A stretch of DNA of 64,000 nucleotides from Candidatus Aenigmatarchaeota archaeon. Its GTDB lineage: Archaea > Aenigmatarchaeota > Aenigmatarchaeia > CG10238-14. The notes beneath the pieces are model-generated. The model was given only the letters and a program-made list of their open reading frames with translations. It made no database searches and was not told where the DNA came from. Both the position numbers and the translations under genes were made by a program. The stretch spans positions 101,543 to 165,542 of the forward strand of contig JAOAJH010000001.1 in assembly GCA_026414305.1 (NCBI GenBank), given 5' to 3'. The stretch's first letter is position 1. Each line of letters begins with the position of its first letter. Positions 1 to 64,000 of this stretch are shown in pieces.

Positions 1-210
1 CTTTCCCTTTTTCTTTTTCAATTCCGAATATTTTTTTTCAATTTCTTTTAGTTTTTTCTGTAAATCCTTGACCTCTTTTGTCCAAATTGTTTTTTTGTTT
101 ACAAAAACAATGATGCTTCCGAACAATAATGCTATTATGAAAACAGAAAGATAGTTAGGCAACCCTAAAAGTGGGGAAAATATGATGTTGAGAACACCAT
201 TGAATATCAT
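1..210 (-). CDS. EMC3/TMCO1 (DUF106) family membrane protein, 5' part (runs off window)
   Basis: Own translation MIFNGVLNIIFSPLLGLPNYLSVFIIALLFGSIIVFVNKK...; TM helix then coiled-coil; ATGA overlap with secY stop; usual position after secY. Confidence 0.75.
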   Translation of the reverse strand, partial: MIFNGVLNIIFSPLLGLPNYLSVFIIALLFGSIIVFVNKKTIWTKEVKDLQKKLKEIEKKYSELKKKKGK

Positions 211-1655
211 TTTTCTTCACCCACAAACTTCTTTATTAATGGATGAGCACCCTCAACCTCTTCTGTCTTGAATTGTTGATGAAAACTGTACAATATTGTT
301 ACTGTCAACAGTATGCCTGTACCAGATCCAAATGCGCCTATCAAATCAGCCAATGCAGCTAGCAAGCCAATTGAGAGACCACCTAAAACAGACAAAGGCG
401 GTATGTATCTATCCAAAACACTTTTCATTATTTTTGGATTTTTTCTGTATCCAGGTATTTGCATTCCTATTGAATCAATTTGCTTGGCAATGCTTTCAGA
501 GTCCATGCCTGATGTGGTTACCCAAAACACAGAAAATAAAACACAAATTGAAACAAAAAATATAGTGTATAACAACACTCTAAGTACATACTGACTAGTT
601 ATGCTTCCATTTATAGCATCAATAATTATATTTGTTCTTGGTGAAGAAAGATAGTATACAATTCCGCTTGTTGGAACGTTTCCAGATTCTGTTGTTGTAA
701 AGCACCCTAATAGACCGCAAGATGTCAAAGGATCGTTTGGTAATGGCTTTGCAACGAGGCCGCCAAACAATTCAACGTTTGCAATCAAAGCAGCGGCAAG
801 AATAACAGGCATGTTGCTTGTATAAAATAGATTCAAAGACCATCTTCTTCCAAAGCCCTTTACTGCTGAGAATGCCAAAGGAACATCAACTGTAACTGAT
901 TGTGCATAAGCAACTATGACAACGATTAAAATTGTTGTCAATATCGGAATCAATGCAAACAGTGCTGGATAAAAGTATCCATTTATAGCGTTTATCGCAA
1001 ATGCCCATACTTTGCCAACAGGCTCATTGTCAGCATTTGGAAGCATGCATCCCGCTGCGCCAGCTACACATGGGCTAAACAATGATATGAAAACTTGATT
1101 GATTACACCTGCTGCTATAAACAAGCTTATACCAGATCCAATGCCGTGTTTTGTTATTATTTCATCCATCATTAAAACTATCAAACCACCTATTGTAAGC
1201 TGCAAAACAATAATGAACATTGTGAATGCATCATAGCTTCTTGGCATTATTGCGCCGGAGACAACAAAAATAAGAGACTCTACTATAATGAACAAAATAG
1301 AAACCGTTTTTTGTGCAATTTGATATTTTTCCTTGTCTTCCTTTTCGTTCATGTCCCAATTAATTATTTTTGCTCCAATCAAAAGCTGAAGCAATATAGA
1401 TCCTGTAACTATAGGGCCGATACCAAGAGTCATTAAAGTACCAAAGCTTGAACCTAATAGCATTTCAAGTGTGTGAAATCTTTTTGTGGCTTCAGGGTTT
1501 ATTCCATACAATTCGCCAAAGAAATGCGAAGCCATCATGAAGTATAATATCAGGCATATGCCAGTCCACATTACTTTTTTGTTGAGCGATGGTTTATAAG
1601 TAGGTCTTTCTATTGCCGGCAAAAATTTTGCAATTTTTCTAATGTCAAACTCCAT
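207..1655 (-). CDS. secY: Protein translocase subunit SecY (Sec61 alpha)
   Basis: LGIGPIVTGSILLQLL, GIGSGISLFI, FYTSNMPVIL, MQIPGYR, GSGTGILL motifs. Confidence 0.98.
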   Translation of the reverse strand: MEFDIRKIAKFLPAIERPTYKPSLNKKVMWTGICLILYFMMASHFFGELYGINPEATKRFHTLEMLLGSSFGTLMTLGIGPIVTGSILLQLLIGAKIINWDMNEKEDKEKYQIAQKTVSILFIIVESLIFVVSGAIMPRSYDAFTMFIIVLQLTIGGLIVLMMDEIITKHGIGSGISLFIAAGVINQVFISLFSPCVAGAAGCMLPNADNEPVGKVWAFAINAINGYFYPALFALIPILTTILIVVIVAYAQSVTVDVPLAFSAVKGFGRRWSLNLFYTSNMPVILAAALIANVELFGGLVAKPLPNDPLTSCGLLGCFTTTESGNVPTSGIVYYLSSPRTNIIIDAINGSITSQYVLRVLLYTIFFVSICVLFSVFWVTTSGMDSESIAKQIDSIGMQIPGYRKNPKIMKSVLDRYIPPLSVLGGLSIGLLAALADLIGAFGSGTGILLTVTILYSFHQQFKTEEVEGAHPLIKKFVGEEK

Positions 1656-1656
1656 T

Positions 1657-2088
1657 TCAATCCACTGTTGTTATTTTACATCCATTTTCTTCAAGTTTTT
1701 TCATTGCATTTTTAGAAATTGATTTTGCTTGTATTTCCATTTTATATTTTACTTTTCCGTTTCCTAAAAGTTTTTCATATCCAAGTTCATCCAAGCTTAT
1801 TTTTATGTTGTCTTTTTTTATTTTACCTTCTTTTAGCATTTTTTCAATAATTTTATTTAATTCCTCAATATTTATTGCACTTGGTTTTTTTGCAAAAGGT
1901 CTTTTGAAACCCTTTTTACCAAAGTGATCAGGATCATACTTGATCATTTTCATGATTTTATGCTTGTGTAATCCAGCATTTCCCTTGCCACCTTTGCTGC
2001 CACCGCCCCTGTGTTTTTTTTGACCGCCATAACCTGCTGTTCTATGGCCTCTTTTTTTTGTTATTTTTTTTGACTTTCTCACTACCAT
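1657..2088 (-). CDS. rpl15: 50S ribosomal protein uL15
   Basis: RGHRTAGYG..KKHRGGGSKGGKGNAG, KLLGNG; operon position. Confidence 0.97.
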   Translation of the reverse strand: MVVRKSKKITKKRGHRTAGYGGQKKHRGGGSKGGKGNAGLHKHKIMKMIKYDPDHFGKKGFKRPFAKKPSAINIEELNKIIEKMLKEGKIKKDNIKISLDELGYEKLLGNGKVKYKMEIQAKSISKNAMKKLEENGCKITTVD

Positions 2089-2547
2089 TTAAATCATCCT
2101 CTCGATGAGATCATTTATTTTTTCTTTTCTGTATCCCAAGTCGCCTTTCGGCCAGCTCAATCTTTTTGACTTTAATCCCTTTCTTGGTGGATTTAACCTG
2201 AAAACATTTTTCAGTTTTTTGAAATCATTTAATTTGACTTTTTCTTTCATTAAAGCATCGGCAAATTCTTCAAAACTCTTGAATTTTGTTATTTGGGTTA
2301 GCATTTCTTGAGTTATTTTTTTGTTCTTTTCCCCTCTCAATCTATTTTCAAGCAATTTTACAAGAGTTTGTTTGTTTATTTCACCAAATGTAACATAATC
2401 CTTTGCTTTTTTTATCATACCGATCTGTTTTTTGCTGACAAGAACACAATGGTTAACTCTTTTTAGCTTTAGCATGTTCAGAGTGTCATTAATCTCTTTG
2501 CTTGTTTTAACAGATCCTCTAAGTCTTATTACAGCAAACAACATCAA
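2089..2547 (-). CDS. rpl30: 50S ribosomal protein uL30
   Basis: AVIRLRG, DYVTFGE, FRLNPPRKG, GDLGYR. Confidence 0.96.
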   Translation of the reverse strand: MMLFAVIRLRGSVKTSKEINDTLNMLKLKRVNHCVLVSKKQIGMIKKAKDYVTFGEINKQTLVKLLENRLRGEKNKKITQEMLTQITKFKSFEEFADALMKEKVKLNDFKKLKNVFRLNPPRKGLKSKRLSWPKGDLGYRKEKINDLIERMI

Positions 2548-3266
2548 TCACCTGTTTTGTAAAAATGAAGTCTTTTCAACGCATTAAATATGGCTTTTAT
2601 CAAGTTTATTCTTGCGCCTGTGTTTCCGTATGTTTTTACCCAAACATCTTCTATTCCGGCTAATTTAATTATTTTTTTTGCCTCGTCATTCATTACAATA
2701 CCAACGCCTCTTGGAGCCGGCATTAATCTGACTTTAACCGATCCTGAGCTTCCATAAACCTTGAATGGAATAGAGTGATCGCCACCACAACCACATTCCC
2801 ACGATCCACAACCTCTTTTTACTTTGATTATGTTTAGCTTTGCTTTTTGAACGGCTTTTTCCACAGCCAATCTACCTTCTTTGCCCTTTCCTTTGCCAAC
2901 ACCAACTATACCATCTTCATTGCCAACAACAGCAAATGTAGATGATGTATATCTTCTTCCTGATTTGTGCATCTTAGCAGTTATCCTTATAGGCGTTCTT
3001 TGAATGCCGCCACCTTTTCCAGGTCTGCCACCTATCAAAATAAGTTCATTTTTGATTGTAGGACATAAAAAATCAACAATTTCAGGCTCTTTTATTTTTA
3101 TGCCATTCTCAAGTATTTCATCCAAAGAAGTTATTTTTCTTTCAAAAACAAGCCTGCCTAACTTTGTTCTAGGTTTCCATGATGATAATTTTGCCTCTAC
3201 TTTTATCTCAGGTACTTCTTCAATCTTTATCTCTTCAACTTCTTCAACTCTTTCTTCTTCGTCCAT
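2544..3266 (-). CDS. rps5: 30S ribosomal protein uS5
   Basis: WKPRTKLG, RGCGSWECGC, PAPRGVG. Confidence 0.98.
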   Translation of the reverse strand: MDEEERVEEVEEIKIEEVPEIKVEAKLSSWKPRTKLGRLVFERKITSLDEILENGIKIKEPEIVDFLCPTIKNELILIGGRPGKGGGIQRTPIRITAKMHKSGRRYTSSTFAVVGNEDGIVGVGKGKGKEGRLAVEKAVQKAKLNIIKVKRGCGSWECGCGGDHSIPFKVYGSSGSVKVRLMPAPRGVGIVMNDEAKKIIKLAGIEDVWVKTYGNTGARINLIKAIFNALKRLHFYKTGD

Positions 3267-3815
3267 CTAAACACCACTTATTTTCTTTTTTATCTCTTCA
3301 AAATCTTTTGCTATATTATCAGGTTTTGCTTTTGAAAATTGATTTTTATTTTTAATTGATTTAGCAGCATTTATTATATGTTCGCCTTTTATTCTTTTAT
3401 CATCAGGTATTATGTCTTCTGAATGCGGGACATGCAAGCCAGCATCTGTCATGCCTTTGATAAATGCACCAACTCTTGAGCTTGATTTGTGCAAACCTAG
3501 ATCCAAAACAGCTTCTTTTACTTTTGCTTTTACAGAAAGCTTGCCAATCATATAGCCTAAAAGATAGCATGCAGGAGTATTCTTTTTTGAATGCTTCCAT
3601 CCTAGTTTTACAATATCATTTGTTGTAGCATAAGCCAGAACCTTGTCGCCTTTTGGCTCGTATTTGATTAATTCAGCTATTGCTCTGTTTGATGTAAACC
3701 TTAACACAACTCTTGGCAGCCCTGACTTGACTAAAGCTAACCTAGCTCTATAGTCTGTTTTGCCTTTATATCTTCTTTTGAATGGCAATTCATATGTTTG
3801 TTTTATCTTACTCAT
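3267..3815 (-). CDS. rpl18: 50S ribosomal protein uL18
   Basis: RRYKGKTDY..RL, NTPACYLLG. Confidence 0.97.
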   Translation of the reverse strand: MSKIKQTYELPFKRRYKGKTDYRARLALVKSGLPRVVLRFTSNRAIAELIKYEPKGDKVLAYATTNDIVKLGWKHSKKNTPACYLLGYMIGKLSVKAKVKEAVLDLGLHKSSSRVGAFIKGMTDAGLHVPHSEDIIPDDKRIKGEHIINAAKSIKNKNQFSKAKPDNIAKDFEEIKKKISGV

Positions 3816-4243
3816 ACTTCAATCCCTTTTTGTTTTAAATACAACTTTACGTGAGACCTGTTTCTGAATGTGCCTGCCTTTGAAAGTTTGTAAATCTCTT
3901 TGAAAGTTGTTTGATCAATCTTTTTTTGTTGCCTTAACTCTTTTATCATTTTTCTTATAGGCCTTATTGTGTTTATCCATTGTCTTTTCTTATCTGTTCT
4001 TGCGCCTTTTTTGCCTTTTCTGCTACCTGGATTTGACTTTTTCTTTTTCTTTTCAGGATATTTCACTTTAGGCTTTCTGGCTTTTATATATCCTTTTTCT
4101 ATAAGCTTTTTAACATCAGCCCTTGTTATGGCATTTTTGACATCTTCAAAATGTTCGCTGTCTATCCAAACTTTGGTTTTGCCGACTTTGAGTATTTGTG
4201 CAGCAAGCCTTTTTTGAAGTTTTAGATCTGTCATAATCATCAC
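3812..4243 (-). CDS. rpl19e: 50S ribosomal protein eL19
   Basis: QKRLAAQILKVG..KVW, GSRKGKKGAR. Confidence 0.97.
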   Translation of the reverse strand: MMIMTDLKLQKRLAAQILKVGKTKVWIDSEHFEDVKNAITRADVKKLIEKGYIKARKPKVKYPEKKKKKSNPGSRKGKKGARTDKKRQWINTIRPIRKMIKELRQQKKIDQTTFKEIYKLSKAGTFRNRSHVKLYLKQKGIEV

Positions 4244-4578
4244 TCATTCAATATTTTCAATTTCATCTCTTTAGCTTTTTTAACAATTTCAGCCTTTTTC
4301 TTTTTACCAACAGCAGCAGCTATTCTTATGGCATATCCTTTTTCAACATTTTCCAAGTCCTTTAGGCTAGAGACATAAAATTCTTTCAAGCCTGATGGGT
4401 GTAAAAATCTTAAATTTCTAGGAGCACCAAAGCCAACTGATGGTCTCTTTCCTTTTGATTTTTCATTAACCCTCATCTTGTTATCTCTTCCTCTAGGTCT
4501 TCTCCAGCTTTTGCTAACTCTTTTGACATAGGCTGCATGCCTGTTGAATTTTGGTTTTTTTCTCGGATTCATAATCAC
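4240..4578 (-). CDS. rpl32e: 50S ribosomal protein eL32
   Basis: WRRPRGRDNKMR, LHPSG. Confidence 0.97.
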   Translation of the reverse strand: MIMNPRKKPKFNRHAAYVKRVSKSWRRPRGRDNKMRVNEKSKGKRPSVGFGAPRNLRFLHPSGLKEFYVSSLKDLENVEKGYAIRIAAAVGKKKKAEIVKKAKEMKLKILNE

Positions 4579-5108
4579 TCACGGCTTTGTACTATATAAA
4601 TACCATCTTGAAATATTCTTCTATCTTTTTTAGATATTCTTGTGGCATTTTCAATGTTTGCTGCTGATTGGCTGACGTGCTCTTTATTTATTCCTGTTAA
4701 AGTTATATCTTGCCCTGCTATTTGCACTTTGGTGTCGCCTATTATTCTGGCTGTTCTTGTTGTCCTTTCTCCTAAGAAGTTTGTTATTATAACCTTGTTG
4801 CCCTCGATTTTTACATTCATTGGGAAGTGTGTGTAGATTATCTTCATCCTGTATGTATATCCATCCTTTAATCCTTTGATCATGTTTTTTACATGAGAAA
4901 TGACTGTGCCTAGCATTGCTTTGGATTTTTTCCTTTCAGAATCAGTGTAAACTTTAAAAGTGTCGCCTTCTATAGACATTTTTATTTCAGAAGACATTTT
5001 CAATTCCTTTTCAAGGCTTTTACCGTTATGGCTTACAATAACCTTTTTCCCATCAATTTCAACTTTAAAACCTTCAGGTATTTTCAATTCCTTTTCCATT
5101 TTGATCAC
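4575..5108 (-). CDS. rpl6: 50S ribosomal protein uL6
   Basis: HFPM, NFLGER, DRRIFQDGIY. Confidence 0.97.
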   Translation of the reverse strand: MIKMEKELKIPEGFKVEIDGKKVIVSHNGKSLEKELKMSSEIKMSIEGDTFKVYTDSERKKSKAMLGTVISHVKNMIKGLKDGYTYRMKIIYTHFPMNVKIEGNKVIITNFLGERTTRTARIIGDTKVQIAGQDITLTGINKEHVSQSAANIENATRISKKDRRIFQDGIYIVQSRE

Positions 5109-5500
5109 TAGTAAACATAAGATATTAGCTTTCCGCCAATTTTTTTGGCTTTAGCTTCGTTGTGTGTCATCAAACCTTGGTTTGTGCTTAGGATGATTAT
5201 TCCAAAGTCTCTTGCTGGCAAAAATCTCTTTTCCCATTTTTCAAATTCTGTGTATTTTGTCGAGTATCTTGGCTTGATGGCATTGCAGTTGTTTATCCTG
5301 TTTTTTAATTCTATCTTGAATTTGCCGCTTCTTCCGTCGTCTATAAACTCTATTTTGCCTATATATCCTTCTTTCTGCATGATTAGCAATACTTGCTTTG
5401 CTAGATTAGAAGCAGGAGTTACACATTCCTTTTTTCCAACCATTTCGGCATTTTTTATTATTGAAAGCACATCTGATATTGTGTCGTGTCTCATAGCCAT
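5108..5500 (-). CDS. rps8: 30S ribosomal protein uS8
   Basis: DDGRSGKF, INNCNAIKPR, FLPARDFG, GGKLISYVY; start uncertain (5503/5500/5494). Confidence 0.96.
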   Translation of the reverse strand: MAMRHDTISDVLSIIKNAEMVGKKECVTPASNLAKQVLLIMQKEGYIGKIEFIDDGRSGKFKIELKNRINNCNAIKPRYSTKYTEFEKWEKRFLPARDFGIIILSTNQGLMTHNEAKAKKIGGKLISYVY

Positions 5501-5528
5501 CAACTTACATTAGATTATATACCAAAGT

Positions 5529-5542
5529 TTATTAAAGTTTTC
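5529..5542 (-). promoter_or_regulatory. Putative BRE/TATA promoter for the rps8-secY half-operon
   Basis: Minus strand GAAAAC-TTTAATAA about 30 nt upstream of the rps8 start. Confidence 0.45.
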
Positions 5543-5721
5543 ACAGCAACCTTTTTCATTTATACTTTAACATTTTTAAAAGTTTTATTTTAAATTTTTC
5601 AGGTCAAATATACTAAATTGATTGTAACAGGAAAACATCAATTCTAACCTTAAAATAATGATGATATGACATTGAATCGTCCCAACGAACTTGACCCACT
5701 GTTTCAAGGTAAGAAGTATTT

Positions 5722-5805
5722 GTTTCAACCCAATACCCTAACGGTTAAATTATTTACGAAAGCAAAAGAGAAAAAGGTTAAAGTTTATCATAGTCCGACT
5801 CTAAC
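5722..5805 (-). repeat. Degenerate trailer-end CRISPR repeats
   Basis: gtttcaacccaataccctaac (5722-5742) and gtttatcatagtccgactctaac (5783-5805), roughly one repeat-spacer period apart. Confidence 0.65.
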
Positions 5806-5844
5806 TTTGATATTAAGGGTTTATAAAGATTTTAGAAATATATA

Positions 5845-7510
5845 GTTTCAATCCTACCCTAGTCCGACTCTAACTCCCATCAACAGCGTAAACTTTTCAT
5901 TAGACTCAGACCTTCCTGTTTCAATCCTACCCTAGTCCGACTCTAACTATAATCATAATTTTTTTCAATTTTTCAAGCATAATTTTCAAGGTTTCAATCC
6001 TACCCTAGTCCGACTCTAACGAGAAGATAGGTTGCTTGTGTTTCAATTTGATTTTTTTAATGTTTCAATCCTACCCTAGTCCGACTCTAACTAATCTTGA
6101 CTTGTTTGACTTTTTTAAGAGCAGGGGGGTTTCAATCCTACCCTAGTCCGACTCTAACTGCTTTTCATAGCACTAGGATTGTTTGGAGGTATTGGTTTAG
6201 TTTCAATCCTACCCTAGTCCGACTCTAACTTAGGTTTCGATGAAGTAGATGTAATTCAAGTCGATCTTGAGTTTCAATCCTACCCTAGTCCGACTCTAAC
6301 TACCTGAAAACAGGCAAGAAATAATAGAAGTGCTCAGGAAAGTTTCAATCCTACCCTAGTCCGACTCTAACTAAAAGGTGAAAAAATGAGTAAAAAAGGC
6401 GATTGGTTATTAATGTTTCAATCCTACCCTAGTCCGACTCTAACCCTGAGGGGACACCCCTCAGGCTTAAAGAAGTCCGACAAAAAGTGTTTCAATCCTA
6501 CCCTAGTCCGACTCTAACGTAATGAAAATTTTCGGGAAAGATTTTAAAAAATCGGGAGAAAGTTTCAATCCTACCCTAGTCCGACTCTAACTTGCTAAAT
6601 TAGGTTATAAACACAAAACATTTAGGTTAGGTTTCAATCCTACCCTAGTCCGACTCTAACTGTGGCAAGAAAGCAGATAGATGAAAAATTTGATGAATGC
6701 AAGTTTCAATCCTACCCTAGTCCGACTCTAACAAGTGCCAGTAAGTTGGGATACACAGGGATTAGTAGTAAAAGTTTCAATCCTACCCTAGTCCGACTCT
6801 AACCCATTAATTCTGCCTCTTCAAGTGTTATATCTCTTGTTTGTATAGTTTCAATCCTACCCTAGTCCGACTCTAACCAAGAATATACAAGCAGAAAAAA
6901 AGGAAGGCATTCATTCTGTTTCAATCCTACCCTAGTCCGACTCTAACAAAAATCTGCTTCAGGTGAATTCGGTTTTTCTGATTTGATGTTTCAATCCTAC
7001 CCTAGTCCGACTCTAACATAGGTATGGCGTTTGAGGATTTTATAAAGAAGATAGTTGAAAGTTTCAATCCTACCCTAGTCCGACTCTAACAAGACATTCC
7101 TAAATAGTGACAATATATTAGGTTTCTTCAGTTTCAATCCTACCCTAGTCCGACTCTAACTATGGAAGGTCTTGGACACTTCAAGATTTGTATGTGTAGT
7201 TTCAATCCTACCCTAGTCCGACTCTAACAAAAATTATAAAATATAATATGGGGTGGATGGCAATGATGTTTCAATCCTACCCTAGTCCGACTCTAACTTG
7301 TAAAGATGTGAGTAAAGTCGTTATCGGCAAGACAAGTTTCAATCCTACCCTAGTCCGACTCTAACTGGTAGAGATAGTTAATAAAACACCCCACGATGTA
7401 GTTCTTTTCGGTTTCAATCCTACCCTAGTCCGACTCTAACCATAATAAAGATATTAGTTTTGTTGAATATACAAAATTATGTTTCAATCCTACCCTAGTC
7501 CGACTCTAAC
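5845..7510 (-). CRISPR. CRISPR array: 24 identical 30-bp repeats, 23 spacers of 37-45 bp
   Basis: Repeat GTTTCAATCCTACCCTAGTCCGACTCTAAC on +, i.e. GTTAGAGTCGGACTAGGGTAGGATTGAAAC on -. Orientation from the ATTGAAAC 3' end, the leader next to cas2 and degenerate repeats at the far end. Confidence 0.99.
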
Positions 7511-7615
7511 ACGCTTTAAAAAGTTAATAAATGAACAACAAAAGCATTATTTTTCTGTTATATAATCTTCTTTCTGTCAATAAAAAATTAGATCCTCGCT
7601 TATAAACATCGACAC
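7511..7615 (-). promoter_or_regulatory. CRISPR leader with BRE/TATA
   Basis: AT-rich non-coding segment between cas2 and the first repeat; minus strand GAAAGAAGA-TTATATAA (TATA 7558-7565). Confidence 0.7.
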
Positions 7616-7876
7616 TCATATTATGTTTTCATCAGAATTCTTTTTTACACCTATAATTTTCTTTTTTAAAAGATCGTCAAATTTTAAAAAATAAATTATT
7701 ACAGAGTCTTTATTTTTATCTATAATAGATTCCAAACCCCTTTCTATTTCGGATATTTGAGATTCAGTTATGTCTCCTTCAAAAACAGAGTTTTGTACCC
7801 AAACAAGATATTGCCTAAGAAAGTTGCAAACTTTTGATTTTTTTTCAGAAACATCGTAAACAACCAGTGTATGCAA
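7616..7876 (-). CDS. cas2: CRISPR-associated endonuclease Cas2
   Basis: LVVYDV, WVQNSVFEG, DSVIIY; TTG start at 7876 after a GGTGG SD is preferred over the track start at 7945. Confidence 0.95.
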   Translation of the reverse strand: MHTLVVYDVSEKKSKVCNFLRQYLVWVQNSVFEGDITESQISEIERGLESIIDKNKDSVIIYFLKFDDLLKKKIIGVKKNSDENII

Positions 7877-7878
7877 AT

Positions 7879-8874
7879 TTACCACCCCGATACATAAGGT
7901 TCGTATGTCTTCAAACCATGAAAATGCTTTATTAATTTGTAGCATTCCATCAAAAGCAGGTTTTTATATGAAATTTTTTTGTTATTAATTTTTATAGTCT
8001 TGTTTATTTTATCTTCAAAATTTTCAATAAAAACTTTTCTTCCGTTTTCATTAAGATAAACAATATCATTTTTTATATTGAAATGATGATTTTTGATTAT
8101 ATCTTTCCTTATTATTTTTAATATAACTCTATCAACGATTAATGGTTTAAAAACTTCACTTATATCCAAAGATAAAGAAAATCTATTTACTATAGGTTCA
8201 TGGAGATAACTTACAGATTGATCTAATGGTGTTTTGTATATTTGTTTTATCAGAATAGAATAAAGCAAGCAATTACCAAAACTTATTAAACAATTTATCT
8301 TATCTTTTGGTGGATTTTTTGTTCTAGTAAAAAATTTAAATTCTTCAGGAAGTATTTTGTTAAATATTTTATAGTATTCATTTCTTATATTTCCTTCAAT
8401 AGCCATCAAACTATTAATTTTATTTTCAAACTTTATTTTTTCAGCACTTTCTTTTATAAAAACCAATTCTCTTTCAAAGTCATAACCTCTTCTGTTATAA
8501 TATTCCAAGTTTCTTATCATGTTTTGAAACCCACCGTATAGAAACTTTTTGGCCAAAACTAGTCTTTTGTTTTTATCGATGAAATGCTCACATTGTTTTA
8601 TCAAAAGAGTTCCATTAGAATTGCTTTTTCTTGATTGAAAACTTCCTTTTAAAAAACCATACTTAGAAATGAAGTTTATACAAATAGTTCTTTTAGATAT
8701 TAATGATATAACTCCAGATGATAAACTAACCGCACCTATACAATTTATAAGATCTATGTTATTTATTGGAATTATTTTTTCTACTTTTTCTGTTTTATCT
8801 ATTTTTAGTATGCTGATGTTATTTTTTCTTCTTTTAATTACTCCGTTGCCATTTATATAATAAATTTTTACCAT
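7879..8874 (-). CDS. cas1: CRISPR-associated integrase Cas1 (I-B-like, no RT or Cas4 fusion)
   Basis: LMAIEG, RTKNPPKDKINCLISFGN, SYLHEP, SLDISEVFKP. Confidence 0.97.
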   Translation of the reverse strand: MVKIYYINGNGVIKRRKNNISILKIDKTEKVEKIIPINNIDLINCIGAVSLSSGVISLISKRTICINFISKYGFLKGSFQSRKSNSNGTLLIKQCEHFIDKNKRLVLAKKFLYGGFQNMIRNLEYYNRRGYDFERELVFIKESAEKIKFENKINSLMAIEGNIRNEYYKIFNKILPEEFKFFTRTKNPPKDKINCLISFGNCLLYSILIKQIYKTPLDQSVSYLHEPIVNRFSLSLDISEVFKPLIVDRVILKIIRKDIIKNHHFNIKNDIVYLNENGRKVFIENFEDKINKTIKINNKKISYKNLLLMECYKLIKHFHGLKTYEPYVSGW

Positions 8875-8912
8875 TTAATAATCAAAAAAATAAAAACTTA
8901 AAAATCTTTCTA

Positions 8913-10274
8913 TTATATAGAAATATTAATTTTTAAGCTGACAACATCTTTGTATTTTTCATACTCACTATCAAAATATTCCTTTAGAATTTTTTCAAAT
9001 TCCTTGCCAAAAATTTCTAACAATTCTCTCAATTTTTTAACTTCATACTTATTTTCAAATCCGCCATGTATGAGCTTGTTCATGTTTCTAAAATACACAA
9101 GTTTCCTGATAATCTCTGAATTTTTCTTAAAAAAATGATCCAATTTTTTGTGATTCAAGGTATATATTATGGCTAACATTTCTTTCAAATATATCATAGA
9201 ATTTTTCATTATTTTTTCTGCATCTTCTATTTCAATTTTTTTCTCGTTAAAAGCAGAATTTGCATAGTTTTTTATTATATCATTATACTTATTACCGAAA
9301 ACTTCAAAATTTTTAGTGTCTTTTGAAAAACCATAGTCATTTTCCAGAACATATTCTATGAATTTTTCAAATGATCTAAACAGAAGTATTATTGCTTCAT
9401 TGTTTTTACCAATATTATGTTTTCTTTTGTAATTTTCAAATAAATCAAAAATAAAAAATATTTTTCTTATTTTAATATCATTTGATGAAAGTATGTTTAT
9501 TTTTTTGTTAACATTTTCTTTAAGTTTATTATCACTTTTTATTTTTTTCTCGGTCTTTTTCAATATTTCTAATGATGTTTCGTAATCAAGTTCATCCCAA
9601 AACATAAAAGCTCTTGAAATACTTTCAAAAACTTCGGCTTTTGCAGAAATTTCATAATTATCAATATTCTTGCCAAAACTGAAATTCAATATAGCTTCAT
9701 TAAAAATACCTTTGTTAAAGTTTTCAATACCTTTTTGTATATACATTTTGTAGAAAGTATTTATTTTGTCAAAATTAAATTCAACTTCTTCCATTTCATC
9801 GTAATTACATAGAGTGCCTTTTTTCGATCTTTCCGCTTTAACAAAAAATATTCTTAGTTTCCTTTTTCTATCACTAAAATAATATGAAAAAACTTCAAGT
9901 GAACAAAATATAGACATGAATTTAGTACCATTTGTTATATTGTATACTATTTCCAAATTATAATCCAACCCGTCTATAATTTTTGATATTTTATTTCTTA
10001 TATCGTTCTCATCGAACTCGTTTACTTTTACAAGTTCAAAATCAGAAAATCTACTCCATTTTTTCTTTATTATTTCTGCATAAGGTTTTGTTTTTTCACT
10101 ATGAATTAAAAAAACTTTTTTTGGGTACTTCTTTTTTTCAACTATTATTTTATGAAGCATAAAGCTAACAGACTCGTTTATTTTTGTTTTTTCATTTTCT
10201 AAAAAATTGCTTATTTTTTCTTCATTTATCCCTTCGAAATCACCTATATTTGCTAAATATACATACTCCTCCAT
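8913..10274 (-). CDS. CARF-helical-HEPN type III effector RNase (TIGR02710/Csm6-like)
   Basis: CARF motif YNITNGTKFMS; helical middle (FWDELDY, LFRSFE); HEPN RNMNKLIH (R-x6-H); inside the csm operon. Confidence 0.8.
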   Translation of the reverse strand: MEEYVYLANIGDFEGINEEKISNFLENEKTKINESVSFMLHKIIVEKKKYPKKVFLIHSEKTKPYAEIIKKKWSRFSDFELVKVNEFDENDIRNKISKIIDGLDYNLEIVYNITNGTKFMSIFCSLEVFSYYFSDRKRKLRIFFVKAERSKKGTLCNYDEMEEVEFNFDKINTFYKMYIQKGIENFNKGIFNEAILNFSFGKNIDNYEISAKAEVFESISRAFMFWDELDYETSLEILKKTEKKIKSDNKLKENVNKKINILSSNDIKIRKIFFIFDLFENYKRKHNIGKNNEAIILLFRSFEKFIEYVLENDYGFSKDTKNFEVFGNKYNDIIKNYANSAFNEKKIEIEDAEKIMKNSMIYLKEMLAIIYTLNHKKLDHFFKKNSEIIRKLVYFRNMNKLIHGGFENKYEVKKLRELLEIFGKEFEKILKEYFDSEYEKYKDVVSLKINISI

Positions 10275-11225
10275 TCAATTCACCAAATCCAATTTAACCC
10301 AACCTAAAGGAACTTCATTTGAAGAAACAAAAGTTTTTGGGAATGGTGTATAAGTATGCCCTTTGATTAAATATTTCCTTTCTTTAAATCTTAGTTTTAC
10401 TAAGTCTGGATCATTAATTTCGTAAAAAACACCTAAACTTTTTGTATAAAAACCACCACCAAAACCTATATGTAAAAACAAAGATTTTTTAATATTATTT
10501 TTAACATTTTTTAATATATTTTTCAAATTTTTATTAAATACATCATATTTATAACTTTTTTTAATCATATATTCTAGTGCCATTATGTAGAAATTGTTTA
10601 TTTTGTAAATAAAATTTTCTATATCGTAACTATTGTCAATTTTTATTTTCAATTCCAAATTTTTGAATGAAATAACTTCTCTGTTTTCAAGTTTTGCTTC
10701 TTTCCCCATACCAAGCCTTTTAATTCTTTTAATTTGACTTTCAAAATCTCCTTCTATATCTGATATTTCTATATTTTTAGTTTTGTTGAAATTGTATATT
10801 TTTTCTCTGATTTCTTTATCTGTATTATAAATTATATCACCATAAAATGGTTTTCTCATAGCACCCTTAATAGAGCTTCCAGGTATATAAATTCTTCCAT
10901 TAGAATGTCTTATAAATGTAAAGACTTCTGATGTTATATCCCCATCTGCTTTAATTCTGTACTTCAAAAAATTCATTATATCATCTTTTTTAATATTAAA
11001 TTCTTTAATTATGCCTTCAATACCAGAACTAAAATTTTTTTCAAATTTTAAAATGAACTCTCCAAGATACCTTTGTTTTGGTATTAAAAAATCTATAATT
11101 TTTCCCAAATCAAAAATATGTAAATAATCGTCAATTTTCATATATTCAAGTTTATTAAAACTTTCACCGCTGCTTATATGTATTGGTGTAATCGAATTCA
11201 TCAAAAATTTAATTTTCATCATCAA
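10275..11225 (-). CDS. csm5: Type III-A RAMP Csm5
   Basis: TPIHISSG, YIPGSSIKGAMR, IGFGGG, PLGWV. Confidence 0.92.
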   Translation of the reverse strand: MMMKIKFLMNSITPIHISSGESFNKLEYMKIDDYLHIFDLGKIIDFLIPKQRYLGEFILKFEKNFSSGIEGIIKEFNIKKDDIMNFLKYRIKADGDITSEVFTFIRHSNGRIYIPGSSIKGAMRKPFYGDIIYNTDKEIREKIYNFNKTKNIEISDIEGDFESQIKRIKRLGMGKEAKLENREVISFKNLELKIKIDNSYDIENFIYKINNFYIMALEYMIKKSYKYDVFNKNLKNILKNVKNNIKKSLFLHIGFGGGFYTKSLGVFYEINDPDLVKLRFKERKYLIKGHTYTPFPKTFVSSNEVPLGWVKLDLVN

Positions 11226-12135
11226 TCACCACGGGTATTGTGAATGCCTTTCCGAACCTGTATATTACTTTTTCATTTAATTTTTCCTCTCTTATTTCAC
11301 CTTTTACATTTCCTTTAAATAAAGAACCTTCAGACAAACCTATTATATTGGATTTTCTTTTAGAGTCAAAATAAACCCAGCCCTTTCTTTCTATTAGCTT
11401 GTATGAATGCAGTTTTCCATAATCATCTTTTGACGGAAAAACTACTGATAAATTTACATAGTTTGAAGAATTTTGGTTCATATCATTAAAACCATCAAAA
11501 TCTTCTATTTCAATTCTTTCTATTTGACCAGCACCATTGCTTATTTCACCACCTATACCAAAATTTTTTATCATATATATACTATCTTTTAAATCATCAC
11601 TCAACTCACCGTCAATAATAAAAAAGAAGAATACATCATTTTCCAATCTAATATAAGAAACGCTATATAACTTTCCTTCTTCTGCCAAAGATGTTGTTTT
11701 GTCTATACTTACCTTTTCTTCAACATCTTCATAAAACAATTTTATGTCATCGCCCTCATTATCTAAATAAATAAGTGATTTTGAGTTGTTTGTTTTTATT
11801 GCACTGCTATTTTTTATTGCACCTAAACTAACCATTTTTATTTTTTTACGTATTTTTCTATCAGATTTTAACTTTTCCGGCAGTTTAAAATTTAGATAAA
11901 AAGGGAAAAATAGAACATCCTTACCATTTGATTTTATACCGTAAAACAATGATGTTATTTTTGGAAAATTCCTAACAAAATAGTCAATATTGCTTTCTCC
12001 ACATTTTCTTATATGATTTATAACTAAACAAGAAAAAAGACTGTCACTATGGAATATATAGTCATTTATATCTAATCCTAGGTAACCGAAATGAAATTTA
12101 GCATTTTTGTGCGGATACAATTTTACTATTTTCAT
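11209..12135 (-). CDS. csm4: Type III-A RAMP Csm4
   Basis: FHFG, HSDSLFS, GIGGEISNGAGQ, EGSLF. Confidence 0.92.
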   Translation of the reverse strand: MKIVKLYPHKNAKFHFGYLGLDINDYIFHSDSLFSCLVINHIRKCGESNIDYFVRNFPKITSLFYGIKSNGKDVLFFPFYLNFKLPEKLKSDRKIRKKIKMVSLGAIKNSSAIKTNNSKSLIYLDNEGDDIKLFYEDVEEKVSIDKTTSLAEEGKLYSVSYIRLENDVFFFFIIDGELSDDLKDSIYMIKNFGIGGEISNGAGQIERIEIEDFDGFNDMNQNSSNYVNLSVVFPSKDDYGKLHSYKLIERKGWVYFDSKRKSNIIGLSEGSLFKGNVKGEIREEKLNEKVIYRFGKAFTIPVVIDDEN

Positions 12136-12734
12136 TTATTTACCTTTTTTTCTAAATCTTCAATAATTTCGCTTACATCAACTTTCCCATAACCTCTTGA
12201 ACCGCTGCCACCCAAGTAGTTTTCCTGAAGTAATTCGAAACCCTCTTTTACCAAATTTATTATTTCTCTTTTGTTATCTTTGTCAAATATGTTGAAAACT
12301 ATCTCTTCGTTAAATTCTGTACCAGGAACAACTCTTTCAACTAATCTTGGTTTTGCTACACCCATTTTGTCTATAGTGTTTTCAGGTTTTATTTCAAACA
12401 CATTTTGATTACTGTTTTCTATGAAGGCATCTCTAAAAATAACACGTGTTGACATTTCCTCGTTATTTTTTTCTTCTTCTTTCTTTGACAAACCCTTTCC
12501 AAATACCTTATCTATTAGTTCTAACATTTTATGATCTGATTCGTGTTTTTTTGTTAAAAGATATCTAATTTTACCTTTTATGCTACTTCCTGGTATGTAA
12601 GGCTCCTTATCTCCATTTATTTTTATTACTGGATTGTCAACCCCACCTATTTTAAACGATTCTTTTATTCCGCCTATGTGCAATCCAGTAACAACTTTAA
12701 TTCTACCATTAACTTTTACTATTTCTTTCAACAT
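12132..12734 (-). CDS. csm3: Type III-A RAMP Csm3
   Basis: TGLHIGG, IGGVDNPV (catalytic Asp), PYIPGSSIKGKIR, YLGGSGSRGYG. Confidence 0.97.
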   Translation of the reverse strand: MLKEIVKVNGRIKVVTGLHIGGIKESFKIGGVDNPVIKINGDKEPYIPGSSIKGKIRYLLTKKHESDHKMLELIDKVFGKGLSKKEEEKNNEEMSTRVIFRDAFIENSNQNVFEIKPENTIDKMGVAKPRLVERVVPGTEFNEEIVFNIFDKDNKREIINLVKEGFELLQENYLGGSGSRGYGKVDVSEIIEDLEKKVNK

Positions 12735-12738
12735 TTAA

Positions 12739-13128
12739 TCAACCTCCATAGTAAGCTAATAATCCTTCAAAAAATTTTCTAAATCTCTCGTAATTTGATT
12801 TTTTTGGGTTGTCCATAATATGTTCCAAAAGTCTCATTGTTTGTCTTGAAAATCTATTATCAATTACTTTTCTATTTTCGGCATATTTTAACATAATCAT
12901 GAGTTTTGCTACATGTGATTTTATTTTATTTTGATCTTCAAGGTTATCTTCTTTTATGTTGCATATTTCATCATAGAACTTTCTTATCTGACTTTTTGTA
13001 CTATTGCCTAATTTGTTTTTTAGACTTTCCAGATGTTCTATGAATTCCTTTGGATCCTCTGAATCAAATATAATTCTCTTGTCAAAAAACAATTCATTCT
13101 GATTTTGGTACTTATTCTGATTATCCAT
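12739..13128 (-). CDS. csm2: Type III-A small subunit Csm2
   Basis: TKSQIRKFYD, LKYA..R, FFEGLLAY. Confidence 0.93.
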   Translation of the reverse strand: MDNQNKYQNQNELFFDKRIIFDSEDPKEFIEHLESLKNKLGNSTKSQIRKFYDEICNIKEDNLEDQNKIKSHVAKLMIMLKYAENRKVIDNRFSRQTMRLLEHIMDNPKKSNYERFRKFFEGLLAYYGG

Positions 13129-15532
13129 TCATTTCACCTCTATATCTTTTATTCATTTCAGCCAGCTCTGCTGCTAGCTTGAAACACCTTATTTTAAATA
13201 ACATTTCGTTATATCCTTCTTCTGTAAGTGAATTTGAAAATATACATTTTTTCCATATTGTGAAGATTTTTTCAGAAACATTAGGTGCATTTCTTTTCAA
13301 CATATAATTCATTATATATATATTTGGTATTATTTTTTCTTTTTCTTTTATATTTTTTTCAATGAAATCTAATGTTTTAGAAGATATTTCTATAAGTTTG
13401 TGTAATGTGACTGATGAAATGCTTTTTTCGTTTATCTTTTTATTAAGATAATTAGTTAATCTTACAAGAAATTCAAAATCATTTTTCATTTTATTTTCAT
13501 CAACATCTGTCAATGCATCTGAAAAGAAACCTTTTTCAAAATTATCAAAATATTCCCATCTTATTATATTCCCATTTATGGAAATGCAATTTTTTTCTCT
13601 TCTAGCAGATTTAGCTTCTTTTAAATCATTCTCCATTATTTCGAATATTTTTTTTATAGGAAAGCTTGTATCGAAAATTCTAAAAGACGCTGATATTGTG
13701 AATTTTGGATTAAATCCAGTATAAATTTTGAAATAATTATATATGTCATTAGCAAAGTTTAGTACACTTGCAAAATCACCCACTAAAAAACCATCATCAC
13801 CACCAGAGTATAAAATATAAACACTATCTTTGTATTTTTCTTCCCAAATTCTATTTATTATACCCTCAAAGAAAAGACTTATATTAAAACTCAATGAAGA
13901 ATACATAGAGAAACTTATTTTATATCTACCCTCCTTAGCAAAATTCGTTTTAAATATATCACCTAAATTGTCTACATCAAATTTTAATACACCCATTTTT
14001 TTTGATTTACAAATTTCACTTAACTCTAGAATAGTGTTATTTTTTATAGGCATCCCAGTTGTTATTATTTCGAATGGAGAATATGGGGTCAAGCTTATTT
14101 TACCGTTGAAAAACAGTTCGTCAACATCATCAAAAATAAATATTTCTTTTCTTTCTAATTTGGGAAAATTAAAATTTTCTTGAGCTTTTTTTAACATATT
14201 TTTTATATATTGTATTTGATTACATGATTCACATAGAGAAAATTCATCATCACTTTCTTCTATTTCTGATTTACAAACATCACATGAGTCATATCCAGCA
14301 TATTCTGCTTGAAAGTTTTTTTCAATTAAAATTTTTTCAAATTTTCTATGTTTGTCCTGTAAAATTCCTGTATTTTTTTGTAGTCTATTATAAAAGTTTC
14401 TAAAATCTTCTGTAAAATCTCTAGGAGACATTTCTGTATATGTTAATCCAAAAAACAATTTTGTTCTGAACATTTTAAATAAAGAGTCATTAATTTTTTC
14501 AAAAAGGTTTTTTGCTATTTGCTTGTTTCTTTCATTGTTATCACATATTATTTCAAATGAACCCCCACTGCAATATATTAGGTTAGTTTCTGGCAAATCT
14601 AACTCTAAAAGTAGTTTTTGTGCAGCTATTTTATTAAGCAAATTTATGTAGAATGACCTTGCTTTTAGAAACTTTGCAGCTCCTTTTGTTGAGATCGTTG
14701 AAATAAAATCTTGTATGCCAGATATATCTCCCTTTAAAATGAGAATAGATTTTTTGTTATATTCTTCATCATTTAACAGATCAATTGGTATTGGTTTTTC
14801 ATCCTTTTTATACATGAATATTTCTCTCATTGTTTTTTTTAATTGAGCTAAATTTTGTTTTGAATTTTTATAGTATCTGTATATTACCAAAGACATTCCT
14901 GCAGATGATTTAGAATGATTAAATAAATCTATAGTTGGTTGAGAATAATATGATGCTGATGGAATTCTGAATGCATATTTTTTTAAACAATCTAGAACGC
15001 ATCTTATATAATATCTCCTTTTTTTTTCAAGATTTTTTGAATCTTCGTCATCGTCGATGTTAATTCTGTTTATTAAAGACATTTCTCTTATGAAGCCATA
15101 ATACAAATCTCTTTCAATAGTACCCATTTCATTTTGAACTATTTCATCCTTTTTAGGTTTTTCAAAAGAGATTGATTTTGGTTTGAATCTCACGTCGCTG
15201 TTAGAATCACAATAAATTTCAAATATAGATATTATAGGATCCTTTCTAACATCTTCTGATGTAATTTCAGTTTTTTTATCTACATCTTCCCTTTCTTGCG
15301 ATGTTATCCAGTCACCTAAATCAATATAATCTTTTATACCATCATCAAATATATCAATAGTTATTTTATTTGTTTTGAATTTGCAATCCCTCTTTACTTT
15401 CAAAAAAAGTTCTTCATGGTTCACAATCCTTTCTTTAATTTTACATTCATCTAATGTATGTGTTCTTTGATAGAATTTGCCAATATCATGTAAAAGAGAA
15501 GAAAGAACTATTGACAGTTCATGTTCATCCAA
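13121..15532 (-). CDS. cas10: Cas10/Csm1 with intact GGDD palm (cOA synthase)
   Basis: LLHDIGK, GDISGIQDFI, LKARSFY, CDVC..CESC, DVDNLG, YSGGDD. Confidence 0.98.
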   Translation of the reverse strand: MDEHELSIVLSSLLHDIGKFYQRTHTLDECKIKERIVNHEELFLKVKRDCKFKTNKITIDIFDDGIKDYIDLGDWITSQEREDVDKKTEITSEDVRKDPIISIFEIYCDSNSDVRFKPKSISFEKPKKDEIVQNEMGTIERDLYYGFIREMSLINRINIDDDEDSKNLEKKRRYYIRCVLDCLKKYAFRIPSASYYSQPTIDLFNHSKSSAGMSLVIYRYYKNSKQNLAQLKKTMREIFMYKKDEKPIPIDLLNDEEYNKKSILILKGDISGIQDFISTISTKGAAKFLKARSFYINLLNKIAAQKLLLELDLPETNLIYCSGGSFEIICDNNERNKQIAKNLFEKINDSLFKMFRTKLFFGLTYTEMSPRDFTEDFRNFYNRLQKNTGILQDKHRKFEKILIEKNFQAEYAGYDSCDVCKSEIEESDDEFSLCESCNQIQYIKNMLKKAQENFNFPKLERKEIFIFDDVDELFFNGKISLTPYSPFEIITTGMPIKNNTILELSEICKSKKMGVLKFDVDNLGDIFKTNFAKEGRYKISFSMYSSLSFNISLFFEGIINRIWEEKYKDSVYILYSGGDDGFLVGDFASVLNFANDIYNYFKIYTGFNPKFTISASFRIFDTSFPIKKIFEIMENDLKEAKSARREKNCISINGNIIRWEYFDNFEKGFFSDALTDVDENKMKNDFEFLVRLTNYLNKKINEKSISSVTLHKLIEISSKTLDFIEKNIKEKEKIIPNIYIMNYMLKRNAPNVSEKIFTIWKKCIFSNSLTEEGYNEMLFKIRCFKLAAELAEMNKRYRGEMNG

Positions 15533-16292
15533 TATTTATCACCGGATTCATGAATCCAAAGCCAAAACTGCTTCTCTCCCCAAATCCTGCTTCTATAGCA
15601 AAACTTAATAATTTTTTCTTTTTTGGATTTAAATAATTGAATGAAAATTCCCAAATTGATCCCACATAAACCCTTTCAAACCCTTTCAAAATTATTTTAT
15701 TGTATACCATTTTTTTGAATCTAGCTTCGTCAAAAATATTGTCAAAACCATTTTTTTTATTATAAAATAAATTATATTTCTTTTTCAGGTTATCCTCAAG
15801 ATGGCTGATGAATGATTCTATACTATATTTGCTTCTCCAAAAAACATATATAGGCTTTCTATCTTCTTCAGGTATATTGAATTTTGAATAATTTTTTTCT
15901 GGTATTCTCAATAATATCGGAGTTGCAGATATTAATTTCAAGTTTTTTTCTTGTAGTTTTAATTTTAATGTTTTGGTTTCATCTATTAAAAATTCCATTT
16001 CACCAAAATTAATGCTTTTTTTATTTTGAGTATAATCATCTATTTTTTCTTTGATGATTTTTATAAAAACTTTATCTGGAGATGATATTATTAGATTTCT
16101 TGTATCACCTTCTTTAATATCACCTATGGGAAATATGTTAGAAAAGCAAAAATACTTGAAGGTTTTCTTATCATGCAAAGATTCATAATCTGTCCCTATC
16201 ATGAGGTTGTAAATAAATTCTTGAATTTTATGATTATACAATACATCATAATTTGAGTTTTTGGTGGATTTCAACCTTAGAAGTAGTCTCAT
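15525..16292 (-). CDS. cas6: crRNA-processing endoribonuclease Cas6
   Basis: LHD...FKYFCFS, TPI, C-terminal GFGERSSFGFG. Confidence 0.97.
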   Translation of the reverse strand: MRLLLRLKSTKNSNYDVLYNHKIQEFIYNLMIGTDYESLHDKKTFKYFCFSNIFPIGDIKEGDTRNLIISSPDKVFIKIIKEKIDDYTQNKKSINFGEMEFLIDETKTLKLKLQEKNLKLISATPILLRIPEKNYSKFNIPEEDRKPIYVFWRSKYSIESFISHLEDNLKKKYNLFYNKKNGFDNIFDEARFKKMVYNKIILKGFERVYVGSIWEFSFNYLNPKKKKLLSFAIEAGFGERSSFGFGFMNPVINIG

Positions 16293-16327
16293 TATTATTA
16301 TATTGACGTTAAAATAGTAATTTTTTA

Positions 16328-16401
16328 TGCGTCAGGCGGGATTTGAACCCGCGCCGTCGGCTTGGAAGGCCGATATCCTAACCAGGCTAGACTACTGACG
16401 C
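16328..16401 (-). tRNA. trnG: tRNA-Gly(TCC)
   Basis: GCGTCAG/CTGACGC acceptor stem, CT-TCC-AA anticodon loop, GGTTCAAATCC T-arm; CCA not encoded. Confidence 0.97.
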
Positions 16402-16434
16402 ATGAAAATGTTTTTGTTAATCAAAAATAAAGAT

Positions 16435-16911
16435 TTATTGCTTGTACCCTATCTTCCTCAAAAACTCTTTTCTTTTTTTGATATCTTTCTCCTCTTCAAT
16501 TCCTTTAGGCTTTGATCCATCCACAACCCCTAGTATGCCTCGGCCTTGCTCTGTTTCTGCTATTAACACTTGTAATGGATTTGCTGTGGCAGCATAAATG
16601 TTTACAATTTCATCCACTTGCCTAAGCTTTGCCAGCACATTTATCGGATAAGCATTTTTGATGAAAATTATAAACGAATGTCCACAACCAATCTTGAATG
16701 CAGTTTCGGCAGCCTTTTTCCGCAACTCTTCATCATTTCCTTCGTGCCTCACAAGACAGTCGCCACTGGCTTCACAGAAGCCAACACCAAATTTTATGTT
16801 AGGTACAGCTGTTACAAGAGCTTCATATATGTCTTCAACTGTTTTTATGAAATGACTTTGGCCTAAAATGACATTGCAGCCTTCTGGTATTTCTACTTTG
16901 ACTGTCTCCAC
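16435..16911 (-). CDS. Adenosine-specific kinase family (DUF355/PAE2307-like)
   Basis: [38 protein letters not shown]; GTG start after GGTGA. Confidence 0.92.
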
Positions 16912-16915
16912 TTTA

Positions 16916-17341
16916 TCACCCCTTTAAGAATCTTGCTATTTTTCTATATAATTGATCAATTTGTCCTTCAGCATATCTTCCTCTTGGCGGATTAAAGTTC
17001 AAACCATCATTTGCAAATCTAGGCACTATATGCACTTGCGGCTCATGAAAGATGGTCTTGTTTGCATTTTTTCCTTCAAATAAAAATAAATTAAAGCTGT
17101 CTGTATCTACGCCTTTAAGAACAGCGTCAGCAACTCTGGCAACTGTTTCAAACAACTGTATTCTATCCATGCTTGGTATTTTGAAAAAAGAGTCATAATG
17201 TTTTTTAGGGAAGACAACTGTATGCCCTGGTGTTATTGGAAATATGTCTAAAACAGCTACAAACTTTTGATCTTCAAACACTTTGTGCGATTGTATTTCA
17301 CCTGATACAATGCTACAAAATACACATTTCTTTTCCTCCAT
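16916..17341 (-). CDS. HIT family protein with degenerate triad (HEPQVH)
   Basis: [27 protein letters not shown]. Confidence 0.88.
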
Positions 17342-17851
17342 TTACGCCACCTCAAAATGTCTTTTAATCCAGCTGCTATCTTCTTTTACAATCTCTTTTA
17401 CAGCTGGTTTTTCTTCTTTTACAACAGGCTTTTCAACAACCTCTTGTTTTTCAGGTTTTTTCACATCAACCTGCTTTATTTTTCTAGCCAATTCATCAAG
17501 CTCAGAATCATTCAATGTCAAAGGTTTGTTTTCTATTAATGGTATTTCTTTCTCATAAACAGGATAAACCCTTATGTGTGCATGAGGCACTTGAGAAGGC
17601 ATTACAGACATAAACACAGCTAGAGGCTTTAATGATTTTTCTATTTTTTCCTTTACAATCAAAGCTGTGTGAAAAGTCTCTTTGGCAACCTCGGCATCAT
17701 TTTCAAACTCTTCTATATGCTTTTTTGGTATAACCAAGCACATGCCCCTTGATCTTGGCGTTATATCCAGAAAAGCGACTGTTTTTGAGTCTTCATAAAC
17801 TATTCTTGTAGCAAGTGACTTGTTTGCAATTGAGCAGAATATGCAATCCAT
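17342..17851 (-). CDS. HIT family protein (HAHIR triad) with K/E/P/V-rich tail
   Basis: CIFC, AFLDITP, LVIPKKH, QVPHAHIRVYP. Confidence 0.88.
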   Translation of the reverse strand: MDCIFCSIANKSLATRIVYEDSKTVAFLDITPRSRGMCLVIPKKHIEEFENDAEVAKETFHTALIVKEKIEKSLKPLAVFMSVMPSQVPHAHIRVYPVYEKEIPLIENKPLTLNDSELDELARKIKQVDVKKPEKQEVVEKPVVKEEKPAVKEIVKEDSSWIKRHFEVA

Positions 17852-17957
17852 TGAAATCTATTTATTTTTTAATATTTTAAACATTTGAGGACATGAAAAT
17901 ACTTAAAAACCAAAACATTATAAATATTCACATCAAATTTTGTGAAAGTTGGTAAAA

Positions 17958-18923
17958 ATGGCAGCACCAAAGAGACCGAGAAGAGGTTCTCTTGCATTTT
18001 ATCCGAGAAAAAGGGCAAAAAGAATTTATCCCAAGATTAGAGGAAGAGCTAAATCAGACAAAGTCAAACCTTTGGAATTCTGTGGCTATAAAGCAGGCAT
18101 GACAACAGTTGTAATGACAGATACAAGAAAGACAACACCTACAAAAGGCGAAGAGATAACAACGCCAGCAACAATAATTGAATGCCCGCCTTTGAAAATT
18201 ATAGGCGCTAGGCTTTATGCTAACACAAATTCTGGTTTAAAAGCTGTAAAAGATTTGATAGCAATTGATGCTAAAAAGGAAAAGTATATTGGCAGAAAGA
18301 TGAAATTAGGTGAATTCAGGCCAAATGAAAAGCTGGAGTTTGCTGAAAAGAACATTGACAAAATAGCTGAAATAAGCTTGCTTGTAAGAACAAACCCTCA
18401 TGTTTCTAAATTAAAGAAAAAGCCAGAGATTTTTGAGATAGACATAGGTGGCAATGATGTCAAGGAAAAGCTTAAGTATGTCAAGGAAAATTTGGGCAAA
18501 GAAATAAACGCTTCTGACATTTTTAGAGAAGGCGAGTTTGTTGATGTTATAGCAATCACAAAAGGCAAAGGCACACAAGGTGTTGTCAAAAGATTTGGCG
18601 TAAGATTGCAGTTCAGAAAGGATATGAAACATCACAGACAAATCGGCACTTTGGGCTCACAATCTCCTGGTAGAATAAGATGGACTGTTCCTAGGGCAGG
18701 ACAGCTAGGATTTTTCCAGAGAACAGAATTCAATAAAAGAATATTAAAAATAGGAAACGATCCTAAAGAGATAAATCCTAAATCAGGCTTTACAAATTAT
18801 GGCATTATAAGAAGCAATTATTTGATCTTACAAGGATCTGTGCCAGGTCCAAAGAAAAGGTTGATAGCTTTGAGGCCTGCAGCAAGATCAAAAATAGGCT
18901 TTTTGCCAGTAGAATTAAAGTGA
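17958..18923 (+). CDS. rpl3: 50S ribosomal protein uL3
   Basis: PRRGSLAFYPRKRA, GYKAGMT, TKGKGTQG, GSVPGP. Confidence 0.98.
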   Translation: MAAPKRPRRGSLAFYPRKRAKRIYPKIRGRAKSDKVKPLEFCGYKAGMTTVVMTDTRKTTPTKGEEITTPATIIECPPLKIIGARLYANTNSGLKAVKDLIAIDAKKEKYIGRKMKLGEFRPNEKLEFAEKNIDKIAEISLLVRTNPHVSKLKKKPEIFEIDIGGNDVKEKLKYVKENLGKEINASDIFREGEFVDVIAITKGKGTQGVVKRFGVRLQFRKDMKHHRQIGTLGSQSPGRIRWTVPRAGQLGFFQRTEFNKRILKIGNDPKEINPKSGFTNYGIIRSNYLILQGSVPGPKKRLIALRPAARSKIGFLPVELK

Positions 18924-18928
18924 TATAG

Positions 18929-19714
18929 ATGAAAGCAAATGTTTATGATTTGAATGGCAAAGCAAAAGAACAAATAGAATTGCCTAGTGTATTTTCTGCT
19001 TCTGTCAGGGATGATATTATAAGAAGGGCTATTTTAGCTTTGCAAAGCCAAAAAAGACAGCAATATGGAAGCGATCCTGAAGCTGGTTTAAGAAGCTCTG
19101 CAGAATATCATGGCAAGAGAAGGATGAGATATCAGATGATAAACAGAGATATGGCTAGATTACCTAGATTGCACAGAACAACACCTCATCTTAATTTTAG
19201 AGTAAGACTTGTTCCTCAAGCTGTTAAAGGTAGAAGAGTTCATTCTTCAAAAGCTGAAAAGATTTTTGCTCAAAAAATAAACAGCAAAGAGTTAAAATTG
19301 GCATTAAAATCTGCAATAGCTGCTACAGCTGATGTAAAGCTTGCAAAATTAAGGGGTCACCAAGTTGAAAAATTACCGTTAATAGTTGAAGACAGCATAC
19401 AAAAGATAAAAAAAGCAAAAGAATTTGAGAAAATAGCTGAAAAGATGGATTTGACAAGAGAAATAGAAAGATGCAAGGATAAAAGACAAAGGCCAGGAAG
19501 AGGAAAGATGAGAGGAAGAAGATATAAAACCAAAAAAGGCATTTTAGTTGTAGTTGCTAAGGATGAAGGAATAATAAAAGCAGTGTCAAACATTCCAGGT
19601 ATGGATGCAACCACTGTTGACAAATTGTCTGTAGAGCATCTAGCGCCAGGCGCAATGCCAGGAAGGCTTACAATATGGTCAAAATCTGCAATTGAAAAAC
19701 TAAAGGAGATGTAA
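18929..19714 (+). CDS. rpl4: 50S ribosomal protein uL4
   Basis: [30 protein letters not shown]. Confidence 0.97.
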
Positions 19715-19715
19715 T

Positions 19716-19976
19716 ATGGATCCATTTGAGGTTTTGAAATACCCTGCAATGACAGAAAAGAATGTGTCAATGGTTGAAAAAGAGAATAAAATAGTGTTTA
19801 TAGTTGATAGAAAATATAGCAAAAAGCAAATAAAGCAAGCTTTTGAGCAAATGTTTAATGTTAAAGTTGACAAAGTGAATACAACAATAACAAGAGAGGG
19901 AAAGAAAAAAGCATTTATAAAATTAAAACCAGAATATTCTGCTTCAGATATAGCAATAAAATTAGGAATGATTTAA
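19716..19976 (+). CDS. rpl23: 50S ribosomal protein uL23
   Basis: TEK, KVNT, KKAFIKL. Confidence 0.97.
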
Positions 19977-19986
19977 GGCGGTGTAA

Positions 19987-20688
19987 ATGGGAAAGAGAAT
20001 TAAAGCAAGGGCAAGAGGAAAAGGCGGACCAAGATATAGAGCCCCATCACACAATTGGGCTGGAAAAGTTGAATACTATTTGTCTGATAAGATTTCTTAT
20101 GGTGTTGTTAAAGACATAATTCATGATTCAGGCAGAAATGCCCCTTTAAGTGTTGTTGAATTTCCTGATAAAACTGTTAAGCTGCACATAGCAGTAAGCG
20201 GCATCAAAGTTGGTGACAAAATCAATTATTGGGATGGCTTAAGTACAGGCAGTGTTTTACCTTTGCACAAAATACCTGAAGGCATGAAGATTTGCTGCAT
20301 AGAAACATATCCTGGTTCTGGACCTAAAATGTGTAGGACATCAGGCAGCTTTGCTACAGTTTTAGGCAAAATAAAAGACAAAGTGAGATTAATGTTTCCA
20401 TCTGGTAAGATAAGAGAGATAAATCAAAACTGTTTGGCAATGATTGGCATACCAGCAGGTGAAGGCAGAAAGGAAAAGCCATTTGTCAAAGCAGGACAGA
20501 ATCATTACAAATCTCTTGCAAGAGGCAAGTTTTGGCCTGTTGTCAGAGGCGTTGCAATGGGACCTGTTGATCATCCATTTGGTGGTAAGACAAAACCAGG
20601 TATACCAAAGAGCGTTTCAAGGCATGCACCGCCTGGCAGAAAAGTAGGTTCAATTAGTCCAAGAAGGATGGGTAAGAGAAAGAAATAA
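19987..20688 (+). CDS. rpl2: 50S ribosomal protein uL2
   Basis: HDSGRNAP, VRGVAM..VDHPFGG, PPGRKVG. Confidence 0.98.
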   Translation: MGKRIKARARGKGGPRYRAPSHNWAGKVEYYLSDKISYGVVKDIIHDSGRNAPLSVVEFPDKTVKLHIAVSGIKVGDKINYWDGLSTGSVLPLHKIPEGMKICCIETYPGSGPKMCRTSGSFATVLGKIKDKVRLMFPSGKIREINQNCLAMIGIPAGEGRKEKPFVKAGQNHYKSLARGKFWPVVRGVAMGPVDHPFGGKTKPGIPKSVSRHAPPGRKVGSISPRRMGKRKK

Positions 20689-20713
20689 ATGTTAAACCAA
20701 ACAAGTGTTAATT

Positions 20714-21097
20714 ATGGCAAAGCAATTTACATTCAAGGGAAAAACAATTGAAGAATTGAAACAACTTAGCCTTGAGAATTTTGCAAAGCTTGTCACAAGC
20801 AGGGAAAGAAGAACATTGCTCAGAGGCTTGAATGACAGGCAGAAAAAATTGCTTGAAAATTTGAGAAAATATCCTGACAAGTTTCACAGAACGCATGAAA
20901 GAGATATGATAGTTTTGCCTGAAATGGTTGGAAGAAAGATTGGCGTTCACAACGGCAAAGAGTTTGTATCGCTAACAATAGCAGATTATATGGTTGGTCA
21001 TAGACTAGGTGAGTTTGCATTAACAAGAGGCAGAGTAAAACACTCCTCACCAGGAGTAGGTGCTACAAGAGCATCCAAGCATGTGCCACTAAAGTAG
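20714..21097 (+). CDS. rps19: 30S ribosomal protein uS19
   Basis: THERDM, HNGK, GHRLGEF, GATRAS. Confidence 0.97.
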
Positions 21098-21159
21098 GTT
21101 CTATGTTGTTAATCTTTAAAAATATTATAGACAAATATCTTTAGCGTAAGAGTGATTTT

Positions 21160-21522
21160 ATGGAAAAAACAGCAAAGGCAAAAAGGATAAATGCAAGAGT
21201 GTCAATGAAAGATGCTAATGTCATTTTCAAGAAATTGAGAAGGAAAAAACTTGAAAAGGCAAAGGCATTTTTACAAAGATTGATCGATAAAAAAGAGGAT
21301 ATAGACGGCAAATACTATACAGGCGCATGCAAAGTTATTTTAGAGTTGCTTGAGGATGTTCAAGCAAATGCAGAAGCCAAAAATTTGGACACAGAAAAGT
21401 TATTTATAAAAAAATTGGCAGCAAATAAATCATTTACATTTGTGCTGCCTAAAAGCAGAATAACCCACAGAGGAAGAAGAGCCAAAATGTGCCATTTAGA
21501 AGTTGAAGTGGAGGAAAGATAA
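21160..21522 (+). CDS. rpl22: 50S ribosomal protein uL22 (short form)
   Basis: Position between rps19 and rps3; ANAEAKNLD, GRRAKMCHLEV. Confidence 0.9.
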   Translation: MEKTAKAKRINARVSMKDANVIFKKLRRKKLEKAKAFLQRLIDKKEDIDGKYYTGACKVILELLEDVQANAEAKNLDTEKLFIKKLAANKSFTFVLPKSRITHRGRRAKMCHLEVEVEER

Positions 21523-22151
21523 TGTCTGTTCAAAAGTTTTTTGTCAAAGAAGGCATAAGAGAATCTCAAATAGAGGAATTTCTAAGAAAAAAGTTTGACA
21601 AGGCTGGCTATAGCCATTCTGAGATACAAAGAACGCCGCTCGGCACTAGAATAATTGTTTATTGCGAAAAACCGGGTTTAGTTGTTGGCAAGTCAGGGAA
21701 AAGAATAAGCGACATCACGCTTGAAATTAAATCAAAATTTGAATTGGAAAATCCTATGCTGGATGTAAAAGAAGTTGAAGAGCCTTATTTGGACGCTCAG
21801 ATAGTTGCTAATAAGATTGCTAAAGGAATTGAAAAAGGAGGATTTTACAAAAAACTTGCCAATTATTACATGGAAAGAGTTATGCAGGCAGGTGCTATTG
21901 GTGTTGAAATTAGAACAGCTGGAAAGCTTGGTGGTGAAAGAGGAAGATTTCAAACATTCAAGCAAGGCTACATAAAGCATTCAGGCTATTATGCTGACAC
22001 ACTTGTTGCAAAAGGTTATGCTACTGCTATCTTAAAACTAGGAATGGTTGGCGTCAAAGTAAAAATATTGACACAGATGCCTGAAGATTTAAATGAAAAA
22101 ACCATAGAGGGAATTTTAAATGAAGAAAAAGGATCTAAAGAAAATGAGTGA
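21522..22151 (+). CDS. rps3: 30S ribosomal protein uS3
   Basis: AGYS, RTPLGTR, PGLVVGKSG, GAIGVEI. Confidence 0.97.
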   Translation: MSVQKFFVKEGIRESQIEEFLRKKFDKAGYSHSEIQRTPLGTRIIVYCEKPGLVVGKSGKRISDITLEIKSKFELENPMLDVKEVEEPYLDAQIVANKIAKGIEKGGFYKKLANYYMERVMQAGAIGVEIRTAGKLGGERGRFQTFKQGYIKHSGYYADTLVAKGYATAILKLGMVGVKVKILTQMPEDLNEKTIEGILNEEKGSKENE

Positions 22152-22311
22152 AAGCGATCTAGACAAGCAATTAAAGGAATTAAGGCTAGACCTACTTAAG
22201 GAAAAAGGAAATGTTGAAATGGGAGGAAATGTCAAAAACCCAGGAAAGATAAGGTCCATAAGAAAGACAATAGCGAGAATTTTGACGCTAAAATCACAGA
22301 AATCAAAATGA
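22120..22311 (+). CDS. rpl29: 50S ribosomal protein uL29
   Basis: NPGKIRSIRKTIARILT. Confidence 0.95.
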   Translation: MKKKDLKKMSESDLDKQLKELRLDLLKEKGNVEMGGNVKNPGKIRSIRKTIARILTLKSQKSK

Positions 22312-22388
22312 TTGATTTTCTATAGAAAAACTTAATAATCTTTAACTGTTATGTTTAATTAACTGAAAATTAGGTGATTTGTGAATAA

Positions 22389-22700
22389 ATGGCTGAGAAA
22401 ATAGGTGTATGTCCAACTTGTGGTTTGCCTTTAGATATATGTACATGCAAGGTAATACAAAGAGAGGCAAGAAAAATCAAGGTTTACATGACAACAAGAA
22501 AGTTTGGCAAGCCAGTGACAATAGTTGATGGAGTTGACAACAAATCTGTCAAATCTGTTCTGAAAAGCTTGAAACAGAAGCTAGCATGCGGTGGTTCTTT
22601 CAAAGATGGAAAAATAGAGTTGCAGGGAAATCATGTACAGAAGACAAAGGAAATTTTGTTGTCTTTGGGTTTTGACAAAGAAATGCTTGAAGAAAACTAG
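22389..22700 (+). CDS. Translation initiation factor aIF1 (SUI1)
   Basis: CPTCGLP..C.C, LKQKLACGGS, IELQG. Confidence 0.95.
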   Translation: MAEKIGVCPTCGLPLDICTCKVIQREARKIKVYMTTRKFGKPVTIVDGVDNKSVKSVLKSLKQKLACGGSFKDGKIELQGNHVQKTKEILLSLGFDKEMLEEN

Positions 22701-23317
22701 ACAAGTGGGACATATCTTACAAAGTTTATTGTTTTTTTGGTTATTTTATCCTTTTTTTCAACTAGAGTTAATTCTTGGACCATACCACCACCTAACGGTA
22801 TGAGCATTTTGCCGCCAAATTTAAGTTGTTCAATGAGAATTTCAGGAATTTTTTTTGCAGATGCTGTGACAGCTATTTTGTCATATGGCATAAAATCGGT
22901 TATAATTTTTTTTCCATCTGCATTCAAGATAACAATGTCGTCATATCCAGCTTTGCTTATATTTCTCTTGCAAAAATCAAAAGTTTGTTTGTTTATTTCA
23001 ACACCTACAACTTTGCCGCTGTTGCCAACTATTTCTCTTGCTAACGCAAGCCCATAGCCAGATCCAGACCCTATTTCAAGAAAAAAATCACCTTTTTTCA
23101 ACTCCAACGATTCATAGTAAATTGCATATGTATGCGGGGCTGAAATTGTGTGATTGCCGTCAAAAGGAGGAATGGGAAACGGCTCATCCAAATAAGCATA
23201 TTTTTCATATTTTTCAGTCATAAACAACCTTCTATCGACTTTTTTGAAAGCTTGTATTATCTCATTTGTTTTAAGAAAACCTTCTTTTATGAGTTGTTCA
23301 ATCATTTCCGATTTCAT
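22697..23317 (-). CDS. pcm: Protein-L-isoaspartate O-methyltransferase
   Basis: VDRRLF, TISAPH, LEIGSGSGY, PYDKIAVTA, QLK.GG, VRYVPL. Confidence 0.93.
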   Translation of the reverse strand: MKSEMIEQLIKEGFLKTNEIIQAFKKVDRRLFMTEKYEKYAYLDEPFPIPPFDGNHTISAPHTYAIYYESLELKKGDFFLEIGSGSGYGLALAREIVGNSGKVVGVEINKQTFDFCKRNISKAGYDDIVILNADGKKIITDFMPYDKIAVTASAKKIPEILIEQLKFGGKMLIPLGGGMVQELTLVEKKDKITKKTINFVRYVPLV

Positions 23318-23354
23318 GCAATCAATTTAATTATTCCTCTCAAAAATTATTAAT

Positions 23355-23636
23355 ATGCCGATAACTCCGTCAAACATAGTCAGACACGAACTCATAGGGC
23401 TTGAAACTGAAATAAAAAGCGCAACTAATAAATATTTGATAGGTTTAAAAGGTTTAGTTGTCGATGAAACATATGGTATGTTGATGATACAGACAAAAAA
23501 AGGAGAAAAAAAGGTAAATAAAAAAGGAACAATATTTATATTTCATTTACCAAATGGTAAAAGAGTACAGGTTGATGGAAGCTTGCTTGTGAGCAGGCCA
23601 GAAGACAGGATAAAGAAAAAGCTACCAAGGTGGTGA
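23355..23636 (+). CDS. rnp1: RNase P protein component 1 (aRpp29)
   Basis: HELIGL, GLVVDET, RPEDR. Confidence 0.95.
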   Translation: MPITPSNIVRHELIGLETEIKSATNKYLIGLKGLVVDETYGMLMIQTKKGEKKVNKKGTIFIFHLPNGKRVQVDGSLLVSRPEDRIKKKLPRW

Positions 23637-23637
23637 A

Positions 23638-23847
23638 TTGACAGATAAAATAATGAGACAAATAAGGGCAGAGTTGGTTAGAGATAAAAGGTTTAGGAAT
23701 GAATTGTCTGTTGCCCTTATAAATGATATATTAAGCAGTGATGATATGGGTATAAGTCAAAGCCAGGTAAACAAAAAAATAATAAAGATTATTGATGAAT
23801 TAATAAGAATAAAGTTTGACAAAAAAGAGGATTTGCTATATAATTAG
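23638..23847 (+). CDS. Hypothetical 69-aa protein inside the ribosomal operon
   Basis: TTG start after AGGTGG; fills the rnp1-rps17 gap; no recognisable family. Confidence 0.6.
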   Translation: MTDKIMRQIRAELVRDKRFRNELSVALINDILSSDDMGISQSQVNKKIIKIIDELIRIKFDKKEDLLYN

Positions 23848-23856
23848 GTGTAAGAA

Positions 23857-24183
23857 ATGCAGAAAGCAAAAGACATAGGATATGATGTAAAGCAACCGGA
23901 AAAGGCATGCTCAGATCCAAAGTGCCCTTTTCATGGAAAGCTTCCTATAAGAGGCAAGATCTTGAAAGGGATTGTGGTATCAGATAGAATGAGCAGAAGC
24001 GTTGTGGTTAGAATAGACTATATTCAATATATATCAAAATATGAAAGGTATGAAAAGAGAAAAAGCAGGATATCAGCACACAACCCAGAATGCATAAATG
24101 CTAAAAAAGGAGACACAGTCACAATAGCAGAATGCAGGCCTTTATCAAAAACAAAGGCATTTGTTGTCATACAAAAAAATTAA
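23857..24183 (+). CDS. rps17: 30S ribosomal protein uS17
   Basis: [27 protein letters not shown]. Confidence 0.98.
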
Positions 24184-24232
24184 TAAACCTTTTTAATTAT
24201 ATCTTTCTTTAAATTAAAGGAGTTGATTATAA

Positions 24233-24631
24233 ATGAAAGCAATAAAGGCAAAAATAACAAGGGGCATACCTGTAAACTCTTTAATAGAATGCGCAGACAA
24301 CACAGGCGCAAAAATACTAAATGTAATAGCTGTTATGGGTTACAAAGGTGTTAAAAGGAGAATGCCTTCATGTGGCGTTGGAGACATGATAGTGTGTTCT
24401 GTTAAATCTGGGACAGTCAAATGGAGAAAACAAGTTGTTAAAGCAGTTGTTATAAGACAGAAAAAAGAATATAGAAGAATGAATGGAATAAGGATAAGTT
24501 TTGAAGACAACGCAGCAATACTTGTTAATGAAAGAGGAGAGCCCGTTGGTTCTCAAATAAAAGGACCTGTTGCAAGAGAAGCTGTCGACAGGTTTTCTGT
24601 TATAGGTAAGGTTGCAAGCTTTGTCATATAA
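24233..24631 (+). CDS. rpl14: 50S ribosomal protein uL14
   Basis: CADNTGAK, FEDNAA, GPVARE. Confidence 0.98.
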   Translation: MKAIKAKITRGIPVNSLIECADNTGAKILNVIAVMGYKGVKRRMPSCGVGDMIVCSVKSGTVKWRKQVVKAVVIRQKKEYRRMNGIRISFEDNAAILVNERGEPVGSQIKGPVAREAVDRFSVIGKVASFVI

Positions 24632-24641
24632 AGGTGCTTTT

Positions 24642-25010
24642 ATGAAAAAATGGTCGCCAAAATGGAAGTCAAGCAAAAATCCAAAAAAGCAGAGGAAATA
24701 TAGATACAATGCGCCTTTGCATGTTAAAAGAAAATTTGTTTCTGTTCATTTGTCAAAGGAATTAAGAACAAAGCATAAAAAAAGATCAATCCCTGTGAGA
24801 AAGGGAGATGAAATAATAGTTCTGAGAGGAAAATACAAAAAAAGAACAGGCAAAGTTTCTAGAGTAGATTTGATACATGGTAGAGTTTATGTTGATGGCA
24901 TAACAAGAAAGAAAGTTGCAGGCACAGAAATACCAGTTTCATTTACGCCAAGCAATTTGATGATAACAAGCCTGCAGGATGATAAAAAAAGATTTAAAAA
25001 ATCAAAATAA
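24642..25010 (+). CDS. rpl24: 50S ribosomal protein uL24
   Basis: PKKQRK..YNAPLH, VRKGD, PSNL; ATG after AGGTG preferred. Confidence 0.96.
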   Translation: MKKWSPKWKSSKNPKKQRKYRYNAPLHVKRKFVSVHLSKELRTKHKKRSIPVRKGDEIIVLRGKYKKRTGKVSRVDLIHGRVYVDGITRKKVAGTEIPVSFTPSNLMITSLQDDKKRFKKSK

Positions 25011-25022
25011 AGGTTAATTGCT

Positions 25023-25724
25023 ATGTCAAGACACATGAAAACATTTTCAGCGCCAAAATCATGGAAAATACCGGCAAAATCAAGACCATGGGTAGTCAGA
25101 CCTATGCCAGGTCCTCATAAAAAAACAAAGTCAATACCTCTAGCAGTTATAATAAGAGATATACTTAAGATGGCTGACACATACAAAGAGGCAAAAACAA
25201 TAATAAGCAATGGAAATGTTCTTGTAGACGGTATTGTAAGAAAAGATCCAAAGTTTTCTCCGGGTATGATGGATGTAATTTCAATACCTTCATTGAATAA
25301 AAATTTCAGAATAGTTGTTTCAAAAGGAGGTTTGAAGCTAATAGAAATAAACAAAAATGAAGCAAAAATGAAACTTTGCAGAATAAACAGGAAAAAATTA
25401 ACAAAAGGCAAAAAAGTACAATTAGGAACACATGACGGCAGAACATTTATTGTAAAAGAAAAGACATATTCAACTGGCGATTCTATACTTGTTGAAGTGC
25501 CTGAACAAAAGATAGTGGAGCACTTGAAAATGGAAAAGGGGATGCTAGGTCTTATAACAGGCGGTGAAAACATTGGTGAAATTGTCAAAATAAACCAAAT
25601 AAAGAGAACAAGAAGCAGAGAACCAAACAAAGTTTCATGCAGTCTTAAGGACAGAGAAATAGATGCTGTCAAAGACGATGTTTTTGTTATAGGATCAACA
25701 AAACCAAAAATACAAATAGAGTGA
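25023..25724 (+). CDS. rps4e: 30S ribosomal protein eS4
   Basis: APKSW, PGPH, VDG.VR.D, HDGRT. Confidence 0.97.
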   Translation: MSRHMKTFSAPKSWKIPAKSRPWVVRPMPGPHKKTKSIPLAVIIRDILKMADTYKEAKTIISNGNVLVDGIVRKDPKFSPGMMDVISIPSLNKNFRIVVSKGGLKLIEINKNEAKMKLCRINRKKLTKGKKVQLGTHDGRTFIVKEKTYSTGDSILVEVPEQKIVEHLKMEKGMLGLITGGENIGEIVKINQIKRTRSREPNKVSCSLKDREIDAVKDDVFVIGSTKPKIQIE

Positions 25725-25728
25725 TTTT

Positions 25729-26229
25729 ATGAATGCTATGAAAAAAGTGAGGCTTGAAAAAGTAACGCTTAATATGGGAACAAGCACAGATAAAGAAAAA
25801 ATAGAAAAAGGATTGAAACTTTTGGAAATGCTCACAGGCAAAAAACCTGTTGTAACAAAGACAATAAAGAGAAATACTTTTGGCATTGCAAAAGGAAGAC
25901 CAATAGGTGTCAAGCTGACGCTTAGAGGCAAAGATGCTATGAATATGCTCATGAAAGTGTTTTCTGCTGTAGACAATTCCATAAAAATCAAACAAATAAA
26001 TGCTGGTAATTTTTCTATTGGTGTAAAAGAATACATAGATCTTCCTGGAGTCAATTATGATTCAAGTATTGGAATATTGGGATTTGATTGCACAGTTGCG
26101 CTTGAAAGACCTGGATATAGTGTAAAAAGAAGAAAATTAAGAAAAGCTAAAATAGGTAAAAAACATCTAATTACTAAACAAGAGACTGTTGATTGGATAA
26201 AATCTCTGGGGGTGAAAGTAATTGAGTGA
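25729..26229 (+). CDS. rpl5: 50S ribosomal protein uL5
   Basis: EKVTLNMG, IGVKLTLRG, GNFSIG, RPGY. Confidence 0.97.
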   Translation: MNAMKKVRLEKVTLNMGTSTDKEKIEKGLKLLEMLTGKKPVVTKTIKRNTFGIAKGRPIGVKLTLRGKDAMNMLMKVFSAVDNSIKIKQINAGNFSIGVKEYIDLPGVNYDSSIGILGFDCTVALERPGYSVKRRKLRKAKIGKKHLITKQETVDWIKSLGVKVIE

Positions 26230-26233
26230 GGAA

Positions 26234-26401
26234 ATGTGGTCATCTGTAATGACTACTAAATTGGGTGGTGTTATTTTCAGAAAAGCATTGATGGAAAACA
26301 ACTGGTCAAAGATTTATGAAAATGTAATGTTTGGAATCAATGAGGAGGAAATAGATAGCGAGACAAGTGTGTTAAAAGCTTTTGGGAATATAGGTGGTTG
26401 A
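26234..26401 (+). CDS. Hypothetical 55-aa protein between rpl5 and rps14 (not in ORF track)
   Basis: MWSSVMTTKLGGVIFRKALMENNWSKIYENVMFGINEEEIDSETSVLKAFGNIGG; fills the gap and its stop abuts the rps14 start. Confidence 0.5.
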   Translation: MWSSVMTTKLGGVIFRKALMENNWSKIYENVMFGINEEEIDSETSVLKAFGNIGG

Positions 26402-26545
26402 TTGCCAGCAAAGTTTGGAAAAGGTAAAAGAGTTTGCAAAAAATGCGGAACCCACAGAGGTATTATTAGAAAGTATGGTTTATACTACTGCAGAAGATGT
26501 ATGAGAGAAATAGCTCAGAGTTTAGGCTTTCAGAAATATAGCTGA
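26402..26545 (+). CDS. rps14: 30S ribosomal protein uS14 (not in ORF track)
   Basis: TTG start; [47 protein letters not shown] with CxxC...CRRC Zn finger. Confidence 0.96.
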
Positions 26546-26550
26546 TTGCA

Positions 26551-27405
26551 ATGTTTGACTGGATTCTTGTTCTTGTTGCTTTTGTTGGTTCTTTTATTGC
26601 AGGCGTAATTGATCTAAAAACAACTGAAATACCAGATCAAATTCCTTATGTCATGGCTGTCATAGGCATAATTTTTCATATAATACAATCAATTGTATTG
26701 CAAAGCTTCAATCCTTTAATTTACTCTCTTACTGCTGGAATAGGATTTTTGGTTTTTGGCCTTTTTATGTATTACACAGGTCAGTGGGGAGGCGGTGATG
26801 CTAAACTCCTTTCTGCTATGGGATTTCTTTTGGGAAATGTTAACGTGACTACAAAAGTTTTTTTCCCTTTACCGTTAAGCCTGTTTTTCAATGTTTTTTT
26901 TGTAGGAGCAATATACATGATTTTATATGCCGTTGTTTTAGCATTTTTAAACAAAAAAATATGGTATGAATTTGTTCATCAAATAAAATCAAATACAAAA
27001 ATGCTTGTTATGCTTAATATTACAATTGCAGCTGTTTTAATAATTTTCGGAATTTTGTCCTTGAACTTTTTTGCAGGACTGAATTTTATGGAACTTGTAC
27101 TAATTGAAATAAAGCTTGTCATTATAACAATATTTCTGTTTCTTGTTTGGAGATTTTCAAAAACTGTTGAGGACGTCGGTTTTAAAAGAAAAATTCCTGT
27201 CAGTGAGCTAAAGGAAGGTGATGTTCTTTTGGATTCCAAAGTTTGGGAAGGAATAACAAAGCAGCAGCTAAAGCAAATAAAAAAATCCGGTAAAAAACAT
27301 GTATGGATAAAAGAGGGTGTTAGATTTGGCCTTGCATTTCCACTTGCTTTGATATTCACAATCTTTATTGGCGATGGGTTGCTGATACTTATTGGTATGA
27401 TCTGA
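26551..27405 (+). CDS. A24 family prepilin/prearchaellin peptidase
   Basis: DLKTTEIPD and GGGDAKL catalytic Asp motifs; multiple TM; C-terminal LKEGD domain. Confidence 0.92.
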   Translation: MFDWILVLVAFVGSFIAGVIDLKTTEIPDQIPYVMAVIGIIFHIIQSIVLQSFNPLIYSLTAGIGFLVFGLFMYYTGQWGGGDAKLLSAMGFLLGNVNVTTKVFFPLPLSLFFNVFFVGAIYMILYAVVLAFLNKKIWYEFVHQIKSNTKMLVMLNITIAAVLIIFGILSLNFFAGLNFMELVLIEIKLVIITIFLFLVWRFSKTVEDVGFKRKIPVSELKEGDVLLDSKVWEGITKQQLKQIKKSGKKHVWIKEGVRFGLAFPLALIFTIFIGDGLLILIGMI

Positions 27406-27661
27406 TAATTCTTGCATATGCTATATTTTGGTCAATTTTTTCTATTTCTACCAAAAGTCTATCACCCGGTCTAATTTTATGTATTTCATTAGACCAATGA
27501 TCATCTGAATAATTCCAATCCCCTGAAATTTGGATTATATATCCTGTGTTGTCTTTGCCAAAAATCATGCTATAAGGTTTCTTTGATGCACCACATCTCT
27601 CTGAATAACAACAAACAGTTATTTCAAGCTTTTTGCCTTTTCTTAATGCATCAATGTTCAT
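27389..27661 (-). CDS. Hypothetical protein (possible OB/TRAM-like fold)
   Basis: ORF after serS on the same strand; IRPGDRLLVEIEKI.NIAYA resembles a TRAM/OB strand pattern. Confidence 0.5.
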   Translation of the reverse strand: MNIDALRKGKKLEITVCCYSERCGASKKPYSMIFGKDNTGYIIQISGDWNYSDDHWSNEIHKIRPGDRLLVEIEKIDQNIAYARIIRSYQ

Positions 27662-27687
27662 TTTTTTAAAGAAATAATTTTAACTAT

Positions 27688-28971
27688 TTATTTTTTTCTT
27701 AATATTTCGATTCCATTCATGAAAGGTCTCAACGCTTTTGGTATTTCAACACTACCGTCCTTTTGTTGATACTGTTCTATTATTGCTATAATAGTCCTGC
27801 TGGTCGCGATCGCAGTGTTGTTGAGTGTATGAACAAAATCCAATGGAGCTTGACCTTCTTTTTCTTTGTATTTTATGTTGAGCCTTCTTGCTTGATAGTC
27901 AGTGCAGTTTGAGTTAGACCCAACTTCCCTGAATTGATTGTCAGCCATCCAAACTTCAGTATCATATTTTTTTGCAGCTATTGCTCCAATGTCACCTGTG
28001 CATACATTGACAACCCTGTAATGCAATCCTAATTCCTGATATAATTCTTCAGAATTTTTTTGCAATTCTTCATGCAGTTGCCATGATTGTTCTGGCAAGC
28101 AGAAGATAAATTGCTCTATTTTGTGGAATTGATGAACTCTAAAAAGCCCTTTTGTGTATTTTCCGTGTGATCCAACTTCTTTTCTGAAGCAAGGACTTAT
28201 GCCTATCAGCTTTAAAGGCAGCTCTTTTTTAGTAAAGACCTCATCCATGAACATTGAGCCGATCGGATGCTCTGCTGTCGCTATCATGTACAAATCTTCA
28301 TCCTCTATTTTGTAAAGAACATCGTGGAAAGCATCTAAATCAGTAACTCCCATGTAAGCTTGCTTTCTGAGCATATAAGGCGGTTGTATTAGCTTATAAC
28401 CTTTTTTTCTTAATCTGTCAATAGCAAACATTTGCAGTGCATGATCAAGTAAAACTAGTTCTTCTTTCAAATAATAAAATCCATTTCCAGCAACCTTTGC
28501 AGCCCTTTCAATGTCGATTAATCCTAAATCTTGCAAAATTTCTAGATGGTTTTTTGGCTGGAAATTAAATTTCGGTTGCTTGCCTACAATTCTAACAACA
28601 ACATTCTCGCTGTCGTCCTTTCCATATGGAACAGATTCATGAAGCAGGTTTGGCAGACGCAAAAGATAGTATTGAACTTTTTCTTCATATTTAGCAAGCT
28701 CTTCTTCTAGTTTTTTAATCTCTTCTGGTATGTTTTTTACTTTTTTTATAATACTATCGACGGCTTCGCCTTTTTTCTTCAACTCAGCTATTTTTTCAGT
28801 CAATTCATTTCTTTGTTTTCTTAACTCATTCACTTTTGCAATTGCCTCTCTTCTTTTCTTGTCATATTTTAACAGTTCATCGACCCATTTCAACTTTTCA
28901 TTATCTTGTCTTCTTTTCAAATTTTCCTTTACCAGATCAGGATTTTCTCTTATGAGTTTTATGTCAAGCAT
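27688..28971 (-). CDS. serS: Seryl-tRNA synthetase
   Basis: MLDIKLIR, ATAEH, CFRKE.G, GLFRVHQF.K.E, SNCTDYQARRL, HTLN. Confidence 0.98.
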   Translation of the reverse strand: MLDIKLIRENPDLVKENLKRRQDNEKLKWVDELLKYDKKRREAIAKVNELRKQRNELTEKIAELKKKGEAVDSIIKKVKNIPEEIKKLEEELAKYEEKVQYYLLRLPNLLHESVPYGKDDSENVVVRIVGKQPKFNFQPKNHLEILQDLGLIDIERAAKVAGNGFYYLKEELVLLDHALQMFAIDRLRKKGYKLIQPPYMLRKQAYMGVTDLDAFHDVLYKIEDEDLYMIATAEHPIGSMFMDEVFTKKELPLKLIGISPCFRKEVGSHGKYTKGLFRVHQFHKIEQFIFCLPEQSWQLHEELQKNSEELYQELGLHYRVVNVCTGDIGAIAAKKYDTEVWMADNQFREVGSNSNCTDYQARRLNIKYKEKEGQAPLDFVHTLNNTAIATSRTIIAIIEQYQQKDGSVEIPKALRPFMNGIEILRKK

Positions 28972-29113
28972 AGTAAATATATTTGATAAAAAGAATTTAA
29001 TTATTCTGTTGATATGTTTATCGATAGTTTATGCTACTTTTCGAAGTGTTATAAAAAGATTAATAGCTTATTCAAATCGTAAATTTAATAATTTAATCTC
29101 CTTTTAATTAGTT

Positions 29114-31459
29114 ATGGAATTTACACCAAAATTAAAAGAAAAGCAATGGGACAAGTCTATTGAGCAGTTAATGTTCAAAAAATGGCAGGAAGAAAAACTT
29201 TACAAGTTCGACAAAAAAAGCAAAAAGCCTGTTTATAGCATAGACACACCACCGCCTTATGTCAATACGCCAATACACATAGGCCATGCTTATACTTATG
29301 TCTGGCAAGACATGATGGCTAGAAGCAGAAGAATGATGGGTTTTAATGTCCTTTTTCCGATAGGTCTAGATAAAAATGGCTTGCCTATAGAAGTCATGGC
29401 TGAAAAGGTTTTCAACATAAAAATGCATGAAACTCCTAGAGAAGAATTTATAAAAAAATGCAAAGAAATGCTTGAAAAGGCCGGAGATGCATCTCTAGAT
29501 TCTTTTAAAAAACTTGGGCTAAGCTGCAACAGCTGGAATGTTGAATATGATCTAGGCGGCAGATATGATACTGATGATCCTGAATATAGAAAGTTGACAC
29601 AAGAAACTTTCATAGAATTATGGAATAAAGGACTAATATATGAAGATGTAAAACCAACAAATTATTGCCCTATATGCAAGACAGCAATAGCAGATGCTGA
29701 AGTTGAGTATAAAGAAGGGAAGACTAAACTAAATTACATCCAGTTTAAAGTGAAAGAAACAAGAGAGAAGATAACAATAGCAACTACAAGGCCAGAATTG
29801 CTTTGCGCATGCAAGGTTATTTTGTTTAATCCTGATGATGATAGGTATAAGCATTTAAACGGCAAGCATGCAATAGTTCCTGTTTTTGATAAAGAAGTTG
29901 AAATAAAGGCACATCCATATGCAAAACAAGATTTTGGTTCTGGTTTGGTCATGATATGCAGTTTTGGAGATTATTCTGATGTAAGAATTTTGAGGGAGTT
30001 GAATATAGAGCCGACTTATAGTATTGACATAGATGGAAGGATGAATGAAAATGCTGGTTTTCTGAAAGGGATGAAAGTGGAAGAAGCCAGACAAACAATA
30101 ATAAAATATCTCAAAGATGAAGGATTATTAATCAAACAGGAAGAAATGGATCATAGAGAGCCTATATGCTGGCGATCAAAAAATCCAATAGAGTTTGTTC
30201 CATTAAAAGAGTTTTACCTTAAACAGGTTGATTTTCTTGACAAGCTCAGATCAGCTGCAGATAAAATGAATTTTTTTGCACCTGAAAGCAAGCAGATATT
30301 GATTGACTGGATAAATTCTGTTACAATAGATTGGGTTTTGTCAAGAAGAAGATTTTATGGTACAGAAGTTCCTTTGTGGTATTGCAAGAAATGCAATTAT
30401 ATATTTGTTCCTCAACCAGGAAAATATTATCAACCGTGGAAAGAAAAGCCTCCTATAAAAGAATGTCCTGAATGCGGCAGCAAGGAATTCAGAGGCGAGG
30501 AAAGAACGTTTGACACGTGGTTTGACTCATCATCATCAGAGGCTTATGTTTTAGGATATTTATGGGACAAGCAATTTTTCAAAAGCAATTTTCCATGTAG
30601 CATGAGGCCACAAGGTAAAGAAATAGTAAGAAACTGGCTTTATTACACTTTGCTTAAATCCATCCATCTTTACGGCAAGCCCCCATTCAAGGATTGCTGG
30701 ATACATATGCATGTTGTTGATGAAAAAGGAGAAAAGATGAGCAAGTCTCTTGGAAATGTCATAGATCCTCATGAAATACTTGAAAAGTACGGCGCCGAAG
30801 CATTCAGAATATGGTCTTGTTTAGAAGGCGACATAACTACAGGAGACATAAGATGCTCTTTTGCAAGAATTGAAGGCAATTCAAAATTCATCACAAAATT
30901 ATGGAATATAGCTAGATTTATTTCAATGTTCCCTGAAAGAAAAGCAGAACTTGTGGACACAGATAAATGGATATTAGACGAGCTAGGAAGACTAGTTGAC
31001 AGAGTGATCGACTGCTATAAAAATTATAAATTTAGCAACGCGGCCAATGAAATAAGAGAGTTTACTTGGAATGTTTTTGCTTCGCATTATTTAGAAATGG
31101 TCAAGGTAAGATCTTACGGACAAGGTTTTACAAAAAAAGAGCAGGAATCAGCATGGTATACAATGCATGTTGTGTTAAAAACATTGTTAAAACTGCTAGC
31201 ACCCATAATGCCGTTTATGACTGACTATGTGTGGAGGCAGATATACTCGGACAAAAGTATACATATTGAATCTATTCCAAAAAACGAGTGGGTGTTTGGG
31301 TTGCAGAGCTATACAGAAAAAATAACAGCATTCAATTCGGATGTGTGGAAAATGAAGAAAGACAAAGGTTACAGCTTGAAATCAGAAATAAATATAGAAA
31401 TACCAGAAGAATTAAAAATGTTTAGGAAAGATTTAATAAAGATGCACAATATTGTTTAA
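29114..31459 (+). CDS. valS: Valyl-tRNA synthetase (archaeal type)
   Basis: DTPPP, HIGH, ATTRPE, DWVLSRRR, DTWFDS, KMSKS. Confidence 0.95.
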   Translation: MEFTPKLKEKQWDKSIEQLMFKKWQEEKLYKFDKKSKKPVYSIDTPPPYVNTPIHIGHAYTYVWQDMMARSRRMMGFNVLFPIGLDKNGLPIEVMAEKVFNIKMHETPREEFIKKCKEMLEKAGDASLDSFKKLGLSCNSWNVEYDLGGRYDTDDPEYRKLTQETFIELWNKGLIYEDVKPTNYCPICKTAIADAEVEYKEGKTKLNYIQFKVKETREKITIATTRPELLCACKVILFNPDDDRYKHLNGKHAIVPVFDKEVEIKAHPYAKQDFGSGLVMICSFGDYSDVRILRELNIEPTYSIDIDGRMNENAGFLKGMKVEEARQTIIKYLKDEGLLIKQEEMDHREPICWRSKNPIEFVPLKEFYLKQVDFLDKLRSAADKMNFFAPESKQILIDWINSVTIDWVLSRRRFYGTEVPLWYCKKCNYIFVPQPGKYYQPWKEKPPIKECPECGSKEFRGEERTFDTWFDSSSSEAYVLGYLWDKQFFKSNFPCSMRPQGKEIVRNWLYYTLLKSIHLYGKPPFKDCWIHMHVVDEKGEKMSKSLGNVIDPHEILEKYGAEAFRIWSCLEGDITTGDIRCSFARIEGNSKFITKLWNIARFISMFPERKAELVDTDKWILDELGRLVDRVIDCYKNYKFSNAANEIREFTWNVFASHYLEMVKVRSYGQGFTKKEQESAWYTMHVVLKTLLKLLAPIMPFMTDYVWRQIYSDKSIHIESIPKNEWVFGLQSYTEKITAFNSDVWKMKKDKGYSLKSEINIEIPEELKMFRKDLIKMHNIV

Positions 31460-31466
31460 AGGGTGA

Positions 31467-32684
31467 ATTGTATTTAGCTCAAATGAAGAAGCAAAACTTA
31501 AGCTGAAAAAACTTCTAGACGAACTTGAAAAAATTAAAGGAAGACATACAGAGTTGATATCTGTTTACATTCCAAAAGGATTTAATTTGCAAGAAGTTTT
31601 GAACATGCTTAAACAAGAATATGCTGTTACACAGAATGTTAAATCAAGAGTCACAAGAAAGAACGTGCTTGATGCTTTAGAAAAGATAACAAACCACCTA
31701 CGCCAATTCAATCAAACACCGCCAAATGGTTTGGCTGTTTTTGCCGGCAATATATCTCAAGTTGAAGGTCAGAGTGATATACAAATTTGGTCCATAGAAC
31801 CACCTGAAGAATTGACTGTTAAAATGTATTGGTGTGATCAAACTTTTGCTTTAGAACCATTGAAAGACATGGTAAGAGAAAAAGAAATATATGGTTTGAT
31901 ATTAATTGACACATCAGGAACAGATGTTGGCTTGCTCATAGGCAAGAAAATAGTTTTGGAAAAGCATATAGACAGTTTAGTTCCAGGCAAGACAACCAAA
32001 GGTGGATGGAGCCAGCAAAGGTATGCGCGCATAAGGGAGGAAGCAAAGTTAGAGCATCTAAAGAAATCTGGAGAGGAAGCAAGCGAAATCTTTAAACAAT
32101 ACAAAGATCTTAAAGGCATAATTATAGGCGGTCCAGGTCCATTAAAAGACAAGTTTTTTGAAGGAGAATTTCTTGACTATACCTTGAGAAAAAAAATATT
32201 GGGTGTAGTTGACACAAGCTATCTCGGTATACAAGGTTTAGAGGAAGCAGTTCACAGAGGTGAAGAATTAATAAAAGAAGCAGCTGTTATAAAAGAGAGG
32301 CAGCTTATGCAAAAATTTTTCACACATATACAGAAAGACGATGGTTTAGCAGTTTACAAGCTAGAGGATATAATAAAGGCAATAGACTATGGTGCTGTTG
32401 AGACTTTGCTTGTTTCAGAATCTTTCAATTGGGTTAAATTCAATTTAACATGCCAATGTGGTGTCAAAATAGAAAAAGCAGGGAAAAGAGGCGATGTTTT
32501 CAAATGTCCAAACTGCGGAGCTGTTATGAACGCTGTTGATCACAAAGATCTTGCTGACATATTGGCAGAAAAAGTGAAAGAAATTGGTGGAAATGTTGAA
32601 ATAATATCAAAAGAGTCTAGAGAAGGCCAATCGCTTAAAGAAATCGGCGGAATTGGCGCTTTGTTAAGGTATAGACTGCAATAA
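31467..32684 (+). CDS. prf1: Peptide chain release factor aRF1 (start codon unresolved)
   Basis: GRHTELISVYIP, NVKS, YWCD, GGWSQQRY, GGPG, GGIGALLRY; frame is open from 31467, upstream of the track's TTG at 31554. Confidence 0.93.
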   Translation: MVFSSNEEAKLKLKKLLDELEKIKGRHTELISVYIPKGFNLQEVLNMLKQEYAVTQNVKSRVTRKNVLDALEKITNHLRQFNQTPPNGLAVFAGNISQVEGQSDIQIWSIEPPEELTVKMYWCDQTFALEPLKDMVREKEIYGLILIDTSGTDVGLLIGKKIVLEKHIDSLVPGKTTKGGWSQQRYARIREEAKLEHLKKSGEEASEIFKQYKDLKGIIIGGPGPLKDKFFEGEFLDYTLRKKILGVVDTSYLGIQGLEEAVHRGEELIKEAAVIKERQLMQKFFTHIQKDDGLAVYKLEDIIKAIDYGAVETLLVSESFNWVKFNLTCQCGVKIEKAGKRGDVFKCPNCGAVMNAVDHKDLADILAEKVKEIGGNVEIISKESREGQSLKEIGGIGALLRYRLQ

Positions 32685-32721
32685 TAATATATTTAAATTT
32701 AGCAAGAGATAATGTGATAAC

Positions 32722-33009
32722 ATGAAGGTCAAGATAATAAGTGATTATGAAAACAAGCTGTTAGAAAGAAGGGATTTGATAGTTGAAGTTGATCATGAAA
32801 ATCAACCAACTCCAAAAAAATCAGATTTAGAGCAGAAATTGGCAGATCATTTCAAAACAGAAAAAAACAAAGTAGACATAATTTACATATTTTCATTACC
32901 AGGCACGAACACGTCAAAAGTTAAACTGAAAATATTGAAAAAACCAAAGGAGGATAAAAATGAAGCACAAACCAATAAAAAGGTGGGAGACAATCAAAGT
33001 GCAGAATGA
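32722..33009 (+). CDS. rps24e: 30S ribosomal protein eS24
   Basis: NKLLERR, TP.K; precedes rps27ae. Confidence 0.88.
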   Translation: MKVKIISDYENKLLERRDLIVEVDHENQPTPKKSDLEQKLADHFKTEKNKVDIIYIFSLPGTNTSKVKLKILKKPKEDKNEAQTNKKVGDNQSAE

Positions 33010-33136
33010 AAAGTTGAACAGACAAAATCCAAACTGCCCAAGATGCGGTGAAGGAGTTTACATGGCTTTGCACAAGGAAAAATCAGGCAAGACAAGGCAA
33101 TATTGCGGCAAATGTCATTACACTGTTTGGCCTTAA
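32960..33136 (+). CDS. rps27ae: 30S ribosomal protein eS31 (S27ae) (not in ORF track)
   Basis: MKHKPIKRW...CPRCGEGVYMALH...RQYCGKCHYT; GGAGG SD. Confidence 0.93.
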   Translation: MKHKPIKRWETIKVQNEKLNRQNPNCPRCGEGVYMALHKEKSGKTRQYCGKCHYTVWP

Positions 33137-33921
33137 ACCATAATTAAAAATGTTTCTATAATTCCACCGATTATTAGCATTATTACTGCTATTGCAAACA
33201 ATATTATAGCATCTTTGAAAATCAATGAAAATTTTGAGTTTTTTCTTGCTACGGCTGCCGATATTAGTCCGCCGCCTATAGCTCCTATAAAATAAGCTGT
33301 TATTTCAAAGACACCATGCGGCAAAAATGTCATTATTGCTACAGGCAAACCATGCAATCCACCCAAAGATTTTGCAACCATGCCTATAGCAGTTGCCAGG
33401 ACAGAAGCATTCCATGACAACACTAGAATAGCCCCTGTGCCAATTAAAAATGACAAAAGAAATGATATAGATAAAACACCTATGTTGTTTGTGAAAATCT
33501 CAAAAAATTGGCTTTCAAAAGTGAACCTTCCTTGTATTATGTTTATCTCCCTTATTTGCTCGCTAAACATGTTTTGTGAAATTTCTTCTGGTAATATTAT
33601 ATAAGCCAAAGACATAGTAAGGGTCATGCCTATGAACATTGCCCCAAATGCTGAAATTATATCGCCATGCCTTTTGATAAAATTTTTTTCCAATCCATCA
33701 AACTCGGTTTCTTTTTCTTCTAGTATAAACATGGAATTTATAAATGAGACAAGAATAAGAGATGTTATAACTATTGTAAAAAGTCCTATGTTGCTTCTGA
33801 ATATAAAGTAAGAAATAAACAAAGAAACAGCGGTTGCAAAAAGAGTGAATATAAATATTGTAAAAGGATGCTTTCTATCAGTTTTTGCTCTTAAAAACCA
33901 TTCTAAAACCATTAAAATCAA
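33133..33921 (-). CDS. SpoIIM/DUF95 family membrane protein
   Basis: IFTNN, WNASV, LPHGVFEI, IET motifs. Confidence 0.85.
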   Translation of the reverse strand: MILMVLEWFLRAKTDRKHPFTIFIFTLFATAVSLFISYFIFRSNIGLFTIVITSLILVSFINSMFILEEKETEFDGLEKNFIKRHGDIISAFGAMFIGMTLTMSLAYIILPEEISQNMFSEQIREINIIQGRFTFESQFFEIFTNNIGVLSISFLLSFLIGTGAILVLSWNASVLATAIGMVAKSLGGLHGLPVAIMTFLPHGVFEITAYFIGAIGGGLISAAVARKNSKFSLIFKDAIILFAIAVIMLIIGGIIETFLIMV

Positions 33922-33960
33922 ATAATTAAATGTGAAAGCAAAATTAAATTTTATATTGTT

Positions 33961-34046
33961 GCTGAGGTGGCAGAATCTGGCTAATGCGCCGGTCTCGAAA
34001 ACCGGTGTCCCTTTGGGACGTTAGGGTTCAAATCCCTACCTCAGCG
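33961..34046 (+). tRNA. trnS: tRNA-Ser(CGA)
   Basis: GCTGAGG/CCTCAGC acceptor stem, CCGGT-CT-CGA-AA-ACCGG, long variable arm GTCCC-TTT-GGGAC. Confidence 0.96.
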
Positions 34047-34085
34047 TATCTTAATTTCTGCCAGAGAAGTCGAATAATTTTAAAA

Positions 34086-34205
34086 TGGGGCTGCAGGGAT
34101 TTGAACCCCGATGACCAGGTATCTTCTCATCATCTGGAAATCAACGCTCCATCGACATACCTTGATCTGGAGCCTGGCATAATGGCCTGGTTATATGACA
34201 GCCCC
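34086..34205 (-). tRNA. trnW: tRNA-Trp(CCA) with 46-nt intron at 37/38 (intron 34121-34166)
   Basis: GGGGCTG/CAGCCCC acceptor stem, CCAGG-CT-CCA-G|intron|A-CCTGG; relaxed BHB. Confidence 0.93.
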
Positions 34206-34252
34206 TTGAACAATATCTTTCTTTTTAAATATTATAAGTTAAAAAAGTTTTT

Positions 34253-35323
34253 ATGACCGATTATGATGTAATAGTCATAGGCGCTGGCCCTGCGGGATGT
34301 AAGACAGCCGAATTAATTGCTGAAAAAGGTTACAAAGTTCTTGTTGTAGAAGAGCATGATGAAATAGGTAAGCCAGTGCAATGCACAGGCATAGATAGCC
34401 ATAGAATACTCGAGCTAAGTGGAGTTAGCAATAAAATAATTTTAAACAAAGTTAACAAAGCTAGGTTTTATTCTGAAAATAAAAATTATCTTGAGTTAAA
34501 TTCAAAAAAGTGGGTTTATGTTATTGACAGACATAAATTGGATTTTGAAATTGCTAAGAATGCTATTAAAGCGGGTACGCATATAATAACTTCGACCAGA
34601 TTCAAATCAATGAATTATGAAAAAGATAAGTTGAAGATAATTACAACAAAAGGTACATATATATGTAAGATCCTTGTTGGTGCAGACGGGCCAAATTCGA
34701 CTGTTGCCAGAACTGCCAATATACCTTTGCCTAAAGATTATCTCATAGGTTATCAAGAAACCATAAGAGGCGATTTCTCTGATAACATAGTAGAGTTGTG
34801 GTTTGGTAAGAACATTTGCCCTGATTTTTTTGCATGGGTGGTGCCTGAAAGCGATAAATGGGCAAGAGTTGGATTGGCCAATAAAAATGATTCAATAAAC
34901 TATTTTAGAAAATTTTACAGCATGCGATTTGAGCAGGAGTTAAAGAAAAAAGATATTTTAGGCGGAATCATAAGATATGGATTAATAAAAGATTCTACTG
35001 CTGATAGAATTCTGCTAGTTGGTGATGCTGCCTCTCAAGTCAAACCATATTCAGGCGGCGGTATAATATATGGTTTAATCGGGGCAAGGTATGCTGCCAG
35101 TGCATGTATTGACGCACTTGAAAGTAAAAAGTTCAATCACGAATTTTTAAGAGAAGCATACGATAAAAAATGGAAGAAGAAATTAGCACCCGCAATAAAA
35201 AGAGGTTTGTTGCTTCACAGGTTGCTTCATTCTCCAAATTGGCTCTTGAATTTTGGAATAAATGTTTCAAAACCTTTTTCTGTACTTCTTGAAACTCTAG
35301 ACATGGACTTGCTATTCGACTAG
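34253..35323 (+). CDS. Geranylgeranyl reductase family FAD oxidoreductase
   Basis: GAGPAG, PVQCTG, GADG, FAWVVP, LVGDAASQVKP.SGGGI. Confidence 0.9.
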   Translation: MTDYDVIVIGAGPAGCKTAELIAEKGYKVLVVEEHDEIGKPVQCTGIDSHRILELSGVSNKIILNKVNKARFYSENKNYLELNSKKWVYVIDRHKLDFEIAKNAIKAGTHIITSTRFKSMNYEKDKLKIITTKGTYICKILVGADGPNSTVARTANIPLPKDYLIGYQETIRGDFSDNIVELWFGKNICPDFFAWVVPESDKWARVGLANKNDSINYFRKFYSMRFEQELKKKDILGGIIRYGLIKDSTADRILLVGDAASQVKPYSGGGIIYGLIGARYAASACIDALESKKFNHEFLREAYDKKWKKKLAPAIKRGLLLHRLLHSPNWLLNFGINVSKPFSVLLETLDMDLLFD

Positions 35324-35940
35324 TCGATAGTTGGAAGCATGTAATTTGGCTTTTCCTTTTTTATTAAAAGTGTTACTATGATTGTTGTTATGAAAAATAA
35401 AAAGAAGAAAATAAAAGAAAATATTTCAGAGCCGGCTGGATCCAACTTTTGTATTAAACAGTTGAAGAAAAACATGTTGCACACAAATTCAGGCATTTCG
35501 TAATTTACTGTGAATCTTAACAAAGTAGGTATAAGAGATATGACAACACCTGAGAATGAAAAAAAGTAAAAGTAAAGGATGCTTGGCGCGCCCCTTATTT
35601 TTTTGTTGTACAAGTACATTAACTCAAACAACATCAAGCTTATCGACATTCCACCTATAACATTGTTTAGCAATTTTGACATAAGTGCAAAATAGTATTC
35701 ATCCATCTCTTGTATGTAACAGTTGAAGAAAAAGATGTTGCACATTTGGCCAGAAAGGTTTATGCCTGCAAAAGAAATAATTGTAGGAAATATTGCAAAG
35801 AGACCACCCAGTATGCCTGTGAGATAAAGATATTTAAGTGGAGGTATTTGTTTTTTCTTTCGAGATATGAAGTATATTATTTCAAAGACTATTATGCAAA
35901 GAGCCATACCAACAAAAAAATTTGTGAAGACTCTAACCAT
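35320..35940 (-). CDS. Hypothetical multi-pass membrane protein with internal duplication
   Basis: About 6 hydrophobic segments; CNxFFFNCxIQxxD occurs twice. Confidence 0.7.
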   Translation of the reverse strand: MVRVFTNFFVGMALCIIVFEIIYFISRKKKQIPPLKYLYLTGILGGLFAIFPTIISFAGINLSGQMCNIFFFNCYIQEMDEYYFALMSKLLNNVIGGMSISLMLFELMYLYNKKIRGAPSILYFYFFSFSGVVISLIPTLLRFTVNYEMPEFVCNMFFFNCLIQKLDPAGSEIFSFIFFFLFFITTIIVTLLIKKEKPNYMLPTID

Positions 35941-35971
35941 AAATTAGAATTATATTTTTCGTAATTTAAAA

Positions 35972-35984
35972 AGCCTCGGATGGG
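35972..35984 (-). repeat. att site (copy of the tRNA-Thr 3' end)
   Basis: Identical to 44122-44134; GC-rich 13-mer in AT-rich DNA. Confidence 0.85.
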
Positions 35985-36179
35985 TGAAATTTAAATACTC
36001 TATGCCCTTTAAAGAAATATAATCAAATAGAAATTTAAAATTGACTATAATATTTATTGATTAGCATATTAAAAACAGTCTGCTATATTTTAATATTAAA
36101 AAACATTTGGTAATTTTTTAGTTTTTGGGAGGAATTTAAATAAATTTATAGATAGCGTACATAATTTTAAATAAGCACT

Positions 36180-36548
36180 ATGAATGATGAAAACACAAGA
36201 ATATATGAGTTGAAAGAAAAGGTTAGAAAGTTCTGCGAAGAAAGAGATTGGGACCAGTTTCATAAAGGTAAAGAACTTGTTATTGCTTTAGTGATTGAAA
36301 TAGGAGAATTGTTGGAACATTTTAGGTGGAAGTCAGAGCTAGAAATTGAAGGAATTCTTAAAGACAAGAAAAAGAGAGAAGAAATAGAGGATGAGGTTGC
36401 TGATATTTTTTATTTTCTTCTCAGATTTGCGCAAAAAAACAATATCGATTTATCAGAAGCACTCGAAAGAAAAATGAAGAAAAATGAAGAAAAATACCCT
36501 GTTAGTAAATTTAAGGGATTGAATAAAAAATATACGGAGGTGGTTTAA
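36180..36548 (+). CDS. MazG-like NTP pyrophosphohydrolase (RS21-C6/DCTPP1-like)
   Basis: FCEERDWDQFH, EIGELLEHFRW, DEVAD, KNEEKYP. Confidence 0.92.
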   Translation: MNDENTRIYELKEKVRKFCEERDWDQFHKGKELVIALVIEIGELLEHFRWKSELEIEGILKDKKKREEIEDEVADIFYFLLRFAQKNNIDLSEALERKMKKNEEKYPVSKFKGLNKKYTEVV

Positions 36549-36657
36549 ATTAATATATATTTATTGCCGATTGGGGGAAAACAAGCAAGAGATCATATGA
36601 ATGAAACTTTATTGAATTATGTTAAAATGAACAGGATAGCTCAATTTTTAAGCCAAA

Positions 36658-37512
36658 ATGATAAAGCTAAATAAAATATTTCCCGATGGAAAGATTAATG
36701 TATGGGGTCTTACACCAGGTGAGCAGAATAAAACTAAATGGGAAAACCTTGAAGAGGGCGATATTGTTATATTTGTCCCATCTAGAGACATAGCTTTACT
36801 TGCTCGTGTAGTATATAAGATTAGAAATAAAGATTTAGCGGCATATTTATGGGGAACAGACAAAGAAAGAGGATCGTTTGAAACTTGGGAATTGATTTTT
36901 TTTATCAAAATAGAAAAAAGTTTGGAGATTGACAAAAGAACCTTCTTGACAGAACTACTTGGCTACAATGAGAATGATGTTTTAATGGGTTCTAGAAGAA
37001 TAACCAACAGAATTATAGAAAATTTTGGTTCTGTAAATAATTTTTTGGATATAATAGATTACTTTAATGTCAACGAAAATCAAATAAAGTCGGATATTGA
37101 AGAGGAGTTAATTGAAAGTGAATTTAAGAAGAATTTGAATGTTTTAAAAGATAAACTAGAAAAAACGCCACCTGAAGTAAAATTTATTGAATATAAAGGG
37201 AAAAAAATAACTAGATCTGTTGCCGTTAAATTTCTTGTTAAGGAGATTTCAGGATATAAATGTGAAGCATGTGGTTTTACATTCGAGAAAAAAAATGGGG
37301 AATTATATGTTGAATGTGCCCACATCAAGCCTTTATCAAAAAGTTATCTAGACTCGCCTAATAACGTGGCGGCGTTGTGTCCCAATTGTCATGCAATGTT
37401 AGATAAAGGTTCCATTAAGGAAAGATTGAAAATTTTAGAAAGATTGAAAAAAAATGAAAGATTGGCTGATATTGTAGAAGAAGAAATGAAAAATTATAAC
37501 AAGAATCAGTAA
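36658..37512 (+). CDS. HNH endonuclease with N-terminal EVE/PUA-like domain; probably 5'-frameshifted (extension from 36549)
   Basis: VWG..PG..N..KW..LEEGDIVIF; CEAC...ECAHIKPL...N...LCPNCH. Confidence 0.82.
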   Translation: MIKLNKIFPDGKINVWGLTPGEQNKTKWENLEEGDIVIFVPSRDIALLARVVYKIRNKDLAAYLWGTDKERGSFETWELIFFIKIEKSLEIDKRTFLTELLGYNENDVLMGSRRITNRIIENFGSVNNFLDIIDYFNVNENQIKSDIEEELIESEFKKNLNVLKDKLEKTPPEVKFIEYKGKKITRSVAVKFLVKEISGYKCEACGFTFEKKNGELYVECAHIKPLSKSYLDSPNNVAALCPNCHAMLDKGSIKERLKILERLKKNERLADIVEEEMKNYNKNQ

Positions 37513-37674
37513 CTTCTTATGACTAGTTATATCAGAATATAGTGGAAAAATATCTTTGATTTGTTTTTCGTTTATATGGAAATTTACTCTTATAACTAAA
37601 TGTTTTTGTATAAATAACATCAAAAAATTTCACATATAATATTATTTATGATTGCAAAACTTGATTTTTTTGGT

Positions 37675-38382
37675 TTAAAACTTTACTCTTACAATCGGTG
37701 TAAAGTCACCTAGAGCTTCTTGGGTTATGACTATTAGCTTGACAAATTTTCTCGCTTCTTTTAACAACTCTTTTATCTCTCTATATCTATGGGCTTCTTC
37801 TATGACAATTACATAGTTATTTGGCCATTTTTTACTCAATATTTGGTTAAAGTAAACCTGAAATAACCCTTTACTAGCAGCTATCTGCTCAGGCATCTTT
37901 ATTTTGCAACTTTGTGTTAAATCATCTGTTATCGTTTGTATGTCTTGCAAATTTTGATATTCGTTGTGAGCATCAAAGACTATGTATATATGATTAGGAT
38001 CGTTAGCTATCATTTGTTTAATTAGGGTAGTCTTACCTATTCCACTATTGCCTACAACTTGAACAGGCTTGTCATCAGAATAATTAAAGCAAAACTTGTA
38101 TAGCCTTGAATTTTCGCCTGGCTTTAGTATATTTTCGCTAATAGTTTTACTCAGATGTTCTTCGACAATTTCCCTTATGTAGACTGAAATCTTTTTTGTC
38201 CTTTTTTTGAGCATTTTTATATGTTCTCTTTTTAGTCTTACGCCTATATATACGAGTTTATCATTTGATATTGAGTTTCTCGCTGTTTTCTTCATATCAG
38301 ATGTCGTTTTCGCAATTTCCCCTTTCAGTTTTTCTAATACTTTCATGTCGGTTTCGCTTAGCATGAAATTCAACCTATACAA
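37675..38382 (-). CDS. RHH-fused minimal FtsK/HerA-superfamily P-loop ATPase
   Basis: GNSGIGKT, VFDAHNEY, VIVIEEAH, EARK, ITQ; N-terminal RHH-like YIGVRLKREH...ISVYIREIVE. Confidence 0.78.
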   Translation of the reverse strand: MYRLNFMLSETDMKVLEKLKGEIAKTTSDMKKTARNSISNDKLVYIGVRLKREHIKMLKKRTKKISVYIREIVEEHLSKTISENILKPGENSRLYKFCFNYSDDKPVQVVGNSGIGKTTLIKQMIANDPNHIYIVFDAHNEYQNLQDIQTITDDLTQSCKIKMPEQIAASKGLFQVYFNQILSKKWPNNYVIVIEEAHRYREIKELLKEARKFVKLIVITQEALGDFTPIVRVKF

Positions 38383-38570
38383 ACCCTATATATGTTGTAA
38401 ATCATTTTTCTTTTTCATAAAATCACCTTATTTCTTTCAAATCATCATACTTATCATAACAATTTGCGTCATATTTACTATGAATCTAATTGACATAATA
38501 CCCATTAAGTATATGCTTTATTAACAACTTTACAACCCATTTTTTGCAATTAAAACAAAATCTAACTATA

Positions 38571-38690
38571 TCAAACACCCCAAGGCTTTAATCGTTTGTA
38601 ATGGTGCTCGCACAAGTCCTCTAAACGCTTCGTATGATGGTTGTATGCATATCTTGTAGCCTTTTTTTTGCAATATTTACATTTGATCAT
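38571..38690 (-). CDS. Small zinc-finger protein (39 aa, not in ORF track)
   Basis: MIKCKYCKKKATRYAYNHHTKRLEDLCEHHYKRLKPWGV; CxxC...CxxH; TGATG overlap with the upstream stop. Confidence 0.6.
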   Translation of the reverse strand: MIKCKYCKKKATRYAYNHHTKRLEDLCEHHYKRLKPWGV

Positions 38691-40420
38691 CAATCATCAA
38701 CCGAAAATTTATACATGAACGGCTTGAATTCATATACTTGACCGTCATGAACAGCTGTTTTAACACCATTCTTACCTAACAATGCTTCCAACTGCTTGAG
38801 ACTTATTCCACCTTGCTGTTTGGCTATTTGTCTTGCCATTTGCCAAGGATCCAAATGTTCGCTTTTTTGCTGTTTTTGCTCTAAAATGCGAACACTATTA
38901 AGTGTGTTTGTGGCATGTGCTGTGTTGTCATTTTGTTGTGGATAATTATCAAAAATTTTTTCATTATTATATTTCTCCTTAACTACACCAAGTTCATTTA
39001 TTACACTAACTTCACTAATTTTTTGTGTAGTTTGTGTGTTTTGTGTATCAAGTGTAGTTTGGGGGAAATATAAAAAAAGCATTTCGTCCAATTTTTGTTT
39101 GTCTAATAAAACTTGTATACCTGAACCAACTCTCCTTTTATTTCTTATAACTTGCATACGCTTTAGAAAACGCCCCAACCATCTCTCATTAAACCAATGT
39201 TCCGTTGGATTTTGCTCCAAAAACTTCTTCACAATCTCTTTTATGCTTACATAATCCCCATCAAAACTATACAAAAATTCAAGGATTTTTATATCCCTAC
39301 TTTCAATTACATCAAAAACATTTTTTTCATCTTGAAGATTTAATGCAATCTTATGTATTTCATCAAGTAAATCTTTACTTAAAAGAGAGGCAACAATAAA
39401 TATAGGTAAAAACAACTCGAAATCACGACCTACTAATGTTGTTTTGTTGAGTAAATCTATAATTAATCTACTATATTCAAAATAAGTAACATAACCATTA
39501 TTTAAATGATTAAACAAGTCAGTCAATACATTATCTATTTCATCAAGAGTTAGATTTTTCATTTGTTCTTTAACATTTTTTATATCATTATCAATCTCAA
39601 AAATTTCGAGCCTTTTTGTAATTACAGGATCTATAGAACGTTTTAAAACCAAAACAATACATCTATCACTTAAAACATCGTTTAAACCACTAATATTTGC
39701 TAGACCCATCGGTCTATATACATCAAACTCCTTAACTACGAAAAATTCACCACCTTCTTGACCTTTAATTTTCTGTGCTCTAACAACTTTACCACCTCGT
39801 TTATAGCCAAAATTCAAAATTTCAGCCAACATCTTTTTTTCTTTAGAATCCAAACTTTCAGCTTCATCAAAAAACAAAGGTTTTTTGATTCTGAAAGCAA
39901 CAGCTTCTGTCAAACTTGTTGTTAATATACCGTCAAGTAAAAAAGCCGTGAGTTTTAACAATCTCGTTTTACCTGAGCGTTTAGCCGCATTCAAATAAAG
40001 ATAAGGAAAACATGGAAACTTCTGATAAAATTTTGCAGCTATAACCCAAAGACACCATAGTTTGCAATTTTCTTCTGATGTATCCATATATTTTTTGAAA
40101 ATTTCTTGCAAACCTCGATAAATTTCATATAATTTTTCTTTCGCATCCAAACCCAAATTTGCTTTTTCAATATCCTGCTCTTTTTTTATCCACTCTTCAA
40201 GAATTTTTTGACCGAGAGATGTCAAAATTATTTTATCCTCATTTATTTTATAACACTTTTGGAAATCTGCACACACAAGTTCACCTCGAACTTCGCTTTC
40301 AATTATTGAGTTCCGCAAATCACTAGGAATTAAAAGATTATTTACATTCTCTATGGACGGCTCACGAGAAAACCATTTCAAAAGACCGTATCGAGTAAAC
40401 GACCAATCTATTTCACTCAT
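38690..40420 (-). CDS. Putative replication protein/helicase (DUF3631-like P-loop NTPase + C-terminal wHTH)
   Basis: PYLYLNAAKRSGKT, FFDEAE, LNFGYKRG, LSDRCI, WLGRFLK. Confidence 0.7.
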   Translation of the reverse strand: MSEIDWSFTRYGLLKWFSREPSIENVNNLLIPSDLRNSIIESEVRGELVCADFQKCYKINEDKIILTSLGQKILEEWIKKEQDIEKANLGLDAKEKLYEIYRGLQEIFKKYMDTSEENCKLWCLWVIAAKFYQKFPCFPYLYLNAAKRSGKTRLLKLTAFLLDGILTTSLTEAVAFRIKKPLFFDEAESLDSKEKKMLAEILNFGYKRGGKVVRAQKIKGQEGGEFFVVKEFDVYRPMGLANISGLNDVLSDRCIVLVLKRSIDPVITKRLEIFEIDNDIKNVKEQMKNLTLDEIDNVLTDLFNHLNNGYVTYFEYSRLIIDLLNKTTLVGRDFELFLPIFIVASLLSKDLLDEIHKIALNLQDEKNVFDVIESRDIKILEFLYSFDGDYVSIKEIVKKFLEQNPTEHWFNERWLGRFLKRMQVIRNKRRVGSGIQVLLDKQKLDEMLFLYFPQTTLDTQNTQTTQKISEVSVINELGVVKEKYNNEKIFDNYPQQNDNTAHATNTLNSVRILEQKQQKSEHLDPWQMARQIAKQQGGISLKQLEALLGKNGVKTAVHDGQVYEFKPFMYKFSVDD

Positions 40421-40722
40421 TTAGACACCTCAACCAACCTAAAACCACGAATTCGAAGAAAATTTTGACGTTCTAATTCTTTCAAAATAAGCCACGTGTC
40501 TTTTTTAGTGAGTGCATATTGACAAGCAAAAAAATGATAAATCAGTTTTATAGGTATCTTTTTTTGTTTGAAAGATAATAAATCGTCTATAAAAGCTTCA
40601 AAATATATTTTTTCATTTAGGGGTAAATTTGGTTTTTTCATTTTTTTCACTTTTCTTTTTCTGTTTGTCTTTCCAACCAATCCAATAACTCTTCGAATGT
40701 TTTGAATTGTAAACTCATACAA
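40417..40722 (-). CDS. Small basic, putative wHTH protein
   Basis: ATGA-coupled to the replication gene; ILKELERQNFLRI wing-like end. Confidence 0.55.
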   Translation of the reverse strand: MYEFTIQNIRRVIGLVGKTNRKRKVKKMKKPNLPLNEKIYFEAFIDDLLSFKQKKIPIKLIYHFFACQYALTKKDTWLILKELERQNFLRIRGFRLVEVSK

Positions 40723-40811
40723 TATATTGTATATTAGTAAAAATATTTAAGCCTTATTGAAAAAAAGTTTTATAGTATTACAAACCAATAGAAATAATTA
40801 AGAGGACTTGT

Positions 40812-41327
40812 ATGAACACGCACACAGAAAGAGTATTTAAAAATAAAGCATTATCTATAATATTTTTTACCTTAATTTCTGAAAACGAAAATGGCTTGAA
40901 CAATACAGAAATATCTAAGAAATTGAAAAAATCACCTACAACTATTTCAAGACAAATGGATGTCTTAGAAAAAGCTGGTTTTGTGAAAATCAAGTTAGTA
41001 GATGATAATAGGCTAAAAAAACTCTATTATCCAACCTTGAAACCCTTTTTTGAAAACATAGCAAAATCATTTAACGTTGAATTCACTCAAGATGACTATG
41101 ATAACATAGACAACTTCTTGTTTTATTCAAAGATAAAAAACAGAGTGTTCAAGATAAGCAAAGATGTTTCTAATGTCGTTGCAGAGTTACCGACGGTTAT
41201 ATTCAAGGTGTTTGCTTTTATTGGATCTAGCGAATTTCAAAACATGCTTTACAAAGATCCTGAATTGAATGAAAAATTTGAAAAATACATGAAAACAATG
41301 AGCAAAATAAAAATACTCAAATTTTGA
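40812..41327 (+). CDS. ArsR/MarR-type wHTH regulator (element repressor candidate)
   Basis: TEISKKLKKSPTTISRQMDVLEKAGFV; divergent from the replication operon. Confidence 0.82.
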   Translation: MNTHTERVFKNKALSIIFFTLISENENGLNNTEISKKLKKSPTTISRQMDVLEKAGFVKIKLVDDNRLKKLYYPTLKPFFENIAKSFNVEFTQDDYDNIDNFLFYSKIKNRVFKISKDVSNVVAELPTVIFKVFAFIGSSEFQNMLYKDPELNEKFEKYMKTMSKIKILKF

Positions 41328-41560
41328 TAGACTTTTTAAAAAAGATAATTTTTTGTAATTTATACTAAACAAAACTTGTTGTTTGTTGGTAATTTATATT
41401 ATAAATCATATACTCCGATTGATGAATATTTCGACTGTAATACATAATTCTTTTGGCCTGTTTTTTTATGAGATCAATCCTTTTTGATATATTTTTACCA
41501 ATTTGCTAGGTAGAGTTAATACTTTCGTTTCCGAGTTAATTATCAAAAACCATATTAAAA

Positions 41561-41600
41561 AGTGTCAAACATATATTTAAGGTGTCAAAAGATATGTTAA
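41561..41600. promoter_or_regulatory. Imperfect tandem 20-bp repeat, probable RHH operator/promoter
   Basis: aGTGTCAAAcatatatTTAA / gGTGTCAAAagatatgTTAA, 10 nt before the RHH start. Confidence 0.55.
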
Positions 41601-41610
41601 TTGGTATCAT

Positions 41611-41742
41611 ATGTCCATGACATTTAGGCCAGATAATGATGATATGACTAACATAGAAGCAATATCAAAAACCTTAGGTTTGAAAACAAAGTCATCTGTT
41701 ATCAAAATTTCACTAAAAATAACAGCAAACTTGTTAAAATAA
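41611..41742 (+). CDS. CopG-like ribbon-helix-helix protein (43 aa, not in ORF track)
   Basis: MSMTFRPDNDDMTNIEAISKTLGLKTKSSVIKISLK; beta-alpha-alpha pattern with G.TKS.VI. Confidence 0.65.
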   Translation: MSMTFRPDNDDMTNIEAISKTLGLKTKSSVIKISLKITANLLK

Positions 41743-41871
41743 TATTATATGTAGCTATTCTTGATGTTTTCTTCTAAATCATAATAAATCTCGAAATGAT
41801 TAAATAGATGAAAAGTAGTGTTTATGATTTTTAATTTCATTATGATAATCATAGAATAAATATTAATTTAA

Positions 41872-42576
41872 TTAACATTTCAAAGCATAAGGTTCTGATT
41901 GTTTACTATCCGTTGTTTGGTATTTTTCTTCTAAATTCAATGAATAAAAAACTTGTATAAATGACATCTCAATATCAGAACCTACATATAATAAATCGAG
42001 ATTAGCAGGTGGTAATGTTTTTGAACTTTCAGCTGGTATTGTTATTGAATCATAAAACCCACATAAATCCAAGTTTGTTTCAGGGCTTTTGAATATTGGA
42101 GCACAAAATTCTGTATTTATTTTATAAGTATATGCATTTACAAAGGCACCTTTGTACCCGTATTTTATTTTAACATCATAGTTATTCGGATTATATACTG
42201 TAGCTTGAATATTAAATCTTGGACAAGATTCACCACAAGATTCACCAAGAACATCAGGGGCATTTGGGTTTATGGACCTTACACATTTAGCTTCTTCGAT
42301 TATAAGATTTTGACAAAGCCCACAATCTTCAGGACAATTCATACAATCTTCTTTGTCTTGACACCACTTATTACCACATACAATATTTGATTGTGTAGTT
42401 CCCTGAGCGTTTTCATCTTTATCACAAATATTATTATCATTTATATCTATACAACATTCCGTACCAACTTTTATGTATGGTTTGTTACAAGTAACCTCTT
42501 GTTGAACACAACCACTAAAGAGAACGATTCCAATAATTGTTAATGACAAAATTCCAAAACTCTTGAAATTTTTCAT
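41872..42576 (-). CDS. Cys-rich secreted lipoprotein
   Basis: Signal peptide + FSGC lipobox; CNKPYI..G.ECC.D.N.N.ICD and CGN..C...EDC..CPEDC modules. Confidence 0.75.
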   Translation of the reverse strand: MKNFKSFGILSLTIIGIVLFSGCVQQEVTCNKPYIKVGTECCIDINDNNICDKDENAQGTTQSNIVCGNKWCQDKEDCMNCPEDCGLCQNLIIEEAKCVRSINPNAPDVLGESCGESCPRFNIQATVYNPNNYDVKIKYGYKGAFVNAYTYKINTEFCAPIFKSPETNLDLCGFYDSITIPAESSKTLPPANLDLLYVGSDIEMSFIQVFYSLNLEEKYQTTDSKQSEPYALKC

Positions 42577-42781
42577 TATTAATAAGTTAATTTTGTTATT
42601 TTAAAGACTTTTGTTTTTAGTTGGTAAGATAGCATAATTAGACATAAAGCACGTTCCAAATCTTCCTGTACATTTTCTTATTCTTATTCCGTTATGGTGG
42701 ATATTTGTTATATTATTTATACCTCGAATAATTAAAAAAAGTTAGTTTCCAATACTTTTTTCTATTATTTCACCATCTCCT

Positions 42782-44059
42782 TTAACTGTAAATTTTCAAG
42801 TATCTTGAGCTATTTTTCTCTTTTTTGTAATTTTCAAGCATAAGCAAAGGTATTCTCTCATCAGAATTAATTATATCCAATATTTCTTTTTGCACTCTCT
42901 CTAACTGCTCTATTCTGTCTATTAACGATTTCTCTTTTGTTTCTCTGGTTTCTTCTAACCTTTTCAAGCCTTGAAGGCTAACAGGATTATTGCACCTTGA
43001 ACAGAAATCAACATCAAAGGCATTCTCATAACCACACACAAGACATCTTTTAACCATAGTAGGATTTGTTTCATTCTCTTTCTTGACAAGACCCATGCTT
43101 TCCAATATTCGTATATTCACGTCATTTTGAGTCAAATGCGAATATATGTTAAGCATCTTGCTATCGTTTGTCCAACCAAACCTTTTTTTTAGTTGTTGGT
43201 CTGTTAGGATCTTGCTGTAATATGTTGCCGCACTATGCCTGAACAGATGAGGATATATCCTTTTTTGTATACTAGCTCTCTTGCAAATTTTCTTTAGTTG
43301 TCTAGCAAATGCATCATAGCTTAATCTTTGATAACTGTTTTTCTTTGAATATGTCAGCCATAAAGGATATTTAGGATTGTCTTTGTATGGATGCTGCAAC
43401 AAATATTCTTTCAAAAGAGGCACAGATTCGACAAGCATTATCTCTCTCTGTCCCGTTTTTCCATTTACATTTATGATGCATACTGTAGCCTTGCCTTGTG
43501 GTGTGTCTATTTGTTCAAAATAAATATCGTTCACATTCATGTTTAATATTTCGCTTATTCTTGCACCTGATTCAAACAAAGTAATGAGCAAGGTTTTGTC
43601 TCTTGTATTGTCACACTTACCTATAATCTTGCTTAACTCGTCTTTTGTTATGATGTCATTTGATTTCAATTTCTTTGTCTTGTTTTTGTTAACACTAATT
43701 TTGAGCCAAGCGACTATGTCAGGATATCTTTTATCAAGCCATTCATAGCCTTTCAATATTTGAAAGAATTTTCTTAAAGTGAGAAGAACTAAAAACTTTG
43801 TCCATTCACCATACCTATCATTGCTATTGACCCATACAGCAACAGTATTTACATCATCTTTTGTCCATTCGTCAAATGGTTTATCAACAACATTTCTTAT
43901 GATCTTGATGTTTCTGAGATATATGTTCATTCTACTCAAACTTATTTTATTGGCTACCATTTTCTCGTAAAAACGTTCTACATGCTTAAAGTCGCTTGGC
44001 GATAGCTTACTTCTAAAAAAATCCATATAGCTTTGCAATTGTTTTTTCTGGTAGTTCAT
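42782..44059 (-). CDS. Tyrosine recombinase/integrase with C-terminal zinc ribbon
   Basis: ESGARISE, GKTG.R, HLFRH, GW, IYSH; CLVC...CSRC. Confidence 0.96.
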   Translation of the reverse strand: MNYQKKQLQSYMDFFRSKLSPSDFKHVERFYEKMVANKISLSRMNIYLRNIKIIRNVVDKPFDEWTKDDVNTVAVWVNSNDRYGEWTKFLVLLTLRKFFQILKGYEWLDKRYPDIVAWLKISVNKNKTKKLKSNDIITKDELSKIIGKCDNTRDKTLLITLFESGARISEILNMNVNDIYFEQIDTPQGKATVCIINVNGKTGQREIMLVESVPLLKEYLLQHPYKDNPKYPLWLTYSKKNSYQRLSYDAFARQLKKICKRASIQKRIYPHLFRHSAATYYSKILTDQQLKKRFGWTNDSKMLNIYSHLTQNDVNIRILESMGLVKKENETNPTMVKRCLVCGYENAFDVDFCSRCNNPVSLQGLKRLEETRETKEKSLIDRIEQLERVQKEILDIINSDERIPLLMLENYKKEKNSSRYLKIYS

Positions 44060-44121
44060 AATTTTTACCTTATGGTGTCAGTTTAAATATACGTTGTATA
44101 GGACATAGAATATCAAAGGTT

Positions 44122-44228
44122 AGCCTCGGATGGGAGTTGAACCCATAACCTACTGATCTCTTGCAGTCATTCTTGCGTCCTAAGATCAGATACAAGTCAG
44201 TTGCTCTGCCAGGTTGAGCTACCGAGGC
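44122..44228 (-). tRNA. trnT: tRNA-Thr(TGT) with 33-nt intron at 37/38 (intron 44158-44190)
   Basis: GCCTCGG/CCGAGGC acceptor stem, ACTGA-CT-TGT-A|intron|A-TCAGT; BHB central helix CTTG/CAAG. Confidence 0.93.
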
Positions 44229-44332
44229 TTCTATTTTATAGATATTTTACTTATTTTTTATGAGAGCAAATATTATTAACTTTTTCATTGTAATAGTTAA
44301 ATCTTTTACTCTCATTTTTATTTTAGATAATC

Positions 44333-45742
44333 ATGAAATTTAAATTTTTAATATATTTGCTTTTGCCGTTGTTATTTTCAGCTGTATACGCACAAGATTA
44401 CAGTTCATCTATTACAATATATCCTAAAGAGATAACTGTAAGCCAATGCGGTATAGCAACTTATGATTTGAGTGTAAAAAACACAGGAATTAAAGAAGAT
44501 ACGTTATATGCTTTGGTTGAAGGTATTCCCGAAGGATGGTATTCTTTAAGTCACGAGTCTATAAAACTCAAACCTGGTGAGAGCAAGAATGTTTATCTTT
44601 TTGTGACAGCAAATTGCTTTGAGGAACCTAAAAACTACACTGCAAAAATATCATTTTTAGGGAACTCCGAGAGTTATGCAGAGTTCAAAATGAATGTTGT
44701 TTCAGATCATTCAATATCAATTCTAGTTCCATCTGAAATAAGATCATGTGCATGTGAAGAAACTCCAATAAAGTTTGTTTTGGCAAACACAGGGAAGTAT
44801 GAGGAAAAAGTGAAATTAACAGTAAAAGGTGGATATGTCAAGCAAGATGTAATCAACCTAAAACCAGGTGAACAATCACAGTTTGAAATGGTTTTAGAAA
44901 AGTCGTGCAACTCCTACGGAAATTACACATTTGAAATTAACGCAGAATCTATGACAAGTTATGCAAAAACATCAAAAAAGATCACAATAAACAGGGAAAA
45001 TTGCCATGATTTTCAGATAAAATATGATGAAGTAAAAAATCTTTGCTTAAATGAAAAAGCAACATTTTCTGTTTCAATATATAACACAGGTACGCTCGAT
45101 GATGAGTATTTGCTTTATATAGATGCTTTGGACATATCGGAAAAGGTTAATATATCTTCAAAATCCAACAAAACATTCAATTTGGTTTTTGAATCTGATG
45201 AAGTTGGTGTCATAGATTTAGGTTTTTCAGTAAAGTCAAGCACAAAAGAGTCAAAAGGTATGATAAGATTCAATATAGAGAAATGCTATGGAGTTGACTT
45301 GCAAGCAGAGCAAAATGAAATAACTATATTACTTGGAGATGGCAGGTTAGTGAAAGCAAAGTTAACTAATACAGGATCAAAGAATGACACATTTAGAATA
45401 ATTTCTGATGTTAAATGGGTTTCACTTAGACCAGAACAAATAAGAGTTGAGGGAATGAAGTCTGAAGACATATTCATATATTACAGCCCAGAATACAATC
45501 AACTTGGTGTTTTCAACACCACAATAAAAGCATTTTCAGAAAATTCAAAAGATGAGGAAAGCATCAAAGTCAATGTTGTAAGTGAACTTCCAATAATACA
45601 ACCTGAGGAAAACGCAAGCACAACTACAACATTGCAGCAAAGCGAAGGAGTTAGCAATAAAACATTGATAGCGCTTGGAGTTGGTATACTTATAACAATT
45701 TTCATATTCGGAATGATATACTTGTTTGTAATGAGGGATTGA
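44333..45742 (+). CDS. Cell-surface protein with tandem Ig-like (NEW3/CARDB-like) domains
   Basis: Signal peptide; four NTG repeats; Thr-rich linker; C-terminal TM anchor. Confidence 0.78.
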   Translation: MKFKFLIYLLLPLLFSAVYAQDYSSSITIYPKEITVSQCGIATYDLSVKNTGIKEDTLYALVEGIPEGWYSLSHESIKLKPGESKNVYLFVTANCFEEPKNYTAKISFLGNSESYAEFKMNVVSDHSISILVPSEIRSCACEETPIKFVLANTGKYEEKVKLTVKGGYVKQDVINLKPGEQSQFEMVLEKSCNSYGNYTFEINAESMTSYAKTSKKITINRENCHDFQIKYDEVKNLCLNEKATFSVSIYNTGTLDDEYLLYIDALDISEKVNISSKSNKTFNLVFESDEVGVIDLGFSVKSSTKESKGMIRFNIEKCYGVDLQAEQNEITILLGDGRLVKAKLTNTGSKNDTFRIISDVKWVSLRPEQIRVEGMKSEDIFIYYSPEYNQLGVFNTTIKAFSENSKDEESIKVNVVSELPIIQPEENASTTTTLQQSEGVSNKTLIALGVGILITIFIFGMIYLFVMRD

Positions 45743-45743
45743 A

Positions 45744-45902
45744 ATGAAGGTAGAATTGCTCTTAATAGCAAATTTTTTGATTTTTCTAGCTTTGGCAATG
45801 GAGGCAAAAATAAGATCTAAAACAGGCTTCTTTATTGTTTTAACCGGCTTGATAGTTGGTGTAATAGATTTGATTTTTGTTTTGTTGTCTTTGCTAAGGT
45901 GA
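45744..45902 (+). CDS. Small 2-TM membrane protein (52 aa, not in ORF track)
   Basis: MKVELLLIANFLIFLALAMEAKIRSKTGFFIVLTGLIVGVIDLIFVLLSLLR; fills the gap in the operon. Confidence 0.6.
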   Translation: MKVELLLIANFLIFLALAMEAKIRSKTGFFIVLTGLIVGVIDLIFVLLSLLR

Positions 45903-45908
45903 TAAATT

Positions 45909-46310
45909 TTGATGAAAAAATCAATAGTGTGGCTTTTGATAATTTTAGGATTTTTAACAGGAGCGTTAGCTTTGATTTTAACAATTTATGATTTTACACT
46001 AAGTAAGACTGTCTGCAATTCATACCATTCTGTTTTTACAATAGAGACAAATAAAATAGATGCTAAAGTGGGCTATGGCACATTAGTGAAAGGCAAATTA
46101 ACAAACACGGGAGGAGACGATGAATATAAGATTGATACAACTCAAGGATGGATAGTTGTAAGGCCGAACAATTTCAGGCTTAAGACAAACGAAAGCGTTG
46201 ATTTGTACATTTACATAAGCCCTATAAACAAGGGAAGTTTTGACACATACATTAATGCATACTCTTTTTGTCATTCTAATACTCAAAGAATAGAAGTGAA
46301 TTCAAATTAA
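45909..46310 (+). CDS. Membrane-anchored single Ig-like domain protein
   Basis: N-terminal TM; LTNTG..D.Y, W..VRP, IYISP resemble the last domain of 44333-45742. Confidence 0.7.
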   Translation: MMKKSIVWLLIILGFLTGALALILTIYDFTLSKTVCNSYHSVFTIETNKIDAKVGYGTLVKGKLTNTGGDDEYKIDTTQGWIVVRPNNFRLKTNESVDLYIYISPINKGSFDTYINAYSFCHSNTQRIEVNSN

Positions 46311-47645
46311 ATATTTCTTGTAATTTTGTAAAACATTTTTTACAGACTGTTTGTAATCCACAATAGGCTTGGGGTATATTTTATCATTCAAGTTGTTTTT
46401 TTCAATATTGTGTATTTCTTGAGGTGAGTATTTTTCAAGTTCAGGAACCCATCTTTTTATGTAAATGCATTCAGGATCGTATTTTTTCTGCTGAATCCAC
46501 GGATTGAAAATTCTGAAAAAAGGTTGAGAGTCACAACCTGTTGATGCAATCCATTGCCAATTTCCGTTGTTTACTGAAGGATCATAATCGACTAGTTTTG
46601 ACGCAAAGTATCTTTCACCTTTTTTCCAGTCCATACCTAAAATCTTAACTAAAAACGATGCTGTTATCATTCTTACTCTGTTGTGCATGAATCCCGTTTC
46701 ATTCAATTCTCTCATTCCGGCGTCAACTATTGGAAAACCCGTTTTTCCATCACACCATAATTTGAATTTTTTTTCGTCCCAAAACCATACGATTTTCTTG
46801 TATTTTTCTTTGAACGATTGTTTAAAAACATGTGGAAAATGATAACCTATGTGTATAAAAAAATCCCTCCAATACAATTCATTTACAAGCTGAATATCTC
46901 CTGTTTTTTTAAATTCATGATAAATTTCCCTTATGGAAAGCGTTCCAAATTTATTATGAGGGGAAAGATTTGTTGTCGAATTTAAGAAAGGATAGTTTCT
47001 GTTTTCAGAGTAATTTAGTTTGCTTGTTTTTTTAATTAATTTTAATGCTTGGCTTCTACCGCCTTTTATCGAATGATGTTTCTTTAGATTTGCCAGGTAG
47101 CCTATCTCAAGCTGCCCAATATCTTCATTAAAATAATTTTTAAAATTGTTTTTCTTTGGATATTCTACTTTGATTGATGTAGATTTTTTTAAAAAATGTG
47201 AAAAAACAGTATAAGGCTTTCCATCATCCTTTAGAACATTCTCAGGTTCGTTTAATAACAAGTCTGGATGCTTTTCAAACAAGACATCGCTTTGGCTACA
47301 GATCGTGTTGATTTTTTCATCCCTTTTTAATGAGTATGGGGTGTAGTCTTTATTAACTGAAATTTTTTGAACACCAAACTTAATCAATCTTTCCACTACA
47401 TTGTCGACATAATCATGGAATATATAAAGTTTTGATTTTTGCTTTTCTAATTCCGAGTTCAACTCTATCAAACAATCTAACATGAATTGAAATGAGTTTT
47501 TTGAATATGATGAAGATAATATACTTTTGTCCAAAATAAAAACAGGTATTGTTTTATTAAAATTTTCAAGAGACTTTATTAGGGACGTGTTGTCATCAAG
47601 TCTTAGATCTCGCCTGAATATATGCGCACATAAATCATTTTTCAT
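46302..47645 (-). CDS. phr: Deoxyribodipyrimidine photolyase (class I CPD type)
   Basis: FRRDLRLDDN, ELYWRDF, TGFPIVDAGMREL..TGFMHNRVRM, NNGNWQW, RIFNP. Confidence 0.96.
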   Translation of the reverse strand: MKNDLCAHIFRRDLRLDDNTSLIKSLENFNKTIPVFILDKSILSSSYSKNSFQFMLDCLIELNSELEKQKSKLYIFHDYVDNVVERLIKFGVQKISVNKDYTPYSLKRDEKINTICSQSDVLFEKHPDLLLNEPENVLKDDGKPYTVFSHFLKKSTSIKVEYPKKNNFKNYFNEDIGQLEIGYLANLKKHHSIKGGRSQALKLIKKTSKLNYSENRNYPFLNSTTNLSPHNKFGTLSIREIYHEFKKTGDIQLVNELYWRDFFIHIGYHFPHVFKQSFKEKYKKIVWFWDEKKFKLWCDGKTGFPIVDAGMRELNETGFMHNRVRMITASFLVKILGMDWKKGERYFASKLVDYDPSVNNGNWQWIASTGCDSQPFFRIFNPWIQQKKYDPECIYIKRWVPELEKYSPQEIHNIEKNNLNDKIYPKPIVDYKQSVKNVLQNYKKYLI

Positions 47646-48514
47646 TTCAACACCTTCAAAGCTTCTAATGCGCTTTTCTCCTTGTCTTTTATTTCAAGCA
47701 TGATGTCATATTCAATGCCTTTTGTGATTTTCAAAAAATTTTTGAAATCAATAATGTCTATGTGTTCTGAATGCTTTCCTGTTTTGCTGTTTTTTTGTTG
47801 GCTGCTATAGTCTACCATTAAAATACCATCAGATTTTTTCCATGTTTTTGATGCATCTATAACAGCGTCTCTAGTACTTTCGTTGTTATTCAACACATTG
47901 TGGTGGAAACTATCAAAAACTATCGGTATTTTTGCTTTTTTGCTTATACGAAGACAATCTTTTAGAGAATAAAGCCTATCGTCGTTTTCAATAACAAAGC
48001 GTTTTTTTATTTTTCGTGGCAATATTGAATATGTTTTTAAAAACCTTTTAATTGAATTTTCTTTATCATCATATATACCACCTACATGAATTTGTACTTT
48101 GGCTTTTTCATCCAAATTTAAAGAGTCAAGAAGTTCACAATGCCATTCTATTTCTTTTATACTCCTTTTTACTATTTCCTCGTTTTTTGCATTTAAAAGC
48201 ACGAATTGATCTGGATGCATTGATATTCTTATATCATTTTCTATTATCATTTTTCCAATAATTTCAAAATCATATTCAAAATAATTCTTCCAGTCAAACG
48301 TACAAATTGGATGGCTAGCAAATGGAATTATATCTGAGCTTATCCTAAAAAATAGGATGTCATTTTTTATATTGAAAGAAAGAATTCTTTTTAGACAGTC
48401 TATGTTGTTTTTTACTGTGTCAATAAATCTTTTTTCCGTAAAATTTCTTAGCCTGAATGTAGAATTTGCTGTGCATCCGATGCTATAATTTAAACAAGGA
48501 TAGCCTATTTTCAT
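47642..48514 (-). CDS. uvsE: UV DNA damage endonuclease UvsE
   Basis: IGYPC, FRISS, SMHPDQF, HVGG, IENDD, FDSFHH, DIMLEIKDKE. Confidence 0.96.
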   Translation of the reverse strand: MKIGYPCLNYSIGCTANSTFRLRNFTEKRFIDTVKNNIDCLKRILSFNIKNDILFFRISSDIIPFASHPICTFDWKNYFEYDFEIIGKMIIENDIRISMHPDQFVLLNAKNEEIVKRSIKEIEWHCELLDSLNLDEKAKVQIHVGGIYDDKENSIKRFLKTYSILPRKIKKRFVIENDDRLYSLKDCLRISKKAKIPIVFDSFHHNVLNNNESTRDAVIDASKTWKKSDGILMVDYSSQQKNSKTGKHSEHIDIIDFKNFLKITKGIEYDIMLEIKDKEKSALEALKVLK

Positions 48515-48553
48515 GATTTATAATTTAAATTGTAAATAATATATAGAGAGATT

Positions 48554-49180
48554 ATGTTTATACCAGTCGATCAGATAATATTAAGAATAAGCCTAGCTTT
48601 TATATTGTCTTTATTTTTTGGACTTGAGAGACAGTTCAAGAAAAAACCAGTTGGTGTGGGAGCATTCACCTTTGTTGCAACTGGGTCTTGTGTGCTAACA
48701 ATACTTGCGTATACTGTTTTTGATACGCCACAATCAATAATAGGCCCTATAATAACTGGTATAGGCTTTTTAGGGGCAGGTGCACTTATAAGGCAGGATA
48801 AAAAGGTTCACGGCGCGACAACAGCAGCAAGCATATGGGGATTTGCGGCTTTGGGTATAACAATAGGTTCTGGTATAATATATTTAGCACTTTTATTTTA
48901 CAGCTTTATGCTAATAATAGTGTTTCTTGACACTTATTTTGAAAGGCACTCATTTGGGCCTTACTCAAAATACATGACAGTCACATTGACTGATATAAAT
49001 TGTTTTAATAACCTGAAATCTATTTTACCAAAAAATACCAAAGTTCAAAATTTTCATTTCGATAAATCAAAATCTGAGTACAGCTTTTCCTTTATGCTTA
49101 ACACAAGAAGCGATGAAATAAATAAACTGCCTAACAAAATTTTGAACTTAGACGGGGTAAAATCTCTAAAGATAGAATAA
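48554..49180 (+). CDS. MgtC/SapB family membrane protein
   Basis: GLERQ, IITGIGFLGAG, G.TTAASIW; C-terminal ACT-like domain. Confidence 0.92.
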   Translation: MFIPVDQIILRISLAFILSLFFGLERQFKKKPVGVGAFTFVATGSCVLTILAYTVFDTPQSIIGPIITGIGFLGAGALIRQDKKVHGATTAASIWGFAALGITIGSGIIYLALLFYSFMLIIVFLDTYFERHSFGPYSKYMTVTLTDINCFNNLKSILPKNTKVQNFHFDKSKSEYSFSFMLNTRSDEINKLPNKILNLDGVKSLKIE

Positions 49181-49196
49181 TTCGGTCCTAACCGAA
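49181..49196. promoter_or_regulatory. Palindromic operator candidate TTCGGT-N4-ACCGAA
   Basis: Perfect 6-bp inverted repeat upstream of a TTTTAAAT TATA-like box and the wHTH gene. Confidence 0.6.
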
Positions 49197-49239
49197 CAAA
49201 AAACAAAACATTTTAAATATCAATTACGTTTATTAAAAC

Positions 49240-49689
49240 ATGAACCAAAAAGAAATAGTAGCAGCAATGTCATCAAAAACAAAGTTTGAAATAATAAGAC
49301 ACTTGTCTAAAGGCCAAAAAACACCAACAGATATAAGCAGAGCACTTGGTAAAGCAAAATCCACAATAGTCGAGCATCTGGAAGAGTTGGTGGAACTAGA
49401 TCTCGTGCAAAAAACTGAACAACCTGGAAGAAAATTCGTTTTTTATTCTCTTACGAAAAACGGCTATAGATTATTAGAGTCAAAACCAAAAATTGAAAAC
49501 TTTGTAATGTTCGGTTCATTTTTGTCAATTCTTGCCGGTATAGTTTTAGTCATGTCAGCAAATAAAAGTGTAAACAGACTATATGCAGCTTCAGCAGAGT
49601 CAACGCAAATAAATTATATCCCAATTTTATTTTTTGTAATAGGTGCAATCGGGATAATTTATTTAATTTTTAGGAGGTTGAAAAAATGA
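49240..49689 (+). CDS. ArsR-type wHTH regulator with two C-terminal TM helices
   Basis: TPTDISRALGKAKSTIVEHLEEL, YSLT..G; two hydrophobic segments. Confidence 0.85.
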   Translation: MNQKEIVAAMSSKTKFEIIRHLSKGQKTPTDISRALGKAKSTIVEHLEELVELDLVQKTEQPGRKFVFYSLTKNGYRLLESKPKIENFVMFGSFLSILAGIVLVMSANKSVNRLYAASAESTQINYIPILFFVIGAIGIIYLIFRRLKK

Positions 49690-51614
49690 AAAAATATGTT
49701 ATACTTTTTTCATTATTTGTAATAGCATCGCTAGTATTAGTATTTACTTTAGTTGAAAAAAATGATTCAAAAATTAACAGGTTCAAAAATTATCAAGAGC
49801 TAGAGAATTTTATAAAATCAAACTCAAGACCCAGTTATGGCTTTATCCCAATGATGAGAGAAAATGCGATGGCATCTGTCTCAAAAGCAGATTATTCTCA
49901 AACAAACATACAAGTGCAAGGTGTTGATGAGGCTGACATAGTTAAAACTGATGGAGAATATATATATTCAGTAAATGGGCAAGACATTTTTATTGTAAAA
50001 GCATATCCCGCAGAAGATGCAAAGGTAGTTTCAAAAATACAGATGAAAGACTATCCTCAACAAATATTTTTGCAGGGTGACAAGATTGTTGTATTTGGCC
50101 AAAAATCTTATGATTATTATTTCATGCCAGATTATTATTACAACTCAAAGACATTTGTCAAAATATATGACATAAGCGAGAAGGATAACCCAAAACTTAT
50201 AAAAGACATTTTAATAACAGGAAATTATTTCCAATCAAGAATGATAGACGATTATGTTTATGTTATTATCTCAGAACCAGTATATTACAACCCGCCAAGA
50301 CCAATTCCACTTCCAGTAATAACAACTGATAAGACAACAAAAACCATAAGCGCAAACGAAATATATTATTTTGGATATCCAGATTATTCATACTCTTACA
50401 CAACTGTTATGAGCATAAATCTTCAAAGCCTCAATTATGAAACAAAAACATTTTTGATTGGCGTAAGCCAAAATTTATATGTCAGCAAGGAGAACATATA
50501 TCTTGCTTACACAAAATATATTGATCAGTATGAAATAAACCAAAGATTTTTTGAGAATGTTGTTATCCCGAATTTGCCCCAAAATGTTATCCAGAAGATA
50601 AACGAAATAAAATCAGGCAATTTTGAACAGCACCAAGAGTTCTATCAAATAATGAATGTAATAGATGAATATATTTCAAGTTTGGATGAGGATCAAAGAT
50701 CAGAATTTATGAAAAGAATTGAAAAGGAATCTTCAGAATTTTTTGCAGAGTTGTCTAAAGAGTCAGAAAAAACAATAATAAATAAGCTTTCAATAAATGG
50801 ACATAATATAGATTTTGTGGCAAATGCAGAGGTTCCAGGACATGTTTTAAATCAATTTTCAATGGATGAATACGATGGTAATTTTAGAATAGCAACTACA
50901 GTTTCAGGTTTTAATTCAGAGAGCTTTAACAACATATATGTGCTTGATAATAACATGAACATTATAGGCAAAATAGAAGACCTTGCTGAAGGTGAGAGAA
51001 TATATTCTGTCAGGTTTTTAAATGAAAAAGCATACGTTGTCACTTTTAAACAGATAGATCCTTTCTTTGTCATAGATTTGTCAGATCCAAGACAACCAAA
51101 TTTATTGGGGTATTTGAAGCTTCCTGGTGTTTCAGATTATCTCCACCCATATGATGAAAATTACATAATTGGGTTTGGACGTGATATTGATGAGGACGGA
51201 AGAGTAAAAGGGCTTAAAGTTTCAATGTTTGATGTCAGTGATTTCAACAACCCAAAAGAAGTTTCAAAATATGTTGTTCAGGGAAACTTTGTATATTCTG
51301 AGGCTTTGTATGAGCACAAGGCATTTCTTTTCAGCAAAGAGAAAAACCTCATGGTAGTTCCAGCATCCATAAGTCGAGGAAGCTTTTATACATGGGAAAC
51401 ATGGAATGGATTGCTTGTTTTTAATGTTAACACTGAAAAAATTGATTTGAAAGGTAGAATAGAACAAGATCAAGGATTTTCGCAAATAAGAAGTTTGTAT
51501 ATTGATGATGTTTTATATTCTGTTTCAACTTCATACATAACAGCAAACAGAATAGATGATTTGTCAGAAATAAACAAAATAAAACTTTTTGATGCTGTTT
51601 ATGTTTCAAGATAA
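49686..51614 (+). CDS. Secreted beta-propeller domain protein (Beta_propel family)
   Basis: YSQTNIQVQGVDEADIVKTDG, NQFSMDE, ERIYSVRF, VTFKQIDP, G.SDYLHP. Confidence 0.9.
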   Translation: MKKYVILFSLFVIASLVLVFTLVEKNDSKINRFKNYQELENFIKSNSRPSYGFIPMMRENAMASVSKADYSQTNIQVQGVDEADIVKTDGEYIYSVNGQDIFIVKAYPAEDAKVVSKIQMKDYPQQIFLQGDKIVVFGQKSYDYYFMPDYYYNSKTFVKIYDISEKDNPKLIKDILITGNYFQSRMIDDYVYVIISEPVYYNPPRPIPLPVITTDKTTKTISANEIYYFGYPDYSYSYTTVMSINLQSLNYETKTFLIGVSQNLYVSKENIYLAYTKYIDQYEINQRFFENVVIPNLPQNVIQKINEIKSGNFEQHQEFYQIMNVIDEYISSLDEDQRSEFMKRIEKESSEFFAELSKESEKTIINKLSINGHNIDFVANAEVPGHVLNQFSMDEYDGNFRIATTVSGFNSESFNNIYVLDNNMNIIGKIEDLAEGERIYSVRFLNEKAYVVTFKQIDPFFVIDLSDPRQPNLLGYLKLPGVSDYLHPYDENYIIGFGRDIDEDGRVKGLKVSMFDVSDFNNPKEVSKYVVQGNFVYSEALYEHKAFLFSKEKNLMVVPASISRGSFYTWETWNGLLVFNVNTEKIDLKGRIEQDQGFSQIRSLYIDDVLYSVSTSYITANRIDDLSEINKIKLFDAVYVSR

Positions 51615-52121
51615 TTTTATGTTTTTTCCCTTTTCCATTGGTATAATTTCCATTTTTGCATTTGAAAATTTGATATCCATTTCCTTACCTTTGAAATACC
51701 AGTCTAAAAATACAGCCAAAGCTGCGACTTCGCTATGTGGCTGCAATGTGACAGCCACCTGATAATCTATCATACCATAAATTTCTGATGGGACCTTTTC
51801 GCTTCCAACTATAAGAACAATGTCACTTTCATTTCTTATTTTATCTATTACGTTTGGAAGATTGACACCATACATTGTTAAAAGAATTTTTTTTTGAGAT
51901 GAATTTTTTAAAAAATTCTTCCAATTTTTTTCATAATAAATTTCAAAATTTCCTCCCCATCTTTTTACAACATCTTTGACGCTTTTCTCAGTTTCTCTAT
52001 CCTTTTCACCACTGTATATCATTTTTTCACAACCAAATGCCCTTGCTGTCAGTGCGCAATGTGTTGTTATTCTTTGGTCTCTAAAAATTCTGTGCCCAAG
52101 CCTTAGCAAAGTGATTGACAT
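51606..52121 (-). CDS. trm56: tRNA (cytidine56-2'-O)-methyltransferase
   Basis: RLGHR..RD.RITTH..LTARAFG, LTMYG, VGSEKVP, QPHSEVAALAVFLD. Confidence 0.96.
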   Translation of the reverse strand: MSITLLRLGHRIFRDQRITTHCALTARAFGCEKMIYSGEKDRETEKSVKDVVKRWGGNFEIYYEKNWKNFLKNSSQKKILLTMYGVNLPNVIDKIRNESDIVLIVGSEKVPSEIYGMIDYQVAVTLQPHSEVAALAVFLDWYFKGKEMDIKFSNAKMEIIPMEKGKNIKLS

Positions 52122-52169
52122 ATACTTATAAAGTTTGAAGTAAAACTATTATAAGTTTATGGTGGTATT

Positions 52170-52490
52170 TTGAGGGAAGAGCAAAAAAACACACAAGAAG
52201 AGGAGATTCTTAGAACAAGAAAACCTCAAGAAGGTGAAATATTTGCCAGAGTAGTTCAAATGCTTGGTTCTGACAAACTAAGAGTGGAATGTGATGATGG
52301 TAAAGAAAGAATAGCCAGAATACCTGGAAAACTAAGAAAAAAAATATGGATAAGAGTCGGCGACATAATTCTTATACAGCCATGGAAAGAAATGCCAAAT
52401 GAAAGGGCTGATGTTGTTTGGAGATATACACCAACACAAGCAAATTGGCTACAGAAAAACAATTATTTGAAAAAGTTAAGAGTATCTTAA
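52170..52490 (+). CDS. eif1a: Translation initiation factor aIF1A
   Basis: CDDG.ER.ARIPGK, WIRVGD, WRYT. Confidence 0.96.
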   Translation: MREEQKNTQEEEILRTRKPQEGEIFARVVQMLGSDKLRVECDDGKERIARIPGKLRKKIWIRVGDIILIQPWKEMPNERADVVWRYTPTQANWLQKNNYLKKLRVS

Positions 52491-52508
52491 ATTTTAAAAT
52501 ACAAATTA

Positions 52509-53213
52509 TTGTTTATGGATACAGACAATTTGAAAATATATAGAGGCATTATTGACAACAGAACTCTAATGACTTTGTATTCATTTATCAACAAGGGTTT
52601 GATAGATAAAGTTATAGGCATAGTCAAAGAGGGAAAAGAAAGCGGTGTGTTCTTGGCTAAAGATAAAAATCAAAACAATGTTGCTATAAAAATATACAGG
52701 ACGCTTGCTTCTGATTTTAAGGCAATGTGGAGATACTTGATAGGCGACAAACGATTTTCCAATATAAGAAAAAACAGGACATCAGTTATATTTTCATGGT
52801 GTTTGAGAGAATATAAAAATCTTAAAACATGCTATGAAGCTGGTGTAAGTTGCCCAATGCCAATATATGCAAAAAACAATGTTTTGCTAATGAGTTTTGT
52901 TGGCGATGAACATCCTGCACCTAGATTGATTGATGTTTCAGCTAAAAAGAAAGATTATGAATTCATTTTAAAGCAAATTGAGCTTATGTTTAAAGCAGGA
53001 ATAGTTCATGGTGATCTAAGTGCGTACAACATATTACTTTACAAGAAGCCTGTTATAATAGATTTTAGCCACGGAATTTCTGTTAAAAGTTTGTCGGCAC
53101 CGAGTATGTTGAAGAAAGACATTCAAAATATAAATTCGTATTTTTCCAAATTAGGCATAAAAACAAAGGATGAAAAAAAGATTTATGAAAAATTGGTGGG
53201 GCTTTATGATTGA
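52509..53213 (+). CDS. rio1: RIO1 family kinase
   Basis: GKESGV, AIKIY, GDKRF, VHGDLS.YNIL, IIDF. Confidence 0.94.
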   Translation: MFMDTDNLKIYRGIIDNRTLMTLYSFINKGLIDKVIGIVKEGKESGVFLAKDKNQNNVAIKIYRTLASDFKAMWRYLIGDKRFSNIRKNRTSVIFSWCLREYKNLKTCYEAGVSCPMPIYAKNNVLLMSFVGDEHPAPRLIDVSAKKKDYEFILKQIELMFKAGIVHGDLSAYNILLYKKPVIIDFSHGISVKSLSAPSMLKKDIQNINSYFSKLGIKTKDEKKIYEKLVGLYD

Positions 53214-53706
53214 TTTTCTGAAAATACCACAAAAATATAGAAAAATACTTTTGAAAAACACAGAATTGAAAGCAGAGTTTGAAAGACAAACAAAAACAAA
53301 GATAACTGTGAAAGATGATGTTGAAATAGAAGGTGAAAGTGTTGATGTTTATGTTGCAAAAAATGTGTTAAAGGCGTTTAGCAGAGGATTTTCTGCTGAA
53401 GATGCTTTAAAATTGATGGATGACAATTATTCGATTGAAATAATAAGTTTGGCTGATTTTACCTCAAGCGAAAATAGAATAAAAATAATTGCCTCAAGAA
53501 TAATAGGCAGTCAGGGAAAAACAAAGAAATATATAGAAAGATATACAAATACTAAAATTGCTGTCTCAGGCAAAACAGTGTCTATAATTGGGAACTGGGA
53601 CAATGTTGGAAAAGCAAGGGAAGCAATAATGATGTTGATTGAAGGCAGTTCCCATAAAACAGTATATAGATGGCTTGAGCAAAACTCAAAGGTGGTTGAT
53701 TGGTAG
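53206..53706 (+). CDS. KH-domain rRNA processing protein (Dim2/PNO1-like)
   Basis: AFSRGF, RIIGSQGKTK, GSSH..VY; aIF1A-RIO1-KH synteny; ATG at 53206. Confidence 0.9.
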   Translation: MIDFLKIPQKYRKILLKNTELKAEFERQTKTKITVKDDVEIEGESVDVYVAKNVLKAFSRGFSAEDALKLMDDNYSIEIISLADFTSSENRIKIIASRIIGSQGKTKKYIERYTNTKIAVSGKTVSIIGNWDNVGKAREAIMMLIEGSSHKTVYRWLEQNSKVVDW

Positions 53707-55325
53707 AGGATATAACTAAGACCGCAGAAGAAATGGCCAAGGAGCAGAGAGCAGTTTCTGTTTCAGAATTTTTTGAAAGAAACAGGCATTTGTTAGGTTA
53801 TGACAATCCAACAAAAGCTTTGTTGACAGTTGTAAAGGAGATTGTTGACAACTCCCTTGATGCTTGCGAGGAGGCAAGAATACTTCCAAAAATTTACATA
53901 GAAATAAAACAAAAAACTCCAGATATTTTCAAAATTGTAGGAAAAGATAATGGCCCTGGTATAGTTGACAAACAGATACCTTTTACAATGGCCAAACTTT
54001 TATACGGAAGCAAATTTTTCAAGCTTTATCAGTCAAGAGGACAGCAAGGCCTTGGAATAAAAGGATGTGTTTTATATTCTCAACTAACAACAGGAAAACC
54101 GACAACAGTCATTTCAAGCACAGGCGATGGTAAGACTTCATATTATGAGCTTATGATAGATGTTAAAAGAAATGAACCTAATATAATTTCTCACAGAATA
54201 GACAATGATGGCAGAATATGGCATGGACTCAAAGTCGAAATGGAGATTGAAGGCAGATATATTGAGAGCAAAACTTCTGTTAATGAATATATAAGACAGA
54301 CAGCAATCGCAAATCCATATGCAGAGATAATATTTGATGGACCCAATGGCAAAATAGAATACCCAAGATCAGCAAATGTATTGCCGCCACTCCCTAAAGA
54401 AATCAAGCCGCACCCACATGGTATAGAGCTTGGAATGTTTAGAAGAATGCTTGAATCAACAAAATCACGAAATCTTATAGGATTTCTTGTGAACGATTTT
54501 TCAAGAGTTGGAAGAAATTCTGCAGAGGAGGTATGTAAACTAGCAGGAATAGATCAGGAAAAAAACCCGACTCAGCTTAACACTGAAGAATCCGAAACTT
54601 TGTTCAAGGCACTTAAAAAAGTTAAGTTGATGAGGCCACCAACTGATTGTTTATCACCTTTAGGCGAAGATCTTCTTTTGAAAGGAATGCAAAAAGAAAT
54701 AAAGGCAGAATTTTTTGCAGCAATAACAAGACCAACATCTGTTTACAGAGGAAACCCGTTTGTTGTTGAATGTGCTATAGCTTATGGCGGAGAGCTTTCT
54801 CAAGAAGGTTCAGTTGAGATAATGAGACTTTCAAACAAAGTGCCTTTGCTTTATCAGGCAGGTGATTGCGCTATTACAAAAGCAATAGCAACGACTGACT
54901 GGAAAAGATATGGTTTACAGCAATCAGGAAAAAGTTTGCCAACAGGTCCAGCAGTGATAATGGTTCACTTTGCATCTGTGTGGGTTCCATATGTTTCTGA
55001 AAGCAAGCAGGCATTAGCAGCTTATCCTGCTATAATGAAAGAAATAAAGTTAGGATTGCAAGAGCTTGGAAGAAGGCTACAAAAACATGTTTCAGGAAAA
55101 AGAAGAGCTGAAATGCAGAAAAAGAGAAGAAAAATATTTGAGAGGTATATACCAGAGGTTGCTAAATCATTGGAAGAATTGTCAGATGTTAAAAAAGAAA
55201 TTATACAGAAAAAATTGGTTGAGATGATAGAGAAAAAGGCTGTAAAGATTGAAGAGGTAGAGGAAAATGTCGAGGAAAGAAGTGGAAGAAAAGTTAGTGA
55301 AGTTAGGGAAGAAGATAGTGAGTGA
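53700..55325 (+). CDS. top6B: DNA topoisomerase VI subunit B
   Basis: KEIVDNSLDACE, DNGPG, SRGQQG, KPHPHG, NKVPL. Confidence 0.98.
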   Translation: MVEDITKTAEEMAKEQRAVSVSEFFERNRHLLGYDNPTKALLTVVKEIVDNSLDACEEARILPKIYIEIKQKTPDIFKIVGKDNGPGIVDKQIPFTMAKLLYGSKFFKLYQSRGQQGLGIKGCVLYSQLTTGKPTTVISSTGDGKTSYYELMIDVKRNEPNIISHRIDNDGRIWHGLKVEMEIEGRYIESKTSVNEYIRQTAIANPYAEIIFDGPNGKIEYPRSANVLPPLPKEIKPHPHGIELGMFRRMLESTKSRNLIGFLVNDFSRVGRNSAEEVCKLAGIDQEKNPTQLNTEESETLFKALKKVKLMRPPTDCLSPLGEDLLLKGMQKEIKAEFFAAITRPTSVYRGNPFVVECAIAYGGELSQEGSVEIMRLSNKVPLLYQAGDCAITKAIATTDWKRYGLQQSGKSLPTGPAVIMVHFASVWVPYVSESKQALAAYPAIMKEIKLGLQELGRRLQKHVSGKRRAEMQKKRRKIFERYIPEVAKSLEELSDVKKEIIQKKLVEMIEKKAVKIEEVEENVEERSGRKVSEVREEDSE

Positions 55326-56346
55326 TATTGAAAAGGGCAATAATCCAGCTGTAGAGATACCTATACGTAGCCTTTCAAACATTGTGTTTGATGAGAAGAC
55401 AAGACTGCTCAAGTTAGGAGATAAAACAGCAAAAAGATATTTTTTCAATGTAGCTCAGGCTAAAAGTTTTATGCAAACATTGCTTGTTGCTAGTTTTTGT
55501 AGAGACATTGTAAAAGAAAATATTCACACAAGCATAAGAGACATGTATTATAATTTAAAAAGGACATTGGAAGATTCTGATGAAAACACATTTGATGAGC
55601 AAGCAGAAAGCGATCCTATAATTGTTGATTTGGAAACATCTTTGGGTGTTTTAAGAGAGCAATTGCATTTAATAGCTGACAGAAAGGGTGTTGTAGCTGG
55701 AAATGTTGTTGTTGAGGATAGAGGGGATGAAATAGACTGGTCAAAACTTGGTAGCGGTGGATGGTCTATACCTTCAGCTGTTGAAGATATAAAATTCAAA
55801 AAAGTTAAAGCAGACTTTATTTTAGTCATCGAAAAAAACGCTGGCTTTGAGAGGTTGCATGAGGACAGGTTTTGGAAAAAGTATAACTGCATATTGATCG
55901 GTACAGGTGGTCAGCCTGCTAGAGGAACAAGAAGGCTAATAAAAAGATTGTCTGTGGAGCACGACTTGCCCGTTTATGTTATGACAGATTCAGATTCATA
56001 TGGTTGGTACATATATTCTGTTATCAAAAGCGGCAGTATGGCATTGGCGCATGCATCAGACGAGTTGGGCACTCCTAACGTAAAATTCATTGGGTTGACT
56101 ATAAGTGATATTGAAAAGTATGGGTTGCAAAAATCTACAATAAAAGCAACAGAGCAGGATCTGAAGAGGGCTAAAGAACTTTTGGAATATCCATGGATGG
56201 ATTACAAGGAATGGAAGAGAGAGATAAAACTAATGTTACAGAAGAAAATAAAAGCAGAGATAGAGGCTTTGTCAGCACGAGGGTTGAAATTTTTATCAGA
56301 AGTTTATTTGCCAGAAAAAATAGAAAAGAAACAGTTTTTACCTTGA
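55267..56346 (+). CDS. top6A: DNA topoisomerase VI subunit A
   Basis: IRDMYY, Q.ESD, IEK, GQP.R.TR, TDSDSYG, KAEIEAL. Confidence 0.98.
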   Translation: MSRKEVEEKLVKLGKKIVSDIEKGNNPAVEIPIRSLSNIVFDEKTRLLKLGDKTAKRYFFNVAQAKSFMQTLLVASFCRDIVKENIHTSIRDMYYNLKRTLEDSDENTFDEQAESDPIIVDLETSLGVLREQLHLIADRKGVVAGNVVVEDRGDEIDWSKLGSGGWSIPSAVEDIKFKKVKADFILVIEKNAGFERLHEDRFWKKYNCILIGTGGQPARGTRRLIKRLSVEHDLPVYVMTDSDSYGWYIYSVIKSGSMALAHASDELGTPNVKFIGLTISDIEKYGLQKSTIKATEQDLKRAKELLEYPWMDYKEWKREIKLMLQKKIKAEIEALSARGLKFLSEVYLPEKIEKKQFLP

Positions 56347-56538
56347 TCATTTGAAATGAACCAACTTTTCTCCAGTTAACTCTTCTAATTTCTTTACAAG
56401 TTTGTCAACATTAATATCATATTTTTTGCCCAAAAAAATGGCTTTTTTTAGCAGATCAATGTCAAACTCTTCTGTGCCTAAATCGATCATCTCATTATAC
56501 CTATTGACTACTAACTCAATTTCCTCCTTTTCAGACAC
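56347..56538 (-). CDS. Small acidic hypothetical protein
   Basis: GTG start after a GAGG SD; coding-like composition. Confidence 0.55.
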   Translation of the reverse strand: MSEKEEIELVVNRYNEMIDLGTEEFDIDLLKKAIFLGKKYDINVDKLVKKLEELTGEKLVHFK

Positions 56539-56547
56539 AGAAATTCC

Positions 56548-56610
56548 TCATTTTTTCTTTTTTGGTTTTTCCTTTTTCCCAAAGAGCTTTTTAAACCATT
56601 CCAAACACAT
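56548..56610 (-). CDS. Putative 20-aa basic amphipathic peptide
   Basis: MCLEWFKKLFGKKEKPKKKK; ends 9 nt before the next gene. Confidence 0.35.
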   Translation of the reverse strand: MCLEWFKKLFGKKEKPKKKK

Positions 56611-56712
56611 GTTCTATCAGAATATATTTTGGTTTTTATCTTTTAATTGTTTATTAGAATTTAATATAAAATATAAAAAAATTTAATAAAAAATAAAAGA
56701 AAAATTTCTGTT

Positions 56713-57021
56713 TTAACTTTTTGTCAAGACAATGCTTATTGTGGAAACATTTACTTTATTTCCACCGTCTACTGCTCTCTCTTCTGTTCCTATTTCGATG
56801 TGTTTTACTTTAACATCGCCTAGGAACTTGTTTTTTACGATCTCAGCAACGTCTACAGCTCTGGAAATTGACTTTCCTCTTGCCTTGACGTTTACTTCTT
56901 TAATGCCGCCTGTAAATTGTGTTATTACGGCCAATACGTAAGACATTGCCGGTTTTTTACCGACAAAAATCACATTGTCTCCTGGTTTTACAGTATTTTC
57001 TGCTTTCTTTTTTTCTGCCAT
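56713..57021 (-). CDS. albA: DNA/RNA-binding protein Alba
   Basis: [27 protein letters not shown]. Confidence 0.97.
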
Positions 57022-57090
57022 CTATTCACCTCTCTAGTTTTGTTGTTAAATCAACTAATAAAATAAAAAGAATAGATTTAAAATTTACTA

Positions 57091-58029
57091 TTAATCTTTC
57101 TTTTCTGATTGTTTCTCTATTTCTTCTTCTAATCCTAGTTTTTCTATTAACTCTTTGTATCTGTTTCTGATTGTAACTTCTGTGACATTTATAATACTTG
57201 CAACCTCTCTTTGTGTTCTCTTCTCGCCTGTTAATACACATGCTATGTATATTGCTGCTGCGGCAACGCCTGTTGGTCCTTTACCGCTTGTTATATCCAT
57301 TTTCTTTGCTTTATCTAGTATTTTTATTGCCATTGCCTGTACTTTGTCGCTCAAGTTTAGCATTGAGCAGAATCTTGGTACAAAGTCTTTTGGATCTGAT
57401 GGCAATATTCTTATCTTTAACTCTCTTGAGATATATCTGTATGTTCTTCCTATTTCTCTTTTCTCAAGACCAGAAGCTTCTGCTACTTCGTCCAACGTTC
57501 TTGGGCTTTCAAATTGCCTTGAAACACCATAGACTAGAGCTGCTATAACACTTTCGATTGATCTTCCTCTTACCAAGCCTTTGTCAACTGCTTCTTCATA
57601 ATATCTTGCTATTCTTTCATGTACTGGCTTTGGTATGTTTAGGAATGAAACCATTCTTTGCAATTCAGATAAGGCAAATGACAAGTTTCTGTCTTTGCTT
57701 TCGATAAGTCTTTTATGCCATTTCTTTAACCTGTAATATTGTGCTCTTTTCTTTCCTGGCACTTTGTATAATTCACCTAAACCTTTACCAATTTCTGTTG
57801 TCAAACCCTTGTCATGTTTTGTGAATGTCAATGGTGCGCCTGTTCTAGCCCTGTCAGACATTTGCTCAGAATCAAAAGCTCTCCATTCTTGTCCTCTGTC
57901 TATCATATCCTCTTTTAACACTAGCCCGCAGCTTGAGCAGATCAACTCTCCTCTAGCTTCGTCTTCTATAAATTGTGTCCCACCACATTCAGGACATTCT
58001 TTGTGTTCTTTAGAGCCTTTAAACTTCAT
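57091..58029 (-). CDS. tfb: Transcription initiation factor IIB
   Basis: CPECG, GQEWRAF, HDKGL.T, RGRSIE, GKGP.G, VTEVTIRNRY. Confidence 0.98.
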   Translation of the reverse strand: MKFKGSKEHKECPECGGTQFIEDEARGELICSSCGLVLKEDMIDRGQEWRAFDSEQMSDRARTGAPLTFTKHDKGLTTEIGKGLGELYKVPGKKRAQYYRLKKWHKRLIESKDRNLSFALSELQRMVSFLNIPKPVHERIARYYEEAVDKGLVRGRSIESVIAALVYGVSRQFESPRTLDEVAEASGLEKREIGRTYRYISRELKIRILPSDPKDFVPRFCSMLNLSDKVQAMAIKILDKAKKMDITSGKGPTGVAAAAIYIACVLTGEKRTQREVASIINVTEVTIRNRYKELIEKLGLEEEIEKQSEKKD

Positions 58030-58168
58030 ATACTATCACCTATAAGTAAGTATAGAAAAGCTTTTAAGCCTTTCGGTATGCTTTAATTAATTGAAAAATA
58101 TTATTTATAAAATTATGCTTTTGAGCTACTATAATTTTCTTATTTTAACAATAGAATAATTAAATAGC

Positions 58169-58747
58169 ATGTCTAAGGATAAAAAGGCTTTGATAGAAGC
58201 TGCATTATTTATGGCAGCCCAACCTTTAAGCTTGAAAGAGCTTGCCAAGGTAGCTGGAATAAGCTCTGAGGATAAGATAAAGGATATTCTAGATCAAATA
58301 AAACAAGAATTAGATAAAGAAAACAGAGGCATTGAGCTTGCTGTTTTACCAGGCGGCTATCAACTTAGAGTAAAACAAGAGTTTATAGACAAGGTTGCCA
58401 GTTTGACACCACATTCTGATCTTAGTGAAGGCATGCTAAGAGCTTTAGGTATAATTGCTTTAAAACAACCAGCTACTCAATCAGATGTTGTCAAAATTCA
58501 AGGAAACAAAGCCTACGGTTATATAAAGGAGTTAGAGAAAAGAGGTTTGATAAAAACTGAAAAATTTGGCAGAACTAGAAAGTTGATAACAACAAAAGAG
58601 TTTGAAAGATATTTTGGGAAAAGCATAAATGAAATAAGGCAAGCTTTGCAGGATGTGATAAAAAATGAAAGAAATGAGCAGCTTGGAAGTAAAGTTCCAA
58701 GTCAAGATGTTGAAGAAATTGAAGGATTCGAAGATACAGAAGATTAA
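58169..58747 (+). CDS. scpB: SMC-Scp complex subunit ScpB
   Basis: IEAALF, IA.KQP.T, GRT...TT..F..YFG. Confidence 0.93.
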   Translation: MSKDKKALIEAALFMAAQPLSLKELAKVAGISSEDKIKDILDQIKQELDKENRGIELAVLPGGYQLRVKQEFIDKVASLTPHSDLSEGMLRALGIIALKQPATQSDVVKIQGNKAYGYIKELEKRGLIKTEKFGRTRKLITTKEFERYFGKSINEIRQALQDVIKNERNEQLGSKVPSQDVEEIEGFEDTED

Positions 58748-60299
58748 AGAAATACCATATGCTTTTTTGTTTGAATTATATTCACCTGGCAAAAGATTGA
58801 ATCTTGTTATATCAAGAAAATTCTTTTTTGTTACAGAAAAAAATTATGACGCAATAGCTTCAAGTAATTTTTGCGTTTTTTTGAGATCAAAATTAGTTGG
58901 ACAAAGGATAATTGATGCAAGGCAAATAGAATTTGACAGGATAATTGAAATAGAAACAGAAGATTATATTTTGATAATAGAGCTTTTTGGAGAAGGCAAT
59001 ATTATATTGACAAATCAGCCGGAAAAGAAAATAATTCATGCTTTGAATATGAGGAGTTGGAGAGACAGAGAGATAAAAAAAGATGTTATTTATCAACAAC
59101 CTCCATCATCAAAAAATCCGTTTAAAACATCATTAATCGAATTAAAGCAGATGCTTGACGAAAAAGAGCTTGTGAGAATTCTTGCAAAGGATTTAGGTTT
59201 TGGTGGTGAAGTTGCAAGAGAGATTTGCCAGAAATTGTCATTAAATCCTGAAAGCAAATATGCTTTGAACGCAGAGCCAATTTATGAGTTTCTTCAGAAC
59301 ATAGACAAAAATTTCAGTAAAATGGATAAGGCAAACGAATTGATTGAAAAAGAATATGAAGTTGATTACAATCTTTACAGGCAAAAAGATTTAACAGAAG
59401 TTCTTGAAAAGGGAAACAGGATAAGAAAGAAACAAATTCAAGCTTTGAATGAGCTTAATGAGAAAAAGCAAAAACTCGAACAAGATGTGCAAAAGATAAT
59501 GGAAGAATATATTGAATTTGAGAAAGAGTTTAATGAAAGCAGGAACAAGCCATTGAAGGAAGTTTCAATTAAGGGAATAACTTTCAATCCAAGAATATCA
59601 TTCAATGACAACATTCAAAATTTTTACAAAAAGATCAAAGATTTGAAAAACAAAATACAGAGTTTGAATGAAATTTTGAATAAAGTTGAATACAAAGTTA
59701 AAAAAGAAAAAAAACTGGAGCAAAAAAAAGAATGGTATGAAAAATTCAGGTGGTTTATTTCTTCAGACGGGTTTGTTGTTATAGGCGGCAAAGATGCTGA
59801 GACAAATGAAATAATAATAAGAAAACATTTGAAAAAAGATGATCTTGTCTTTCACACAGACATAACAGGCTCGCCTTTTGTTGTTATTAAAAATCCAGAT
59901 GCGAAAAGAATTCCATCGACAACAATAAGAGAAGCTGCTGAATTTTGCGCCTGCTTCTCAAAAGCATGGAAGATAGGTATACAAGCAGATGTTTATTATA
60001 TTTTACCAGAACAAGTGAAAAAAGAAGGTGGTTTGCCAAAAGGATCGTTTATGATTTTCGGCAAAAGGGAATGGATAAGAAGAATAGAGCTGCTTTTGGC
60101 AATTGGTGTTTATGATGAAAAAATAATTTATGGACCGATAAGTGCTGTTAGCAAAAAGACAAAGAGATATGTTGTAATAACAACAGGCGAGGATAACATA
60201 AAGGATGATTTTAACAAATATTTTGGCGAACTTGCTGAAGAAGCTAAAAAAGCAATACCATATGGTAAATGCAAGATAGTTGAAACACATGGTAATTGA
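58665..60299 (+). CDS. rqcH: NFACT/RqcH ribosome quality-control protein
   Basis: FDRI, IELFG.GNIIL, WYEKFRWF.SSDG, GGKDA..NE, H.DI.GSP, GSFMI.G. Confidence 0.92.
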   Translation: MKEMSSLEVKFQVKMLKKLKDSKIQKIKEIPYAFLFELYSPGKRLNLVISRKFFFVTEKNYDAIASSNFCVFLRSKLVGQRIIDARQIEFDRIIEIETEDYILIIELFGEGNIILTNQPEKKIIHALNMRSWRDREIKKDVIYQQPPSSKNPFKTSLIELKQMLDEKELVRILAKDLGFGGEVAREICQKLSLNPESKYALNAEPIYEFLQNIDKNFSKMDKANELIEKEYEVDYNLYRQKDLTEVLEKGNRIRKKQIQALNELNEKKQKLEQDVQKIMEEYIEFEKEFNESRNKPLKEVSIKGITFNPRISFNDNIQNFYKKIKDLKNKIQSLNEILNKVEYKVKKEKKLEQKKEWYEKFRWFISSDGFVVIGGKDAETNEIIIRKHLKKDDLVFHTDITGSPFVVIKNPDAKRIPSTTIREAAEFCACFSKAWKIGIQADVYYILPEQVKKEGGLPKGSFMIFGKREWIRRIELLLAIGVYDEKIIYGPISAVSKKTKRYVVITTGEDNIKDDFNKYFGELAEEAKKAIPYGKCKIVETHGN

Positions 60300-60797
60300 A
60301 TGTTGAGAAAAATTCTTTCTTTGCTGACAATACCAGGCGTAGTTGTTCACGAATTCGGCCACAAGCTATTTTGCGATTTAACAAACACGAGAGTGAGAAA
60401 AGTATGTTATTTCAGATTTGGTGATCCTGCTGGTTATGTTGTTCACGACATACCAAACGAGTTTTATAAAATCTTGCTTATAGTTTTGGGGCCAATGATA
60501 TTTGGAACAATATTTGCTTTAATATGCTATGTATACTCATTTTTCTATCAGTCAACAATATATCAATACATCTTTATTTGGCTTGGTTTTTCAGCTGGCT
60601 ATAATTGCTTTCCTAGCGACAAAGATGGAAAGATATTGTTTGATGAGACAAACAAGAATTTGAAAAAAAACATTTTATCTGTTATAAACTATCCGTTTTG
60701 CCTTTTAATATGGCTTCAAAACAGGTTGAATTTTTTATATATTGACTTGATATATGCAGTAATGCTTTATTTGTTTGTTTTAAATTATTTTGTATAA
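60300..60797 (+). CDS. Membrane HEXXH zinc metallopeptidase-like protein
   Basis: PGVVVHEFGH, GYVVH, GP, FPSDKD. Confidence 0.78.
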   Translation: MLRKILSLLTIPGVVVHEFGHKLFCDLTNTRVRKVCYFRFGDPAGYVVHDIPNEFYKILLIVLGPMIFGTIFALICYVYSFFYQSTIYQYIFIWLGFSAGYNCFPSDKDGKILFDETNKNLKKNILSVINYPFCLLIWLQNRLNFLYIDLIYAVMLYLFVLNYFV

Positions 60798-60841
60798 GTT
60801 TTTTATATAACAACGTTATCTAATTTTGCTTGGTGTATTGA

Positions 60842-63643
60842 ATGGCTTTTAAACAATTGAATAAAAAACTGCAAGAAGGGTTGAAAAAGTTGGGGTTTGA
60901 TAACCCGACATTGCCGCAAGAGTTAGGTATACCAAAAATTCTTTCTGGTAAAGACGTGCTTATAATTGCTCCAACTGGTTTGGGTAAGACAGAGACAGTT
61001 GTTTTGCCTGTTTTTAGCATGTGGCTTGAAAGAAAAGTGCAGCCTACAAGCATTCTCTATATAACACCACTAAAATCATTAAACAGAGATTTGCTTAAGA
61101 GATTTGTTTTTTGGAGCGATGAGCTTGGGATAAACATATCTGTTAGGCACGGAGACACAACTGCTTATGAAAGAAAGAAGCAAGCTGATTTTCCTGATGA
61201 TATGCTTGTTACAACACCAGAAACTCTTCAGGCTATTTTGCCAGCAAAGAAGATGAGAGAGAATTTGAGAAATGTAAAATTTGTCATAATTGACGAAGTT
61301 CATGAATTGGCTGAGAGCAAAAGAGGCACTCAACTGTCAATAGCTTTGCAACGATTAAAGCAGTTATGCACCGATTATCAGCTTATAATGCTTAGTGCAA
61401 CTGTCGGTGAACCAGAAAAGATAGCAAAGTATTTTGCAGGCGAAAAAAATGTTGAGATAGTAAAATCAGATTTTGTCAAAAAAATAAAAATAGATGTTGT
61501 CTCACCTAATGCTAATGACAAACATTCAGAAATCGCTGAAAAAATTTCTTCAAATCTTCAAGCAGCAGCAAGACTTGATTTTATCAGCAATACCATAAAA
61601 AATCACAAATCAACTTTGATTTTTACAAATACAAGAGATTTTGCAGAGATATTAACATCAAGAATGAAACATGCATACCCTGAGATATCTATAGACAATC
61701 ATCACAGCAGCTTGAGCAAGTCTGTGAGGATAAAAGTAGAAGAGGATTTTAAAAATGAAAAGTTAAAGGCAATTGTTGCAACATCATCTCTTGAACTTGG
61801 CATAGATATAGGATCAGTTGATTTTATCCTGCATTACATGTCACCTCGCCAGCCGTCAAGAGCATTGCAGAGAATTGGAAGAGCTGGACATCAGTTTAAT
61901 TTGGTTTCAGAAGGAATGATAATTGCCACAGATATTGACGATTGTTTTGAGTCAGCCGTCATTGCTCAACAAGCATTGAAAGGAGCTTTGCAAAAATCTA
62001 AATTGCACACAGAATGTCTGGATGTTCTCGCTCATCAAATTATTGGAATATTGAGAGACAATTACAAAATGAAAATAGATGATGTTTATAATATTGTTAA
62101 AAAATCAGATCCATACAAAAACTTGACAAAGCAAAAATTCATGTCAGTTTGTCTGCAGCTTTCGCAACTAAGATATCTTTTCATAAATGAAGATGAGATG
62201 AAAATCTCAAAAAAAGGGTTGATATATTATCTTGAAAATTTGAGCACAATACCTGACAGCAAAAACTATAGTGTTGTTAATATTTTGACACATGAAAAAG
62301 TTGGTACACTTGATGAAGAGTTTGTTGCTGTTAATGCTGAAGAAGGTTCGACATTTATAATGAAAGGAGAACCATGGCGTGTGGTGAGTATAGATAAAAA
62401 AGAGGTTATGGTTGAACCTTCTGGAGATATACAGGCAACAATACCTGGATGGGAAGGCGAATTAATGCCTGTGCCATATGAAGTTGCTATTGGTGTTGGT
62501 AAATTACGTGATCACATTTCAAAATTGATTGATCTTGGCTATAGCAAAAAAGATGTTGTAAATGATTTAATGAAAGGTTACCCTGTTGATGAAAATACAG
62601 CAAAAAGAATGGCAAATATTGTAAAGAAGCAAAAGAAATATCTAGTTCCAACAAACAATCACATTGTTGTTGAATACAAAGACGACAAGATAATAATACA
62701 TTCATGTTTTGGCAATAAGGTAAATGAAACAATAGGCAGATATTTGACAAGTTTGCTTTCAATGCGCTTTGGTTCTGTTGGATTGAAAATAGATCCTTAC
62801 AGGATAATACTTGAGATGCAGAGCAATTATTTGAATAATTTCAAAGAGATATTTTTGAGTGCAAAACAAGAAACAATAGAGCCGATAATAGATGCTTCAT
62901 TGCCAAATACAAAACTATTTCAGTGGAAGTTTTTACATGTTGCAAGAAGATTTGGCGTCATAAGCAGAGATGCTCAGCTAGGCAAGATAATGATGTCTAA
63001 AATAATTGACTTATACAGAGACAGTCCAGTGTGGCAGGAAACAATAAAAGAAATAAAAACTGAAAAGCTTGATGTGGAAAGAGCAGCTGAAATATTTGAA
63101 AAAATAAGCAAAAATGAAATCAAAATTTCTTTCATAAACAAAATATCGCCTTTGGGAAGATTAGGAATAAAAATGAAAAGAGAGGTTGTTGGTCCTGAAA
63201 AAGCTGACATTCAAATAATGGATATTTTCAAGAAAAGGCTGCTATCTAAAAAAGTGAAGCTTGTATGTATGAATTGTGGTAAATGGTCAATGACTTTGGA
63301 AGTGAAAGACATACCTGAAGTTCCTAGGTGTTCTAAATGCAATGCTAGACTAATAACAGCTCATCACCCAAGATTTGATGAAGGTGAAAAAATCATTCAA
63401 AAAAGCATAAAACAGACTGAAATGACGCAAAGGGAAAAAGAGATACTTGAAAAAATGAGAAAGATTTCTGACTTGATTATAGTTTATGGCAAAAAGGCTG
63501 TAATAGCTTTGACAGCAAAAGGTGTTGGGCCCAAAGTTGCGACAAGAATTTTAAGGAATGTTTATACTGATGAAGATAGTTTTTACAAAGCTTTGCTTGA
63601 GGCAGAAAAGACTTTTGTAAGGACTAAAAAGTTTTGGAAATAA
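60842..63643 (+). CDS. lhr: Lhr-family SF2 helicase
   Basis: APTGLGKT, TTPETL, DEVHE, SAT, TSSLELGIDIG, QRIGRAGH, PGWEGE; C-terminal Zn finger. Confidence 0.93.
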   Translation: MAFKQLNKKLQEGLKKLGFDNPTLPQELGIPKILSGKDVLIIAPTGLGKTETVVLPVFSMWLERKVQPTSILYITPLKSLNRDLLKRFVFWSDELGINISVRHGDTTAYERKKQADFPDDMLVTTPETLQAILPAKKMRENLRNVKFVIIDEVHELAESKRGTQLSIALQRLKQLCTDYQLIMLSATVGEPEKIAKYFAGEKNVEIVKSDFVKKIKIDVVSPNANDKHSEIAEKISSNLQAAARLDFISNTIKNHKSTLIFTNTRDFAEILTSRMKHAYPEISIDNHHSSLSKSVRIKVEEDFKNEKLKAIVATSSLELGIDIGSVDFILHYMSPRQPSRALQRIGRAGHQFNLVSEGMIIATDIDDCFESAVIAQQALKGALQKSKLHTECLDVLAHQIIGILRDNYKMKIDDVYNIVKKSDPYKNLTKQKFMSVCLQLSQLRYLFINEDEMKISKKGLIYYLENLSTIPDSKNYSVVNILTHEKVGTLDEEFVAVNAEEGSTFIMKGEPWRVVSIDKKEVMVEPSGDIQATIPGWEGELMPVPYEVAIGVGKLRDHISKLIDLGYSKKDVVNDLMKGYPVDENTAKRMANIVKKQKKYLVPTNNHIVVEYKDDKIIIHSCFGNKVNETIGRYLTSLLSMRFGSVGLKIDPYRIILEMQSNYLNNFKEIFLSAKQETIEPIIDASLPNTKLFQWKFLHVARRFGVISRDAQLGKIMMSKIIDLYRDSPVWQETIKEIKTEKLDVERAAEIFEKISKNEIKISFINKISPLGRLGIKMKREVVGPEKADIQIMDIFKKRLLSKKVKLVCMNCGKWSMTLEVKDIPEVPRCSKCNARLITAHHPRFDEGEKIIQKSIKQTEMTQREKEILEKMRKISDLIIVYGKKAVIALTAKGVGPKVATRILRNVYTDEDSFYKALLEAEKTFVRTKKFWK

Positions 63644-63673
63644 ATAAATTCTTTTTCAAACTAATAAAATTAG

Positions 63674-64000
63674 ATGACAATTCATTTAGCTTTGCTTTTG
63701 CATTTATACCAGCCACCTTGGCAAAGAAAGGATGTTTTAGACAGAATAGTTAATAATTGCTATAGGGATATTATTGAATATAATGGACCTGGAATAGATC
63801 TTAACATAAATTATTCTTTGATTGAATTGTTGAGAAATAATAGATATGAAGATGTTTTAACAGGTTTTGCTTTAAAAAACAGAGGCTGCGAAATTACAAA
63901 CAGTGCAGCTTATCACCCTATAATTCCTTTAATTTTGCAGCTGAATGGAGGAGAAAGAGTTATACAACATCAGATTGATTTGAATAGAGAAGGATTAAGG
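63674..64000 (+). CDS. Glycoside hydrolase family 57 protein, 5' part (runs off window)
   Basis: MTIHLALLLHLYQPPWQ...CY...NINYSL.E...SAAYHPIIPL. Confidence 0.8.
   Translation, partial: MTIHLALLLHLYQPPWQRKDVLDRIVNNCYRDIIEYNGPGIDLNINYSLIELLRNNRYEDVLTGFALKNRGCEITNSAAYHPIIPLILQLNGGERVIQHQIDLNREGLR

Follow-up and report, generated by a model that had tools for sequence, protein, structure and literature searches.

The locus described here raises the question of whether a very short tRNA intron can direct the methylation of the very precursor from which it will be removed. According to two reviews, intron-borne methylation guides in archaeal tRNAs rest so far on one case, tRNA-Trp, whose pre-tRNA intron guides Cm34 and Um39 or Cm39 (PMC7994747, PMC6313347). 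In the 64,000-nt stretch of DNA that we analysed (the window), which comes from a Candidatus Aenigmatarchaeota archaeon, a 33-nt intron interrupts a tRNA-Thr(UGU) gene. Judging from sequence comparison, we consider it probable (roughly 0.7) that this intron is a minimal, one-K-turn guide of the C'/D' type for 2'-O-methylation of N39 in the unspliced precursor. That the K-turn and guide architecture is conserved in the Thr(UGU) introns of the phylum we regard as nearly certain. Full-text literature searches gave us no report of an intron-borne guide in tRNA-Thr, or in any host tRNA other than tRNA-Trp, though an older mention is possible; nor did the literature so covered report Nm39 in tRNA-Thr(UGU).

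Results

The tRNA-Thr(UGU) gene and its splicing fold

The host genome comprises 819 kb in 18 contigs, with 33% G+C. Rfam identifies four tRNAs in the window, two of which have long anticodon-loop insertions (Table 1); with introns allowed, ARAGORN reports the one at 44122-44228 as tRNA-Thr(tgt) with a 33-nt intron. In its default mode ARAGORN sees only the intronless tRNAs of the window (Gly, Ser) and misses both intron-bearing ones. The coordinates and letters of the Thr intron in the earlier note, which did not name the strand, were exact, and the strand is minus. Public DNA runs that contain at least one fifth of the sampled words from window positions 43700-44700 are labelled hot springs metagenome (X2, X3, X4, X6, X7; studies P2, P3, P5), a possible source run and one run with a coded name set aside; these labels are a hint at habitat only. 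The locus is contained in none of the RNA runs.

Table 1. Positions of tRNA genes, introns and predicted guide elements in the window
Feature	Position	Strand	Basis or remark
tRNAs found by Rfam	16327-16402, 33960-34047, 34086-34205, 44122-44228	last two minus	last two intron-bearing
tRNA-Thr(UGU) gene	44122-44228	minus	Rfam tRNA 57.6 bits; ARAGORN -i
5' exon of tRNA-Thr(UGU)	44228->44191	minus	sequence
Anticodon UGU	44194->44192	minus	sequence
33-nt intron, canonical 37/38 position (after A37)	44190->44158	minus	ARAGORN, BHB fold
3' exon of tRNA-Thr(UGU)	44157->44122	minus	sequence
Putative guide i2-i9 (CUGAUCUU), complement of the intron/3'-exon junction	44182..44189	minus	A5 (44186) pairs U39
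D'-type box AGGA (i10-13)	44178..44181	minus	GA in predicted sheared pairs
Apical loop CGCAAGA (i14-20)	44171..44177	minus	covarying hairpin (K-turn C stem) in many relatives
C'-type box AUGACUG (i21-27)	44164..44170	minus	
CAAG (i28-31), strand of the 4-bp central BHB helix that pairs C32-G35	44160..44163	minus	
Putative target strand G31-G33 + A38-G42, across the 3' splice site (44158|44157)	44153..44160	minus	
Predicted methylated base U39	44156	minus	opposite A5, fifth base upstream of AGGA
tRNA-Trp(CCA) gene	34086..34205	minus	Rfam, ARAGORN -i
46-nt intron of tRNA-Trp(CCA)	34166->34121	minus	row L271

The splice sites were placed by the bulge-helix-bulge (BHB) fold, in which the anticodon stem is followed by a central helix of C32-G35 with CAAG, flanked by 3-nt bulges (UA|U and AG|A). 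An outer helix h', made up of C2-G27, U3.U26 and G4-C25, is weak. With this motif at its splice sites, and with EndA encoded in the genome (PF01974, 100.3 bits), the insertion is a BHB intron.

A putative guide across the 3' splice junction

On the minus strand the intron reads UCUGAUCUU-AGGA-CGCAAGA-AUGACUG-CAAGAG, where UCUGAUCUU is U-CUGAUCUU. The segment CUGAUCUU pairs with i31-i33 and A38-G42 (GAG|AUCAG) through seven Watson-Crick pairs and U9.G31. In box C/D guides, the target nucleotide lies opposite the fifth base upstream of box D or D'; here that base is A5, its partner is U39, and the earlier note's application of the rule to U39 was correct. Downstream of the guide, AGGA and AUGACUG could form the sheared pairs G12.A24 and A13.G23, followed by G11-C25, A10-U26 and U9.G27. 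In the C'-type box, A21 and U22 together with the preceding base would then make up the bulge or the end of the loop, G23 and A24 would be sheared, and C25, U26 and G27 would supply one strand of the NC stem. The earlier note had described both the eight-pair duplex and the sheared motif; each can form as described, but U9 had been used twice, and its pairs with G31 and with G27 are mutually exclusive.

AGGA and AUGA are the only pair of boxes in the 33 nt able to form sheared G.A pairs, and the second motif of a bipartite layout (C/D plus C'/D') was sought in the intron and is absent. The boxes depart from consensus outside the GA: box D has the consensus CUGA and box C the consensus RUGAUGA, against AGGA and AUGACUG here. 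A box D at i2-5 (CUGA) was ruled out as well, as relatives with other anticodon stems have CUGGU, CUGCU or UCGCU at this place.

Nearest-neighbour energies are -3.2 kcal/mol for the BHB fold, -7.4 for the guide duplex and -10.2 for the minimum free energy (MFE) structure of the arm; with non-canonical pairs lying outside the model, these values do not discriminate between the two folds. The MFE structure of the whole precursor includes the guide duplex. When the intron was shuffled with its last two bases fixed, none of 200,000 shuffles gave seven guide pairs together with an in-register GA, a UGA located 5-12 nt downstream and a 4b.4n pair. In a strict scan of the introns that ARAGORN reports in this genome (7/7 pairs at positions 2-8), the Thr guide was the sole sensible match.

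The proteins that such a guide would need are encoded: L7Ae (G000 C10:69900-70178; PF01248, 99.5 bits), Nop5 (C11:84837-85472; PF01798, 208.6 bits) and fibrillarin (C11:85510-86148; PF01269, 278 bits) all score above the curated cut-offs. The earlier note had named the absence of fibrillarin or Nop5 as an outcome that would count against it, and both are present, as is L7Ae. Within the phylum, fibrillarin was found in 356 of 371 genomes, including all 98 of high quality, so that its co-occurrence with the intron is uninformative, the gene being nearly universal in the phylum.

Conservation among Thr(UGU) introns

BLAST searches with the tRNA-Thr gene covered 41 related genomes, the family itself comprising 23. 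Intron-bearing Thr(UGU) copies were found in 10 genomes from four genera, and all ten keep NNGA...AUGA while the loop between the boxes drifts. Two genomes of the same family have intronless tRNA-Thr(UGU) genes (L015/L027 in G020, L016/L029 in G017), so the Nm39 guide function would be dispensable or otherwise supplied there.

For the phylum, we used patterns built from exons only, so that loci were not picked by the feature under test. The pattern CTTGTA-N30-60-GGTYNNNNGTTCRA, which leaves the anticodon stem free, was run over all 371 phylum genomes and matched in 111 of them, with 122 rows listed. We examined 105 of these rows (30 loci and 75 regions) and left out 17 by eye because in these the match starts within a different tRNA, in its acceptor stem or D arm. 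An anticodon-stem filter passed 86 of the 105 and failed 19, leaving 80 distinct introns. A full complement to 38-42 (5/5, Watson-Crick or G.U) is present in 64 of the 80, where shuffles predict 10.4, and in 60 this complement is followed by exactly 3 nt and then NNGA, where shuffles predict 0.74. With one mismatch allowed (at least 4/5 pairs) the motif is found in 70 of the 80 and is absent from the other 10. A weaker motif (5/5 pairs plus GA in register) arises in 0.9% of shuffles over all distinct phylum introns.

Several introns deviate in ways worth recording. Four of the loci that fail the stem filter (L183, L205, L206, L209) carry the motif all the same, and the 5 nt before CUUGUA in them are unpaired with 39-43; this points to a further intron within the anticodon stem, or to a gene that is split or permuted. 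Three others retain the guide, the spacing and the apical stem with altered boxes, the C' box being AAUGC in place of NNUGA in L232, and the D' box being GCAA in L238 and UUCA in L239. In genome G027, a tRNA-Thr(CGU) gene (L019:1396-1526, minus strand) has a 57-nt intron with GGAUGAGG...CAGA-AUGA...AGAUGA...CCGAUAA and a GGAGAG/CUCUCC stem, and may represent a fuller C/D-like intron in another Thr isoacceptor.

The same exon target is found in other archaeal lineages. With one genome per prokaryotic species, the pattern CTGACTTGTA-N25-50-ATCAGNRGGT matched at least 120 stretches; among the matches listed, 116 have enough flank, 63 pass the tRNA filter and 62 are distinct. The motif occurs in 19 and is absent from 43 of these 62 distinct archaeal Thr(UGU) introns with identical exon target, again among the matches listed. 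By eye, three of the 19 listed carriers are a different type of intron that matches through G.U pairs, and three of the 43 listed non-carriers are family members with one deviation. The motif-bearing records among the matches listed are mostly Candidatus Aenigmatarchaeota. The exon and the BHB therefore do not force the motif, since introns of other archaeal lineages with the identical exon target are without it.

Covariation and register of the guide

Where the anticodon stem varies, so does the guide: CUGGUCUU-UCGA occurs with GAG|ACCAG, CUGCUAGU-UUGA with GCU|AGCAG, UCGCUAGU-UUGA with GCU|AGCGG and UCGAUAUG-AAGA with GAU|AUCGA. Over the 70 introns, guide position g4 is paired with N39 in every case (A-U 37, G-C 17, C-G 13, U.G 2, U-A 1), and the partner of N39 is always the fifth base upstream of NNGA. 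The pair g2:41 is kept in 69 of 70 (U-A 52, C-G 14). Position g6 pairs with the last intron base in 66 of 70 (A-U 31, C-G 27, U-A 6) and g7 with the second-last in 67 (U-A 49, G-C 9, A-U 8), while g8, which adjoins the box, is paired in 42, and neither g8 nor g0 covaries. The conserved duplex is thus 7 bp long in the phylum set, against 8 bp in the window intron; it spans positions 2-8, which places the +5 base at its centre.

The register was chosen independently of positions g6 and g7, which lie outside every tRNA helix. These two positions pair in 133 of 140 cells, as opposed to 71.2 +/- 5.1 when targets are permuted, and g1-g7 in register are paired in 473 of 490 cells (97%), as opposed to 27-49% when the target is slid by 1-3 bases; neither observed value was reached in 5000 permutations (0/5000 for each), figures that overstate independence, the genomes being kin, and for which the 35 distinct guide/target haplotypes are the fairer measure. 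In alignment A1 (MAFFT, 36 of the 70 introns, chosen for short, alignable apical parts) the guide helix is 96% paired and 4 of its 7 pairs change on both sides. Its covariation score is 0.585, compared with 0.169 in shuffles, and was reached by 0 of 500. Conservation and covariation in homologous introns, on which the earlier note had staked its proposal, were thus borne out, both in the counts (60/80 strict, 70/80 with one mismatch) and in this score.

One might object that this is an ordinary BHB intron in which the motif stands by chance or as a leftover, the intron being short and A-rich and GA and UGA being common words. The shuffling results (0/200,000 for the window intron; 60/80 against 0.74 expected) and compensatory changes at five guide positions leave this objection with hardly any probability.

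A different possibility is that the guide is meant for another RNA in trans, such as rRNA or another tRNA, and that the match to its own junction is secondary. Archaeal C/D guides are usually trans-acting. The RNP of the Trp intron, too, is reported to act in trans (PMC7994747). Against this, changes in the Thr guide are matched in its own anticodon stem and in the two bases that end the intron and are found in no RNA but its own precursor, so that we consider a primary target in trans very unlikely. The same covariation of g6 and g7 with the last two intron bases backs the earlier note's assertion that the guide could act only on the unspliced precursor.

The identity of the target base bears on the type of modification. 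N39 is U in 37 of the 70 introns, C in 17 and G in 15, a variation that is compatible with ribose methylation but rules out a pseudouridine guide. Many tRNAs carry pseudouridine at position 39, and H/ACA RNAs also carry an L7Ae-binding K-turn or K-loop, so that an H/ACA-like guide for a base-specific modification such as pseudouridine might come to mind. We looked in the Thr intron for H/ACA features and found a single guide strand, with no two-sided pocket and no ACA box. Together with the variable target base this makes a base-specific modification highly improbable.

K-turn anatomy and spacing

In 34 introns the interval between NNGA and the C' GA contains a hairpin (2 bp or more) with a 3-nt bulge after it, and in 32 it is a loop of at most 12 nt; the crude script used found no C' GA in 4 of the 70 introns and mis-assigned a few others. 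The apical hairpins vary in sequence (GCC/GGC, CGCG/CGCG, GAACC/GGUUC, GAGC/GCUC and others), while across the phylum's Thr(UGU) introns GA...UGA is nearly invariant. In 60 of 66 introns a U (position L3) precedes the C' GA. The 4b.4n pair persists in 61 of 66 and shows covariation on A1 (UA 16, AU 9, CG 4, GC 4), the 3b.3n position being free. With the bulge on the 3' strand, an apical stem and a guide that departs from the non-canonical stem on the 5' side of D', the topology is that of C'/D'. The reverse orientation, in which the guide helix would be the K-turn's terminal stem on its C-stem side, was rejected for Thr, whose orientation is set by the apical hairpin and the 3-nt bulge. These features fit a predicted K-loop in the genus of the window and a K-turn with an apical stem in many relatives; the K-loop of the earlier note thus holds for the genus but does not extend to those relatives.

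Along the guide strand, the distance to D' is fixed at 3 nt, whereas on the other strand anything from 6 to 13 nt separates C' from the target. A guide-side spacing that is fixed and another-side spacing that is variable are what a ruler from box D' predicts, and count against a merely structural hairpin. On A1 the anticodon stem is 100% paired and the central BHB helix 87.5%. Since both the guide helix and the splicing fold are kept, selection acts on two mutually exclusive folds.

This dual conservation can also be read in another way. The K-turn and the anti-junction helix may be real and selected, yet serve something other than methylation: an L7Ae-bound fold could hide the 3' splice site and so delay or check splicing, or could chaperone folding. 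Such a role would account for the conservation of both folds and for the burial of the 3' splice site in the guide helix, and it sits well with a duplex of -7.4 kcal/mol that is comparable to or better than the bare BHB at -3.2 and appears in the precursor MFE. It would also suit the reported finding that a lone K-turn makes a poor methylation guide in vitro (PMC1635284). It leaves unexplained, however, why the spacing is fixed on the guide strand only (3 nt to NNGA, 60-70 of 80, versus 6-13 nt on the other), why the duplex is centred on +5, and why the +5 register recurs in Trp introns for C34, a known methylation site. We therefore regard a role other than methylation as unlikely and continue with the reading of the intron as a methylation guide.

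Introns of tRNA-Trp and of other tRNAs

The second intron-bearing gene of the window, tRNA-Trp(CCA), has the same layout, as the earlier note had observed. In its intron, AAGGU-AUG-UCGA places C39 at +5, and a second guide, UGGAGCG-UUGA-UUUCCAG-AUGAUGA, places C34 at +5. Two D-type boxes, UCGA (i12-15) and UUGA (i23-26), lie in tandem, but the C side offers a single AUGAUGA(GA). The intron may form a double K-turn, nested or alternating; judging from the sequence, the second GA after AUGA could be the C-type partner of the first NNGA, and the 3b/4b partners fit this pairing in four Trp cases checked by eye. For this first NNGA, a guide helix that forms the terminal stem on the C-stem side is also a possible reading.

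The wider Trp sample is a biased one of 40 loci picked by eye as Trp-like (all 17 family rows plus 23 rows of the same order), of which 39 were parsed and 38 are distinct. C34 lies at +5 of an NNGA followed by UGA (UGGAG-NN-NNGA) in 36 of these 38. Further 5', 10 of the 38 have an anti-junction segment, 3 nt and NNGA, with C39 at +5 and 6/6 pairs; the four distinct sequences from the genus of the window are among these ten. Within the genus, the Trp spacer covaries with the end of the intron, AU occurring with ...AU| and UU with ...AA|.

Other introns of this genome were inspected by eye. In the elongator tRNA-Met(CAU) gene (G000 C13:64997-65111, minus strand) the intron contains AAUGAGCG-AUGA-AAAAAAG-AUGAUU, and its guide pairs C30-U36 with C34 at +5. 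The gene at G000 C10:88147-88272 (minus strand), which ARAGORN calls tRNA-Ser(cga), is by eye a tRNA-Leu(CAA), with AUAGG/CCUAU as the stem 27-31/39-43 and A73; its intron, at the non-canonical position 30/31, reads UUGAGCA-CUGA-UU-UGAUGA, with consensus boxes and C34 at +5. The strict 2-8 scan misses the guides of Trp, Met and Leu, which by eye pair over positions 2-7 or 1-7. A 65-nt intron of tRNA-Ser(UGA) (G000 C11:149071-149220, minus strand) has CUGA-UUA-AUGAUG and a UCAAG complementary to 32-36, and no convincing target could be assigned to its motif. The NNGA-loop-UGA guide motif was not seen in the Tyr, Phe, Asn and Gln introns of this genome.

Discussion

The candidate guide in the Thr(UGU) intron suggests a sequence of events in which binding, methyl transfer and their order are inferred. 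NNGA and NUGA (here AGGA and AUGA) would form tandem sheared G.A pairs and thereby a K-loop or K-turn, to which L7Ae and subsequently Nop5-fibrillarin would bind. Within one molecule or between two precursors, the 7-8 bases that precede the D' box would pair with the last 2-3 intron bases and exon positions 38-42, a pairing that would melt the anticodon stem and the BHB and make N39 face the fifth base upstream of the box. The 2'-OH of N39 would next be methylated by fibrillarin, giving Um39 here and Cm39 or Gm39 in relatives, after which the RNA would refold to the BHB form and EndA would remove the intron. In Methanopyrus, modifications are reported to precede intron removal (PMC3695527). 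None of the in silico checks that could have refuted the self-guide interpretation put forward in the earlier note did so.

Of the features expected of a C/D guide, the Thr intron has the boxes that can form a K-turn or K-loop, and a guide 5' of D' with its target at +5. The usual guide-target duplex of C/D RNAs is about 10-12 bp, which is longer than the one found here, and the bipartite arrangement of C/D plus C'/D' is lacking. The single K-turn, the short duplex of 7-8 bp and the non-consensus boxes all speak against an Nm39 guide, as do the ten introns of the phylum set that lack the motif and the intronless genes of the two family members. A single-site C/D RNP is reported to have shown activity in vitro without site specificity, for which both motifs were needed (PMC1635284). 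It follows that RNPs built on such introns, having a lone K-turn, would have to become specific by some means not described so far.

With this in mind, one may speculate, tentatively and with more doubt than confidence, that the phylum keeps several tRNA introns as one-K-turn guides for their own anticodon arms: for N39 in Thr, for C34 and in some genera C39 in Trp, and for C34 in Met and Leu(CAA) (the last two by eye, in this genome). According to this speculation, lone-K-turn RNPs would gain specificity by an undescribed route, for example by reciprocal pairing of precursors, or by two different intron RNPs bridged through a Nop5 dimer, which would rebuild the two-fold C/D particle. If so, there would be a selective reason for the persistence of tRNA introns, and a natural minimal C/D enzyme.

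What appears to be new, as read from the sequences, is a putative intron-borne, one-K-turn guide in tRNA-Thr(UGU) that is widespread in the phylum; guides in Trp introns were known. If the reading is true, Thr(UGU) becomes the second host tRNA, a 33-nt, single-K-turn RNA would be the smallest natural guide of the C/D type, Nm39 is predicted in tRNA-Thr(UGU), and the in vitro rule that site specificity takes two box motifs is challenged. A guide role would also be a concrete function, one that could explain the retention of tRNA introns in genomes below 1 Mb.

Comparison with known guide systems

The closest known relative is the pre-tRNA-Trp intron of Euryarchaeota. Such introns are roughly 60-105 nt long, and their guide fold excludes the splicing fold. 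The Thr intron shares this exclusion, with the consequence that methylation would come before splicing in both, but differs in its host, Thr(UGU), in its length of 33 nt and in its non-consensus boxes. Whereas introns of the sR50 type combine C/D with C'/D' and have two targets, C34 and N39, the Thr intron has one K-loop and one target, N39; unlike it, the Trp intron of the window has guides for both C34 and N39, as in the sR50 type. The C'/D' K-loop of archaeal box C/D sRNAs has the same order of guide, D', short loop and C', the same tandem sheared G.A pairs, U at L3 and a target at +5. It differs from the Thr intron, which is without a terminal C/D motif, has a duplex of only 7-8 bp and holds its target tethered a few bases 3' of C'. 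Common to the Thr intron and to sR50 of Pyrococcus are a guide placed in the 37/38 intron and a target in its own precursor that includes position 39 (PMC7994747 and PMC6313347).

Synthetic half-mer and single-site C/D RNPs resemble the Thr intron in having one K-turn and one guide (PMC6239191, PMC1635284). According to PMC6239191, half-mer RNAs form complexes with L7Ae, Nop5 and fibrillarin, and a crystal of one of them bound to its target has been obtained. These constructs are artificial and are reported to lose site specificity, whereas the natural Thr intron has held strictly to the +5 register in the course of evolution. Pyrococcus has four C/D sRNAs directed at the wobble base of tRNA-Leu(CAA), Leu(UAA), Met and Trp, and among them the guide for Trp alone lies in an intron (PMC7994747). 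Here, too, the targets lie in the anticodon arm, the introns of Trp, Met and Leu(CAA) having NNGA-loop-UGA with C34 at +5; in this genome, the guides appear to reside inside their own targets.
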